NCBI GenBank assembly: GCA_012295275.1
Contig: CM022671.1
Location: 8,370,001 to 8,434,000 of the forward strand
Direction: 5' to 3'
DNA from: Chrysomallon squamiferum
Lineage: Eukaryota; Animalia; Mollusca
DNA length: 64,000 nt
Shown here: positions 1 through 64,000 of the stretch, piece by piece
How the letters are laid out: every line of letters starts with the position of its first letter
Position numbering within the stretch: the stretch's first letter is position 1
Notes under the pieces: generated by a model
Seen by the model: only the letters and a program-made list of their open reading frames with translations
Database searches by the model: none
What the model was told of the DNA's origin: nothing
Position numbers and translations under genes: made by a program

Positions 1-757
1 ATCTACCATTTTTTTGTTTTATAATTTTTGTTTATTTTTTTTTTTATATATATATACGATGAAATCAAAATATAACTGAATGGAAGTTATTATCATTTAA
101 ATCATCGTGAGAAAACTGCAGTATGTTGATAATTTTACATCACTGTTAGGGACACTGGAATAAACGTCTTTAATGTGCTGGAGGAAAAAAAAAAAAAAAA
201 AAAAAGAGCCTTTCATTTCAGCACGTCATTGATTTTGTTACAGTATTATCGATCCTACTGAAAAATCTCTTAAAAGGTTCCAATCATTCTTAAAGCCGTC
301 AATGACGAACGTTATAAATATCGCATTAGTATGAAATTCTAATTTCTTAAGACGAAAGCAATACACTTTTTAATGAAAAAAAGAAAGAAAAGAACCCCCC
401 GGAACATTAATGATTAACGGTCGAAGGGTTTGGAGCTGCTGAGCTACTTTCCAGCACGTTTGAGAAATGCTGCTCACAAACTTGGATATTAGGTTCGAAA
501 GCCGAGCAATAAATAACCAGTATAAATGCAACAAATTAGCAGTGCACGAGATTTCTTTCTGCAGTGTTTTTGTCGATAATTAATTCACCGTTTTGTGTCT
601 GAGTGTTCAGATTTTTTTCTCGATTCATTACGACACAGCAAACTTTTTTTTATATTTTTTTTATAAATTTACTCATATCCACTGGAATGTCAAAAATTAA
701 CAAAATTTATTTATCAGTTTGTAATTAACAGTTTGTTTTTGCATTGCAATGTTTTTG

Positions 758-760
758 TAT

Positions 761-815
<55 letters not shown>

Positions 816-873
816 TTATTTAGTTATTTAGTTATTTAGTTATTTAGTTATTTTACTACTACTACTGCTACTG

Positions 874-956
<83 letters not shown>

Positions 957-972
957 TTTTTTTTTTTTTTTT
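758..972. repeat. Compound microsatellite (TTTA)n-(CTA)n-(TTA)n-polyT
   Basis: Directly visible. Confidence 0.95.
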
Positions 973-1380
973 TCCCCTTTTATTATTAATCTCCAAAGTA
1001 AGATTTATTTTCCTTTCAGTTGCCCGTGTAATTTCGTTGAGCAACCAAAACTTCTAGAACCATATTTTCTGACACCAGTCTTATGGAAGAGCCACTTTAG
1101 GCAACATTTATAGTCTTTCTGTCACATTCTGCGTGAGTTATTTTTTTTAGAAACTCGTTTGGAACACAAGTAAATTTCCATTTGAAGTTATTATTTTCGA
1201 ATGAGAGAGCTTGACAGGAACGTGCTTTGAATGTTGCAAGTTGAAGACCTCTCCAATTGATTCACGAAATGGTCGCATCCGTCTTTATCAGACTACTTCC
1301 GGTTCCAAGCACGCTTACACATTATGGATCCGAAATGAATAACTTTTTTCATTTCCGTTTTTTTTTTTTTTTTTCCTTCT

Positions 1381-1384
<4 letters not shown>

Positions 1385-1449
<65 letters not shown>

Positions 1450-1522
1450 TTATTTATTTATTCTGAAATATTTTATTTCATTATTATTATTATTATTATT
1501 ATCATTATTATTATTATTATTA

Positions 1523-1592
<70 letters not shown>
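1385..1592. repeat. (CT)n followed by (TTA)n microsatellites
   Basis: Directly visible. Confidence 0.95.
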
Positions 1593-1593
<1 letters not shown>

Positions 1594-2900
1594 TTAATCA
1601 TACGTATTAACAATTTTACTGAATTTCATAGTAATATACTGCGGTCACCTTTATTTGTAAATACTAATGTTTGCATATATAGATATATATATATATATAT
1701 CACCATGACATTTTATCCCTAAAATTGATGTATAAAGTTATTTTCACATAATGCCCAAAGCTCATTTGTTTGTTATCTTTAATGTTGTGTTAATTATCTA
1801 TGGATTATTGCCGAAGAAAAATATATGAGAAATTTCCTGGCACAATGAGTTTTTCAGCCAGAATTTGCACTGAAGCTGAAGGATTTACAGGATAAAATTT
1901 TATAATGAGTAACAAAGGGAACACAGTTTAGAACCAATCTTCAGCTGGAATTTTTTACTCTCATCTAGATAGTGATTTGTAAAATAATATTTAACTCAGG
2001 TTGATTACAAATAAACAGTTGAAAGAAATTAATAAATGTTCTAAATGTAATGTTTTAGTCAGTAAAATAATATACGTGTGTTTTAGTCAGTAAAATATGT
2101 ATATATTACTTTTTGTTTGTATTATATACGCGTGTGTGTATGTGTACATATACATATACACATACACACACACACTCACATATATATAATACAAACAAAA
2201 AGTAATAATAAAGGAGTCAGTACAAATACTAGATAAATATGTATGTGTGTGTGTATATATTTATATTTTAAGAAATACATAATAATAAAACGCTGTGTTA
2301 AACTCAGCAAGCTGAACACAGTCTTTAAATGTCATCTGCTAACTAACACGACGGGGCGGGGATGGATTTACATTTCAGAGATTCGTGAGAAACCAAACCT
2401 TTGTTATATACCTGTAATTATACCTTTAAACCTTGATCTACTTCATTTGTTTATTATGTATTTTTATCCATTTTTCTTTTCTTTTTCTTTTTTTTTTACT
2501 AAAAATAAAACACTGAAAGAATGAAACTGTTATTCTCGGTCACTTGTTTTGTGTAACAACAGCCTGTTACGTTTGAAAGATATTTCTGTTCTTTATCATT
2601 CGCTTCTGACTCACTACCTCCTGAGACACATTGTACAATCAAAGTCTTATTTTTGTCACTGAATTTGATCTTTTAAACACGTAGGCGAATTAAAGTATTA
2701 TTTTCTCTGAATGCAGGTTATGTTTCAGATACAAGTAGGCGATGGTAAAACATATTTCTTTGATAGGGTCATTTAAGAAATCATTTATTTATTTGTTTGT
2801 TTAACCCAAATGACAATAACAGCTAAAAGAAAGTTAAAGAGAAATTGAAAAATTGTCTCCTGGGAGTTATTGTTTATGTGGATGTAAAAAGATGAAGAAC

Positions 2901-2903
<3 letters not shown>

Positions 2904-2967
<64 letters not shown>
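2904..2967. repeat. (CT)n microsatellite
   Basis: Directly visible. Confidence 0.97.
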
Positions 2968-2972
<5 letters not shown>

Positions 2973-3219
2973 GAGTGAGACACAGAAAACGTACGTAAAT
3001 TAACACTGCTGATGGAAAAGCTGCGAGTCGTTAATTACAACTGGGAGCCAGCCCACTGGGAGGGCACCAGTCTGATTAAGCGAACTGGCTGTCACAAAAA
3101 CAGTTTCACTAAAACGACTGGTACACACTCGTATCTCTCAGCCAGTACACTATACTGAGACTAGTACAGATGTAGCTCAACATTATTAAAAAATCAGTCT
3201 TTTTGCTTCTTTTTTTTTT

Positions 3220-3507
3220 CATTTTATTTAAAGTCGGTACACATAATTTTAAAAATAATAATAATAATAATATTCAAAACAGTCAACATAAATATAAAAT
3301 GATAATAAAAATAATAATGCTATACATATTAATACCGACAAAGCAGAAGAAAAAACATAGGTGAATATTATTAAAAAGTCATAGTCGTTTTGTTTTGTGT
3401 TTTTATCATTTTATTTAAAGTCAGTATACATAGTTTTAATAATAATAATAATATTTATAATAATAATAATAATAATAATAATAATGCTTTAGATATTAAT
3501 ACCGACA
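3220..3507. repeat. Degenerate local tandem duplication (~190 bp period)
   Basis: cattttatttaaagtc(g/a)gta..cata.tttta and aataatgct.ta.atattaataccgaca each occur twice. Confidence 0.75.
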
Positions 3508-5183
3508 TAATTTTTTTATTAATAGACAACTAATTATTGGCTGAGAATACAAATAATTATAAATGTATAAATAAATGTAAAAAAAACAAAAACATTATAT
3601 AACATTTAATTTATAAAGAAATAAAATTATATTAACAGGAATAAATACATATAACATAGTCTGTTTCGGCTTTTAAATCTTAAATAAATAGAAGTTTATA
3701 ACATCAAAGCTAATTAGTAATTTATTAAAAAATAAAGACAAATTTAATTTGTAAACATCCAACACGTGTAAAATATAAAACTACATGCTGGTGCTCCACT
3801 ATAATTTATAAATTTTATTTTTCTTTAATTTCGTTTCGTAAGGCAAGATATATATTATCAATTCAGCTTTTAACCCCAAATTTTGTGTATTGTTTATTTA
3901 TCAGGCAAGGTTTGGCATGTTTGCAAAAATCAATCGCAACCATTTAGGACATTTTTTTTTTTTTAATTTTATCAGTATATAAAATACATACTTCTTGCAT
4001 GTATTTGTATTACCAGTAGGTGGTTACATCCTTTTTCAAATATATGCATTCAAAACACCATTTAAATAAAATAAAAAATATAAAAAATTCATAACAGAAA
4101 TAATAAAGACAAACATGAATATTTCATCGCGAAAATTTAAAAATAAGGTACAAAGAAAAATATGTGTGATAATGTTAAATCAATAATAAAAACGTGTGCA
4201 TGATGACAAATAAATAAATAAATAAATAAATAAATACAAATACCTGAATTTTTATAATGCTAAATTCACAGAAACGTATCACGTTTTTTTTTTTTTTTTT
4301 TATTATTATGATTTCTTTCTATGTTAAAAATCAACGATATCCATGAACAAAAGAAAAAAAAAATTGTTTGTTTTATATCAAAGAAGCAGTTTCGAGGCGG
4401 AACATACTACATAATAATGAAAACAACAACGCTGATGTCATAGGTGTGATGACGTCAGATTTGTTGCACGCGGGACTTTTGCATGACATGAGACATCCAT
4501 AATACATTCTGTTCTGGAATTCGAATGGTCCGCACGTGTTGAGCATGGCTGACATACCGCACGAACGAATCAACATGGTCAGGTTGGAATCTTCTAGAGA
4601 ATATAAGAAGAAAAATAATAATAATAATAACAAATGGAACAACAATAAGTGCATTAAAATAATCCGAGACGAACATATGTTCTTACGTTTCCAGCAAATG
4701 TAAGTTAATAGTAGAGGAACAACAGCTATATTAATTATAATAATAATAATTTTAAAAATATAATAAATAAATAATTAACATAGATAAAGCAATATATATA
4801 TATATTTATATTAATAATTAGGATATTCATTCCGAAAAATCAAAATTAAAATATTTTATTTATTCCGTAACTTTACAAAAGTATTTAGTTAAAAGAGGAA
4901 ATAAAATAAAAATAAAAATATTATTATTATTATAATTATGATAAAAAATATAAAAATAAAAAAATTTAGTAAAAAAGCTATTAATATGGAATATCCCTCT
5001 CTCATTAGTTTCACGCACGAGTTATCTTTGTTCATTCGAACAGAAATTTTAATTTTATGTTTACGGATGGCCAACCATCCAACTGTGGCCATCAGAAAAC
5101 CATTCTTTTTAACGAAATTCGTTCATCTTGATGTCATCATCGAGATAATATTACTGCCTCGCCTGCGTTTCTGAAATCCTGTA

Positions 5184-6078
5184 CAGTATTCCCTCGCTAT
5201 TCGCGGGGGTTACGTTCTTTACCCCCCCCCCGCGAATAGCGAAAAACCGCGAATATTGGATGCAGTTTTAAAACGTCTATTATGAGATTATATACGGTAC
5301 TAAATGCTTCCCAAACACTTTCTAAAGACACTCTTACTCATTAATACAGTAATAATGTAGTAATATTGCATGCAGTTATGTATTTCACTAATGTAGTAAT
5401 GATAATGTAAACACATTTTAATTTTGTACTGAAACAATATTTTAATCAGAAAGAAACGTAAGTACAGGAGGACAGTAACACCGCATAGCATAGTTACCCA
5501 TACAGTATTACTGTACCGTAAAGTCATTTTCTATGCGTACAACATATGTATTAGAATTGACAGAAAGTGGAACAAATTTAAAGGCAAACAGACAGATAAA
5601 TACAGTACGCACAGTTCAGGTAATAATAATACAATTCAGTAATAATATATGCAAAAAACATTATTAATACACGGTCACAAAAAATATGCACTGTACATAC
5701 AGTGTATGCATTTATAAAAAAATACGTACTGTATTAATACGTAATAATTGAAAAAATTTGATATTGTTTGTGCTGTCACCAATAATGAATGATAATAAAA
5801 TGATGATGAAATTTGCAGTCCATACGATGATGATGATAACGCTAATGTACAGTATGGCACAGCTTAGCTGCTGCTTTACAGCACTTTAGGTAATTATTCC
5901 TACTCTTCAGGCACTTAAGTCTCTATGACCTACAAAAACCCGGTTTACTGAGCATTTGTTTTTATGACGTTATGACGCTAGCCTGGTATACCAGCATACG
6001 ATGCGATAGGGTTAAGAGCCTAACCCGCGAATATGCGGGGCCGCGAATGGGGAACCGCGAATAGGTGAGGGTATACTG
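5184..6078. mobile_element. Tc1/mariner (pogo/Tigger-like) non-autonomous element (MITE)
   Basis: TA TSD at 5182-5183 and 6079-6080. TIRs: CAGTATTCCCTCGCTATTCGCGG vs reverse complement CAGTATACCCTCACCTATTCGCGG. Repeated subterminal CCGCGAATA motifs at both ends; no transposase ORF. Confidence 0.88.
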
Positions 6079-6088
6079 TATTTGTAAT

Positions 6089-6379
6089 CAGTGCCTGACC
6101 TACATTTTGGGGGCCCTGAAGCTTACACAATTACGGGGGAGGGGAGTCCTTCGCAAGCAGCAACGAAGTCTTGGTAACCACTGTTATCTTCTTCTGTGGC
6201 AGTGTTCCACAATAGGTTTTAAACAATTAGACACATCTCCGATTTTTATTTAAATTTTGGAGCCACGTGGACTAAAATCGCTTCAGTGGCCTCTCTAAGG
6301 TTATTTCATTTTCATGTAGGCAAAGGTTAGAAGGCTCTGAAGCTTAAGCTTTGGTTGTTTAACAATGGTTCCGCCCCTG
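6089..6379. mobile_element. Degenerate hAT-like MITE
   Basis: CAG...CTG termini with weak TIRs (CAGTGCCTGACC vs reverse complement CAGGGGCGGAACC). Flanks TTTGTAAT (6081-6088) and TTTGTAAC (6380-6387) form a 7/8 matching 8-bp TSD. Confidence 0.6.
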
Positions 6380-6451
6380 TTTGTAACTGAATTTTTTTGT
6401 GTATAAAAAATGCTTACTGTATTTTCCCTTTATCTTCGTGCAGTATTTGGC

Positions 6452-6610
6452 AGGGAACGTGCCCACCCGGTTGTCCACGCCCTGCTGGCAGTCAGGGTCG
6501 AACGCCCCCATCACCGGACTGAACGGATCCTCACAGCTGGGGTTGCTGCCATTTAAGGAGGTGCACGTAAAACACCCCAGGGCTTGCTTTACTGCAACAA
6601 CAACAACAAT
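6452..6610 (+). mobile_element. GC-rich SINE-like fragment ending in a (CAA)n/(TAA)n tail
   Basis: About 140 bp of GC-rich sequence in AT-rich context, running into caacaacaacaac then (taa)n. No pol III boxes or TSD identified. Confidence 0.35.
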
Positions 6611-6693
<83 letters not shown>

Positions 6694-8455
6694 AATAATT
6701 AAAAATTAATTAATTAATATTATTCATAATAGTAGATGTAATAATATAAATAATAATTATAATAAATATAAAAATTAATTAACAATTAATTAACTAAACG
6801 CAAGAATGAAAGCTGAGTTTTATTTAATGATGGGTTTTTGTTTTTGTTGTTGTTTTCCACTCTGCGATCAAATGGCGACATATGCTTGATTATGCACCAT
6901 ATATTTATATAAATGATAAAGGCAGCCTTGAAATAAATAACTTATTGGGCACTGTCTGGCACGGGAAACAGGCCAATGGACGTTTAACCATGTGTAACTT
7001 TAAAATAATACAAATTATTTTATTTTACATTTATCTGTATTTCTCGACATTATATTTTCGCCCGGCTAGTTTGATTTAATTTCAAATACTTCATAACCCC
7101 CAAACAACGCAAAAGCTATAGTTTAAATCTGTTACATTTCTTTAAACCAAAATTACGTAATATGTTAGTTATCTGACATAATTATAATGTATTCAGAAAT
7201 GATAATTTCTGTTACGTAAAACAAAAAAATAGGTTTGTAAGGAATCAACAGCAATTAGATAAATAACGTCTTCATTACATTTTATTGCTGTTAGTATAAC
7301 ACAGGTCTTATGTCGTCATATATTTCAGGCTCATTGAATACCTTAGTTATTATATAATACGGACGATGCATCACGTAATAACCTTCATTTGTTATTGGAC
7401 AGTGTGTTATGATGAAATCGTTTATTTCTAATATCAGTTGCTCTGCCGTTCTAATCTCTGTAACAGCGAATAAAATGTGTATACGACATGCAGCTGCTTA
7501 TTATAAATAATATCTATTTTAAGAGAAATCAGAAACGGGATTTTTAACAGACAGCACGGTATTTTACCAAACGCTTCAAGAGCTACAGTTTACAGTGTAG
7601 GTTTCTACATACCTCTAGACTGGCTCCTCTCTAAGATAATGAAGAAAACGAAACACAGATGGTAAAATCTATTCATCTGCGGTCATGTGGAAGTGCGTCT
7701 CAAAAATAAAGCATACTGTTTAGCTAGCAAAGAAATCCAAGAGAGAACTATCTTGAAAACAGGTTCTTCTTTTGTTATTCTCACTGCTCTAACTCTTGAC
7801 TGTCAATTAAACACTGCGTTTCAGTCCTCATTGATCTCTTTATGGCCGCCATGTTAGATCGTCTTGAAACCTCGGCGTTGCTGCTTCTATCGCTATTGAT
7901 CGGTTTTTGCAATTGGCCCGGTGTAGGTTCGTCTTTCGGTACTGGTAAATAATTGGAGGACGGCAATAAGCAGGCTGTTTTTCCAAATCGCCTGACTGTG
8001 CACGCGCAAATTTGTTATTTCTGTTTCTAATAAAACATGGCGCAGTCGCACTGTTAGCGGCTGTAAACGTTGGTGTTCAGATCTGTCAATACAATACTAA
8101 ATTAGTTTCTGTTCACTGTAATAACATGTGTGAAAAAACAAATTGCTTTTTTTTTCCCCCTTTTTTTTTACTTCTTTTTCATTAATGTTTGTTATTAAAA
8201 CGACTATTATCCATATTTCATCAGATTATTGACTTTATTTATTGTTTATCTGTTAGCGCACGTTTGAAATGAATACTTTTTATCTTTCGCGATCTTACTA
8301 ATTAGAAAAGTCACATACAGCTTGTTATAATTTTGTTTCAGCATTAGTATTAGTATAATTATAAGTGACAACAGTACCTGTATGCTTGTTATTAATATTG
8401 GTACAACTATTATCAGGCTATATGAATTAGAAATCACTTAACATCATAATTATCT

Positions 8456-10178
8456 GGGCAATTCCACGTTGACGCACGCTATATTCAGAGCAGTTGGAGA
8501 TCATTCTAACAGCCATGTTTGCTACAGTCGTACTCACAGAAACATGGCCCTCAGTAACAGACCTGCACAGATGTCCACATCGATTTGGTGTCATAGAGAA
8601 AAGAGCCCAGGGATGCACATTGCTCGACAGGTAACGAGAAATATGAGCGTGACGGATGTTACATCAAAAGGACATGAGTGAAAAGCAACTAACTTCATTT
8701 CAAAAATGTCTGAAATCTATAAATTGTAAAAATAAATATTTCCTTTGCAGTGAAGGTGTCAGGCCAAATAATACTATCAGTTTTAATTCAGTTTGAAAAC
8801 AACGTACAAGAAAAATATTATTTCATAACTGTGTGTGACGGACATTACCTTCTTGTCCGCTAATGTAACACCACTTTTTCTGTCCGTACTAAGCAGTGCT
8901 TGTTTGACTGCTGTCAAGATAAAAATCATTTCAATGCTTGACAGTTTTATATCAAAAGCATGATTAATCACAGTGGGGGAAACTTTTCATTAGACTTTAT
9001 CATTCGTCAGAATGAAGGGGTCGCGGCATGATGAGATGGTGGAACCGAGGGATTCCTCTGATGGCTGGGACATCAACAAACACCTCTTTCAATTTGAGAG
9101 TCTCATTTCGTTTTTCTAAATCGGAGGTATGCATTTCAAATACACCTACCTGTGGCATGATCCATCAACAAAGTAAGATTCCTGCTTCACCATTATTCTT
9201 TTATTTTTTCCACTGCGTTCCACACACACCATTTTATAATGCCATCTATACCATCAACAGGTCCCTTGCCATGAGGAGTGGCAAAGAAATTCAGGTGAAT
9301 ATTTTTCTTATTCTTTTCCGTAGCGAAATCATAGAAGCTGCTATGAAGCGGTTTTTGAATTGTGACATCAGACCATATATATACAGTTTTCACTCAACTG
9401 GAGATCATTTCCAAGAGCATGTAATGGCATGCAGTGACAATACCTTTCGAACGTGCAAGATTATCGCAGTTGCTATCACAGTTGAGTGACATGGATACTT
9501 TAAAAATAGCAATTTGTATCTCATCCTGGTACCTACACGTATAATAAATTGTGGCAAAAAGGAGGAAATATTTTCATTTGAATCATTTGCTTTGCTTCCC
9601 AGTCTGCCATCTTCTTTCTTCTATAAATCTTCCTTACTCTTCTACCTACATATGCTTTTTGTCTGTCATTATTCTAACATAACATCTATGATTACTTTGT
9701 AACACTGTCTTTTTCTTGGGTTGGATGTAATAATTTTTCAGAACAGAAGGGAAAACTGAATGTATACCTTTATTTGTTTTGATGATGTTGCCTGATGAAA
9801 TTAGAGTGCATTTTTCTTTAAAAAAAAAAAAAAAAAAATGAAGTATTGTGGGTGAAAATATCAATAGGCTGCAGATGATATCACTGGTATTTCGTGAACC
9901 TACGTTTTGTTAAAAAATGCTGCAGCTGTTAAAGCTTTTCTTGATTTATATGAATGTGATGGTTGTTAATGCATTTACTTTTACTGTGACGGATGTTACA
10001 GTTTTCTTTTCTCTCTCAAATACAGATAACACAGTTTTGAAGACTGGCTGATATATTTTCATTGTCAAAAACAATTTTCATTATTTTATCATTAAGTTGG
10101 AAGTTTTGTGACTCATTGCATAATGAAATATGAAATAATTTGTTTTCGCCTTTTGTCCCTTGAGCCACGGAACTGCCC
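8456..10178 (-). mobile_element. Degenerate Sola2-like DNA transposon
   Basis: 4-bp TSD ATCT (8452-8455, 10179-10182). Termini GGGCAATTCC / reverse complement GGGCAGTTCC. Minus-strand remnant 9193-9393 reads IWSD...LNFFATPHGKGPVDGIDGIIK, a DDD transposase motif I associate with Sola2. Internal direct repeat GTGACGGATGTTACA near 8649 and 9986. Confidence 0.75.
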
Positions 10179-11500
10179 ATCTGTACTTTATTTTAGCGAA
10201 TCAGTAGGTTTTCTTTTCCTGTACTCATAAACAGAGAAACAAAAAATATGTATAAATAATTATATCATCAGTAAATATTTCAGTACTGTTTCGTTTCATT
10301 TTTTTTCATTTTTACTTCATTTATTTATTTATAAAAAAAAGTTTATTCTTACAGTTGTATCGAAATGACATCACAATAAAAAAAAAAAAAATGTCACCAT
10401 GCATGCAGCTAAATGAGTTTTTTTATTTTTATTGTTAACTGCATGTGATGTGTTTCCACATGTTCGTAAATAGTAAGCACGAATGTACGTACTTATGTAT
10501 GTATGTAAGTTATTATATACGTACGTACGTACCTAGTTACATATGTGTATGTGTGTATGTATCTGTGTACGTGCACACGTATGTATGTATCAGTGATGGA
10601 AAGGGGAGGGGGCAGCTTTAGTTTCCAATTCATGTAGAGTCGGAGACACTTATTCGCTATTTTTTTTTTTTGCAATTAAACTTAATTTGTTTATTATCTA
10701 AAATTGCGTTTCCATATTTTACTCAGCTCTCATAAACAAAACATATTTTAAAATATTTTATCAAAAATCAAAAACATCATCTTTCTTCAATGAATAAATA
10801 ATCTTTTATTACAGTCTTCTTCAACTAGAAATTGTTACGAAAGGCCAGAATTAGGGCAGACGATAGATAATTCAAATTTGTTTTCTTCTGTTACTAAACC
10901 ATAGTAACAAACTGCATTTTCAGATTACAAAAATCCTCTACCGTTGTCTACCACCATCTTCCCAACTTGGGCCTCACGGACTTTAACGTATTCGTTTTTT
11001 TTTTGGTTCTAGAATCAATGTTTTATACGAATTATTTTAAACAATTTCTTTTTATGTATATGTACTAATTTGTTTTGTGTGTGTTGTCAGACTAATTAGA
11101 CTATATGACAATATCATTTTATGTAAATATTGAATTATGTCGTGTTTTATTTCTGTTTATTAGCCCTAATTCCAAAATGTAATAATGTTCATAAAAAAAA
11201 CTAAATTGTCCATTATTATTGGATATAACAAACAATAACCCAAAACTTGAATGTGTGTAAATGACATTTAATAAGAATTATGAAAATCTGTCATTCGTAG
11301 TTCTATACAAAAAATAAATAATAATAATAATAATAATAATGACAGTATTAATAATTATTTCTTCCTTTCATCTCTATCAAAATGATCATAGATGTATTCT
11401 ACAAATGCACAAATTCGGAAGCAGAAAATACCCAATAATTTGCTTCCGTATTCTATTTTTAGTATTAATCGACGTCATCAATGTGGTTCCCTACTTCCGG

Positions 11501-11520
11501 CCTTTTCCTTAGGCTTTTCT
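11501..11520 (+). promoter_or_regulatory. RPL29: RPL29 non-coding exon 1 with 5'TOP/TCT-type pyrimidine start
   Basis: CCTTTTCCTTAGGCTTTTCT followed by donor GTGAGT at 11521. Just upstream: ETS/GABP-like ACTTCCGG (11493-11500), CRE-like GACGTCA (11471-11477), and further CGGAAG/CTTCCG motifs near 11417 and 11443. Typical ribosomal-protein promoter layout; exact TSS inferred. Confidence 0.75.
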
Positions 11521-12986
11521 GTGAGTTGGTATTTATATTTTTAGGGGAAATTATCTCTGTGCATCCGGATATTAGATTACTTTATTAATCATAAAAACGC
11601 ATTTATATCAAATAATAATAGTTTATTTATTTTTTTTGAACATTATTTACCTTGGAATTAGTAGTAATAAAGAGAAATATTTGCCTGTCTTACAACATAC
11701 CAGCATGCAACAATTTATAGCTAGTACAGGGTTCTATTAGGTAAAAACAGTATCACAGTATGTGCTTTGAAAAATTGAAAAAAATATATATATTAGAAAC
11801 GTAGTGATATAATAATACTAACTCCATGTTAATAGCAAAGTTCAGGTCATTTTTATGTAATGTAATGTTCATAAGTGACCATTTAATTATGTATTTTATA
11901 TATTCGTTATGTTGGTAACAATAACTTTAAGAATAACATAATGATTGATTTGGATCTTGATTAACAGTAAGTTGAATAACACATTAACATGTAGATACTC
12001 CTTTAATGTTGTCTTTGATTTAAATACCAAATTATTATTATTAAATAAAAACACAATCACTCTTCGATCTTTCGAATCGTTTCAGTAAATGTCCAGACTA
12101 AATATTCTCAAAATGATCAGTCACTGATTCAGTGACAATAATAAATCATTGATCTTTACTTTAGTCAAAACTTGTTATTGTTAAAAAAAGAAAAAAAAGT
12201 CAAACAAAACCTGCATACTTGAAATTGTGGCTAAGATACATTTATCAAATTGCCCGTGAACCATGGTGAATTTTTATTATTGTTCTTTTAAACTGCAAAA
12301 ATTAAGTTCTTTTTTGTACCAGTGGGTGCCATAAATTTCATTTTCATGTAGGCAGAGTTGCTATACAGTTTCTGTTGCAACTAGAAATGATAGATTTTTT
12401 TAGTTATTGTATATAAGATTCTCATCTTTTGTAACAATTGAGTCACTGTAAACCAGTTGTCAAACAACCATGCCTGTCATTAATTGTTCCTATCAGTATT
12501 GTCAAGTGAAAATTAATTAATTAAATTTATCAGTTTATGGTGAAAAAAAGTAAGATTACATTGAGTGTATATGTATGTCTGTGTGTGTGTGTGTATACAC
12601 ACACATACATACACATATACATATATATGTAATATGACTAGAGAGTTAATTAACATTAATAAAACATATGATGATAATACATAAAGCAAAGCAACAAAAT
12701 GTAGCTCACTGGTTATGTAAGTGACTAAAAGATGAAAATAAAAATATTTTCATAAAATTTAAAAAAATTTCATTGATTTATAAAAGCAATGGTAACAAAT
12801 TTATATATTGATGTGTTTTAATACTAAAACCATTTTAAACAGTCTAGTTGCACGTAGTGATGTAAAATATATGGTTGACTTTGCCTAGTAGGAAACAAAA
12901 TTGATTCAAGATTATACATAGAAATTTATGGATTTTTTTTCACTTTTACTTTTTCAGAAATTCAAAGCTAATAAATAAACAAAGCC

Positions 12987-13023
12987 ATGGCCAAGTCCAA
13001 AAATCACACCAATCACAATCAGA
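12987..13023 (+). CDS. RPL29: 60S ribosomal protein L29 (eL29), first coding exon (exon starts 12958)
   Basis: Acceptor ttttcAG ends 12957; GCCATGG Kozak; encodes MAKSKNHTNHNQ plus 1 nt; donor GTAAGT at 13024. MAKSKNHTxHNQ is the eL29 N-terminal signature. Confidence 0.97.
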
Positions 13024-13038
13024 GTAAGTATGACTTCA

Positions 13039-14292
13039 GGTGTCATCCCATTTGGTTGAATTCTCAGTTGGTCGAAATACCCGATTACCTGTGTATGTAA
13101 GGAACATGGCCTCTTCAGAGTTTTTCATAGTTCCTCCATGGCCTTTTGTGACTAAAACTCTGGTTATACAAAGATGCATTAAAGACAGATAATGGTTTAT
13201 TTACCAATATATGTTCTGTGAGAATGGCTGGTTTACACAAGGTAGAATTTGTGGATTAAAACTGTGGAAAACAACAAGTTTTGTTAGATGGTTTGTATGT
13301 ACAGTCAAAATCACGTTAACAAAGAAGCACCAAATGACTGTGTCAGCAAGATCACCATAGTTGCTGGTTTTATTAGAAACAACTTTAGACATGACCATCC
13401 TCCGAATAATGAAACTACAGCCACCTTCAATAGCACTATGAGAGATAGAGGACAGTCCAAAACGACATCTATGCAACAGATCTTCAACTCAGAGCTGATG
13501 AAGGAAGATGACCAAGACATCCCTGAAATACCCACTTTCCCTGTCTCATGAGTACTGTGTACCGATAGTGATGAACTGTGATTCCTACTCTCCCAGAGAC
13601 ACTCCAAGACATCAATCTGCCAGGAGACTGTGATCACAGAAAACCTGGGTGAGAAGAGCTGCCTGTCCTGTCCATCACTACTACTAATGAACGAGGTCCA
13701 GAACGCGTTACTAGATGCACTGAGAATGACCCCAGCAGTACTCAGAACTGTTCAAATCAGTGATTACATGGTGACAACATGGATGGACAGTGACACAAGA
13801 TTTCCTCTTCACATGTGGAATCACTTCGTCAAAGCTGGCTGAAGAATGAACAACAATCTGGAATTCGCTATTCAACAGGCTGCATTCTCATCAACATCCA
13901 GATACACACAGATTTGAGAACTTGATCATCAAGGGGATAGAGAAAGGTGAAAGAGCAAAGTTTGTGTAGTTAATTGCTGGAGCTGCACCACCCACTGAGG
14001 AAGATAGTCTCAACAACAGTCATTTGTCTCAAGCTGAAAAATACCTCTGCAGGACCTGTACCCCACTCTACTTTTTGTGAAATAAACATTTTTAGATGGA
14101 GACATTCTTTGCTTATTTACAGACATTCATGGATTATTTTGATATACATGTGCAGTAATAATCAGTTGCCAAATGTGGAACAGTTAATTGTAATGACTGA
14201 GAATACAACATGCATGTCAATAAGACCACTGAACCATATTTATTGTTTCACCAGTTTGACCAATTGGGAATTCGACCAAATGGGAGTAAGCC
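13039..14292 (+). mobile_element. Degenerate Mutator-like (MULE) DNA transposon in RPL29 intron 2
   Basis: 9-bp TSD ATGACTTCA at 13030-13038 and 14293-14301; GG...CC termini. Imperfect TIRs: left TCCCATTTGGTTGAATTCTCAGTTGGTC vs right reverse complement TCCCATTTGGTCGAATTCCCAATTGGTC. Broken transposase pieces: HDHPP (FLYWCH-like tail), EIPTFP..MSTVYR***TVIPTLPETL, and DYMVTTWMDSDTRFPLHMWNHF..RMNNNLE. Confidence 0.85.
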
Positions 14293-14627
14293 ATGACTTC
14301 AGTATCATAAATTTATGGTACTTAATATAACGGTTAATGGTATAACTAAATGTTAAAATGTGTAATGGAATTCTTCAGCAAGAGGCTACAATTTAAAAAA
14401 TTCTTTAAGTCTTGTAAGTCTTGATGACTTTAACAGCTGAAAAAGTCTTTGCAGATGGATTTTTTATAATAATGCAAAATAACTTTCTTTTTAAAAAATA
14501 AATTAAAAAAAAAGAATTTCTATACATCTGTATATAACTCTATGTAGGGCAGCCTAAACTATAAATTAATGTAATATTTATATGTTTTTTTAATGTCAAT
14601 TTTTAATTTATATTTTTTAAATATTAG

Positions 14628-14692
14628 ATAGAAAACATCACAGAAATGGGATTCATAAACCTAAATCATACAGATATCCATCAATGAAGGGT
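14628..14692 (+). CDS. RPL29: RPL29 second coding exon
   Basis: tattAG acceptor; 65 nt encoding (N)RKHHRNGIHKPKSYRYPSMKG; donor GTAAGT at 14693; phase matches both neighbours. Confidence 0.97.
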
Positions 14693-15194
14693 GTAAGTTT
14701 TCATATTTTTATGTTGTCTACATGTATTATAACAGTCTTCAAAATAAGAAATCTGAAAACAACTTCTGAAAAACGTAATGGTTGCTCTTGATTGCTAAAA
14801 TACTAAACTAATGAGTAAAATAGCTACATTTGTGTAACCTTAGCATTGTTTGACCATGTAAGAATGAATGAAGATGCATATGTAGTGAAATTAGTTACTT
14901 TATAATTTGTATGCTTTTATAATTATAGTATAAATATCTTCTCTCTCTTTGTTAACATCTTAGCTGGTATTAAGTAATGTTTTCAAAAGAATTACTGATG
15001 TGCATTTCATGAACAGTAAATGTATTGTCTTTCAGAAAATAGAATTACTTTTTTATTTTTATTATTTTTTTAAAATTAATATTGTAGGGAGAGAATATTT
15101 TATAAATGTTTTCTTGTCACATTTTAAAATATTTCTAATTCTACAACACTAGCTGTAAAACATGTATATATATATATGTTTTTATGTTTTCCAG

Positions 15195-15323
15195 GTTGAT
15201 CCTAAGTTCTTGAAGAATTTGAAATTTTCCAGAAAACACAACAAAAGGAACAAGGTCCAGACAACAGAAAATAAGGCTCAGACCATAGAGACCAAGGTTC
15301 AGACCACAGAGAAAAGCAAATAG
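15195..15323 (+). CDS. RPL29: RPL29 last coding exon
   Basis: ttccAG acceptor; VDPKFLKNLKFSRKHNKRNKVQTTENKAQTIETKVQTTEKSK then TAG. The VDPKFL motif is conserved in eL29; spliced protein is 76 aa. Confidence 0.97.
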   Translation, partial: VDPKFLKNLKFSRKHNKRNKVQTTENKAQTIETKVQTTEKSK

Positions 15324-15411
15324 ACTGGGTAAACATACAAACACACACAGACTTTGTTCTTACCTGTGTACATGATGTAAACATGTATGTATGAGTGGTT
15401 TGGGAGACAAA

Positions 15412-15430
15412 AATAAAAACCATAAATAAA
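15412..15430 (+). terminator. RPL29: RPL29 polyadenylation signals
   Basis: AATAAA at 15412-15417 and 15425-15430, about 90-105 nt after the stop, followed by a GT/T-rich downstream element (ttttgttttgtttttgtt, ~15446-15464). Confidence 0.75.
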
Positions 15431-18400
15431 TACGGGTCTCCAATATTTTTGTTTTGTTTTTGTTCAGGCAATTTTTTTTAAAGACCAATCTATGCTCTGG
15501 ACATAATTTAATTGATGTAAATCTCTGAATAATAATTTAAATGGAAATGAAAAGCTCAGCAGCAAAATGGCTTAAATAATTTTTGCAGAGATTGAATGAT
15601 ATCAGTTAACTTTAGCTGTATGATGACAGTTGGTTGTATCATTAACATTTGGTGTTCCAGGAATACTGAATTTTTACTGATGCTGCAAAAGCATTTACAT
15701 TATATTCAGTTTCTAGCATATCGTTCTAAGTCATAAATGATCTGGAAGCCTTTTTGAAATTATTTCTTCAAATACTTCCTAAAATGAGATTCATGTCTAT
15801 ACACACATTAAACAAAACTCTCCAGTGTGTACAGAATTATCCATTTCAGTTCAAACATTTTGCTGCTTGAATGAATTTAGACCTCAATTACTTAAAGCAT
15901 GTGCATGTAATAATAATAATAAAAAAAAAAAAAAAGTTTTGACCTGCAAAGTATTTTACTTATGAATTAATATTTTTGATATTAAAATGTTACTAAATAA
16001 AACTAACAAACATCAGTTTTCAGCTTTCAGTTGGTTGATCATAGTGGTGCAATATTTTTGTTTCATTCTTTTGAATTTGGAAAAGACCACTTGAAAAGTC
16101 ACAGAAATAATATTGTAACTGAAATTAATTTTGATGGTAGAAACACTGAAATATTACTGTTTTAAAAACTGCATGTTGAATGTACTGTATTCGTTGATAG
16201 AACACTGTGACTCATTTCACTGAAAAATCCATTTATTACTTGTTCACTACAGATTTAGCAAGCTGATAAAATTGTATACAGTAATGTGGACGTACAATAC
16301 AAACCTCCAACAATGGAAACTGACTCAGTCTACAGGCAGCTGGTCCAAACCACAGAATCACTGTGTGAATCATCTAGCAGCCTGTGATCAGATAAAAATA
16401 TTGTTTTTCAATGTACAGGGAGGGAATAATGACAGAGTATAACATGACTTGTAATCATCATATGACTCAGAAACTTGCATCAACTGTTAAATTATATACA
16501 CATGCCAATTAACCATGTGTGTACACATTTTGTGTATGTATACCCAAAGATTATATATTCTATATACACTTAACAGGCACGTACTAATGTACATGTAAAT
16601 ATTTTATTAATGTATATACTGAGGGCAGAAACACTATTCCAATACCATATGTGAACTATTTTGTTTTCTATGCATTTTACAAATGACATGAGAGGACATT
16701 ACCACAGCATTTCCAGTGAAATGGAAAATAACCTTAGTGAAAAACTGTTATCACTAAGTTAGTCCTAATATCATTTGGTATTTCTCTTTGTATGTCATGT
16801 TTTTTTAATTTAAAGAATGTTTAAGATATTCAAGCAATAACAAACACTGTTTTTTTGCTATAATATATTTCATTTTATTATTTGTTTAAATATTAAAATA
16901 TAGTTACAGAACACAAAACAACAATGTGAGTGAGATATATCTCTCTCTGTACAACGTATAATACATCTATTTAGTTAGCACTTTACAAAACTATCACATT
17001 GTGTACAAATCTAAAACTCTGTCATTGGGGTAAATTTGATTAAATGCTTTTTTTTTTTCTCTCTCTCTCACTCAAAAGACTAGATAATAATCTACTATAT
17101 GTATGGAAATGCATATAGACTTTCTATGTATATACTGTTTGTGTAACAATCCAATGGTGAAAAGGTAAAAAAACAAACTATGTCAAAATTAGGAAAACCA
17201 TATTTGAATTTTATACTTTGTTTAATAACCTTATAATAAATAAAGCAAGAATTAATAATCATGATTTTAATGACCAATGTTGGATGGCATGGAAATGTAA
17301 AATTTTATCATATTTTATTTAAAAAAAAAAAAATAATAATCCTAAGTCATCAAAAATTGTTTATATGAAAAATTAATTTAAATGTTTATAAATTAAAAAT
17401 TAATCATAAAATTGAGTAACTGCCATATTTATTTAATTTTTTTAAAACTTCTTACAGACTGAAACACTTAAGATCCCTTATCCTAAACTTTACAACCCAT
17501 TACCAAAACATCCAAAAATTCTTGCTTAGATCCACATATATGTCCAAAACATTCTGTACTTCAAAGTCATGTTTGTTTATATTCACGAAATGCAAGAAGT
17601 GTTTTTTTAGAAAATTTATTTCTAAACCTTTCTTCCAGAAATGTAATTCATCATTTGCTTTCCTGAAAATTATTCTAAACTACATAGGGAAAGGTAGCAA
17701 ATATGATAAATAGTTAAAATTTAATATACACATCAAAAATAATCTTTGAGCAAACAAAATGTCATATATACAGAAGTGAAGAAAAACAGGAAAAGAAAGA
17801 AGAAAATATTTAAATATGAAGAGAAAAGTTTATGAAGCCATTTTTCATAAATCAGAACCTAGTAAATATTTGTACTTGATATAAAAAAATAGAAAAAACC
17901 CCAGTGAATTTGGACAGAATTTAAAATTATAACAATTATTAATCTAAATTAAAAATGTAATTAGATTTTTATTTTTAAAAAGTTGATACCAGTCTAAGAA
18001 GTTTTAAATTTTACACATAATAAAAAATATTTGGAATTTTTTCTTAATAATAAATAATAATAATAATAATAATAATAATGGAGCACTCCTATAATTATCT
18101 TCAGTTTGGGCACACATTCTCAAAAAAAATCACAGAACAGTTATAGTATTGACAATAATAATGAATACAGACTAATATTACAATAGTATTGGCAAATAAT
18201 ATTTCTTTATTTTTCATTATTTAATTCATTGATATCTACAGCAAAGGTTTGAATATATGCACTAATATACACTTTTAAAAGGTTTTATTTATTTTATTTT
18301 TACAAAGAAAAACATGTACTGCACTTAAAATGAAGTTTTGTTATGAACGCTCAGGTAAGAAAACAAAATATTTTAAACATTCAAAGACAAATGAATATTA

Positions 18401-19236
18401 ATTAATTCATATATGAATATATGGAAAATATTTATAATCCTTTAAAGGTATTGCACTAATAAATTAATGTGTGAAAGATTGGGTTCCTTTAATACAAACT
18501 GAGGTTTTTGAACTTTTATGTCACAGAATAGTCTTTGTAATAATAAAATAGTAGATTTAAAAAGAAAGAAAAGAAAATCAAAATGTTTTTACTTTTTAAA
18601 TAAACTATTATTATAATATTTATTTTTAGATTTTTGTTGATTTAATAAACATTATTCATTAACTTAACAAAAAAGCCAAAGGTGATCAGAATACCAGCTG
18701 AAAACAGCAATATTTAAATTAGTATTTTGAAGCAGGAACAATCCATTATGCTAAATATTATATTTCATTATTATTTACACTTTACTATTTTTGTTTCAGT
18801 TTTTTGTGCTTTATATTATTTTTATCTCAGAAAATTCTAACATTATGCTACATAAACTATGGTAAATATTAATGTACATTTTAGTTACAGTAAATATCTT
18901 TAAAATGTAATTTTATATTTTATTATATGCAATATTTACAATTACAGTTACAAAATAAAATGAAAATATATTTTACTCTGTTACAAAAGATCAAAATATA
19001 ATTCAAATATTTAATATTATTTTATGTGCTCTCAGATACAGAACATCCAATACCATTATATGAATGTCTAAGGTTACAATCTCTAAAAAGATAATAAGTG
19101 GATATCTGTGGTTACTATGTGTGGATGTGAAATATATCTGGTATTTGATAGGAAAGAAAACCACCTAAACATTTAACTTAATATTCCTGGTAATAAGCAG
19201 CTGAGTATTTTTTATTATTTAAACATGTGCCTTGTC

Positions 19237-19277
<41 letters not shown>

Positions 19278-19539
19278 ATTATATTGTAAAGGGAAATAAC
19301 TCAAATGAAGATCAATACTATATACAGTACATTGCACCTATTTGTAGAGTTATCTCCCGGTCCTAGTTTGGAAGAATGATTGAAAATATTGCATTTTGTT
19401 TATATATTCTTAAATTTTTAAAAAAAAAATGTTTTCTTTGTTTCTCTAAAAAACTTTTTAAAGAAAAAAAACAGTTTCAAACCATAATTTCTGTAATTCT
19501 TCTAACTAACTGACAACGTACATAGATATAATTTTTTAA

Positions 19540-19575
<36 letters not shown>

Positions 19576-20525
19576 CAATTAAATATTAATACAGATAATA
19601 ATTAATTATCAATTTAGTATACAAAATTAAAAATATTTATCTATGAAAACAGTGAAACAATTGCCATTACAACACTAAATTTACTAAGGCTTCCAAATTA
19701 TGAGTTGTCTGAACAGTTTTAGCACCAAACATAAATCAAAAGTCAAAATTATTGTTCACAATGCATGTGATTCATGCTAACAGTTAGCTATGAATTTTAA
19801 TATTAATGCAGTTCCTTTGAGATAAAGACTTTGTAAAGTTTTTAATTATCTTAAATGGATTTCCATTTGAGTCGAGAAAGAATTTGCAAACCTACAGACA
19901 ACTGGTAGAAAACAGTGATGTAAGTAAATAAATGCAAAATTATTTGACAAGACTGTTAATTTTAAAGACAGTAAAAATTTTTTAAATACAGATGTAAATA
20001 TAGATATGCTGATTGTCTTTTAGAATTTATTTAATATATTTGTTTCATATGCTTTGTGAACAAATATGTTTTGTAGAAATGTAGGTTATATCCCAAAAAA
20101 TGAGAACAAACTATATAAAATAACTGTTTCTTCCATTTTCATCAAGAAATATTTTTTTTTTTTTTTTTTTTTTTTTTATCTATAATTGTATGGGGATTCC
20201 TTTTATTTTATCAATACATTAAAATATTCTTTAAAAATTAAAATTTGTAATATAATTGCTTAGTAATTCTGTACAATAAGATATACAATATTTAAAAAAA
20301 ATACACAATAAAAATGTTTTTAGTGTATAAATTGCCTAAAATGTGCTTAAACCATTAAGGCACTGAAGAATAATTTTATTTTTCAGAATCTACATGTACA
20401 TTATATGTGTATAGTCCTTTACATTTACATGAAGGAGGCACTTCTAAAAATGCATATTCAGCTAAACAACAGTAATGTCACTATTAAAATAATATTCTTC
20501 AAGTATTGCTAATATAAATTTTTGC

Positions 20526-20595
<70 letters not shown>

Positions 20596-21612
20596 TAAAA
20601 AAAAATAATAAAAATAAAAAAAGTAATAATAATAAAAAAAAAGTAATAATAAAAGCACCTAGGATAGTTTTATCAGCAGCCATTTCTGTCTGAAGAAACA
20701 CACAAAGAAATGTTAGTAGGCACAATCTGTACAGTTCACATATTTGTCCTCTGACAGCCATTGTTCTTATTACAAATGTCCACAGAGCATTTGTGAATTC
20801 ACAGCTATGAACAATACACCTGACAAATCCCACAAGCAGAAAACACATCTTTTAAGAATAGTGAAATCCTTGCCAAAACCCATTTTATTTCATTATTCAC
20901 TGGTGGCATAATCTAATTAAAAAAGCTTAAAAACATACTTTATTTTGATATATTACTTAGTGGCATGAACAAATTCATCATGTTACCCAAAGTGAAACAT
21001 AAACTAATTATTTTATCAGAATCACATTTGCTTTATTTTATTTTATTTTTTTTCCAGGAATTGTTAAATCATGATTTTTTTTTATTAGTTTTAGCCATAA
21101 AATTTCAGTATTATCTCTTTCTTCATTTTTCAAGATCTGTCAAGTATGCTTTTTTTTAGTTTTATGAAAATTCCTTAACAACCTTTTTGTACTAAGTAAA
21201 TTAGTTATTATCTTAAGGTTTTTAATCTATTTTTCAATACACTGAGTGTTTTTTTTGAGTTCATTTGCAACTGTCAAATCTAAATACCGTATAGAATACA
21301 TTATACCTTCAATTAATCATTTAATGCCATAGATATTTTAAAACATAAAACCAGTACCCTCAATTAACACTGCATACAATGTTTATCCAGAACATCAGCA
21401 CATTTAATTATATTTTAGGGATAAACAAAAAGTTATCCCAAGGCACAGACAATTAAGTTGTATGATACGAAACAACAATTTAACAGTTATCAAAAAAAAA
21501 AAAAATAATAATAATTAAAGTTATTTTCGTTTGTATAATAATGTAAAATTTTCTGAAATGGGGATATTTGTGGTTAATACAGCAGCAACAACGATGTTTA
21601 AAACAAGCTGTG

Positions 21613-21760
21613 TTACTCTGCGGTTGCTGCTTTGTTGGCGTCGTGGTCGCGGAGGTGACGGTAGATGCTCTGCACATATGTGAACACACACTTCCAGTCT
21701 GGGTTCTTCATCTTCACCATGTCATCTGTGTCCAGAAGTGGAGCAATGTCTGCCTCTTTC
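21613..21760 (-). CDS. SMTN: Smoothelin-like protein, last coding exon (C-terminal part of CH domain)
   Basis: ttttgaAG acceptor; (E)KEADIAPLLDTDDMVKMKNPDWKCVFTYVQSIYRHLRDHDANKAATAE then TAA. PDWKCVFTYVQ is characteristic of smoothelin CH domains. Confidence 0.93.
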
Positions 21761-21769
21761 CTTCAAAAC

Positions 21770-21800
<31 letters not shown>

Positions 21801-22588
21801 AAAATATATATATATATATAATAATAAAATTTTAAAAAGTAACAACAATAATAAAAAAAACCAAATAAATAAATATAATAATTATTAATAATTTTGTTTT
21901 GGAAATCAATCGATAAATAAACAAGTCTATGAATAAATTCATTAAAAATTTAAAATTTAAAACAAAATCAATAAATATATTAATAAATAAATAAATAAAT
22001 AAAAGAATAAATAAATCAGTCAAAATATATATTAAAAAAAAAAAAAAAAAAAAAATTGATAAATAAATTTTAAAAATGAATGGTAATGTGTATTTTTATT
22101 TAAAATTAAAAAATACAATGTTTCTCTTTGTTTATTAATTACTAATCTCTTACAACAGAATTTTTCATCAGAAACTTTGAACTGATTAGATAATTTCTAT
22201 CACTTACAGAAAACAAATAACACATATAAATAAGCTACATGCAGTGTACTGACAGAAATTACATTTTATAAAACACAACGTTAAGTATATTGATTAAAAT
22301 CAGTTAAAAATTCAACTATCAACATAAAAGGGGCTATAAATACTGAACACTGAAACAAAGGTGTTACAGAGACCATCAAAGAGGAGAAAAAAAGAAGAAA
22401 AGAAAACCCAAATAAATAAATAAATACATAAAATACAGAAAGAATAAAAAATAAGTATATTTTTTTTATAATTATTATTATTTTAATATATGGTTTTTCA
22501 GAACTTTAAACAGTAAGGAGGAAGAAAATTAAAAACAAAAATACATTTAAAAGAAGAAAAAAGAAAAAGATAACAAAAAGATCACTTA

Positions 22589-22768
<180 letters not shown>

Positions 22769-22986
22769 TCATTTTGTTCACATTTTATCTGTTAAAAGTG
22801 TATAGTAAATTGATCACAGTGACTGTAATGGTAATGTGATAAGATCTGTTTACAGTATTTAAAAGTGTATGTATTTTAAACAAAAAATATTTTGTTGTTT
22901 TAAATAACAGAAATTAAAATAACAGTAGTAAAAATGTTTTAAAAAAATATTGAAAAATCTTATATTGAATTCGAAATTAATATTTT

Positions 22987-23045
<59 letters not shown>

Positions 23046-24705
23046 TCATAATAATTACACTAATAATAATAATGAAATATCTAAATATTTTTACTAATAA
23101 TTATAATTTTTTTTTAATGTATTTTACTATTAGCCAAGCTTCAGTTATGCTAAACATTTTAAATACACGTATAATAACTAAATAAACATAAAATATTATT
23201 AAAACTACAGAAAAACCATGCTTAAAAGGTCTGAATAAATTTGACTGAAATGAAAAAACTAATTATTACTGGAAATATATATTAGAAGAAGGTTCTTTTC
23301 ACTATTATATTAACTAAACTTTTACTACTGTTACTACTATTAGTTTTTTATTTTATGTATTTCTTTACTTTACTGGGATTGGGAAACAACTCTGTAATGC
23401 ACCACATTATTACAGAATTATTTCCCTTTCAAAAACATTGTTACAATAGTGTATTAACATTGTTTTGATATAATCATATTTATTATTGATTAAAAGTATA
23501 TTATATATTTTTTATAAATGTAACAATTTTCTGCCATTTTAATGCTACAATAAAAAACACACATATATATATATATAACATAAGCAAATATAAATACAAG
23601 TCTGTTTTAAATGAAGCTTGTGAAAGCAAGAGAAGTTAAATGATATAAAAAGCCAATCAGCATAAAATATAGGATTAAATAAATTAATTTAATTATATAA
23701 AAGCAATATAGAAATTGTTGAACTAGAAAAGCAATTTGAAATATAATAAGCATTTAATGATTAGAGTGCAGAGTAATCATTTTATTAAAAAAAAGCATCT
23801 GATAAATGAATTAAACTATATTTTATATAAAACTGAAGAAATTTTAAATTAAACAATCCTAATGAAATTATTCTCCATCTTATAAAAACACCAATCAAGA
23901 ACTGAAATGATAGAAACAAATTATTTTATTTTAATATGTTTATTTAGGTGGGTTTTTTTTTCAGGTTTTAAAAATAAAAGAAAAATTTATTGAGTTAACA
24001 TCATGCTTCTTTTTATGCCATATATTAACTGTAATTTTTTTTAAGGATTATATAAATAATGTTGATAATTTTTATTTATTTATCTTTGTTGACTTCAGTG
24101 GTTTTTAAATACTACACACTAACAATCCTAATGGATAATTTTTACATTTGGTCAAAACAGATGTTTAACAACTTGCTGACTTAATTCAATTCAAGTATGA
24201 AATAAAAATGTATGCCATAAATAAGTATACAAATAAAAACCCTAGAAATATTTGTAAGAAAATAAAAATAAAATATTTGAGACATGAATAACAACAAAAA
24301 AGTAATCAAAGCTCTATTATTTGCACAGAGTACCTATTTTGAAATCAATAATAATAAAAAAAAGTTAATTTGTGAATAATAAAAAGCAAGCCGATGCATT
24401 AATTTACATATTAACAAAATATTTAATGCAGTCCATTTATCCAGCACTCCTCTAAACTTTAACCTAAGGAACATAAAACATAAACCAATGAAAAGCAAAC
24501 TTAACCAAAATGCCCATGCCAAAAAGGAAATGCGAACACTAACAAATAAATTAAAAAATTAAAAAAATTAAAAACAGGAAAAAAAAAGAAAAAAGCCAGT
24601 AAAAGAAAAAGAAAAAAAAATTCACTAAAATAAAAAGTTAAAAACCCAAAAGAGTTCTTGTCAAGGGACTCAACTCCAATCATGCAAGAAGGTCAGGGGC
24701 ACTAC

Positions 24706-24796
24706 CTCGTATTCTGCTGTCTTTGCCTTGCACCAGTCGAGAAGTATTTGCTTAATGGCACTAGGGCTGCGAGCCATGCCCTTACCTCCTCCAATA
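24706..24796 (-). CDS. SMTN: Smoothelin-like mutually exclusive exon C (CH helix A variant)
   Basis: ttaAG acceptor, GAG|GTAGT donor; 91 nt, phase 2 to 0; IGGGKGMARSPSAIKQILLDWCKAKTAEYE. Confidence 0.88.
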
Positions 24797-24970
24797 CTTA
24801 ATAGATGAAAAAAGAAACAGGAGCAATGTTTAATAAGGAATGGTAAAATAAATAAAAATAAAATAGAGGTGGAAAAAAAAAAAATAAAAGAAAACATTGA
24901 TTCAGCCAACATGTGACATCCACCGACCACCATTTTTGTGTTTTTGTGCTTCTGCATTTTTGTTTAATAA

Positions 24971-25007
<37 letters not shown>

Positions 25008-25484
25008 AAAAAAAAAAAAAAAAAATAAAAAAAAAAAAAAATAAATAAAAAAATAATAAATAAATAAATAAAATATTAATATCATTATAAAAAAATAAAA
25101 ATAAATTAAAATATATTTTACAAATGTACAGATTACAGTAAGTCAACTGTGTCATTACTAACTGTACATGCAGTAGTATCAGAGTGCTAACTCAGTTTTA
25201 ATCAATTGTATAAAAACACTGAGCTTGTTAGTGAAGTGATAAATGCATGATTGTCCAGTACCTGAAAAAAATGCTGTGTATAATTTACATTAGTGAGTTG
25301 AATATTCAGACAATTAACCATAATACCAGGTGTTAAAAACATTAACGGTGTGGAATATAATATGAAAAGATGCACCGAACACCACATATCGGGTTTCTTG
25401 TGGACAAAAGGGTAATGTAAAAAATATCTTGGTAAGTACTGCCATGACAGTACATACTGTGGGCGTCATGCTGTTTGTTAATAC

Positions 25485-25569
25485 CTCATATTCTTTGGTC
25501 ATGGCTTTTACCCAGTTTAACAAGGCTTCTTTAACAGAACTAGGGTTTCTTGCAATTCCTCCTCCCATT
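25485..25569 (-). CDS. SMTN: Smoothelin-like mutually exclusive exon B (CH helix A variant)
   Basis: tttaAG acceptor, GAG|GTATT donor; 85 nt, phase 2 to 0; MGGGIARNPSSVKEALLNWVKAMTKEYE. Confidence 0.88.
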
Positions 25570-26954
25570 CTTAAACGTGGGGTGAAAAAAAAAAAAAAAA
25601 AAAACAATGATATATTTGTTTTTAATTATTTTCAAAAAATTATGAAAAAGAGTGTGCTGTTAAAAAAAAAAAAAAATCCAGACATACTGAGATATCAGGA
25701 TTTAAAAAAAAAAAAAATTATATCTGGCCCTTCCATCAAATATAATTATTTGATTATAATGAAAAATGAAATAGCTATTGAAAAAAAAAATTCCAATCAG
25801 ACTATATAGTATCACCCCCACTTTTTTTTTTTAATTTTTTTTTTTATTTATTTATTTTTTTAATTGTTTTTTTTTCCATAAAGTAAAATAATTATTGTTT
25901 TCTGCATTAATTACTTGAGTTATTTATATAATACCCATCATGTGATTTATGAGACTAATTTTCACTGGTTCTGAAAGAAAAACAGTCTAGTTATTTGTGA
26001 TTTATATACAAAATGTGAAAACATTAAACTGAAAATCTCTCTGAATACAAATGTATCAAAGGAATTAACTTTCAGTTACCTGAAAATAAATATGCTAAAT
26101 TTTTAAATCATACAACACAGTGATATAATTTTAAACAATTAGATAATAAAAACATAATAAAAATATAAGGATAATAAATTAGAAAAAAAAAAAAAATTAA
26201 AATCTTTAAAATTTTAAAAAGCAAAAAACAACAGAACAAAACAAACAAAAACAAAAAACTAAAATAAGAAGTTTTATCATGTCTTTCCTAAAATCTTCCA
26301 TTTAACATTTATTAATAATTTATTTAATCTGATACCTTAACAAAACAAAAACTTCTCTCCCTATTTTAATACTGAAATAATAACATTAACATTAGTATAT
26401 AAATATTTTATAATTATTATTTAGTTAATTTTAAATACCAATAATTGTTGTTTTTTTATATATATATTATTTTATTTTATTTTATTTTTTTACTTTATTT
26501 TATTTTTTTATTTTATACTCTGCTCCTTGAATTTCATTTATTATTACTGAAATAACAATATTTACATAAATATTTTATTATTTTGTTAATTTGATATACA
26601 GCAATGTATAGCAAACCTCCACACACAAGTGTATATATGTGTGTGTGTAACTGAAATAACTTTATCAGCACATTATATATAGATATTTTCTTAATTATTT
26701 TGTTAGTTTGATATACTTTTCAACTACAGAATATTTTATATATATAAAACACTGATATATAAAAAGATTAGCACACCTATATAAGTGTTTAACTTATGAT
26801 TTAGTTTGGTATACAGGTATATACATTGTTGTTAAAAGAAAAGACAGTGGTGCACATTTCTATCGACAGATGCTAGTTTTACTACAGCTAGTTGTAACTA
26901 TCTAGCTGAAAAGTGTAACAGCCGCAGTTCTGTGATGTCAGAGATAGCACAGAA

Positions 26955-27196
26955 ATAATAATAATAATAACAATAATATTAATAATAATAATAATAAAAT
27001 AGTAATAATAAAATAATAATAATAAAAATAATAATAATAATAAAATAAAATAAAATAATAATAATAATAATAATAATAAAAATAAAAATAAATAATAATA
27101 ATAATAATAATAAAAATAATAATAATAATAATAAATAATAATAATAATAATAAAAATAATAATAATAATAAATAAAAATAATAAAAAAATAATAAA

Positions 27197-27239
<43 letters not shown>

Positions 27240-27250
27240 ATAACAATAAC

Positions 27251-27294
<44 letters not shown>

Positions 27295-27312
27295 TAATAA
27301 TAAATAAAATAA
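26955..27312. repeat. Long degenerate (TAA)n/(TAAA)n tract just downstream (transcript sense) of exon A
   Basis: Directly visible; source of the spurious I/L/Y-rich ORFs. Confidence 0.95.
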
Positions 27313-27337
27313 TCTCTTGACATGTGGCCAGAAGTAC

Positions 27338-27452
27338 CTCGTATTCCTCTGTGTTCAATTTACAAAACTCTAAAATATCCTTTTTTTTACTCTCAGCATG
27401 TCTAGACATTCTGGTGACTGCATCCTTAGCCAGAGTTACAGTAACTAATGCA
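27338..27452 (-). CDS. SMTN: Smoothelin-like mutually exclusive exon A (divergent CH helix A variant)
   Basis: cccacAG acceptor, GAG|GTACT donor; 115 nt, phase 2 to 0; ALVTVTLAKDAVTRMSRHAESKKKDILEFCKLNTEEYE. Confidence 0.82.
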
Positions 27453-27715
27453 CTGTGGGTAATAAAATGAATCAATGTCATGCAGAGATAAAATAAACTG
27501 ATAATTTTATTTCTCCGTTTTTTGTTATCACATTAAGTGAACTATAATGAAAATAGTGTGTGTTAATAGTGTGTTTGACTGTGTTGTTGTGACTGAAGTA
27601 TGTTCATAGTAATGTTAAAATATTTAAATTAATACTAAATTTAAAATAATAATAATAATAATAAAAGCAACAACAATGACAACAAAAACAATAAACTTAA
27701 GATGGAATAAATAAA

Positions 27716-27814
<99 letters not shown>

Positions 27815-28142
27815 TTAAAATAATTACTAATATAATTATAATAATAATATAAAACTATTACTAATATAAACAAGAAAAAAAAACAATAAAAATAAAATAA
27901 TATAAATAAATAAATATAAAATACAAAACGAGGACTAAAATTACTTTGTATAAAAAAAACCCTATATTAACAAGTGTCAAATTGTCTGAAAGAAGATTTC
28001 AAAATAAATAAATAAATATTTAAACAAATAAATAAATATAATAAATATATTAATGTACACATCATTATAATAATGTAAATAAATAATAAATAATAATAAA
28101 AACAACAATAAAAAAATAAAAAAATAAAATAAAATAAAATAA

Positions 28143-28189
<47 letters not shown>

Positions 28190-28313
28190 ACAAACAAACA
28201 ACTATAATTCATAGAATAATAACTTGTAAAAATAGTAATAATAATTTTATATCCCCTAACAGCCCATGTCATCAGTATGCTACATGTATGAAAATTATTT
28301 AGAAGAATCCTAC

Positions 28314-28398
28314 TTTGGTTTGCTGGGTCCACCTGGATTATTAGCACCATCCATCTGTTTAAAAGCAGCCATAGCTCCTTTAGGACCAGCAGGTTTTC
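28314..28398 (-). CDS. SMTN: Smoothelin-like constitutive exon preceding the exon cluster
   Basis: tttcAG ... AA|GTAGG; 85 nt, phase 1 to 2; (G)KPAGPKGAMAAFKQMDGANNPGGPSKP. Confidence 0.85.
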
Positions 28399-29109
28399 CT
28401 GAAATTAAAATTAATAGAATACTTTTGTAGTAAATAATAAAACTGGTATTATAAAATCTGAAATGAATTGCCCCTTTTTAAAACTACCAGGCTTTTCAAA
28501 AATTAAAATTAAAAAAATACGTTTGTAGTAAATAATAAAACTGATATTATAAAATGATTGAAAAATAGCTGCTGAAAGATAAACACTTCTGCAAAAATAT
28601 TATTCATAAAATAACAACAATAATAAAAAATTTCCAGTAAAATTAATGTGCTTTGATATTAGTGTACTGAATAACCGAAACAAGTTTAAAAAAATAAAAA
28701 AATGTATTTTATTTGAAAAGTTGTTGAATTTATAGCTATATTATATGTGGTATATTAATAAAATCAGTAAAAATTTCAAAATATAATATTTAAATAAAAA
28801 AGAAAAAAGTTTAAGTTATTAAGTGCAATAATAACAAAACATATAAATTTTATTTGAAATTACATATATTGCTATAAAATTAAATTAAATTTATAAAATC
28901 AAAGATTTAAAATAAAATTAGTTTGTGTTATTTAGTATGGTAATATCTAAAATAAATAAAATCTATTATCGATATTAAAAAAAATAATAATAATACTTAT
29001 GATGATAATTATGAAGTTAAAAAAAGATTTAAAAAAGAGGAAAGATAGAATTATTTGATTATGATTTGAAAGCAAAGCATTAAATTATAAATGAAAATTA
29101 ATTGCTTAT

Positions 29110-29144
<35 letters not shown>

Positions 29145-29373
29145 AAGAATTAATAGTAACAAAAATAGATATCGTCAGTTGTGCTAAAACTATATAAACA
29201 AAGCACAACATGCAGTTAACTAGTTTTAAAAACAAACAAAAACAAAAACAAAAATTCAGTCAAGGCAAAAACAAAAATCTTCTGCATTCTGAACACAATT
29301 TTCAAAGCTTCAGATTTACCAAAAAAATAAATCAGATAAAATTCTTTTTAGAATAAAATATAAAAAAACTTAA

Positions 29374-29410
<37 letters not shown>

Positions 29411-29634
29411 CCAACAAAAACAACAATAACAACATTAATAACAATTAAATTAAAGAAAGAAGAAAATAAAATTTTTGATTTAAAAAAAAAAAAGAAGAAA
29501 GAATGAAAGAAAGAAAGAAAAAGGAAAAAAAGTTCTCTTTGAACTTATTTTGCCCATTATGTGACCCCAGAATTTCTTAAAGGATTTAGAATATATATAT
29601 TTTGTTTTTTCCTTTGGCATATTAAAAGAATTAC

Positions 29635-29775
29635 CTCCCCAAGACTCAGTCTTCTGTGATTTTTGTACATATCCATTATGGCTGTTCCAAGACTCAGTCT
29701 GGACGTTTATTGTACCCGACGTACTGGGACCACTGGCATTAGTAAGCTTGTCAAGTATTTCTACAGCCGTGCTTT
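29635..29775 (-). CDS. SMTN: Smoothelin-like exon
   Basis: ttgttAG ... G|GTAAT; 141 nt, symmetric phase 1; (E)STAVEILDKLTNASGPSTSGTINVQTESWNSHNGYVQKSQKTESWG. Confidence 0.85.
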
Positions 29776-29835
29776 CTAACAAGGGCAATAAAAACCAAAC
29801 AAAAAACACATAAACACAAAATAAAATACATACAG

Positions 29836-29874
<39 letters not shown>

Positions 29875-29901
29875 AATATATACATAATTGTAAACTGGTA
29901 A

Positions 29902-29935
<34 letters not shown>

Positions 29936-30501
29936 AGAAAGAAAAGAAAAGAAAAGAAGAAATTAAAAAAGAAAATTGTTGTGCATGGTGAATAAAACTT
30001 AACATATAAGGGCACCTCAGCCTACTTTATAATTAACTGTCATGTTAGTTTCTGTCATAAGCTTTCTTGTATAGGACTTTTGATATCCACCTTCTGTTTG
30101 ACAGGAAAACAGATATCATTATCATTAATTTATAAAATAAATAAATTAATTAATTAATAAAATATATATATATTACTTTCTTCTATATTAATACACAATT
30201 TAAGCAAATGGAAATTAATTTCAGTATATGAGAAAAAAAAATACTGTTTAATTTTCTATACATACGTATTTTATTTTATTTTATTTTATTGTTCATTTTA
30301 TTTTCTATTTTTATAAATCCAACAAACAAATCAAATGTCAAAAGATAAAATATGTATGTTTATTTTAAAAGGTGAAATAAATCTGTGTTTATCAAGTACA
30401 ACACCTTACATTAATCATTAACAGTTTCACAACTGTGGGAAAATCGTTTTAGAAAACGAAAATTTTATTTAAAAAAAAAGGAATGTATGTGTATATATAT
30501 A

Positions 30502-30540
<39 letters not shown>

Positions 30541-31316
30541 CTGTCTGTCTGTATGTATATATGTATATATATCTGTCTAAAGCAATTACAGCATGCATTA
30601 AAATAAACATTATTAATGCAGTGAAAAATCCATGAATAAATATTAAAAGTAAACTGAACTGTCAAAGATGAAGTACACGTTTTTAACAAACTCATGCATT
30701 TGATTACAAAGAAATGAATTAACATCATTCAGTAAATATACAAATTAAAATAATTAAAGATACACTTTAGGCAAGCAGCTGTCAGGCATCATGCAGAATA
30801 CAGCCAAACAGTGAGAATATGATATATTAAGAAATGTGTTTGGTATTTGTTAACACTCTAGAATGGGTTATAGTGTTAAGTCTGTATCATGTACATTATG
30901 ATATGGAACATTCTGTTTTTGTTCATTTAAGACAATGATTCAGAGAAAGGAATACAAGTGTATTCTGAATTAAACCCTTCATCACCATTTATGAATAATG
31001 ATATGAATAATGATCTGAATGCTGATACAAGCATACAGTATCCAGGTATTCTACTGGACTGATAAAAATATGACACAATATATTGGAGATTATAACTTAT
31101 TATGAATAAATATATTATGACTATAGAAATGGTCACTGTTGTTGTAATTAAAGATAACCAAGAAACTGAGACAAATGCTCAAATGGTGGAACAGTAAATA
31201 TGTCAAAACAGAAAATAAAAAGTGTTAAGTAGACAGAGAGAGAGATAAATGGATGGACAGAATACAGACTAAAAATATAACTTGACAAACAGGCAGAGTC
31301 AGGTGACAGAATTTAC

Positions 31317-31406
31317 CTGCACCAGGTTTAGAGTACTGAACACCTCCGAAGCCAGGTGTCTGTGAAACTGTTTCTGTCTTCTTCACTGTTGTTGTTCTTG
31401 TTCCTC
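31317..31406 (-). CDS. SMTN: Smoothelin-like exon
   Basis: ctctcAG ... CAG|GTAAAT; 90 nt, symmetric phase 1; (G)GTRTTTVKKTETVSQTPGFGGVQYSKPGA. Confidence 0.87.
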
Positions 31407-31926
31407 CTGAGAGAACAGATTATGTTTGAAAAATGATTTTATTCCTTTTTCAAAAATAACAACTGACTTGATAGTTACATCAGTGTGTAATGAAAGAATG
31501 GTAAACAAAAAGAAAACATTTATTCATTTTATTCTTATGTACAAAATTCTAAATATTTAAAAATGTAGTTTTTTATTTGCATTTGATTTTCAAATTATTT
31601 CTTAAATGCCTTTATTTAAGATAAAAGGTATTCATCAGTTATCTGGTAAATGTTAAGTTTTTTACTTGTTTGTTTTTTTTAATTCAAAAAATGAAATCAG
31701 TATCTATTCAGTATATGTTCTGATCTGTTACATAAATATCCTGTTTTGAATTTTTCAGGTAAAATAAATCTGTTTTGACAATTCTCTGAAACATTTGAAA
31801 TCATATTACTTCTCCATGACACTCTGTTATTTATCAAACGATACTCAAAAGATTAAAATAAAAATCCCATATTTATATACACACATATTTTTTATTTATT
31901 TTTAAATAATGATCAACTCCTCATAC

Positions 31927-32247
31927 CTTGAGGTGTCTGTTCGATTCTTGTTGTGGTTGTCGTAGTTGTAGAAGCACCACTTGGATGTGTGCGTGTTTCT
32001 TTGTGAGTAGAGATGTCCTTGTATGCGTCAAGAGCTTTCTGTTTCTCTGCATCGGCCACTTTGTGCTTGTCCTGTATCGCCGCCTGCGACGTTGCCAGAA
32101 ACTGGTCCTGCCTGTCACACATCGGCTTCTCCTCCTTGTACCGCTGCAGCTTCTTCTTCTTCTTCTCCTCCTCGGCCTGTTCATGTCGCTTCTTGATCAG
32201 GTCCTCGGTTTCCTTCTCACGCTGCAGTCTCTTCTGTTCTCTCTCAA
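31927..32247 (-). CDS. SMTN: Smoothelin-like exon (charged coiled coil plus Thr-rich segment)
   Basis: gtgcAG ... AAG|GTATGA; 321 nt, symmetric phase 1; (I)EREQKRLQREKETEDLIKKRHEQAEEEKKKKLQRYKEEKPMCDRQDQF...GASTTTTTTTRIEQTPQ. Confidence 0.9.
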
Positions 32248-32645
32248 CTGCACACGAAAAACAGGTGATTCACAGTTGTGAATAAATTAATGTATTAAAG
32301 GGTGTATTTATTATTTTGTTGTTGTCTTAGTTGTAGCTGTTGGTGTTACAGTTATTATTTTGTAGTTGTTGTTGTAGTTATTATTATTATAACGATTATT
32401 ATTATTATTATTATTACATTATTATTATTATTATGACTATTTTTATTATTATTATTATTGTTGTTACATTATTATTATTATTATGACTATTTTTATTAAA
32501 ATTATTATTATTATTATTTTAAAAAAAGAAGACAATCAAGAATTCACTAGTTGCTTTTCTCAAACTTTTCATTCATTCTGTAATTTATTCTAAATCATTT
32601 ACAGTCAAATGTAAAATAAAAATAAGAATATAAACAGTTACTTAC

Positions 32646-32721
32646 TTCTCATTTGTTCCCTTAGTTCACGTAATCTTGCCCTGATTTTTTTCCTTTCATC
32701 AAAGTCATCAGTTTTATTCAT
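32646..32721 (-). CDS. SMTN: Smoothelin motif exon
   Basis: ctttcAG ... GTAAGT; 76 nt, phase 0 to 1; MNKTDDFDERKKIRARLRELREQMR matches the smoothelin-family E-R-K-x-I-R-A-x-x-R-E-L-R motif. Confidence 0.92.
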
Positions 32722-33982
32722 CTGAAAGAGAAGGAGAAAAAAATCATTTACTTCATCACTGATTTTAAATGAAAAGTATCAGTCTTTTACTCAGATTAAT
32801 GGAACCTAAATGAGTAAAATATAAATAAAATAATCAAATTCTGAAAGATAAAGATGAAGGTTTTCATTCACATGAATCTACCCAAAAATAAATAAGTAAA
32901 TAAATAATAATAATAATAATAGTAACATTATTTTAAAAACAAATTTAGATCCTCTATACTGAAAACTACAAAGCAAGTAAAAAAGTATCTAAAGCAAAAA
33001 CAGATGAAAAATAATTATAGTTAGCTAAAAATAGAATAAAACAAATCTTTCTGACAAATAAAATAAAACAAGTATTGTTGAAAACAAAAAACAAAACAAA
33101 AAAACAAAAAAACAATAAAAATGTTTAAAATATTTAAATTAAAAATTATTTTAAATAAAAAAAAAATTTAAAAACCCAAACCAATATTGTTAAAACTTAA
33201 AAATAATAAACGTTTAACAAAATGAACAAAAAAAACCCCAAAATAATGTTCAAAATTCAGTGAAATTAAATCCCAAAATCTATTAAATAAAACCAATAAC
33301 AAAATGAAAAAAGACAAAAAACCTTTTGTGTGTGTTTTTATAAAATGCTGAAACTAAATTACATATTATATTTACTGCCTGTTATCACAGAGAAAACTTT
33401 TATTCATTTATTTTTCATTTATCCATTCATCCTTAATTTTGTCCTTCCTTCATTCATTCATTCAACTTTGTGGAAAGGAAAGTTAGTCCTCCTAAATTAT
33501 TTATAACCACCAAATAAATAAAACAATTGTGATAAATTACTTCAGTTATCATCATTACCATATACATACATATACAGTCACATTTTTGCTTTTAATGTAT
33601 GTATCAGCATAATTCAAACTTAACTATTAATTACCCATTTTGAAAAAATAGAAAAAAAGAATCAAAGCAAAGAACTGTGGTAAAAAAATAACAATTTTTT
33701 TCTTTAAAATGAATGAAAGATTTATAATTGAGATTGCTATAATATATAAATAATACTAATAAAAATTACTTAATTGTTATTAAACATGACTTCAGTATAC
33801 AAAGAAGTTTATAACAAAAATAAATAATTAAAATATTTGTTATACTATAAGCATCAGTTAGTTTGGAATAGTAATAGAAATATATAAAAAACAGGAAAGA
33901 TTCAGACATACATATTTTTTACACAGAAATTTAGATTCAGGAAACCTTTCAAACACACAGACAGACAGTGGTATCAACTCAC

Positions 33983-34090
33983 CAATTTCATGAGTTCTTC
34001 CTCATCATTACAATCATCGTAGGATGGCATGGTTGCCTCCCCTGTCTTCCCAGAATCCAACTGGTTCTGTTTTAGGTAATAGGAATTTCT
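33983..34090 (-). CDS. SMTN: Smoothelin motif exon (N-terminal half)
   Basis: ttttgcAG ... TTG|GTGAGT; 108 nt, phase 0 to 0; RNSYYLKQNQLDSGKTGEATMPSYDDCNDEEELMKL. Contains an internal ACCATG. Confidence 0.88.
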
Positions 34091-34350
34091 CTGCAAAAGC
34101 AAACGTTAATGTTGTAATAGTTATTTAATCACAGGCTTGTGGATGTTGTACAGTTTTATAAGTTAACAGTCGTAATGTTATTTTACAGCTCGGTGCAGCA
34201 TTGTTTAGTAAACCATTGAAATAAATGCATGGAGGCAGTCATATGGAGAAATTTCAACTGAAAAAATAAATAAAAAACAAAAAGCTCATACCCAAACATT
34301 CTAGCTGTTTCTCAGTATTTGTCTATCATTCTCTCTCTCTCTCTCTCTAA

Positions 34351-34391
<41 letters not shown>

Positions 34392-34402
34392 CACACGCAC
34401 AA

Positions 34403-34436
<34 letters not shown>

Positions 34437-34487
34437 ACAGAGATATAGGAAGAAGTTTGATTAAAATCAACAACAACACTAATAATG

Positions 34488-34541
<54 letters not shown>

Positions 34542-35497
34542 TAATAATAATAATTGTAATGACAGATAATGATGATGATGATAGTTGTGAGATAGAGATG
34601 GTGATAATAACAACAACAACAACAGCAACAAGAAGAAAAATACTGTAATGAAGAATTATAGAAATAATACACACATTTCCTTTTTATTCAAGGCCATGTC
34701 TATGCACTGACTTATCTGTATTTGTGTAAGCACATGTCTGGAGGATGGGATTTCAAAGCATTTATTTAAAGAAAAAAGTGTGAGTGAGAATATCTATTTA
34801 GAGACACACGAATGTTTTGCAAGTCTGGTAAAAACATCTGTATGGAATGCCACACAAAACTAGCATTTATAAAAAATAATGTTGTATAAGAGCTTAGTTA
34901 GTAATACAAATAACGCTTGTGTTTTTTTAACAGAGCTTAGCTTCAAATACAAGTTATGTGTGTATGTATGTGTAAGTGCATGAATGTGTGTGTGTGTGTG
35001 TGTATGTATGTGTGTGAGTATGTGTTCATGTGTTAACAGAACTTATCTGCAGATTCAAGTTGTGTGTTTGTGTGTATGTGTGTGTGTCTGTGTGTTCAAT
35101 CTATTTAAAGAATTTAGCTTCAAACATGAGCTGCATATTCTAGCCCACAAGTGCAGGCTGACATTCACATACAATCAGCTAATTAATGCAACACTAACAT
35201 ACAGAGTAGATTATAAATGGCAAATTATTTACAAAGATAACAAATATGACAATGATAGTTGTACATGTACTGCATACAGGCTGTGAGAAAGTGAACACAG
35301 AAGATATATTACTGTTAATTGATAAGAGTAGGGTTGAAGGGTTTCCTTTTTCATATTATCATATAAAAAAAATCCTACATTTAACTGACAGTAAATAAGT
35401 GGGATAGTGTTGATATTAAACAGATTTTTATTCATAAAAATTTATATTATGAATGTCTGTAAGTATGTTAGAATGTATGTATATGAGCATGGTTGTT

Positions 35498-35549
35498 GTA
35501 TGTGTGTGTGTATATGTGTGTGTGTATATGTGTGTGTGTATATGTGTGT

Positions 35550-35622
<73 letters not shown>

Positions 35623-35642
35623 TGTGTGTGTGTGTGTGTATA
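35498..35642. repeat. (GT)n microsatellite
   Basis: Directly visible. Confidence 0.95.
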
Positions 35643-36253
35643 TATACATGGATATCTGTATCTACATATGTACCAAAAGGATCTTACAAAGAATTAACTG
35701 AACTGTCACACCACTTTACAATTATTCCTTAAAAACTGAAATAAACTTTTCTCTTTTTTTTTTTTTCTGCTTATTCCACAAATACACTGATATCACGTTA
35801 CTCAACACCCTAAGTAGAAAGACATGCATTATGAACTGAGAATAATAATTATGATATTTCAGCAGTGCAATAAATAATGATAATTTTACTGCAGTTATCT
35901 CTGTGTGTGTCAGAGAGGTAACTCTGAAGTGGGTGAGTGAATATAACTTTCAAGATCAGATGAGTTTGGTTATTAAGAAGAAAACTATCTGGCAAAAACA
36001 GGGAGCATGCATTAGAGTGTAACTTCTCTAATCTACAAATGGGTTGTGTAGAAAGAATTGATATTAAAAACTGTGTAGCACAAAAAATTTACTTTCTGTG
36101 TGACTAAATATCTTTATATATTTTAGTTTATGTATATCTGTATATATGGGATGAATCTGTGGTTTTTTTCAGATTGAATTCTTTACTGCTTGAAAAGGAA
36201 AGTTCATATCTCAGGGTTCTTTATCTGGAGGCTGTTCTCAATTTATTTTTATA

Positions 36254-36302
<49 letters not shown>

Positions 36303-37075
36303 TTAAAAACACCAATAAAATGTGAGTTAAAAAAACTATTATAAGAAATAACCCAGTTGATACCAGAAAGAAAATAAATCTTGTTCTTCAGAAAGCCTCA
36401 AACAGCCTCTGATAACTGCCAACACAAGAATAATGTTAAAGAATTCACACAGATTACCTGAATCAGGTGAGTTAATTCGAGGTGAAAAAAAAAAAAAAAA
36501 AAAAAAAAAAAAGATTATGAACAAATCTAAACATTTGTTGAGCACAGAATAATTTATGTTTTTAACTATAAGAAGCACAATCATAGAGAACGCTTTTGGT
36601 AAACAGAGAAAAATGTGTCTGAAATGATCATGTAAGAAATGATTTAACAGCTGAAAGAGCGCTGGCCTCTCAGATGTGGGGTGAAGATTATTACACAGCT
36701 GGTTAGAACGTACGCAGATATCTAAACACGAGGTATTTGATACCTGGTAGTTAGTTAACCGCGCACTTTTCACTGTGGGAAAATGTTAAAAGTTAATTAT
36801 GACCAGCATCGTGAAAAGTGGTTTGTTGTTGTTGTTACTGATGTTGTTCTTGTTGTTGTTGTTATTTTAATTTTTGTTATTTATCAGAAAAAAAAAAAAT
36901 TCTTAAATTAAATTTTTTTTTTTAAATTTGTTTTTATTCTGAATTAGCTCACCTGGTTCGTGTAATCTATGTGAACTAATAAAAAATTAATAATAATAAT
37001 AAAAAAAATTAAAAATAAATAAATAAATAAATAAATAAAATTAATTCTAAGTAACAGAATCACTACTTACACAGA

Positions 37076-37163
37076 AAACTGATAAACATACTTTTTCTTA
37101 CAGTATTAATATTACTGCATGCATATTTCTCAAATACCATCCACATGTACAGTTATCAACTTA

Positions 37164-37215
<52 letters not shown>

Positions 37216-37339
37216 AGACACACACAGACACACATACACACACACACACACACACAAACTGAAATACTTTTTCTTACAGTATTAATACTACTGCATACAT
37301 ATTTCTCAAATACCATCCACATGTACAGTTATCAACTTA

Positions 37340-37380
<41 letters not shown>

Positions 37381-37442
37381 GATAAACATACTTTTTCTTA
37401 CAGTATTAATACTACTGCATACATATTTCTCAAATACCATCC
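37076..37442. repeat. Tandem triplication (about 2.6 units) of a ~85-bp unique segment plus (CA)n
   Basis: atactttttcttacagtattaata(t/c)tactgcat(g/a)catatttctcaaataccatcc recurs near 37088, 37265 and 37388, separated by CA tracts of different length. Confidence 0.9.
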
Positions 37443-40400
37443 TCTTATCAAGTAATCCCAATGAAAACACATCAAAACAGATACGATATTTAGATCTAAG
37501 CACCATTTTTAGACTTAAGGAGAAAAAAAGTACTATTTCCTAGTTTCACGGAAATTCCAGACATTAATAACACACTGCTTGGTTTTGTTATTTAGAAGCT
37601 GAAAAGAAAATTCTTTTCTCTGACTGATGTGCAAATTATGGTGTGTGTTTCAGAAATGTCTCGCTTCCTTCTAGTGAAGAAAACAAACTGTATTTGTGTG
37701 CCGCAAGTCTAAGATGTGTGAAGATGAGTATTATGAAAAGCTGAATGCAGGAAAAATGAGAAATGCAATTCTCCTGCAATTAAAACATAGCACTGCACAC
37801 ATGCACACCCACGTGCATGCACACACATACACACTTGCACACAAACACACATACACACAGACACAGATACACACACATTTTCTTTTTGATTATATGTAAT
37901 TTTACAATAATGCTATGTTAAAAAAATTCCCTATTTTTCAATTTATTTATCAGATTCGTTTAAGTCATTCAGTGACATTATAAAATAATTTATAATAATA
38001 TCAGTTGTTAATGACAGTGTGTTTGACTTTTAAATTATAATTTATAATAATGATGTTAAATGTTAATGACAATAATTAATGCTACAGAAATTTAAAAAAA
38101 ATAAAATGTTTTATTAACAAAATCAAAGAATATTAATGTATATTACTAATAATAAGGAAACTAAATATTAATAATATTTAATGATATACAGAAACTAAAA
38201 AATGTTTTATTAACAAAATACTTATTGTTAATGTCAATTATTAATGAAATGATTGATAATAATAAATATTTACAATAATTAATAGTCATATATTACTAAA
38301 AAAATTGTTTTATTAACATAATCAAATAATATTAATGAATATTACTAAAAAAAACCCCACTATTTAAATGATTTATAATAAAATAGAATATTGATGTAAA
38401 TCATATGTATATTAAATATTTGATTATTCTTCATTATATGACTATTTTTTTTTCATTTACAAAATACTTCAAAAAACAAGTCAGTGACAATAAAACACTA
38501 TGTTTCATCATTTTGAAGATTTTTAAAAATAACTTTGATAGCTCTCATATATTATATTTAAAAACGTTTTACCTTCATATTTAAATCAAACAGATCAACT
38601 CCAATTTTTGATGCCATATATTTTTATGTTGTGAAAAACAGAAAAAAAAAAAAAAAAAATAACAAGCTTCACTTGGTAACAGAGCTACAATCAAAACATT
38701 TCCTATTTTTTTTCCTTCTGTTGATTAGAATTTCAAAAATAGATAAATTTTAGACCAGAAATATTCTTATTAATTCTCTTGAAGCTATACTGACAGCTGC
38801 TTTTTCCTACAATTTTTTTTAAAATTATATTTTTGTTTTATTTTTGAAAGATAAAATATGTATTTATTCTGTGTAAAATTTTGGTTTATGTCATGGTCCA
38901 GGTCTGTGTTATCAGTTCTATGCAGCATACTTTGATTTATTTTGTTTGGTGTGGATGTAGTTTTTTTTGGTATTTTTAAAAAGTTGATGTTTTTTCCAGA
39001 TTGCAGCATAATAATAAATGGCTCTAGAAAAACACAACAAAAAACTCAGTAGATGACAATGTAAACAGAATTAACTATGTAATATTTACATTAACAATTA
39101 AATCATTACATTAATCTGCTCTCTGAATAATTTTTTTTTTTTTTTTTTTTAAATAACATAAAAAAACAACCCCAACAAACTAAGAAAACAAACAAACAAA
39201 TAGCCTGAGTAAAATGAAAATGTGTTTCTATAATTTTAATAACTATTGACAGCAAAAATGTTTTTAATAGATTTAATTTGTAAAATATAATCTTACTAAT
39301 GAACTTATAAAATAAAAATTTAAATCATCTAATAGGTTTAATAATTCTTTTTTACAGATTCAATAACTGAAATGATTACCTGTCATCAGTTTTGTAGGTG
39401 ATACCTTATTTTATTACCTGTGCCACAATTCAGAAGACATTTTTTTTTATAACATTTTGCACTTTACAAATCTAGTTTACAAAATATCTTTGGTTATTAT
39501 TTTTTTTAAAGTTTATTCAAAAGTTCTGCAAGTATGGAGATTAAATTTCATTCAAATTAAAAATCCTATTTGAGAAACATATCTTTTTTTAACAACATTT
39601 TAAAGTTTCATATAAGCACGATAATTTATTTTGAACATAGCAAGGTAGAAACATTTTTTACCTGCATTTATAAATTATTTCAGCACAAAACAAGAACAGA
39701 CAGATTTTTTAATTTTTCTTTTTTTAAACTGACTTTTTAAAAAATTCTCGTTCGGTATTTTTAGAACAGGTTCCTCTTAAAGCTTGGTGATAAATTTTCC
39801 AAGATGGATTTTTATACATGAACATCACAATAAGAGTTTTATTTACTCCCTTGTGTTGACAGTGTTGTTGAATGTACAAGCAGCAGAGCTGAGATGTATG
39901 TTCTTGTTGATAGTATTTGTTTTTAAAAATTACAACTGATGCTTCTTCTGTTGTAGAAGCTGTCTGACTGTCAGTTTGAATTCTTTGCCAGCTGAATAAG
40001 ATTTTATTTTATTCATTTTCAAAATCATTTTATTCTTTCAAAATCATTTACGAATTTTAGATAAATTCTCTGCTGTTTGAATGATATTTTATTTCTTCAA
40101 AAATATATTTTTTTTTAAATAATAATATTAGGTTAATTTTCCAATGGATTCATTTTTTTTCAGTTAATAAATTCATTTTAAAATAAAATAAAATAATAAT
40201 AATAATAATTAGAAAAGTAATATTAGAAAAAAAAAAGAGAAAGAGAAACAATCATTAAAAAAATCTCAATCACTTGAAAGTAGGTTAGTTCTAAAAAAAT
40301 ATATTCTTTTTTTTTTTTTTTTATTTTACATTTATTAAAATATTACATTTCATTATAAACCATTCAGCAATTTTTAAAACCTACTGAACTGTTTTGGTTT

Positions 40401-43139
40401 GAAAAATGTTATTTACTAATTTAGATCTTCACCAAAAATAAAATTAATCATAATTTTTAGTTATTAAACAGGCTTAAACTTTGTAATTAATAAAAGATTA
40501 ATCACTTTAGAAATAGATTAAATATGTGTATGTGTTTATATCTATATATATTACTTTTTAGTTCTTTTGGCATAAAATTATTTAATAGATTTTAAGAATT
40601 ATAAAATTTATGATTTATTAATAATTCTTTGTTATAAACTATTGAAAGCATGTTAAAAAATAATATAAAATACTGAAATGTGATGCAAAATTTTTAATTT
40701 TTTAAAACAATTTTTAAGCAGAACATCTTTGATGGAAAAACAAAGACTACATTCATTATTTATGAAAAAAAAAAAAAGAAAAAAAAAAGAAAAGAAAAAA
40801 AAAAAGAAAGATGAAATACTCCAAAATGCCAGTTTCAAACATTCTTCCACTGAAATATTAATCAATTAATTAGGACACATTCATTACACTGTGATCAGCA
40901 TGTTGTATGGAGATAAGCTGTAGCAATCCACACAGATGAAAAAACACATACATAATTATGGGTTACTTATTGGAACCAGAAATTGTTAAGGCATGCAAAA
41001 AGAAGATTTGATCTTGTTACTTGTCACATCTGAAACCAGGGTTCTAACTTACTTAACTACAAACTATAACTAAATATAGTTTTTACTAAAATCATGCAGG
41101 AATACATCTTTATATCTGAAAATCATTTAAAAGTTGTTTGTTTGGTGGAGTTGATTTTTTCTTGCTTGTTTCTTGTGGGTTCTTTTTATATGATTTGTTT
41201 TACTTTATGACAATTTAGGTGTTGTCAAATTGTTCATTATGGTAACTCACATGTTGAATAATTATCTAGTGTTAAAAACATTTCACAAGAACGACCTACT
41301 CTCACTCAAAGAGTTGAATGCTATCAGTTACCTTGCACTCTGCAGTCCAAATAAACAGAAAAATTATTCCATAATGTTAGCCTATCGAGATTCTGGTAAT
41401 AAAAAATAAAAATTATACAGAAGATGATATCTCAGTTGAAATTCTTGTCAAGAATGTACACAAATCCCCAGTGAATGGCCTTTAATGCTTTTTTCCTAAA
41501 GCTCAATATCATAGCAAGTGCACCTTTGCCTTGAAAAGGTTAACTGTGTTCAGAACTGATGAAGATCAATCGGAGTCCACTACTCTGGTACTTTTGAGCC
41601 GAAGGTTTCCGTGGCACCTGTGTATACAAAATTACCTGTAACGTTTTCACCCACACAGACAACAGCAGTGGAATCCAAATAAAAACCCATCAGTAACTCT
41701 TAATCCATTTCTATTACACAACACTTAGGCTAAATGAAGATGGTGTTAAACTACGTACCTGTGAGAGATGAGACCGTTACAATTCCTCGTGGGGTAAAAC
41801 AACAGTTGTGTTTTGCCAAACAGAGGAAGAAATTCCAAGTAGCAGATTGCCTCTGGTGAAAGTTGTCCCAAGAACTCAAGCCTGTTAGTTAGGAAGAGCA
41901 TCACAGACTTGGAATAAACTCAGGCTGGCTGAAAACATTCTCTGTTTCAGGGGGGTATATACAAGGATGCTGCAATACTAGATCTATTTTTACAAACCTG
42001 CTGTCTGTAAATATCCACAAGCAGTATTTAACTGATGTCGACTTTGTTTTAATTTTCACATTAAAACCAGAATTTATGTTAAAACATCTCTGCAGTAGAA
42101 GAGTAAATTAATTCACAGAACCTTGACAGGGCCTCAGATACATTTTGCAGGAATATGGAGATGCCACTTGCACAGGTAAATCCTGCAATAAATATAGCTT
42201 CCAGAGAAAACGAGACCCCCAGTTTCACAAGATGGAAACCATCTTCCCCTGCGGGCAATAACCAGTCACAGAAATTTAAAAAAAAAACTGAAACTTGTCT
42301 GCAGTTATCTCTTGTTAATAACAGAACAGAATTTGTGGGGGTGGGAGGCAGGTATTTCTCTGAGGTAAATGTGTGTAGATTAAAAGCTCAGGTGATAATT
42401 TTACTAATGGAGTTGTAACAGGTACAACAGCTATAAGAGAAACTTCCTAACAGGTTTCAAGTGCTGTGCATGTAGTTTGTTTCAAAATGCTGAAAGCTGA
42501 AACAAGTGTCGTTATCAAAGGTGAAACTCACAGAACAAGGAAACACAAGGAAGTAATATATTTATAAAATAAATAAAAAAATAAACTTGTTTTCTTTTTT
42601 CATTCTTTGATTTCTGTGTAAGCCAAATATATAAAGGCAGGAACAAGAAAGCACTGGGATATATTTTTAAAAAAATTTAAATAATAAAATAAACATGGTT
42701 AATTCTTTGATTTCTTCATAAGCAAAATATATAATGGTTTGATAGGGATACTGGATTGTGAAAAACACATGATAATATTTTTAACAGATAAATGAAATAA
42801 CTAGAACAGAAAATTAAATGAATAAAGAGTTAAATATGTTAACAAAATATTCCTCAGATTTAAATTTAACTGTACTATGAGATCTCTTCACAAGATGTGC
42901 AGGTAAATAATATTTTTATATTTTGAAATGGTGCTAAAACAGGTAATCCTTTTATTAATGTTTCTTTTAACAAGTACAACATGGAGAAATTTGCTCAACA
43001 GGTTTCAAGAGGTGTACATGCATTTTTATTAAAACTTGTATTAAGAAATGACTCAAGTATGATTATAGTACAGTACAGCCCACCAAAGATGCAAACACGA
43101 GATATCATATTAAAACTTAGAAATACAACTGAGGCAGGG

Positions 43140-43560
43140 ATATTTAAAAAAAAGTAATAATTTTATAATAAAGATATTTAAAAAAGGTTATTTAAAAAAG
43201 TAATAATTTTATAATAAAGTTATTTTAATTTTATATTAAAAGGCTATTTAAAAAGTAATAATTTTTTTTATTTTAATTTTTTATTAATAAGGTTATTTAA
43301 AAAAGAAGTAATTTATAAATACAAGGCTATTTAAATGAGGAATAAGTAATAATTTTAGCAGTGAAGTTGTTTAAAAAGGCTTACAAACTGACTAACAATG
43401 CAATTTAAAAAGATAATATGATTTTTCTAATGAAGCTATTTTTAATAATTGTACAAAATATGAAGTTTAAAAAGGTTACAATTTTACTAACCATGCTGTT
43501 TAAAAGGGAAACTTAATATTACTAATAAGGTTGTTTTTGAAAAAAGTAATAATTTTACTG
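43140..43560. repeat. Degenerate AT-rich ~35-bp tandem repeat
   Basis: Recurrent taaaaaagtaataattttataataaag/ggttattt-like units. Confidence 0.55.
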
Positions 43561-44668
43561 CTGATACTTTCTAACAGAAAATGATTCAAGAGGTTTTAAG
43601 TGGAAAACATTTATTTTTTATTAAAAGATGTATTGAGAAGCTCTTTGAAAACCAAAGCACATACAATAAGTACAGAAAAATACGTTAATAAAATAAATAA
43701 AGTTGAAAAAGCAGTAATGAAAAGATGAAACAAGTAATTGTCTACTTGAAGTTCTTCACAGATTTAAACTCAAGTCATGTACAGACACTCATTAACATTT
43801 ATAAAAGAGGTCAAAACCATTGTTACAACTATCTATTATTAAAAGTATCAATTTATTATGGTGTGCATTTCAACCTGTTTTTGTTATATATTTTTTTATT
43901 ATTATTTTTTTTTTTTTTTTTTTTTTTTTTTAAGTCTGCTTATTTTGTGGAAAAATAAACAGAAGGTATTAAATTTTTTTTTTTTTTTAAAAATCAGAAA
44001 GAAAAAGATTACATTTCTGTGATCTTCCAAACATTTTAAAACCCATATTATAAAACAGACAGGAAACACATTAGACACACATTAAAAGAAAACTTCCTAT
44101 TGGTGCAAAGACCAGAAACACTTAAATCTCATATTTGCAAATTTCAAGTTGAAAAAGAAAGAAGGAGAAGAAAAAAGGAAAGGTTTTGATATTTTTTTAA
44201 TTCATGACTAATTTTCTTTGTAGAACTGAAGTGATAACCCACATTATCAAGTATAAAATTAATGTACTGACTGCTGTGAACACTGAACTCATTCTATCCT
44301 TGTCTGACAGTTTAAAATATTTTATTATCCAACTGTCACCAACTCTATACCTTATAAAAAGCAATCAAAGCTGGGGGAAAACAACTGAAAAGTATATAAT
44401 TATTTCAAAACAGAAAAAAAAAAAATTAAATAATTCAAAGAGGTGTTAAAATAAAAAAGAAATCATTGTCACTTTTTCTATTTCTCTGTAAGCAAAACTT
44501 TATTTCAGACACAAGTAGTTTATATGTGAGAGAAAGTAAATGTATAAAGTAATGTTAGCTGTACTTAACTGAGGTGAAAGAAGAAATGTTTTAATCTTTT
44601 GTTTAGCAGAATGTTTAGTATACTGGTACATGGTATCACACAAACAGTTAAATACTTGCAAATGTGTG

Positions 44669-44765
44669 GAGAAAGGAAACCTGCTGCTGTTAATGGCTAC
44701 TCATTTTTGTTTAATTAGCAGCTAGGAATACTTTATATGTACCATCCCATAGACAGGAAAACACA
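44669..44765. mobile_element. Degenerate SINE-like interspersed repeat (copy 1)
   Basis: gagaaaggaaacctgctgctg..ggctactc..ttagcagctagg..tttatatgtaccatcccatagacagg. Similar in reverse complement to 46064-46200, and resembles from memory an abundant gastropod repeat (unverified). Confidence 0.45.
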
Positions 44766-45382
44766 AGCAATGTTGAATTTCAGATTTTTCATACAAGAAG
44801 AAAGATATAAAAGAGAACAAGTGATTAGCTAAACAAGTGATAATTAGAGTGCAGTATTACTTCTGACACACCACTATGAACTTAAGAAGCAATATGCTGA
44901 ATTATTTCATTAGCTATAAGAGATGATGTATGTTCAAGACAGTCCATACCCAACATCTTTGAATGTACCAGGTTCTGCTCATTGGTTAAATTAGGGGATA
45001 ACATGGCCCATTAGACCAAATAGTGGTTTTAACATTGGCCTACAAACTTTGATTTGATTTTTTGAAAAAAAGTAATTAAAAAAAATATTGGATATTATCT
45101 TTGCATTTCTGTAAGTGGACATTCAGCAAAATGGCTACAATATTTCAAATCAGTATAAAGATGAGAAAAGCTGTTTTATATTATGTACAAATGTTAGCTG
45201 ATAAAAGAAAACAAAACCTGTTTGTTCATCTATGCTATTCAGTATGAGGTAACACAAAAATTTGAATAAAAAAATAAGAAAAAAGAAAGAAAAAAGGATG
45301 TGGTAACACCAATTTATTTTTTTATTTTTTTGGTTTTAACAAAAAGTATTTCTTCTTTTATACCATTCAGGATGAAAAAACA

Positions 45383-45418
<36 letters not shown>

Positions 45419-45434
45419 TTCTGGATGTGGTAAC

Positions 45435-45466
<32 letters not shown>

Positions 45467-46063
45467 GGATTTGTTCTTTCATATCCTTCTGGATGAGGTA
45501 AGAGAAGACTACTAAAAAGCCTGGTTAACACTCAGTGAAGCCTCTAAGTGTATTCAGTCTGTGTGCTTTTCCTCAGCCAGAGATGGGTCAGCAGACAGCT
45601 CTGACACTGGGTTCATGCCTGTCTGCGTGCACATCACATCTGGTAAATCATAAGCCACATGGGTACACACAACATAATGCAACTATAAGAGAGATTCCTG
45701 TGGCTGCATACCAGCATAATTGAACAGATTTTTGAATGCCACATTCACTTCAACCTTACACACAGATGTTTACATACAGGCCCTTCTCAATTAGGTGCCA
45801 ATACTGCTTCTATCACTGGTGATGATGAATACTGCATATTCTGCAAAAAGCACTGATGCACTGACATATGGTCATCACTCAAAGTAAAAATAAGAATGGC
45901 ATCAACCAGCAGACATCATTTTGTGTCTATTTTCAACTCTTACTGTTTGCTTCAGGCTTCTCTGGGTTCTTATTAGGCTATTTCCCTTGACCAGTTTATC
46001 AAAAAAATCTATTGTTATGTGCTTTCGTGTACATGGAAGGAACCTGTAAAAGATGCAGTTCTG

Positions 46064-46200
46064 CTACTGAAAAAGAGTAACCCTCTTAAATGACTGCTGT
46101 GAGTTTAATCTCTCACAATCTGCCTGCTTCTTAATCATATATTATTTACATTACATAACATAGATAAAAATTAACTGAATACTTCTTTAAATAAAACCTA
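46064..46200. mobile_element. Degenerate SINE-like interspersed repeat (copy 2, opposite orientation)
   Basis: taaaagatgcagttctgctactgaaaaagagtaaccc...gtttaatctctc aligns loosely with the reverse complement of 44669-44740. Confidence 0.4.
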
Positions 46201-46663
46201 TCTTTCTTCATACTTTGAAACAGTACCAAATGATTTTTTTCCAGTTCCAACCAGAACTCCCTCATCCACCATGTTAAAGACTACTCCAGAAATGTGATAT
46301 ATCGGCCAGTAATCCAGCACAGCAGTTCTGAATGGCAGTTACAGATTGTTAAAAATGTCAGGAGAGAAAACACAGTGAAAATGGTGGCTGTTAAAGTGAT
46401 ATGAAGTAATGGAGAAAGGTCAAACAGGCATGGTGTGTATGAACAACAGAGGAGAGTTGTAAAATATCAAGGCTGATTTGTACTATAATGCACTCATAAA
46501 CAACTTTAAACAAATGTGGACTGGTGGAAAACACATTTCATTTATAAGGTTATCTGCGATGAAATAAAGATCATACAATATAAAGCTAACCAGTAACTCT
46601 GAACAAAACAAACAGAAACAAATAAACAATAAAAGTTTTTTTTTTAAACATTATACCAAAAAT

Positions 46664-46700
<37 letters not shown>

Positions 46701-48064
46701 CAATAGTAATAATAAAAAATAATAATTATAATAAAATAATGATGATTAGATGATAATAGTGACAATAATACTAATAAATAATAATAATCATTGCATGATG
46801 TACCTGTTTTAAATGATAAATGCTGAACTTCATTAGAAAGTGGTTATATTTTCTGAATAATTCTTTCCCTACTGTAGTGATAATACAATAAAGTTAACTG
46901 TTGTTGAACTTAATCAAGACATGCAAGACATACACTGTGTGTGTTCACCTCTGCTATTCAGTATGCAGCAAGCACTGCTTAATTTAAATTTAACTTGGTA
47001 ATTATTTCATCAAAATTCACCACACTTTCATTCAAAGCTGCTCTGACAGGTGATGCAATGGATAATTTGCCCTCAAGCAGAGTTCCAAGGATTAAATTAG
47101 GATAATTAATTACATAAAGTGTTGATCTGTGAAAAATCATTAACTCACTCTTGTGGGCCTTGTAATGAATATTTACAAGTCCACACTTCCAGGTATATCT
47201 TATTCTTTACAAATTAGATTTTCTTTAAATTTAAAGCCTCTTTGTTCAAAGGTGCAGTGACATGCTGTGTTGTGGATTATTTGTTTTCAAACAGTATCTT
47301 TAGTGTGCAATGGATTTAGCATGAAAAAATGCATTGAAAAGTGTGGATCAGTGAATAATAATTAACTCCTGCATGCTTTGTAATAATTATTCACATGTAG
47401 ATATTTCCATGCAGATTAATATTTTGTTACAAATGTAATGTTCTTGAAATTTAATATTCTGTGTTATGAATTATTTCTTCTTAATGCATTAAAAATGGAT
47501 TATTTTTTTCACAGATTTCTACACTGACTTAACAATTTGTTCTAGCTTCTGGGGAGCATATTTTGGCATTCAGTGAAGAAGAAGAAGAAGAGATATTTGT
47601 TTTACATAATAATGATTATTTTCTTCAACTCGACTGCAGTTTCAATCAAAGTAGCAGTGATGTGCAATAAACAGGAAACTGCACTGGAAAGTGTGGAAAT
47701 GTGAAAAACAATTATCTCATTCCTTTCATGACTCAACAGTTATTTTTCACTATCCCATAATTCCATCCACATTCTTCTGTATACAAGATTAATAATTTCA
47801 TTCAAATTAATAGCAGGTTTTTTTTTTAACAAAATGTTCTATTAAGCAACATGTCAAGTGATAACTGAAAAGAGGAACGCACTAAAAAAGCATGGATTTG
47901 TGTACAATAACAATCCCATCCCTAGTGGGTGCATCCATTATTATTATTTTTTTTTTACAAATCAGCACAACCTTGTACATTCTTCAGTGCATAAATATTC
48001 AATCTTTTATAAAAATTCATTGCACTTTTATGTTTATTTATCTATAACAAGCAAACAACCATCG

Positions 48065-48106
<42 letters not shown>

Positions 48107-50153
48107 GCAGTATGTTGTTGAAAAACCTGTGTACTGTTTGTTTGCAAATAATGCTTATCAGGTGTGTATTATCATGCAGTATTCCACACCAGTGATATCA
48201 CACTGAACTAGTCACCCCCACAAGAATCTCAGTTATCACAGGTTATACTGCACGAGGAATCTAACGTTCACTTTCTTGGTTTCTTTTCTTTTAAAAGAGC
48301 AAATTAGAGAAGTGTCTGGCTATTTAGACACTTTGTCACTCACCACTTCGGTTAATGGCACAGAGTTTGCACTGAAGGTGTCAGAGGTCAAGTGTTTTGA
48401 AGGCCTTCATTAATTTACCTGTCAACATTTTTTAAATTTTATTTATTTTTCATATTTTTCATATTTTTTTCCTTTTTTGCACATAAATGTCAGTAATAAC
48501 CTCCACTTTTAAACATATACACTAAAAATGTGTGTATGCAAGTGTATATGTATATGTCTTTTTATGTGTGTGTCTGCTTGGATGTATGGATGTATGTATG
48601 TATATATGTTTGTAGTTGTGTATATGTTAGCTGTGTATGTATTTATGTGTAATTGTGTGTATGTTTATATGGAAAAAAATGTATTTGCATCTATATATGT
48701 ATATGTGTGTGTGTGTTGGTGTCTGTGAAAATGTATCTGTATGTATGCACGTAAGAGCATATTTTAAAATTATTTAATCATTTTTTAAGAAGACAATTTC
48801 TATTTTTACTTGATTCACCCGTCTTTAATTCAGTGCATTCTGTGATCTAAATACTTTCCTGTAATCATTTTATTTTTTTTATTATTATTTTTTTTCTATT
48901 ATTATGCATTAATATTTATAACTCATTTGTTAACCACAAAATGTCTGACTGTTTTGCTTTCTTGTTGCAGACATCAGTATTAGAATTTAAAAACTCAATT
49001 AGAATACACTGCAGGTGCATGCTTGACCACCATGAACAACATCAACTTACAAACATTATTAAATCAGCAGATTTTAAAATGAATCATAATCTCACCCTTA
49101 ATAACATTCCTTATCTCTACCCTCCTTGTACTGAAGTTTAAATCTTCATATAAATCAAATGAATTTAATAAAATTCAAAACATTCTTTTTAACTTTGATT
49201 GTTTTTTTTGTTGTTGTTTTAATTTTTAATTTTTTAAATAATTTTAAGTTTTTAGAAAAGTAACATAAATATTTCAACTGGAATTTTTTTTTTTTTTAAA
49301 CTGACAAAACAACAACATCATTAAGTCACAAATTATATCCAGAGTCATTAGCAACTGGCACTAATGTACATAATTATTTCTGCAATAACCCTGGGATCAA
49401 GTCTAGATGCTAACAATAAGACAAAACTTTATATGGAAAGCAGCAGTATTGCCGCCTTCTGCCAGAGGTACATGCATGGTGTATATGTATATATAGTATT
49501 CTCGTTTCCATGGAAACTGTCTGGTGTTGTTTTCAGATGTAGATAAACGATTATTTACCCGAAATACTTTGGCTACTGCCCCATGTAGCATTGTGCACTA
49601 GTGGTCCCTGGCGTTTGTTACCTTTGCCATTTCAGCAGGAATCTCCGCAGAGTTCCCACGCTCTGTACAAAGAGGAAGACCTGCCGAATCTGGAATCTTT
49701 TCAAGATGGAGAAATAACGAGCATCAGACACAAATATTACCTCACAGCTGGGTTGGAACTGAATAACTGTACATGAATATTTATTTCATTTTATTTATTT
49801 GTTTGTTTGTTTGTTTGTACATGAATATTTATTAATTTATTTGTATTTGTTTATTGTGCAGTCTTAGGAAAGCCAACTGCAGGTTCTGCATTATAATGGG
49901 GAAATGATAATAATAAGCACAAAGATCCCTACAGTGCTGAAAGACATTATTATACAGTGAATTATGTATCAGGTCTTTCATTAGCTAAAGTATGCTTGTT
50001 ATGTCCCAGCACAAATTTTTCTGAATTGCATATAGTTTTCTTTTTCTGAACTAAGAAATACACTTGTTATAACACTAATGTTTTCTAAGAGGATAAAAAT
50101 GAGAGAGAAGGAAAAAATAAACTAAAGTAGAAACAAAATTAAAGAAGGATAGA

Positions 50154-50160
<7 letters not shown>

Positions 50161-50216
<56 letters not shown>
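50161..50216. repeat. (GA)n microsatellite
   Basis: Directly visible. Confidence 0.97.
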
Positions 50217-50218
<2 letters not shown>

Positions 50219-51399
50219 TTCATACTTTTCTTTATACAATTGATAATGCCCTGTTTCCCCCAATGTTTTGTTAAATATCTTATCATTACATTTTAAGGAT
50301 TTTTTCATATAAAAGTAACTGCCTTTCCATTTAACTTATTTAGATCATCACAAAGCAGGAAAATAAAATGATATGATACAATCACTGGCTAGTTTACACT
50401 CTTATCTAGATTGTTAAATCAACAGGGCTTGGCAGCTTTTGAAGCAGTGAACAACCACAGAAAAGAAAGGATGAAACAATCTTAAATAAACAAAAGTTTC
50501 TTTTCATCTAAAATTCTTTTTTTCAGCTTTCTCCATTCTTTGATCATTTATAATCATAATGTTTTTGTTCTGGACAATCACCAACAGTAGTCTGTGATAA
50601 TAATGACTGGTTTATGCTCATTAGATGATGTCCACTTTATCTAGTATCTTCAGAAACTGATTACATTTTGATAACCTCAACTTCTAAGGTTTTGTAATCT
50701 ATGAAAAAAAATACAGTGCATGCTTTTTTCTTTTCTTATTTTGTTAACTGTCACATTCATGTGTGTATAAACATTTACATACACCCACACCTCACATATA
50801 TACACTCTGTCACACCTTATTAAGAAAATTGAAAAATGACTCATTCAAATGTAAACCAAGATTATATACACACACATAAACATTAACATATTCATATGCA
50901 CATATACTCGTACATACAAGTACACACAGTCACACTTATATAGACACAACACTCAATCACACTCAAATACTGACATAATTATTGTTGCATATACAAACAT
51001 TGACATACAATTACATTTAGATATACTTAGACTAATACATACTTAAAAAAGTCATCCAACTAACTGAAATCACCAAACATACACATTGTCATGTCCATGA
51101 AAATATCCATACAAACACAAATCAATATATGATTAACATTTACTCACACCCTGCTAATCAAATAAAAAATCATCAAATCATAATCAGTTACAGTTGATAA
51201 AAACCAGTAAGTAATATTATAATTATAAACATGAATATTCTGCTGTCACATTCTTGGAGACAGATCAGTTTTAACACAGATTATCTCCTTTATTGTTCTA
51301 TTTTCTGGGGGACTTGCTGAAAGCATTTACACTGAAACAAATTCAGTAAATTTAATACAAGCTATACCCTACGTTGGTCTGTTTTATATCCAAAGAGTC

Positions 51400-51930
51400 C
51401 ATCTGCTGTCTACTTGTTAAAAAAAACCTGACACAGAAACAAATTTAACAATTTAACACAGATTTATTCCTATGTTGTTCTGTTAAGTGTCATATTTTCT
51501 GTTTACTTGTTAAAAATCCTAAAATTGATAGTAAAAATAAAGTTTAGAAATTTTAACACAAATAAAGTTACAAACCACACTGTTGTTTTACATGTAAAAC
51601 CAGTCTATTTACAGTCAACTTCTTAAAAAAATAGATAAAAAAATAAAAAAACATAAGTTTAATCATGTTAACCATTGTTGTGTAACCAGTCTATTTTCAG
51701 TCTACTTAAAAAAAAAAAAAAAAAATTGTTTAATAATTTTAACAGAATTTATTACATCCCCATTGTTGTATTAAATTTAAAACCAGTTTATTTTCTGTGT
51801 ACTTTAAAAAAAAAAAAAAAAAAAAAAAAATCTACTATGAAATGAGTTTAATAATTTTAACAACAAATTATGTTACTGTTGTAACACGTCAAACCAGTCT
51901 GTTTTCAGTCTGCTTATTAAAAAAAGATAA
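51400..51930. repeat. Degenerate ~100-bp tandem repeat array
   Basis: Recurrent aaccagt(c/t)t(a/g)ttttc(a/t)gt(c/g)t(a/g)ctt followed by poly-A and tttaataattttaaca, near 51598, 51684, 51781 and 51892. Confidence 0.65.
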
Positions 51931-53836
51931 ACCACACAGATACTGATACAAATTTAGTAGTGAAGTCATGATGTCGGTCATTAAAGGGAATCTAAGACAG
52001 ATCTAATCTTCCCCCATTGTGTGTGTCTTATCTCAGCCAGAGCCAATTACATGGTAAATCATATTTACATTGTGTGGACAAGCTCTGGCTTTACTGGCAG
52101 TGAACAAACACCTGACAACACCTGACAACTGCAACACAGAGTTGATTCACCTGACATAAGTGTGCAAAAACAAAAGACTTTTGATTATGAATTTGTTTTT
52201 GAATTACAACCGTCGACAACAAAATGAATACATTTTTCGAATAAGAAGATTCTGTGTAAAATAAAAATAGAAAATAAGAATATTAAAATATTTTGAAATC
52301 AACAAAAGTTTCAGAATAAAATCTAATTTCTTTGGAAAAGAAGGATTACTAGATTACTGAAAAAAAAAAAATAATTATTATTTTGGTTCTAATTGTTATT
52401 TTTAAATTAAAAAAAATGGCCACCAAACAATTTCAGCAAAACAAACAGAAAATAATTAATAAAAATGAACTTTATTTAATACTAGTGAAAAAAGGAAAAG
52501 GAAAGAAAATAAATTATATTTCAGTGAAAAAACATTTGGTACAATTTTTCAGTGGCACAGTTTGTTAAGGATATCTGTAACAGCTGTTTCACATTTATCA
52601 GATTAAGAAAGAAAAGTGCATAGATTTTTAATAAATATTTTCTTATAAAAAAACATCAACAAAAAACTCAAGAAAACAATAAGCAAATAAATAAATAAAT
52701 AAATAAATAAATAAGTAAATAACAGTGGTAGTACTAAGTAGTAGTTCTAGTAATAGTGTAGGACAGTAATAGTAATTGTAGTAGTAGTTATAGTAGTAAT
52801 AGTAATAATAATAATAGTAATAAGAATAACAATAATAAAAGTAACAATAACAATAACAACAACAATAATAACAGTAACAATAATAATACATAATCAAATA
52901 AAAAAACTTGTTATATTCTGCTAATTACAACATCTGTGAGTTGATCTAATTACACATCATGTTTTCTTACATTAGTCATTTCTGTGCTGAGAAAACCAAC
53001 ATCAACAAAACATGAGCCAAGAAAGCCTGGACTCAATACTAAAACCTTCCACATGTCACAAACAAATTCAGCCAAGTCTCTCCTACACTGTTCACATCTT
53101 ACCTCTGTCTGGACAGTGTTTCAAGAAGCTGCTAATTAAAGTATACCTCTACAAGATGTTTATTGTTCAGTTATTTTCTAAATGTTCAAGAATCACTGCT
53201 AGCTATGTTAAACTGTGTAATTGCTGACAGCTTCATTTACTGTAATATACACCTTTTCCCCACAGGTAATTAGGAAAAGATAATGATCATGAAATTAGGT
53301 ACCAGAAAGGTTCTCAAGATATCTCTCAATAAACTAAGAGAACATTATGTTGTCATGGAAGTGACATATACTTAATATGTAATAGAAGTTAATTATTTTT
53401 TATTTACAAAATAAATATAAGTATTTTTAAAATTTAAGTGTTTACTTTGTTGCTGATTATAATTTATTTCAGTGTTAAATTAAATTTGTGTACATTAACA
53501 CAACACATATATTTTCATTTGGTATCTGAGAAAGAAAAAAATGTGTAACATAATATATTAAATCAGTGTAGTGGTCATTCACTCATGAAAAGGACAAATT
53601 TTGATAGAAATATATAAATATATCTATGAAGAAAGAAACATACACATACACATATACATATACACAGACATACACACATTAACTAATACATCTTTATATT
53701 GCAGATACACTGTTTGGCAATTTGATATTTATGCAAAGAGAAACATAACACCATCACACACACTCATGCACACACACACCTGTATATATACTTATATACA
53801 AAAGCACACACACCTGCATACAAACTTATATACAAT

Positions 53837-53873
<37 letters not shown>

Positions 53874-54384
53874 CACACAACACACACACACACACACACA
53901 CAAAACACACGCACACACACATACCAAAGGCTTGTCACTCAAACAAGATCTCAAAAGATAAAAAAAAAAGTATAAAAAAAATTCAATACATCTGAAGATA
54001 CACACTTATGGTGGTCCTAATAGTTATTACCCAAGTTAGATGTTTTTTTTATTACTCCGGCTCTCTCCGTGTATCGCATTCACCTGTATGATTTATAGTC
54101 TCAGTTAACATCAAACGGGTCTGACAGAGCCTTTGTTAACAAATATACAAGTTAATAGGGTTAAACTTTCTGGTCATATGGATCTCTATATTCCCCCGTG
54201 CACACTGCCATACACCATCAAAATACTTATATTCAGATTACACAGCTGTTCATTGTAGTCGGCAGCAAAGAGGTTAAATGTGTAACCTTTAAACATAATG
54301 GGTCTTTTGGAAGTGGATAAGAATATACAGAAATAAGAAACTCAAAACTGAAACTGGGTCTTGGATCAACAAGAGAGAGACACT

Positions 54385-54545
54385 TTGGACACAAGCTGGA
54401 CAATAAGACACAAAATGAATGCGCTGTTCTGAGTGAGCTATAAACATGATCTACCTATCAGTATGCATTGGACACAAGCTGGACAATAAGACACAAAATG
54501 AATGCGCTGTTCTGTGCCAGCTATGAACATGATCTACCTATCAGT
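54385..54545. repeat. 83-bp tandem duplication
   Basis: ttggacacaagctggacaataagacacaaaatgaatgcgctgttctg...catgatctacctatcagt starts at 54385 and again at 54468. Confidence 0.92.
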
Positions 54546-56062
54546 GGGCGATACCCTGCTTGGTGTAGCAGATTGTTTACAATTCAGTCTGTAAACAAAA
54601 TTAAACATAAGCATGTAGCTACTCCTGTCCTTTTGGATTGTTTAACATCTGAACTTGTAAATAAATGAAATGTTTATCACTGTCCTTTTTTAACAGTTGT
54701 TTGTTTATTATTAGAACATCCAGGTGGTTGTTTGTGTGTCTGTCTTTCTTAAATCAGATTAATAAAAGTTAACAGTACAGAGAGCTGTCAGTATATTTCA
54801 GTAGTTCAGTCATGAAATGGGTAATGTAATTTATTTTTGTTAATAGATTCTTTTCAGAGGTGATAATAAATGCAGTCACAGCTGTACTGTAAATTGAAAA
54901 CAAATAAATAAACAATAAATACAAAACCAAACAACAATGCACAGGAACCTACACAGACACATATACACACAGACATACAAAAAAAAAAAAAATAGTAATA
55001 TATAAATAAATAAATAATTCAAGAAAAAAAAAGACTTGGTAGCAGTTCAGAAGAAAAGAATGAATAATTTTGCAACTATCATCAAGAAAAAAAAAATTAA
55101 AAACACAAAATCCTTATTGTGATTATACTTTACTACAGAATTCAGCAAAAAATTCACATATTGGTTAAAGCAACCTATTGCTAAGCACAAAACAATGGTT
55201 GTCACAAGACTTTAATTTCAGAATTTAGTTAAAATTTTATATTTTGGTGAAAGTAATTTGTTATTAAGTACAAATTTCAGCAACAACTTGAAATTAGTCC
55301 AAAGCAGACTGTTGTTATTCATCAAACAACAATTATGTCTTGATACATTAGTTTAAAACAGAGTGTTGCTCAATGAACGATATAGAGTGGACATCATACT
55401 CAGAACTATCATCAAGAACAATGTCAGGATTAATGTACATTACAGGTTTAGATAAGTTTTAAAAAAACAAAAAAGATAAAAAGAAGAAGAAAAAAGATTC
55501 CATATACTGTAGTTTAGTCTTTTCAAGCTAACTCTTGATAGAACCATATTGCTAACTTAAAGATGTTTGAGAAAAATTAAGGAAAAAAAAATTCATACAG
55601 AGTTGCTTGTGTGTTTCAAATTAACTCTTGGTAGGAGTTTATTGCAGGATTAGAGAGATTTTCAATACTGATGGATTGTTTCAAATGAACTTTTGATTTG
55701 GGCTTTTTATTATATGTAATTTCATATTCACCTTCCGGAAGACCTTTGGTGTAAACGTCTTGGTGTAACTTCTGTACCGCACTCACTGCTGCCTCAGTCT
55801 GTGAAATGTGAGTTTACGTGATATGTCAGTGATCTGAGTAAGTGAAATTTGAGTAATGTGAGTATTATTCTGAGTGATATCCCTGACAAGATGTCTTTCG
55901 CACACTCCACTGCAGGTTGTTTTAATCAGCTGGGAAGTGAAGAAAAATTATTTAAAAGTAAAATAAGAATCCACCTAGGTTAAGACCCACTGATCTGCAG
56001 AAGCTAAAACTGATACTGAATTAAAATGTCAGGATAATTTAATTTTTTAACATGTGCATCCT

Positions 56063-56124
<62 letters not shown>

Positions 56125-56339
56125 TGTATGAGTGTGTGTGTTTTCATTCATTTTCATTGTTGTTTTTTCACTCCTTTTTTATTATTTATTTATTTTTCAA
56201 GTTAAATTCCATTTCAGTCATTTATGTATTTACTTTTTATTATATCAACACTTGCACTTTGAAAAACCAATACACTATAACTGTATCTTATTACTGTAAG
56301 AAAACATGACTGTGTTATACTGAATAAAGCCTAGTGAAG

Positions 56340-56645
56340 TACATGTATGCATTTATATGTATGTTTGTATGTATGTATGTCTGTATGTGTTCATGATTTG
56401 TGTATTCATGCATGTATGTATTCATGTATGTATGTATGTGTGTATTCATGTATGTATGTATGTATATATATGTATACATGTATCTATGTATATAAGTATG
56501 TATGTACATATGTACATTTGTATTATGTATGTATGTATGTACGTATGTATGTATGTATGTATGTATGAATGTATGTATGTATTCATGCATGTACATATGT
56601 AAATATGTATGTACATATGTATGTACGTATGTACGTATGTATGCA
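56340..56645. repeat. Degenerate (TATG)n tract
   Basis: Directly visible. Confidence 0.9.
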
Positions 56646-57906
56646 TTCACGAGTTCTTCATTTTTTTCATGTGTAACTGCAGACTGCACACAATGAGAAA
56701 GCAAACACTGTTGGAGATTGATACTGCTCTGTGGATTATTCAGTTCAGTTAACTAAATAACCGTGTACACACAAGTAAATGTTTAGTCAACATGTGTAGA
56801 CTCATTGCAGTCATTATACCAGTGGACCTTTTGTTTGCAGAACAGGACAAGCAAATAAAAAGAACCTCTGCTGCTAACAAATGGTATTCAAGCCACATTA
56901 ATGCTGAGCCTGCAAGCAAATAATTGAATAAGAATGGTCATGCATCATTCTAAAAGTACCTTTCCCTAATGCAAATGGCTGTTTGTGTATATTACCTCCA
57001 CCAGCTGTTTCAAAGGAATCATAGTGTGTTGTGGATTCATAAAGTCAAATGTGCCACATAATGAGAGCTATAACTTACAGCAAGTGTATGATAGAATCTA
57101 TAATACATGTTCCAGTGTCGATAATGAGAGCTAAACAATGGCTCAGTTTGAAAAGGGTTTGTCTAATGATTACTAAGAGTTCAGTATAGGAATGTTGTTA
57201 CTGCTACTCTTATTACTACTACTACTACTGCTGCTACTGCTACTATTTCTAGTATTTCTTCTACCTTTATTATCATTATTATGAATTTTGTTATTATTAT
57301 TAATAGTAGTAGAAGTAGTATTGTTGTTGTTGCTGCTGTTGCTGTTGCTGCTGTTGTTGTAATAATAAAAATTATTATTTTTATGATGCTTTTTCAGGTA
57401 TTTTGCTTTACTTGTGTAACAATATTTTGTATAAAATATATTAAGAGTCACATTCTAGATAAAATACTTATATACCAGAGTATAAAAAATAAATAATAAA
57501 GACAATAATAATAATAATAATAATAACAATAATAATAAATGAAATACAAATATATTTCTTGAAAGTATAGTAAAAACCAAAACTTAAATGTGTACCACTG
57601 TTTTGTTTCTTCATCAGATCACTGATTTTCTTTAAATGAATTACACAGGCTTTCCGATAGTTTTATTAATGTATTAGACATTACTGGAACAGGAAATCAA
57701 TGCATATCTGTATTAAATTTGAATTAAGAAGATACTCTGAATAAATGATGTTAATTTTGTCAGTCAAACTGTGAAGTCTTCTTTTCATTATTCAGAACAC
57801 TGGTAAACATCCCTTTTTAAGCAATGAAACAAACAATGAAAGCCAGAGAATGAATTATTATTATTATAAGCTGTGTATGAGTGTGTAAAACAATGGTTTC
57901 ACTTAC

Positions 57907-58943
57907 CACTACGACAGTTGGCTTTTCATCTGGCTTCTTTGGAGGGAGTGAACGCCATCGTCGAACACCACCACCACCACCTTTTGGTCCACTTTTATCA
58001 TCGTTTGCAGAGAACTGCAACCTCAGTCTGCTGACCATGGACAGAGGCCGACTGTCTTCCTGTCTGTCCTCGACTCTGTCCTCAGTGACCTCAGGAATTT
58101 CCCTGATGTCAGGAAACACGTTAGTTGTGGCTCTTCTGATTCTGGTCACTCTTGGTGCTGTCTGCCTCCTTGGTACATCTTCAGCAGCGTCATCATTATT
58201 ACCAGACTCAGTCTGAGGGACAGACAAGAGGTTCAGTTGTGAAATGCCTGCTGATGATGATCCATTCTGTGGTTCACGCAGTGTGGATAAATGCTCTGTT
58301 TTGTCACCGACCCTCTCGTTCATAGAACTGTGGGACAGAGAGTCTGCTGCAAGGTGGTTTAAGGCTGCAAGGTGGGTTGAGGCTGCAAGGTGGGTTGAGG
58401 CTGCAAGGTGGGTTGAGGCTGCACTCTGGTCAGTCACACCTGTAACACGCAAGGATGCTGAGGTAGATGGGTTGTTATGGTTATTCAGTGTGGCAAGAAA
58501 AACGTTTGAGGTAGATTTACTGTTATTACTGGTACTGCTGCTGAAGGACGAGGTAGCTGGTGAAGTGGACTCTCTGCTTCTTCCATCTGTCGCCACCATC
58601 CTGTCAGGTTCTGGACTAACCAGCTTGGCCTGGATGAGATTTCCAATGATGCCTGCAGGAGAAAAACGAGTCCTCCTGGGATGATGGATCAGGTTTGGGA
58701 GTGGTGACTGTGGTTCTGACTGGGGGGCTGGGGTGGAGTAGGTCCTCGTCAGAGATTTGCCTGAAGGTGGTTTCACATCCTCTGACTTTCTTGTGATGGG
58801 AACGTATGGGCGTGTCTGGGTGAGAGGGGTGGAGCGAGTCCTGGTGAGGTAATAACCAGTTCGTTTGCTGGGTGAGTCCACTGTGTCTGTGGTGAGTCTC
58901 AGGGTGGGACGGTCTTTGTGGGAGGTAGACGAAATTTCTCTGT
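57907..58943 (-). CDS. Large low-complexity/disordered exon, probably of the long isoform of the same gene
   Basis: tttgtAG acceptor, GTG|GTAAGT donor; 1037 nt open frame, phase 1 to 0, Ser/Thr/Pro/Arg-rich (ORF 57817-58881). Its end phase fits exon 34090-33983. Confidence 0.85.
58351..58422 (-). repeat. Coding 18-bp repeat, 4 copies (AASTHL)
   Basis: GCAGCCTCAACCCACCTT three times plus one variant (AALNHL). Confidence 0.93.
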
Positions 58944-59387
58944 CTACAAATATTTGGATGAAAAAAAACTTGATTTGGGTTTTTTCTTAATTGTCTTGTT
59001 AAAATGAATAACATTAATATTTATATTATTATTATGATATATATATATTTTTAATTATAATTACTATTATTATTACTGTTATTATATATTTATATATATA
59101 TATATATATATAAATATTCTTTTTATGTTAACAAAAAAAATAAAAAATAATAATAAAAATTATCTAAAGCTATTTCTTTCTTTAAAATGAAAATTTTATA
59201 AAATTCAGTGATTATTCCTGAAAAAAACAAAACAAAATTAAAACAAAAGTTATATCTAAGCATTAGAATCTTTCAGAATTTTGCATCTCAGCTGAAAGAT
59301 TAATACCAACACATATACATTTCATCAGGTTAAAAAAGTTTTCTAACATTTCAACACAAAAACATTTTTGTAAATTGCTAAACTTAC

Positions 59388-59990
59388 CTGCAACAGTAAG
59401 ATCAGCACTAGTCACAGATTCACTTCCACTAGTCACAGGGAGATTACTGCTTGTCACAGACTCACTTCCGCTAGTCACAGAGAGATTACTGCTTGTCACA
59501 GACTCACTTCCACTAGTCAGAGAGAGATTACTGCTTGTCACAGACTCACTTCTGCTGGTCACAGAGAGATTACTGCTTGTCACAGACTCACTTCCGCTGG
59601 TCACAGAGAGATTACTGCTTGTCACAGACTCACTTCCGCTGGTCACAGAGAGATTACTACTTGTCACAGACTCACTTCCACTGGTCACAGAGAGATTACT
59701 GCTTGTCACAGTGAGACTGCCACTGGTCACTGTTTCACCAAGGCTGTTGCTGGCGACACATTCATAGAGTCCAGAATCCTGTTCACGTGCTTCTTCAATT
59801 TTCAGCATTGCAACAGTTCCAGCATACGATTGCACAAAATCTTTTGTCTGCCCTATAATCATTCCATTCTTCCTCCAGCAGACTGATGGGGTTGGAGTTC
59901 CCTCAATCTGACACTCCAGAACAGCAGTTTCTCCTGGTCCGAATGTGACATCTTTCAGAGGGACAGTCACTACTGGTCTTTTCTGTGATG
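59388..59990 (-). CDS. Ig I-set domain exon with Ser/Thr-rich tandem repeat
   Basis: tttttcAG ... G|GTAAGT; 603 nt, symmetric phase 1. PVVTVPLKDV..GETAVLECQIEGTPTPSVCWRKNG...DSGLYECVASNSLGETVTSGSLTV is a canonical muscle-type I-set domain (Cys, Trp, DxGxYxC). Confidence 0.92.
59416..59709 (-). repeat. Coding 42-bp minisatellite, 7 copies (VTSSNLSVTSGSES)
   Basis: Unit gtcacagactcacttccgctggtcacagagagattactgctt repeated 7 times with few substitutions. Confidence 0.95.
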
Positions 59991-61370
59991 CTGAAAAATA
60001 AACAAAAGTTTTTTTTTTCTCTCTTTGTATGCTTTGGTTATTGGACAGGATGATAAAGGTTGTTCTGTGTGTATGTAAAATGAGATTCAAGTGTGTTATA
60101 TAGTGTGTTAGATATTTAATGTTTTCAAATTAATAATAATATTCAACTACAAAAGCCTGGATTAATTTATTTGTGCTTGACTTTTTCTTATTTTGACAAT
60201 GTTAGATCTGATATACATGAGAAGTAAACTGAATTACACAATTTTAGAATTTCCATGTCCAAAAAATGTTGAAAATTTTAAATATTACTTAAAATACCCT
60301 TCCCTAGAAAAAACCCAAAGACAAACTAGTAAATAAAAACAAAACAAAGTCAACATAAAAAATTATTACAAAACAAAAATGTCCTCACAACTGGTACAAA
60401 TGCATGAACGAACAAAAAAAAAGAAACCCAACTACAACAACAACAACAAAAAAGTACTTGAATATATGCCTGAATGATAATAAAATAAAAGTAATAAATT
60501 TAGAGCTATAAATATTAAATTTAAAAAATGAATATGTACTCAAATAACATGAAAACTTAATTCTTGATTATAAAACAAATCCTAAATAAAAGACAACTCA
60601 GGAATATAAACTTGAATCACAATATAACAAAAACAATAAATTATGGGCTATAAATAACAAATTTAAAAGCAATTAAAATGAAAAACAAATAACACAGGTA
60701 CTCAGAAAAAGTCCAGGTGAAAAAAGAACTGAGTAAATGTTAATGGCAACTCTGTGTCAGTTTACAAAACTAATTAGTGCTTTCTCTGCACCCCTGTGAT
60801 CACCATAGTGACAAATGTATCAGGTACACGCTACACAAGATCTGAAGAAAAAGAAAAAAACAAATTATCTGGACCTCAAGGACACGGAATAATGACCATG
60901 ATTAGCAGGATAACCTGACCAAAATGATAACGTCCACCTCGCAGGTAAAGGTATCAACAGTGATACCTGTCCAATTAAGTATAACAAACACCAGGTGTGT
61001 ACATTACCCACAGGTAACCAGACAGGATGTTTCAACTGTCAGACGCTAAGCTGTCTTGATATAAACGATGTGAATGTAAATTGTCTACACCATGCATGAG
61101 GAATCTTTAATGAAGTTATGTGTGTCGAGTGATTAGGTGGTTTCTTTTGTGTGTTTTTTTTAATTCATGTATTTTGTGAAAATCTGTTTGTATGACTGAA
61201 GGTAGTGTTGCATAGGTGACTTCAAAATTTAATTAAATTTGTAATGCTACCTACTTTTTAAAAAATAATTATGTTTTGTTAATAATAATAATAATAAAAA
61301 ATTCATGCCAAAACATCAGTCAGAAATATCCTAATCCAAAAGTCCCTGGGCCAAAATTTCTTCTCACCAC

Positions 61371-61478
61371 ATACATACACAGACACAGACACAGACACAC
61401 ACACAGACATACACACAGACACAGTCACACACACACACACACACACACAGACACACACACAGACACAGACACACACAG

Positions 61479-61552
<74 letters not shown>

Positions 61553-61553
61553 A

Positions 61554-61594
<41 letters not shown>

Positions 61595-61689
61595 ACACAC
61601 ACACACACACACAGACACAGTCACACACGGACACAGTCACACACACACACACACACAGACACACAGAGACAGACACACACACACACACA
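61371..61689. repeat. Long (CA)n/(CAGA)n compound microsatellite
   Basis: Directly visible. Confidence 0.97.
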
Positions 61690-62732
61690 TTTAAAACACT
61701 ATGGCATGTAATTATGGCATATAATTAGCAGCTGACACGCACAGCATAGTTCAAATATCTGAAACATTTGTGATCTTTGAAGAGAAATGGTTTGCAGTGA
61801 TGGTTTTGACAATGAAAATGTCACCAATGTCACAAATGACATACATGTTAACTCACTCATTCTTCAAAGACAGCTTAAATGTCAAACAATGTGCTGTGCT
61901 AAACAGGTCTAATGATTTATTATTCTGAAATTAAAATTAGACAAGATTTGTTATTTAGTAATTGCCTTTATTTGTTTTTATTTTACCTTTATTATTATTA
62001 TTCTATTTTTACTGGAATACATTATTTATCTTTCAGTCTGACCATCCATCCATTCATCTGTTTATTTATTTATTTATTCTTTGTAGTTGTTTTTTTTGTC
62101 TTTAAAGTAACCTCGACACAAATAACACTGTTTCAGAAAAGTAAATTTGCAAGCACTGGGTATAATAATTAACATATTCAGAAACAGTGCTTTAAAACAT
62201 ACTAATATAAATAACCTAAATACATTTTGTATACTGGTTACTTTATTTTTTTAGAGACAAAAAACTAATTTTAAAATCTGACAGTAATATATTATCATCA
62301 GTATTATTACAATTCCACAGTCACGAGAAAAAGGAACAAATCAACTTTCATTGGCTACCTCAGACTTTTTATTATACAATACTTGATTAACAGAAAAATA
62401 AAGGAAAAATAAAAAAGGACTATAAAAAGATACCAACACCAGCTGAATTACAAGAAATACATTAAAAAAGTTTCACATGTTAACATTAGCTAAGATTAAA
62501 TAATATATCTACAATAATGAAACAAAACGTTATTTGTGTCAAAAACGTACAGGAGAGAACAGAAGTAAATATTAACCAGTCAGTTTACTGCTAAACAAAG
62601 TGGAAGCAAGATATAATCAATACAGAGCCAGTGAAATGTCATATTTGCTGTTATCCAACAGACAGGTAGATGAAAGATAAACTGTTGTGTTGACTAACTC
62701 TGTATACGTCTGAATGTAAAAACATAACGAAC

Positions 62733-62796
62733 CTTTATCTGCAGTGGCGAGAGTTATCTCAACTTTGCTCTGAACCATTTCTTTGTTTTCTTCTGC
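62733..62796 (-). CDS. Upstream exon of the same minus-strand gene (gene continues past the window)
   Basis: tttctgcAG ... AAG|GTTCGT; 64 nt, phase 0 to 1, compatible with the Ig exon; AEENKEMVQSKVEITLATADK. Confidence 0.65.
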
Positions 62797-64000
62797 CTGC
62801 AGAAACAAAAACAACAAAATTGTTTGTGTCAATAACCTGAGAAAGTATGTCAATTTATGTAGGTTAAACGTTAATGAAAACCTTTAACAGAAACTTCAAT
62901 AGTTCTAATGATTTCTGTAAAAATTGATAATGTCAACAACATTTTGCATTTCAAAGTATGCTATTAGAAAATTACATTATTATATGCATAGAATAATAGT
63001 AATAACAACAACAACAACATCATTATTGTAGTTATTATTATTATTTATATGTAATGCATATTATTAATATACTGTTGCACTTTATCAGCATAAATTCATC
63101 AACATTGTAATACATTACCAACAAAATTAAAAACACTGTAATATGCTGTCCAGTTTTTAATGTGTATAATAAAAACATTATCATATATGTACATGAACAA
63201 ACAGGCAGCAAGTTGAACAAAGCTTCAACTAACACAAGATAAGATCAAGTTTGTTCCTGCCTGCCTGTCCTTTTGTTCTTGTTTCAAGTATCCTCATTAG
63301 ATTAGCTGTGATTAAAACATGTTTTCCTTGTATTCAGATCACCAAACCCAGTTTACATTAAATCACTAAACAGGTAATCTACAGAAATACCTACCAGGTG
63401 ACTATTGCAAATGTTACTACAAAAAAAACTTCTTATATCCATATACCAGCTAATAAAAGAAAATACAATCTATCCTCATTAAGAAAACTGTTTATTAAAT
63501 TATCCATTACTGTTAAAGTAGCTCAGGTTTCTTACTGTTTTTTTTCTTTCTTTTGTTCTTAAATAAACCTTTTTTTTTTAACAAATCACATTGCAGCAAA
63601 CCTTTATTTCAGAGAAATCCATAACAAATTATTTTAATTCTCAAGTTAAACAGTTCTCAGTTTCACCACAGTGAACCCAGTTATACAAATGTCAGAAATG
63701 TACTTAACACAATATTTAATTTAAATATGAAACAAGTAAGTAAGTGACCAAGGAAATTGGTGAGTTTAAAAGAAAAATAATTAGGAACGGTCAGGAAATC
63801 CCACACAGTACTTTGTTTGACAACAATTAGTGGGTTGTTTTTTCTTTTCTAGGTGATCTTGTTTATAATGTTAAAAACTGCAGAAAATCTGTAAATGGTT
63901 CTTTTACTTTCTTTCCTATTTTCCTGTTATTATTAATTTATGTTTAAAAAGAAAAGAGTAACAAACAATGAGATAAAGTATTTAACCATGGCTTATAATG

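What the first reader, a model, noticed from the sequence alone, without database searches (positions are those of the whole stretch)
24706..27452. Three tandem mutually exclusive exons swap the first helix of a smoothelin CH domain
Seen: between the constitutive exon ending at 28314 (phase 2) and the CH core exon starting at 22741 (phase 0) lie three paralogous exons of 115, 85 and 91 nt. All run phase 2 to 0 and end in EYE|GT: A ...SKKKDILEFCKLNTEEYE, B ...SSVKEALLNWVKAMTKEYE, C ...SAIKQILLDWCKAKTAEYE. Each alone restores a complete CH domain, while zero or two of them shift the frame. Known: this is the architecture of mutually exclusive exon clusters (Dscam, arthropod Mhc, tropomyosin), and the LLxWC helix is helix A of type-2 CH domains. 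Inference: a three-way switch of CH-domain surface and linker giving isoforms with different binding properties, perhaps by muscle type. I do not know of this cassette in vertebrate smoothelins.
Basis: partly seen in the sequence, partly recalled or inferred. Interest (0 to 1): 0.9.

Follow-up and report, generated by a model that had tools for sequence, protein, structure and literature searches.

The report
Ancient swappable helix in snail smoothelin
A snail smoothelin-like gene carries three alternative exons for the first helix of its calponin-homology domain, and only one at a time keeps the protein in frame; gene models of abalone, chiton, oyster and horseshoe crabs alternate between two such exon types, so the switch is likely ancient and likely tunes how the protein binds muscle thin filaments.

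Summary
The gene is a gastropod smoothelin-like gene (CH exon 94% to Gigantopelta). Exon A replaces the hallmark helix-I tryptophan by phenylalanine. The same F-versus-W choice appears in RefSeq models of abalone, chiton, oyster and two horseshoe crabs (28 of 30 models carry exactly one, none carries two). Mollusc and arthropod F exons group together (99/99 on 22 columns; 93/88 with more rows), but separate origins are not rejected (p 0.21, 0.27). The third exon, B, is seen only here and, by likeness, in Gigantopelta. New here: a 17-bp stem pairs the inside of exon A with the intron before B (0 of 400 shuffles as strong), and exon A has drifted just there. Splicing in this species and any tissue link are untested. 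Vertebrate smoothelin swaps helices IV-VI instead.

The parts
28314..28398 (-). Exon U, upstream linker exon (85 nt, ends phase 2)
   Evidence: matches Gigantopelta P0001 by tblastn
27338..27452 (-). Alternative exon A, F-type: long basic linker plus CH helix I with Phe at the conserved Trp position (115 nt)
   Evidence: counterparts in chiton, abalone, oyster, sea slugs, pond snail, whelk; keeps 16 of 24 consensus columns against 19-24 in 18 other mollusc-type A exons
25485..25569 (-). Alternative exon B, W-type helix I (85 nt)
   Evidence: 19 of 28 residues identical, same length, to the exon in the Gigantopelta RefSeq model (C: 15 of 28)
24706..24796 (-). Alternative exon C, W-type helix I (91 nt)
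   Evidence: 87% identical over 23 columns to the abalone W exon
22590..22741 (-). Exon D, CH core, helices II-IV (152 nt)
   Evidence: Pfam CH E 2.7e-11; best solved relatives SMTN 2d87 and SMTNL1 2jv9; same 152 nt as the vertebrate exon (PMC10643981)
21613..21760 (-). Exon E, coding part of the last exon, end of the CH domain and stop
   Evidence: 98% to Gigantopelta P0001 799-846, single tblastn hit on the gene's strand
27391..27407 (-). Exonic arm of a predicted 17-bp RNA stem, inside exon A
25676..25692 (-). Intronic arm of the predicted stem, 107-123 nt before the acceptor of B; also folds as a small hairpin alone (-8.7 kcal/mol)
   Evidence: -26.3 kcal/mol; 0 of 400 shuffles of exon A as strong; strongest match of any of 6 exons against both strands of the window
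27479..27484 (-). UGCAUG motif just before the acceptor of A (RBFOX-type motif, name recalled; lead only)
24681..24686 (-). UGCAUG motif just after the donor of C (lead only)
25467..25471 (-). GCAUG motif just after the donor of B (lead only)

Best explanation
Three tandem paralogous exons each encode the linker and first helix of the C-terminal type-2 CH domain of a gastropod smoothelin-like protein, and they are most likely spliced one at a time, giving CH domains with either Phe (A) or Trp (B, C) at the core position of helix I that likely differ in tropomyosin/calmodulin-side binding. Shown: exon anatomy and frame logic; A-type and W-type exons used alternately in gene models of other molluscs and of horseshoe crabs; F-type helix I is predicted to fold into a normal CH domain. 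Inferred: the A/W pair arose once in the protostome ancestor (about 0.6) and was lost in several lines; B is a second W-type copy of narrow distribution (about 0.7); exclusivity is enforced by tissue-biased splicing factors (UGCAUG before A, after B and C; about 0.35), by decay of frameshifted messages (about 0.7), and in this lineage by a stem that masks exon A and brings B's acceptor forward (about 0.45); the isoforms are sorted by muscle or cell type and tune thin-filament binding through the linker next to the CH domain (about 0.5).
For: Anatomy. Isoforms (tally; NCBI names): Haliotis rubra 3 F and 2 W of 5; Liolophura 1 F and 4 W of 5; Ostrea edulis 8 F and 3 W of 11; Tachypleus LOC143253909 3 F, 2 W, 2 neither of 7; Limulus 1 F and 1 W of 2; none of the 30 holds both. 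Order A then W in genomes: merged GenBank models of Nucella, Pinctada and Elysia and an unnamed chance ORF P0297 that reads through both. A profile of A exons alone found 22 proteins among 1.84 billion, 21 of them F-type helix-I stretches, most ending EYE then V like an exon read into its donor. Tree without the F/W column: 13 mollusc and arthropod F exons form one group, 99/99; mean identity mollusc F to arthropod F 0.51, to chelicerate W 0.37; arthropod F to mollusc W 0.36. F aligns to W of SMTN and SMTNL1 helix I, which a review calls one of the two most conserved CH residues (PMC7240100, passages). AlphaFold2 models of two F-type proteins of other species show the helix at pLDDT about 84-94 with a disordered linker; the Limulus model matches 2d87 and 2jv9 best. 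SMTNL1 needs the disordered region before the CH domain for tropomyosin and Ca-calmodulin binding (PMC5359911, passages). A smoothelin-like protein is enriched in scallop catch muscle (PMC5963113, passages). Stem.
Against: No junction reads from this organism; no protein of this organism was found. RefSeq models are predictions, whose read support I could not see. Three GenBank models carry A and part of W in tandem through shifted splice sites: probably merged predictions, but co-inclusion is not excluded. Exon A here has lost 8 of 24 consensus residues, among them the nearly invariant Ile before helix I, and has a long branch (0.84-1.05). AU tests do not reject separate duplications (p 0.143 with the F/W column, 0.209 and 0.267 without); with 10 more unnamed rows support falls to 93/88 and a long W row (Artemia) enters the group. 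No F exon in 18 of 18 Octopus sinensis isoforms seen, in 4 of 4 Drosophila proteins, or in 80 of 80 metagenome loci, of which only 13 have 4.7 kb or more before D (12 with one W exon, 1 with none). B and Gigantopelta do not form a supported pair in the trees. The stem is seen in one genome only. No binding or tissue data.
Confidence: 0.8

Rival explanations
1. The switch is working but two-way in this species: B has taken over and exon A is under relaxed selection, little used or decaying, with the exon-intron stem helping to silence it.
For: A keeps 16 of 24 consensus columns against 19-24 in 18 others; mean identity 0.52 against 0.70 among the others. The stem's intronic arm matches the derived codons of A. 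The only Gigantopelta model seen uses the B-like exon.
Against: A is open, has its ancestral length of 38 codons and both splice sites, and keeps K, I-L, F-C, N-T, E-Y of the helix; the losses cluster in codons 12-25.
Confidence: 0.2
2. The F/W switch arose twice, once in molluscs and once in arthropods, by separate duplications of the same helix-I exon with convergent W-to-F change.
For: The helix-I exon boundary is ancient and shared (PMC10643981), so duplication is easy to repeat; AU p 0.209 and 0.267; the linkers of mollusc and arthropod F exons differ in length and sequence; patchy distribution; PMC9741552 has a section headed for convergent origins of such events (heading and passages seen).
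Against: The F group survives removal of the F/W column (99/99); shared N-A, I-L and N-T positions beyond F; unnamed F exons of further kinds fall in the same group.
Confidence: 0.35
3. The stem inside exon A is not a splicing element but a chance inverted copy, or a substrate for A-to-I editing at the UAG that holds the first base of a conserved Arg codon (Arg to Gly).
For: One genome only; real introns hold inverted repeats that shuffles lack (a local 18-bp hairpin at -23.6 in the C-D intron). The stem holds a UAG in a duplex of exon and downstream intron; the editing preference is recalled.
Against: Strongest pairing of 6 exons against 128 kb of real sequence, lying in the adjacent intron on the transcribed strand; both inner departures from Watson-Crick pairing are G-U on that strand. 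17 bp is short for editing (recalled).
Confidence: 0.45
4. The three exons are an assembly artefact or dead copies.
For: No reads could be laid.
Against: Exons are only 50-61% identical in DNA, all intact, and match distinct exon types in other species.
Confidence: 0.02

Closest known systems
Vertebrate SMTN exon 20/21 switch (PMC10643981; first half of the text read)
   Same: Same family, same 152-nt constant exon for helices II-IV, tissue-regulated swap of part of the one CH domain by homologous exons.
   Different: Vertebrates swap helices IV-VI through alternative last exons and keep one helix-I exon (115-118 nt); here helix I and its linker are swapped by internal exons and only one last exon was found.
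Tandem duplicated exon substitution events, such as ACTN1/ACTN4 EF-hand exons and the protostome-wide Ca-alpha1T pair (PMC9741552, passages)
   Same: Homologous exons used one at a time, old, enriched in muscle genes; one listed case spans arthropods, nematodes and molluscs.
   Different: Different gene and domain; the main text has 0 occurrences of smoothelin, SMTN or calponin (supplements not read). Here a core Trp is toggled and there is a third exon.
Dscam1-type docking site and selector pairing (PMC6071210, abstract; search listing)
   Same: Long-range RNA pairing within a cluster of paralogous exons.
   Different: Only one stem exceeds chance, and it pairs exon with intron; no set of selectors competing for one docking site was shown.
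Arthropod myosin heavy chain and tropomyosin exon clusters (recalled, not read)
   Same: Muscle genes with small clusters of exclusive exons.
   Different: There the link to muscle type and function is established; here it is untested.

Membership tests
Tandem duplicated mutually exclusive exons | Homologous exons in tandem between the same two flanking exons, with canonical splice sites and equal phases | tested here: met
Tandem duplicated mutually exclusive exons | One and only one exon keeps the frame | tested here: met
Tandem duplicated mutually exclusive exons | Transcripts of this species carry each exon, one at a time | not tested
   RNA runs exist but none was laid on the stretch; no protein of this organism found
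Tandem duplicated mutually exclusive exons | Alternate use in related species | tested here: met
   28 of 30 RefSeq models of five species carry exactly one, 2 none, 0 both; 3 GenBank models carry both in tandem. Met for A versus W, not for B versus C
Smoothelin family | Single C-terminal type-2 CH domain with the 152-nt helix II-IV exon | tested here: met
Smoothelin family | Upstream smoothelin domain (PF12510) | tested here: inconclusive
   Precomputed for the Gigantopelta orthologue, whose exons map along the window at 73-87% in that part; the window's own exons for it were not scanned
Vertebrate SMTN E20/E21 switch | Two alternative last exons for helices IV-VI | tested here: not met
   One tblastn hit for the last exon, with 21 kb of window downstream
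Dscam-type docking site and selectors | Several selectors competing for one docking site | tested here: inconclusive
   One element (25392-25376) has two partners at -17.4 and -13.5 kcal/mol, within the range of shuffles (best -14.9 to -20.2)
Dscam-type docking site and selectors | Conserved or compensatory base pairs across species | not testable with these tools
   No genome held; no related mollusc locus with these introns among 80 loci
Steric exclusion of adjacent exons | Intron between the exons too short for both splice sites | tested here: not met
   Introns of 1768 and 688 nt; branch points not mapped, so a distant branch point is not excluded

The most novel reading that the evidence does not exclude
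Since the protostome ancestor, smoothelin has toggled the hallmark Trp of CH helix I to Phe, with a different linker, by exclusive exons sorted by muscle type, a mirror image of the vertebrate swap at the other end of the same domain; and this snail lineage is caught remodelling the switch, with a third exon B and a new exon-intron duplex that hides the ancient exon A.
Probability: 0.25. Interest if true: 0.72.

Novelty: new variant of a known kind. Interest (0 to 1): 0.52.

Why it matters
What the lone CH domain of smoothelins does is unsettled (PMC10643981). A natural swap of one helix and its linker, kept in chitons, snails, bivalves and horseshoe crabs, gives matched variants that differ at one of the most conserved CH residues and can be tested directly for tropomyosin, calmodulin and actin binding, and against catch versus striated muscle in oyster or scallop RNA that already exists. 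Vertebrates and these invertebrates would then have diversified the same domain from opposite ends. The exon-intron stem offers a simple minigene test of how a two-exon switch gains a third exon. The isoforms already sit in automatic annotations, so the novelty is in seeing the pattern, not in new sequence.

Tried and rejected
No whole genome is held. RNA runs that hold the stretch were listed (four of one study with shares 0.28-0.32, two small shares that are no evidence), but no reads were laid, so exon use in this species stays open. A search with the window's three exons plus a few intron codons gave 114 candidates and none at E 10. Pfam has no hit on A, B or C alone. 80 metagenome loci held no second helix-I exon and no F-type exon (the output of 52 was cut and I saw only part of it); most are too short to tell. 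The repeat finder returned only A/T-run pairs in its top 25 of 2760. GCAUG after the helix exon was seen in 3 of 17 loci looked at, so no conservation of that motif. Steric exclusion is unlikely from intron length. Alternative first exons were considered (B begins with an ATG) and set aside because all three have good acceptors and homologous models splice them to the upstream exon. The Pinctada F exon dropped out of the trees by a slicing miss. Structure models are of Limulus and Elysia F-type proteins, not of the window's isoforms. No complex was folded: no animal calmodulin or tropomyosin was on hand. Paper searches showed no paper on a helix-I switch in smoothelin; the library lacks most subscription journals, only 15 of 1,156 and only 20 of 33 papers were listed, and supplements of exon catalogues (such as PMC9741552) were not read and may list it. 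Earlier scan notes: none relevant.

Full report
Observation. The region was read on the minus strand and the exons checked by script. U (28398-28314) ends in phase 2; A (27452-27338, 115 nt), B (25569-25485, 85 nt) and C (24796-24706, 91 nt) have AG acceptors and GT donors and end in EYE; D (22741-22590, 152 nt) starts in phase 0; E (from 21760) holds the stop. One of A, B, C restores the frame. Skipping all gives a stop at nt 13 of D; A to B a stop at nt 30 of B; A or B to C a stop at nt 15 of C; all lie well before the last junction, so such messages would be expected to decay (inference from the usual rule). The exons share only 36-44 of their last 72 bases.

The gene. Exon D is a CH domain, closest to human SMTN 2d87 and SMTNL1 2jv9 among solved structures and to smoothelin-like proteins of Gigantopelta aegis (94%) and Haliotis rubra (88%) among 623 hits, of which 120 were listed. 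The Gigantopelta protein maps along the window from about 60000 to 21616, so the window holds most of a long gastropod smoothelin-like gene with Ig domains at the front. The species differs from Gigantopelta (47 of 50 residues in D).

The switch exists elsewhere. Reading the residues before the CH core in RefSeq isoforms shows two types at this position. Type F (like A: long basic linker, I-L-x-F-C) and type W (like B and C). Haliotis rubra has 3 F and 2 W of 5 models, the chiton Liolophura 1 and 4 of 5, Ostrea edulis 8 and 3 of 11, Tachypleus LOC143253909 3 F, 2 W and 2 truncated with neither of 7, Limulus 1 and 1 of 2. None of the 30 has both. F exons were also found in Elysia, Plakobranchus, Aplysia, Lymnaea, Nucella, Pinctada, the sea spider Nymphon and an unnamed arthropod-like protein. 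Three GenBank models (Nucella, Pinctada, Elysia crispata) run A and part of W in tandem, which gives the order A then W as in the window, and is also weak evidence against strict exclusion. A profile of A exons alone retrieved 22 proteins from 1.84 billion; 21 are F-type stretches, one a false hit, and P0297 reads from an A exon through the intron into a W exon. One of the 18 A-type rows tallied (P0295) has W at the F position. Against breadth: 18 of 18 Octopus sinensis isoforms seen and 4 of 4 Drosophila proteins are W, and 80 metagenome loci show no F exon; 13 of them have at least 4.7 kb before D, 12 with one W exon and 1 with none. Clusters at 90% hide isoforms, so absence is weak.

One origin or two. 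On 23 columns of helix I, mollusc F is 51% identical to arthropod F and 37% to chelicerate W; arthropod F is 36% to mollusc W; mollusc W is 51% to chelicerate W. The 13 F rows form one group at 100/94 and at 99/99 after dropping the F/W column itself. AU tests do not reject the mollusc exons as one group (p 0.143, 0.209) nor the chelicerate ones (p 0.267). With 10 more unnamed F rows support is 93/88 with a long W row inside, and the three insect W exons sit next to the F group at 89/91. Few columns; I put one origin at about 0.6. PMC9741552 dates a comparable protostome-wide pair at over 610 million years (passage).

The third exon. C is 87% identical to the abalone W exon. B matches the exon in the single Gigantopelta model in length and in 19 of 28 residues (C: 15 of 28), but the trees do not pair them with support, and in one tree B falls loosely with the oyster, octopus and heterobranch W exons (84/78), so the age of the B/C split is open. 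No other species seen shows two W exons.

What changes in the protein. F aligns with the W of SMTN and SMTNL1 helix I, one of the two most conserved CH residues according to a review (PMC7240100, passages); among stored proteins with the helix next to the core 226 have W, 22 F and 27 were not scored (redundant set). AlphaFold2 models of Limulus X1 and Elysia marginata F-type proteins give a full helix I at pLDDT about 84-94 and a disordered linker, and the first matches 2d87 and 2jv9 best. So the F form is predicted to fold, and the swap changes core packing, the helix surface and 10-20 linker residues. In SMTNL1 the disordered region before the CH domain is needed for tropomyosin binding and holds the Ca-calmodulin site (PMC5359911, passages); a smoothelin-like protein is enriched in scallop catch muscle (PMC5963113, passages). 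Tuning of thin-filament binding by muscle type is therefore the likeliest role, but it is inference.

How the choice may be made. Introns of 1768 and 688 nt argue against steric exclusion. A scan for uninterrupted stems found one beyond chance: 17 bp between the inside of exon A (27407-27391) and the A-B intron (25692-25676), -26.3 kcal/mol, against a best of -20.2 in 12 block shuffles, 0 of 400 shuffles of exon A, and stronger than any match of six exons to both strands of the window. It would hide part of A, loop out its donor and bring B's acceptor forward. It covers codons where this species departs from the mollusc consensus: A keeps 16 of 24 consensus columns against 19-24 in 18 others. 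This suggests a lineage-specific element, and also raises the rival that A is being retired. UGCAUG lies about 30 nt before A and 20 nt after C, GCAUG 14 nt after B, the positions at which RBFOX-type proteins repress and enhance (recalled); this was noticed after the fact and is a lead only. A competing pair around 25392-25376 is within shuffle range.

Comparison and novelty. It works like, and on every feature tested is, a cluster of tandem duplicated exclusive exons; use in this species is untested because no reads were laid. It is not the vertebrate SMTN switch, which swaps helices IV-VI and keeps one helix-I exon (PMC10643981, parts 1 and 2 of 4 read). It is not shown to be a Dscam-type docking system (PMC6071210, abstract). 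Eight paper searches showed no description of a helix-I switch, within an open-access library and without supplements. The isoforms are in automatic annotation already.

Verdict. Real; exclusive splicing 0.8 for the three-exon reading and higher for A versus W; a new variant of a known kind; interest 0.52.

Noticed in passing
window 29635-29775, minus strand: A 141-nt, frame-keeping exon just before U; its counterpart is skipped in some abalone, oyster and chiton models, so the region before the CH domain has a further, independent cassette exon.
   Followed up: partly
L044 11092 and 15538: A chordate-like locus with two alternative last CH exons resembling vertebrate SMTN E20 and E21; lamprey proteins P0106 and P0110 also show both ends. 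The vertebrate switch may be older than vertebrates.
   Followed up: no
P0066, L007, L008 (insect-like helix-I exon): The single insect exon reads N-A-x-Q-I-K like the F exons but has W; insect rows sit next to the F group at 89/91. Insects may have kept the A-derived exon.
   Followed up: partly
P0302, P0304, P0306, P0307, P0309: Unnamed F-type helix-I exons of further kinds; P0309 is a full F-type CH protein closest to mollusc proteins, with a lysine-rich tail like vertebrate E20. They may extend the switch to other groups.
   Followed up: partly
window 23381-23426, minus strand: A local 18-bp hairpin (-23.6 kcal/mol) in the C-D intron; unexplained.
   Followed up: no
P0147, P0148, P0150 (Tachypleus): RefSeq models that end at or just after the switch and lack the CH core: possible CH-less forms or frameshifted products.
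   Followed up: no
window about 8400-9600 and 13000-14300: G+C-richer stretches with long open frames on both strands that look like transposon remains; not examined.
   Followed up: no

Follow-up and report, generated by a model that had tools for sequence, protein, structure and literature searches.

Alternative CH-domain exons and candidate intron pairings in a smoothelin-like gene of Chrysomallon squamiferum

A smoothelin-like gene with three alternative exons

The window analysed here is a 64,000-nucleotide stretch of the Chrysomallon squamiferum genome (contig CM022671.1, positions 8,370,001 to 8,434,000), to which all coordinates refer with position 1 as its first letter. It contains an AT-rich, smoothelin-like gene on the minus strand, which hosts the intron elements X, Y, Z and W described below. 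The downstream constitutive exon D (22590..22741, minus strand) matches positions 22–73 of the Pfam CH domain with an E value of 9e-12. Of its 342 matches, the Gigantopelta aegis protein named 'smoothelin-like protein 1' ranks first (94%), followed by Haliotis (88%), and the CH stretch of the window is 97% identical to that of Gigantopelta across 95 columns. The closest named match, 94% identical in exon D, holds both PF12510 and PF00307, and translation of the matching exon of the window yields the same Smoothelin-domain stretch; the Smoothelin domain and the C-terminal CH domain that characterize the smoothelin family are thus both present. The upstream constitutive exon U (28314..28398, minus strand) is 85 nt long, ends in phase 2 and is covered by RNA contigs that stop at both of its ends in two of two RNA runs.

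Three alternative exons lie between U and D on the same strand: A (27338..27452, 115 nt), B (25485..25569, 85 nt) and C (24706..24796, 91 nt). The CH-domain start is encoded separately by each of them, and each is in frame with U and D on its own. Exon B has an AAG acceptor, a feature found in four of four species. All three exons are 3n+1 in length, and the frame is therefore broken by skipping or by any double inclusion; stop codons result when any two of the exons, or all three, are included, and skipping all three exons shifts the frame. The exons are tandem homologues with compatible frames, in which 9–15 of the last 26 residues are identical.

U is joined to exon A in both RNA runs aligned to U. 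Beyond A, the one run examined (X7) provides an unbranched 1441-nt contig that reads U-A-C and matches the start of C exactly over 23 nt. This A-C joint, seen in one contig of one run and over those 23 nt of exon C, skips B, shifts the frame and meets a stop codon at nucleotides 13–15 of C; contigs give no isoform levels. The A-C RNA may be a decay target. No U-B, U-C or A-D joint was found among the RNA contigs listed, which is not proof of absence, and no truncated A+C protein was present among the six matches of an A-type query, a weak search.

Isoforms that carry a single cluster exon are seen in relatives, namely molluscs, an annelid and a bryozoan, whereas the one contig followed past A in the present species joins A to C. 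Among the full-length isoforms compared in Haliotis rubra, three of five are A-type and two of five are C-type, and A-type and C-type proteins are both present in Liolophura. A-type isoforms occur in Haliotis, Liolophura, Mytilus, Ostrea, Aplysia and the annelid Owenia, with A-like forms in Mya, Elysia, Lymnaea and the horseshoe crab Tachypleus; a B-type protein occurs in Gigantopelta, and the C-type isoform also in Solemya. In the isoforms of relatives A is joined straight to D.

A degenerate pattern scan of metagenome contigs yielded eight further loci, corresponding to three intron-bearing species (L001; L002, L004, L006 and L007; L003 and L005) and to L008, a joined U-A-D-E sequence. L001, L007 and L008 cluster with the bryozoan Watersipora with support of 100/99, in a tree of few columns whose bootstrap is not fully settled, from which the Plakobranchus row was omitted as it has no exon D; L003 and L005, also without exon D, were assigned by exon similarity only. 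With this placement, an assignment of the loci to bivalves was rejected. The three bryozoan-like species carry A and B, C wherever the contig extends that far, and a fourth exon, A0, all of them 3n+1; a search of the window for an exon resembling A0 found none, the best match having an E value of 4.0. In L001 and L007, too, A+C runs into an early stop. The window B peptide scores 45–60 against bryozoan B and 57–64 against bryozoan C, values that do not settle which it corresponds to, and position, the shared AAG acceptor and the CAGCAY motif described below suggest that it is the orthologue of bryozoan B. A, B and C are genuine, old alternative exons of one cluster.

Predicted partners of X and Y

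In the preliminary description X was a single docking site just past U: pairing with Y would loop out A and select B, pairing with Z would loop out A and B and select C, and A would be chosen when neither pairing formed; W, upstream of exon C, was a further partner of Y. All four elements were found where described, each once and on the minus strand, with 5' ends at 28271 for the X core, 27330 for Y, 24915 for W, and 25475 and 25459 for the two Z blocks. X (28257..28290) spans +24 to +57 of the U donor and Y (27318..27330) spans +8 to +20 of the A donor. The proposed helix of about 12 bp with one bulge between Y and the X core (28260-28271) was reproduced as 7 bp, a 1-nt bulge and 5 bp.

Duplex energies were compared with those of 1000 dinucleotide shuffles; the elements had been chosen by eye, and the resulting p-values are therefore nominal. 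The X:Y energy of −19.4 kcal/mol was reached by 11 of 1000 shuffles, and that of X:Z (−23.9 kcal/mol) by 58 of 1000, which is marginal. Y:W (−14.9 kcal/mol) lies at chance level with 431 of 1000 and was rejected as a pairing; X:W (−19.9 kcal/mol) was reached by 150 of 1000. Across about 509 intron windows between U and D, X finds its best three partners in Z, Y and W, with ordinary energies that shuffled X matches in 13, 18 and 30 of 60 trials, respectively. Shuffled X takes Y and Z as its top two partners in 3 of 300 trials. Z alone is among its top three in 163 of 300 and Y in 24 of 300, which identifies Z as a sticky GC island and leaves Y alone as informative. Over the whole 64 kb, Z is the 17th-ranked partner of X, Y falls outside the best 20, and opposite-strand controls reach −28.

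With both partners limited to donor-proximal zones, none of 40 shuffles was as good as X:Y, and among 20 seeds linking its two introns X:Y shares first place. The self-complementary CAUG is present in X, Y, Z, W and a further element, X', described below; the palindrome alone was rejected as the source of all the pairings, since the X:Y signal survives when CAUG is held fixed (13/600). Any pair of introns readily yields cross-intron duplexes of −12 to −22 kcal/mol, and one as good as X:Y is formed by the 3' tail of X with the post-C intron; three changes in a second allele fall in it. X:Y and X:Z are both predicted to use UGGGCUG of X, a selector overlap by which they would compete. X:Z would also compete with a 7-bp hairpin predicted within the 3' part of Z (25436..25453, minus strand; pair probability 0.98). 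A pairing of Z with X', which would select B, was rejected (241/600). The sequences and their complementarity are real, and X:Y alone is above chance, modestly so; X:Y is a fair candidate, X:Z a weak one and Y:W a product of chance.

Across 124 nt around X, the second allele (run X2) has six letter differences, five of them listed, and two insertions. One listed change, C>U at 28268, falls in the 34-nt X core; it replaces a C-G pair of X:Y with U-G (−19.4 to −17.5) and is compatible with both X:Y and X:Z; about two changes would be expected in the core by chance, and the single listed change is therefore not significant. In a related organism (run X21) exon U differs at 12 of 95 nt and the alignment ends 5 nt into the intron. 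The likeness of the start of that intron (the first ~35 nt, of which 30 letters are shown) to X, suggestive by eye, was rejected as no better than chance (903/5000). No docking-like site common to the three bryozoan-like species was found, query windows with two different post-donor partners amounting to 1 of 40, 0 of 36 and 1 of 35, vs three of four overlapping windows over X in the window itself. The conservation of X that the single-dock scheme would lead one to look for was not found in these three distant species, nor was a compensatory change for X.

Two further complements of Y were identified. X' (24512..24521, minus strand), in the C-D intron, is a 9-of-10 copy of the X core and its only other match in 64 kb, where 1.39 would be expected by chance on both strands; its predicted duplex with Y has an energy of −18.8. 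By looping out B and C, Y:X' would leave A alone, a step missing from the single-dock scheme. Element V (25381..25391, minus strand), found by scanning and hence of nominal significance, would on pairing with Y loop out B only. The second and third best partners of Y are stronger than those of shuffled Y (3/100 and 0/100, respectively), and the best is not (19/100). In a two-sided test of Y with X and X', shuffles did as well in 0 of 40 trials for the window and 2 of 40 for L007; the test failed in L001 (24/40), and its windows were set after the sites of the window were known.

A reduced folding model of five segments joined by short linkers was run seven times. It is dominated by a Z:W pairing (13 expected pairs), a helix over the B donor (6.7) and Y:X', and X:Y (3 expected pairs) emerges once X' is blocked and not otherwise. 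Neither X:Z nor Y:W formed in any of the seven runs; Z pairs with W instead. Its short linkers bias the model towards long-range pairs, and it takes no account of co-transcriptional order, under which X:Y would be favoured.

A conserved signal past the exon B donor

The motif CAGCAY lies just past the exon B donor in four of four species and at none of 14 other donors, at +12 in the Z element of the window and at +14 in the bryozoan-like species. In the latter trio, the 19 nt past the B donor exceed the 95th percentile of shuffled alignments in three of three pairwise comparisons (scores of 30, 38 and 29 vs 23–25 for shuffles), as no other intron block does. A block before the B acceptor exceeds shuffles in one comparison, and a further block in the B-C intron is borderline (25 vs 24).

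In L001 and L007, the bryozoan-like species with a full B-C intron (L005 and L003 end before the partner site), the best partner of the post-B element lies in that intron, 280–312 nt downstream. The predicted stem has 15 bp in L001, reached by 1 of 60 shuffles, and 18 bp covering the donor in L007, reached by none of 60; a second statistic gave 2/60 and 0/60, respectively. When the B-C intron of the window was folded, Z paired with W in three helices with probabilities of 0.82–0.95. The 5' arm is the 5' part of Z (25459..25473, minus strand), with the conserved CAGCAU core at 25468-25473 that holds a GCAUG, and the 3' arm is W (24907..24923, minus strand). The last letters of exon B and the adjoining donor (GAG/GU) are predicted to pair with a stretch at 24860..24870 (minus strand), with pair probabilities of 0.79–0.87 and ~6.7 expected pairs. 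The B donor is paired in the folded B-C introns of the window, L001 and L007, such that the predicted structure overlaps or abuts a splice site in each. The Z:W pairing was absent from the preliminary description.

The core pairs, CAGCAU with AUGUUG in the window vs CAGCAC with GUGCUG, are kept at six of six positions in three of three species, the window carrying one two-sided and one one-sided change. No two-sided compensatory change was found in the stem between L001 and L007, and two central pairs are broken in L007. The Z:W energy in the window is not above that of shuffles in three tests (16/60, 42/60 and 238/600), and the 6-nt RUGYUG partner occurs six times in 5.6 kb. A level of ≤3/60 was attained in 5 of 17 intron stem tests, three of these lying outside B-C introns (3 of 14 other intron tests). 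In one species (up to four individuals) the B-C intron has 36 variant columns, all of them outside both stem arms; this is weak evidence because the arms make up only ~39 of 777 nt. Binding of a protein could instead account for the retention of CAGCAY; L005 has GCACU rather than GCAYG.

Exon choice and comparison with known systems

Intron pairing probably helps to choose among exons A, B and C, and a predicted stem that hides the exon B donor is a more likely route of choice than a single docking site. The reading that we favour, with a probability of roughly 0.4, combines default masking of B by the stem, loop-out of A by X:Y and decay of wrong joins such as A-C, within an old cluster of CH-start exons. 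It starts from what is observed, namely the exons and their frames, the single-exon isoforms of relatives, the conserved CAGCAY past B and the A-C joint, and adds predicted Z:W, B-donor and X:Y stems that would act on splicing.

Exon B would likely be off by default, held by the long-range Z:W stem and the helix over its donor; the A-C joint skips B, as such masking predicts. With B masked, C would result from a Y:X pairing that loops out A; if Y paired with X' instead, B and C would be looped out and A alone would remain. When neither forms, A would join C, and the frameshift would likely send the product to decay, presumably through NMD. An Rbfox-type protein bound at GCAUG or GCACG in the stem may open it and allow B. 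How C is skipped after B has no explanation in this mechanism.

The helices differ in how likely they are to be functional in this species. For Z:W the chance is appreciable, if below even; X:Y is possible with somewhat less assurance, Y:X' is unlikely, X:Z is improbable and Y:W scarcely credible. A more extensive scheme, in which the B-donor stem with its CAGCAY core has been kept since the gastropod-bryozoan ancestor and is opened at its Rbfox-type site, Y, X and X' form a two-way switch and A-C is a built-in off state, seems rather improbable.

Control by protein alone is a close rival, tentative in its turn. It holds that RNA-binding proteins, likely of Rbfox type and acting on GCAUG, set exon choice together with splice-site strength, that frameshift and decay clear wrong joins, and that the pairings reflect fortuitous complementarity among GC-richer islands. 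Between U and D the sense strand of the window has 8 GCAUG vs 2.6 expected (1 of 200 dinucleotide shuffles), and that of L001 has 10 vs 4.0 (0/200), with no excess of the reverse complement in either. The sites of the window lie before A, within Z, after C and within X'; they include a UGCAUG ~30 nt upstream of exon A (27479..27484, minus strand), with the same motif at −38 in L001 and not in L007 or L005, and another at +20 past the C donor (24681..24686, minus strand). The post-B core reads GCAUG, GCACG, GCACG and GCACU across the four species, and GCAUG and GCACG are given as primary Rbfox motifs in 10.1101/840272. The CAUG common to all five elements and the frequency of equally good duplexes, including the complement of the X tail with its three second-allele changes, are also as expected if the pairings are incidental. 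However, GCAUG is not in excess in L007 (193/200) or L005 (46/200), the X:Y signal survives the fixing of CAUG, and the 15–18 bp stems of L001 and L007 are left unexplained.

It is also conceivable, though improbable, that the cluster is not strictly mutually exclusive and that the A-C join is a regulated switch, yielding a CH-less protein or turning the gene down in some tissues. The U-A-C contig of run X7 and the early stop in C, shared by L001 and L007, fit such a switch. Against it, the joint comes from one contig of one run with no isoform levels, the A-type query, a weak search, returned no truncated A+C protein, and relatives join A directly to D.

The single upstream dock of the preliminary description is a similarly improbable account: Y and Z are the best two partners of X in the cluster, a combination rare for shuffled X, they share UGGGCUG and would hence compete, and the listed allele change in X suits both helices, but X:Z is marginal, Z is sticky and is predicted to be taken by W and its own hairpin, Y:W is chance, no conserved dock was found in the three other species, and nothing in the scheme skips C after A or B. 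The scheme requires A to be joined to D every time, whereas the A-C joint shows an RNA in which C comes next. Of that description, a real cluster and plausible pairing remain while most of the model lacks support: X:Y may reasonably be proposed to loop out A, but the X:Z and Y:W pairings and the choice of A by default are unsupported.

Documented cases in which RNA structure controls a cluster of alternative exons come mainly from arthropods and from human ATE1. In our literature search, for which most subscription papers and supplements were outside scope, we found no paper on such a cluster in molluscs or lophotrochozoans and none on a smoothelin exon cluster; the present cluster may already stand in supplementary genome-wide lists of mutually exclusive exons. 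With three exons and short named elements, it would be easy to test in a minigene. Scallop catch muscle is enriched in a smoothelin-like protein, according to PMC5963113, and a swapped CH-domain start may, by extension, matter for muscle type.

At the protein level, the likeness to vertebrate smoothelin and SMTNL1 extends to the Pfam Smoothelin and CH architecture and to the CH domains of PDB 2d87 and 2jv9, which the C-terminal domain of the abalone orthologue matches with E values of 1e-45 and 3e-40. Unlike its vertebrate counterparts, the invertebrate gene also encodes an Ig domain and has alternative, interchangeable exons for the CH-domain start.

At the RNA level, the insect analogy originally drawn is loose. 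According to PMC6071210 an upstream docking site is that of Dscam exon 6, which X would fit, whereas the docks of 14-3-3zeta, Mhc and MRP1 lie downstream of their clusters. Drosophila Dscam1 exon 6 (PMC4691838, PMC6071210) is alike in that X lies just past the upstream constitutive exon and is complementary to elements within a cluster of duplicated exons, and in that pairing would loop out the upstream variants. It is unlike in that there are three exons here and not 48, in that Y and Z lie beside the preceding exon's donor, ~1750 and 660 nt before the next exon, and in that no conserved dock was found here and one of two pairings is above chance. RNA structures that control exon clusters are usually not conserved across long distances, as stated in PMC5740500. 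Bidirectional pairing in Drosophila serpent and in Dscam exons 4 and 9 (PMC4691838) offers a parallel in which X:Y upstream and Y:X' downstream would skip opposite exons; here, unlike there, the single element Y would take both partners, and X' is a candidate obtained from scanning. In human ATE1 exons 7a/7b (R1-R3-R4), competing helices lie over splice sites and loss of pairing causes double inclusion (PMC7797038), to which the predicted B-donor stem and the A-C join are comparable. The ATE1 structures are shown by mutants and antisense oligos, whereas those described here were predicted and judged by conservation; the strongest of them is confined to a single intron. In its putative mode of action the smoothelin-like cluster thus resembles known clusters governed by competing structures, with candidate membership of the docking/selector class.

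Likely and possible cassette exons near the cluster, and the possible age of the A/C pair

On the minus strand, the constitutive exon U of the smoothelin-like gene is preceded by an exon at window positions of about 29635-29775, which was joined to U in both of two RNA runs. The corresponding stretch is absent from two of five isoforms of the gastropod Haliotis, and taken together with the RNA joint this indicates that it is likely a cassette exon. A GC-richer stretch at about 30010-30092 on the same strand, noticed by eye and having AG/GT ends and an open frame, is possibly a further cassette exon; no match to it was found within the Gigantopelta protein. Also on the minus strand, a tandem peptide repeat (VTSSNLSVTSGSES-like, 59374-59883) follows an Ig-domain coding stretch. 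A-like variants occur alongside C-like ones in proteins of a horseshoe crab and an annelid (P0116 and P0152), which suggests, at the protein level, that the A/C pair of alternative exons may predate Lophotrochozoa.

Splice sites and a fourth alternative exon

The acceptor of exon B is AAG (25570-25572, minus strand), as it is in all three bryozoan-like species that carry the same exon cluster, and exon C of the window also has an AAG acceptor. Exon C contains a consensus-like donor, GAG/GUAAGG (24780-24788, minus strand), 11 nt past its start, of which no use was seen. At the loci of the three bryozoan-like species (L001, L007 and L005), the interval from U to A in each case contains a fourth alternative exon, A0, which is 64-67 nt long (3n+1) and lies on the plus strand at 5669-5735 in L001 and at 4242-4308 in L007. 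A counterpart was sought in the window and not found.

Complementarity between introns

Complementarity exists between the 3' tail of X, the element following the U donor, and the 5' end of the C-D intron (28250-28260 and 24695-24703, minus strand). A second allele is altered at three places within this tail, so complementarity judged by eye should be treated with caution. The A-B introns of L001 (+62) and L007 (+19) share the 10-mer GUUGUCCGCU, which in both is predicted to be able to pair with the conserved element just after the exon B donor; its alignment score lies inside the range of shuffled sequences. For positions +24 to +52 of the L007 A-B intron, sequences following the U and A0 donors, and others within the C-D intron, rank high as complements. 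This multi-partner pattern resembles that of the window, where Y, the element after the A donor, is predicted to pair with X and with X', the copy of the X core in the C-D intron.
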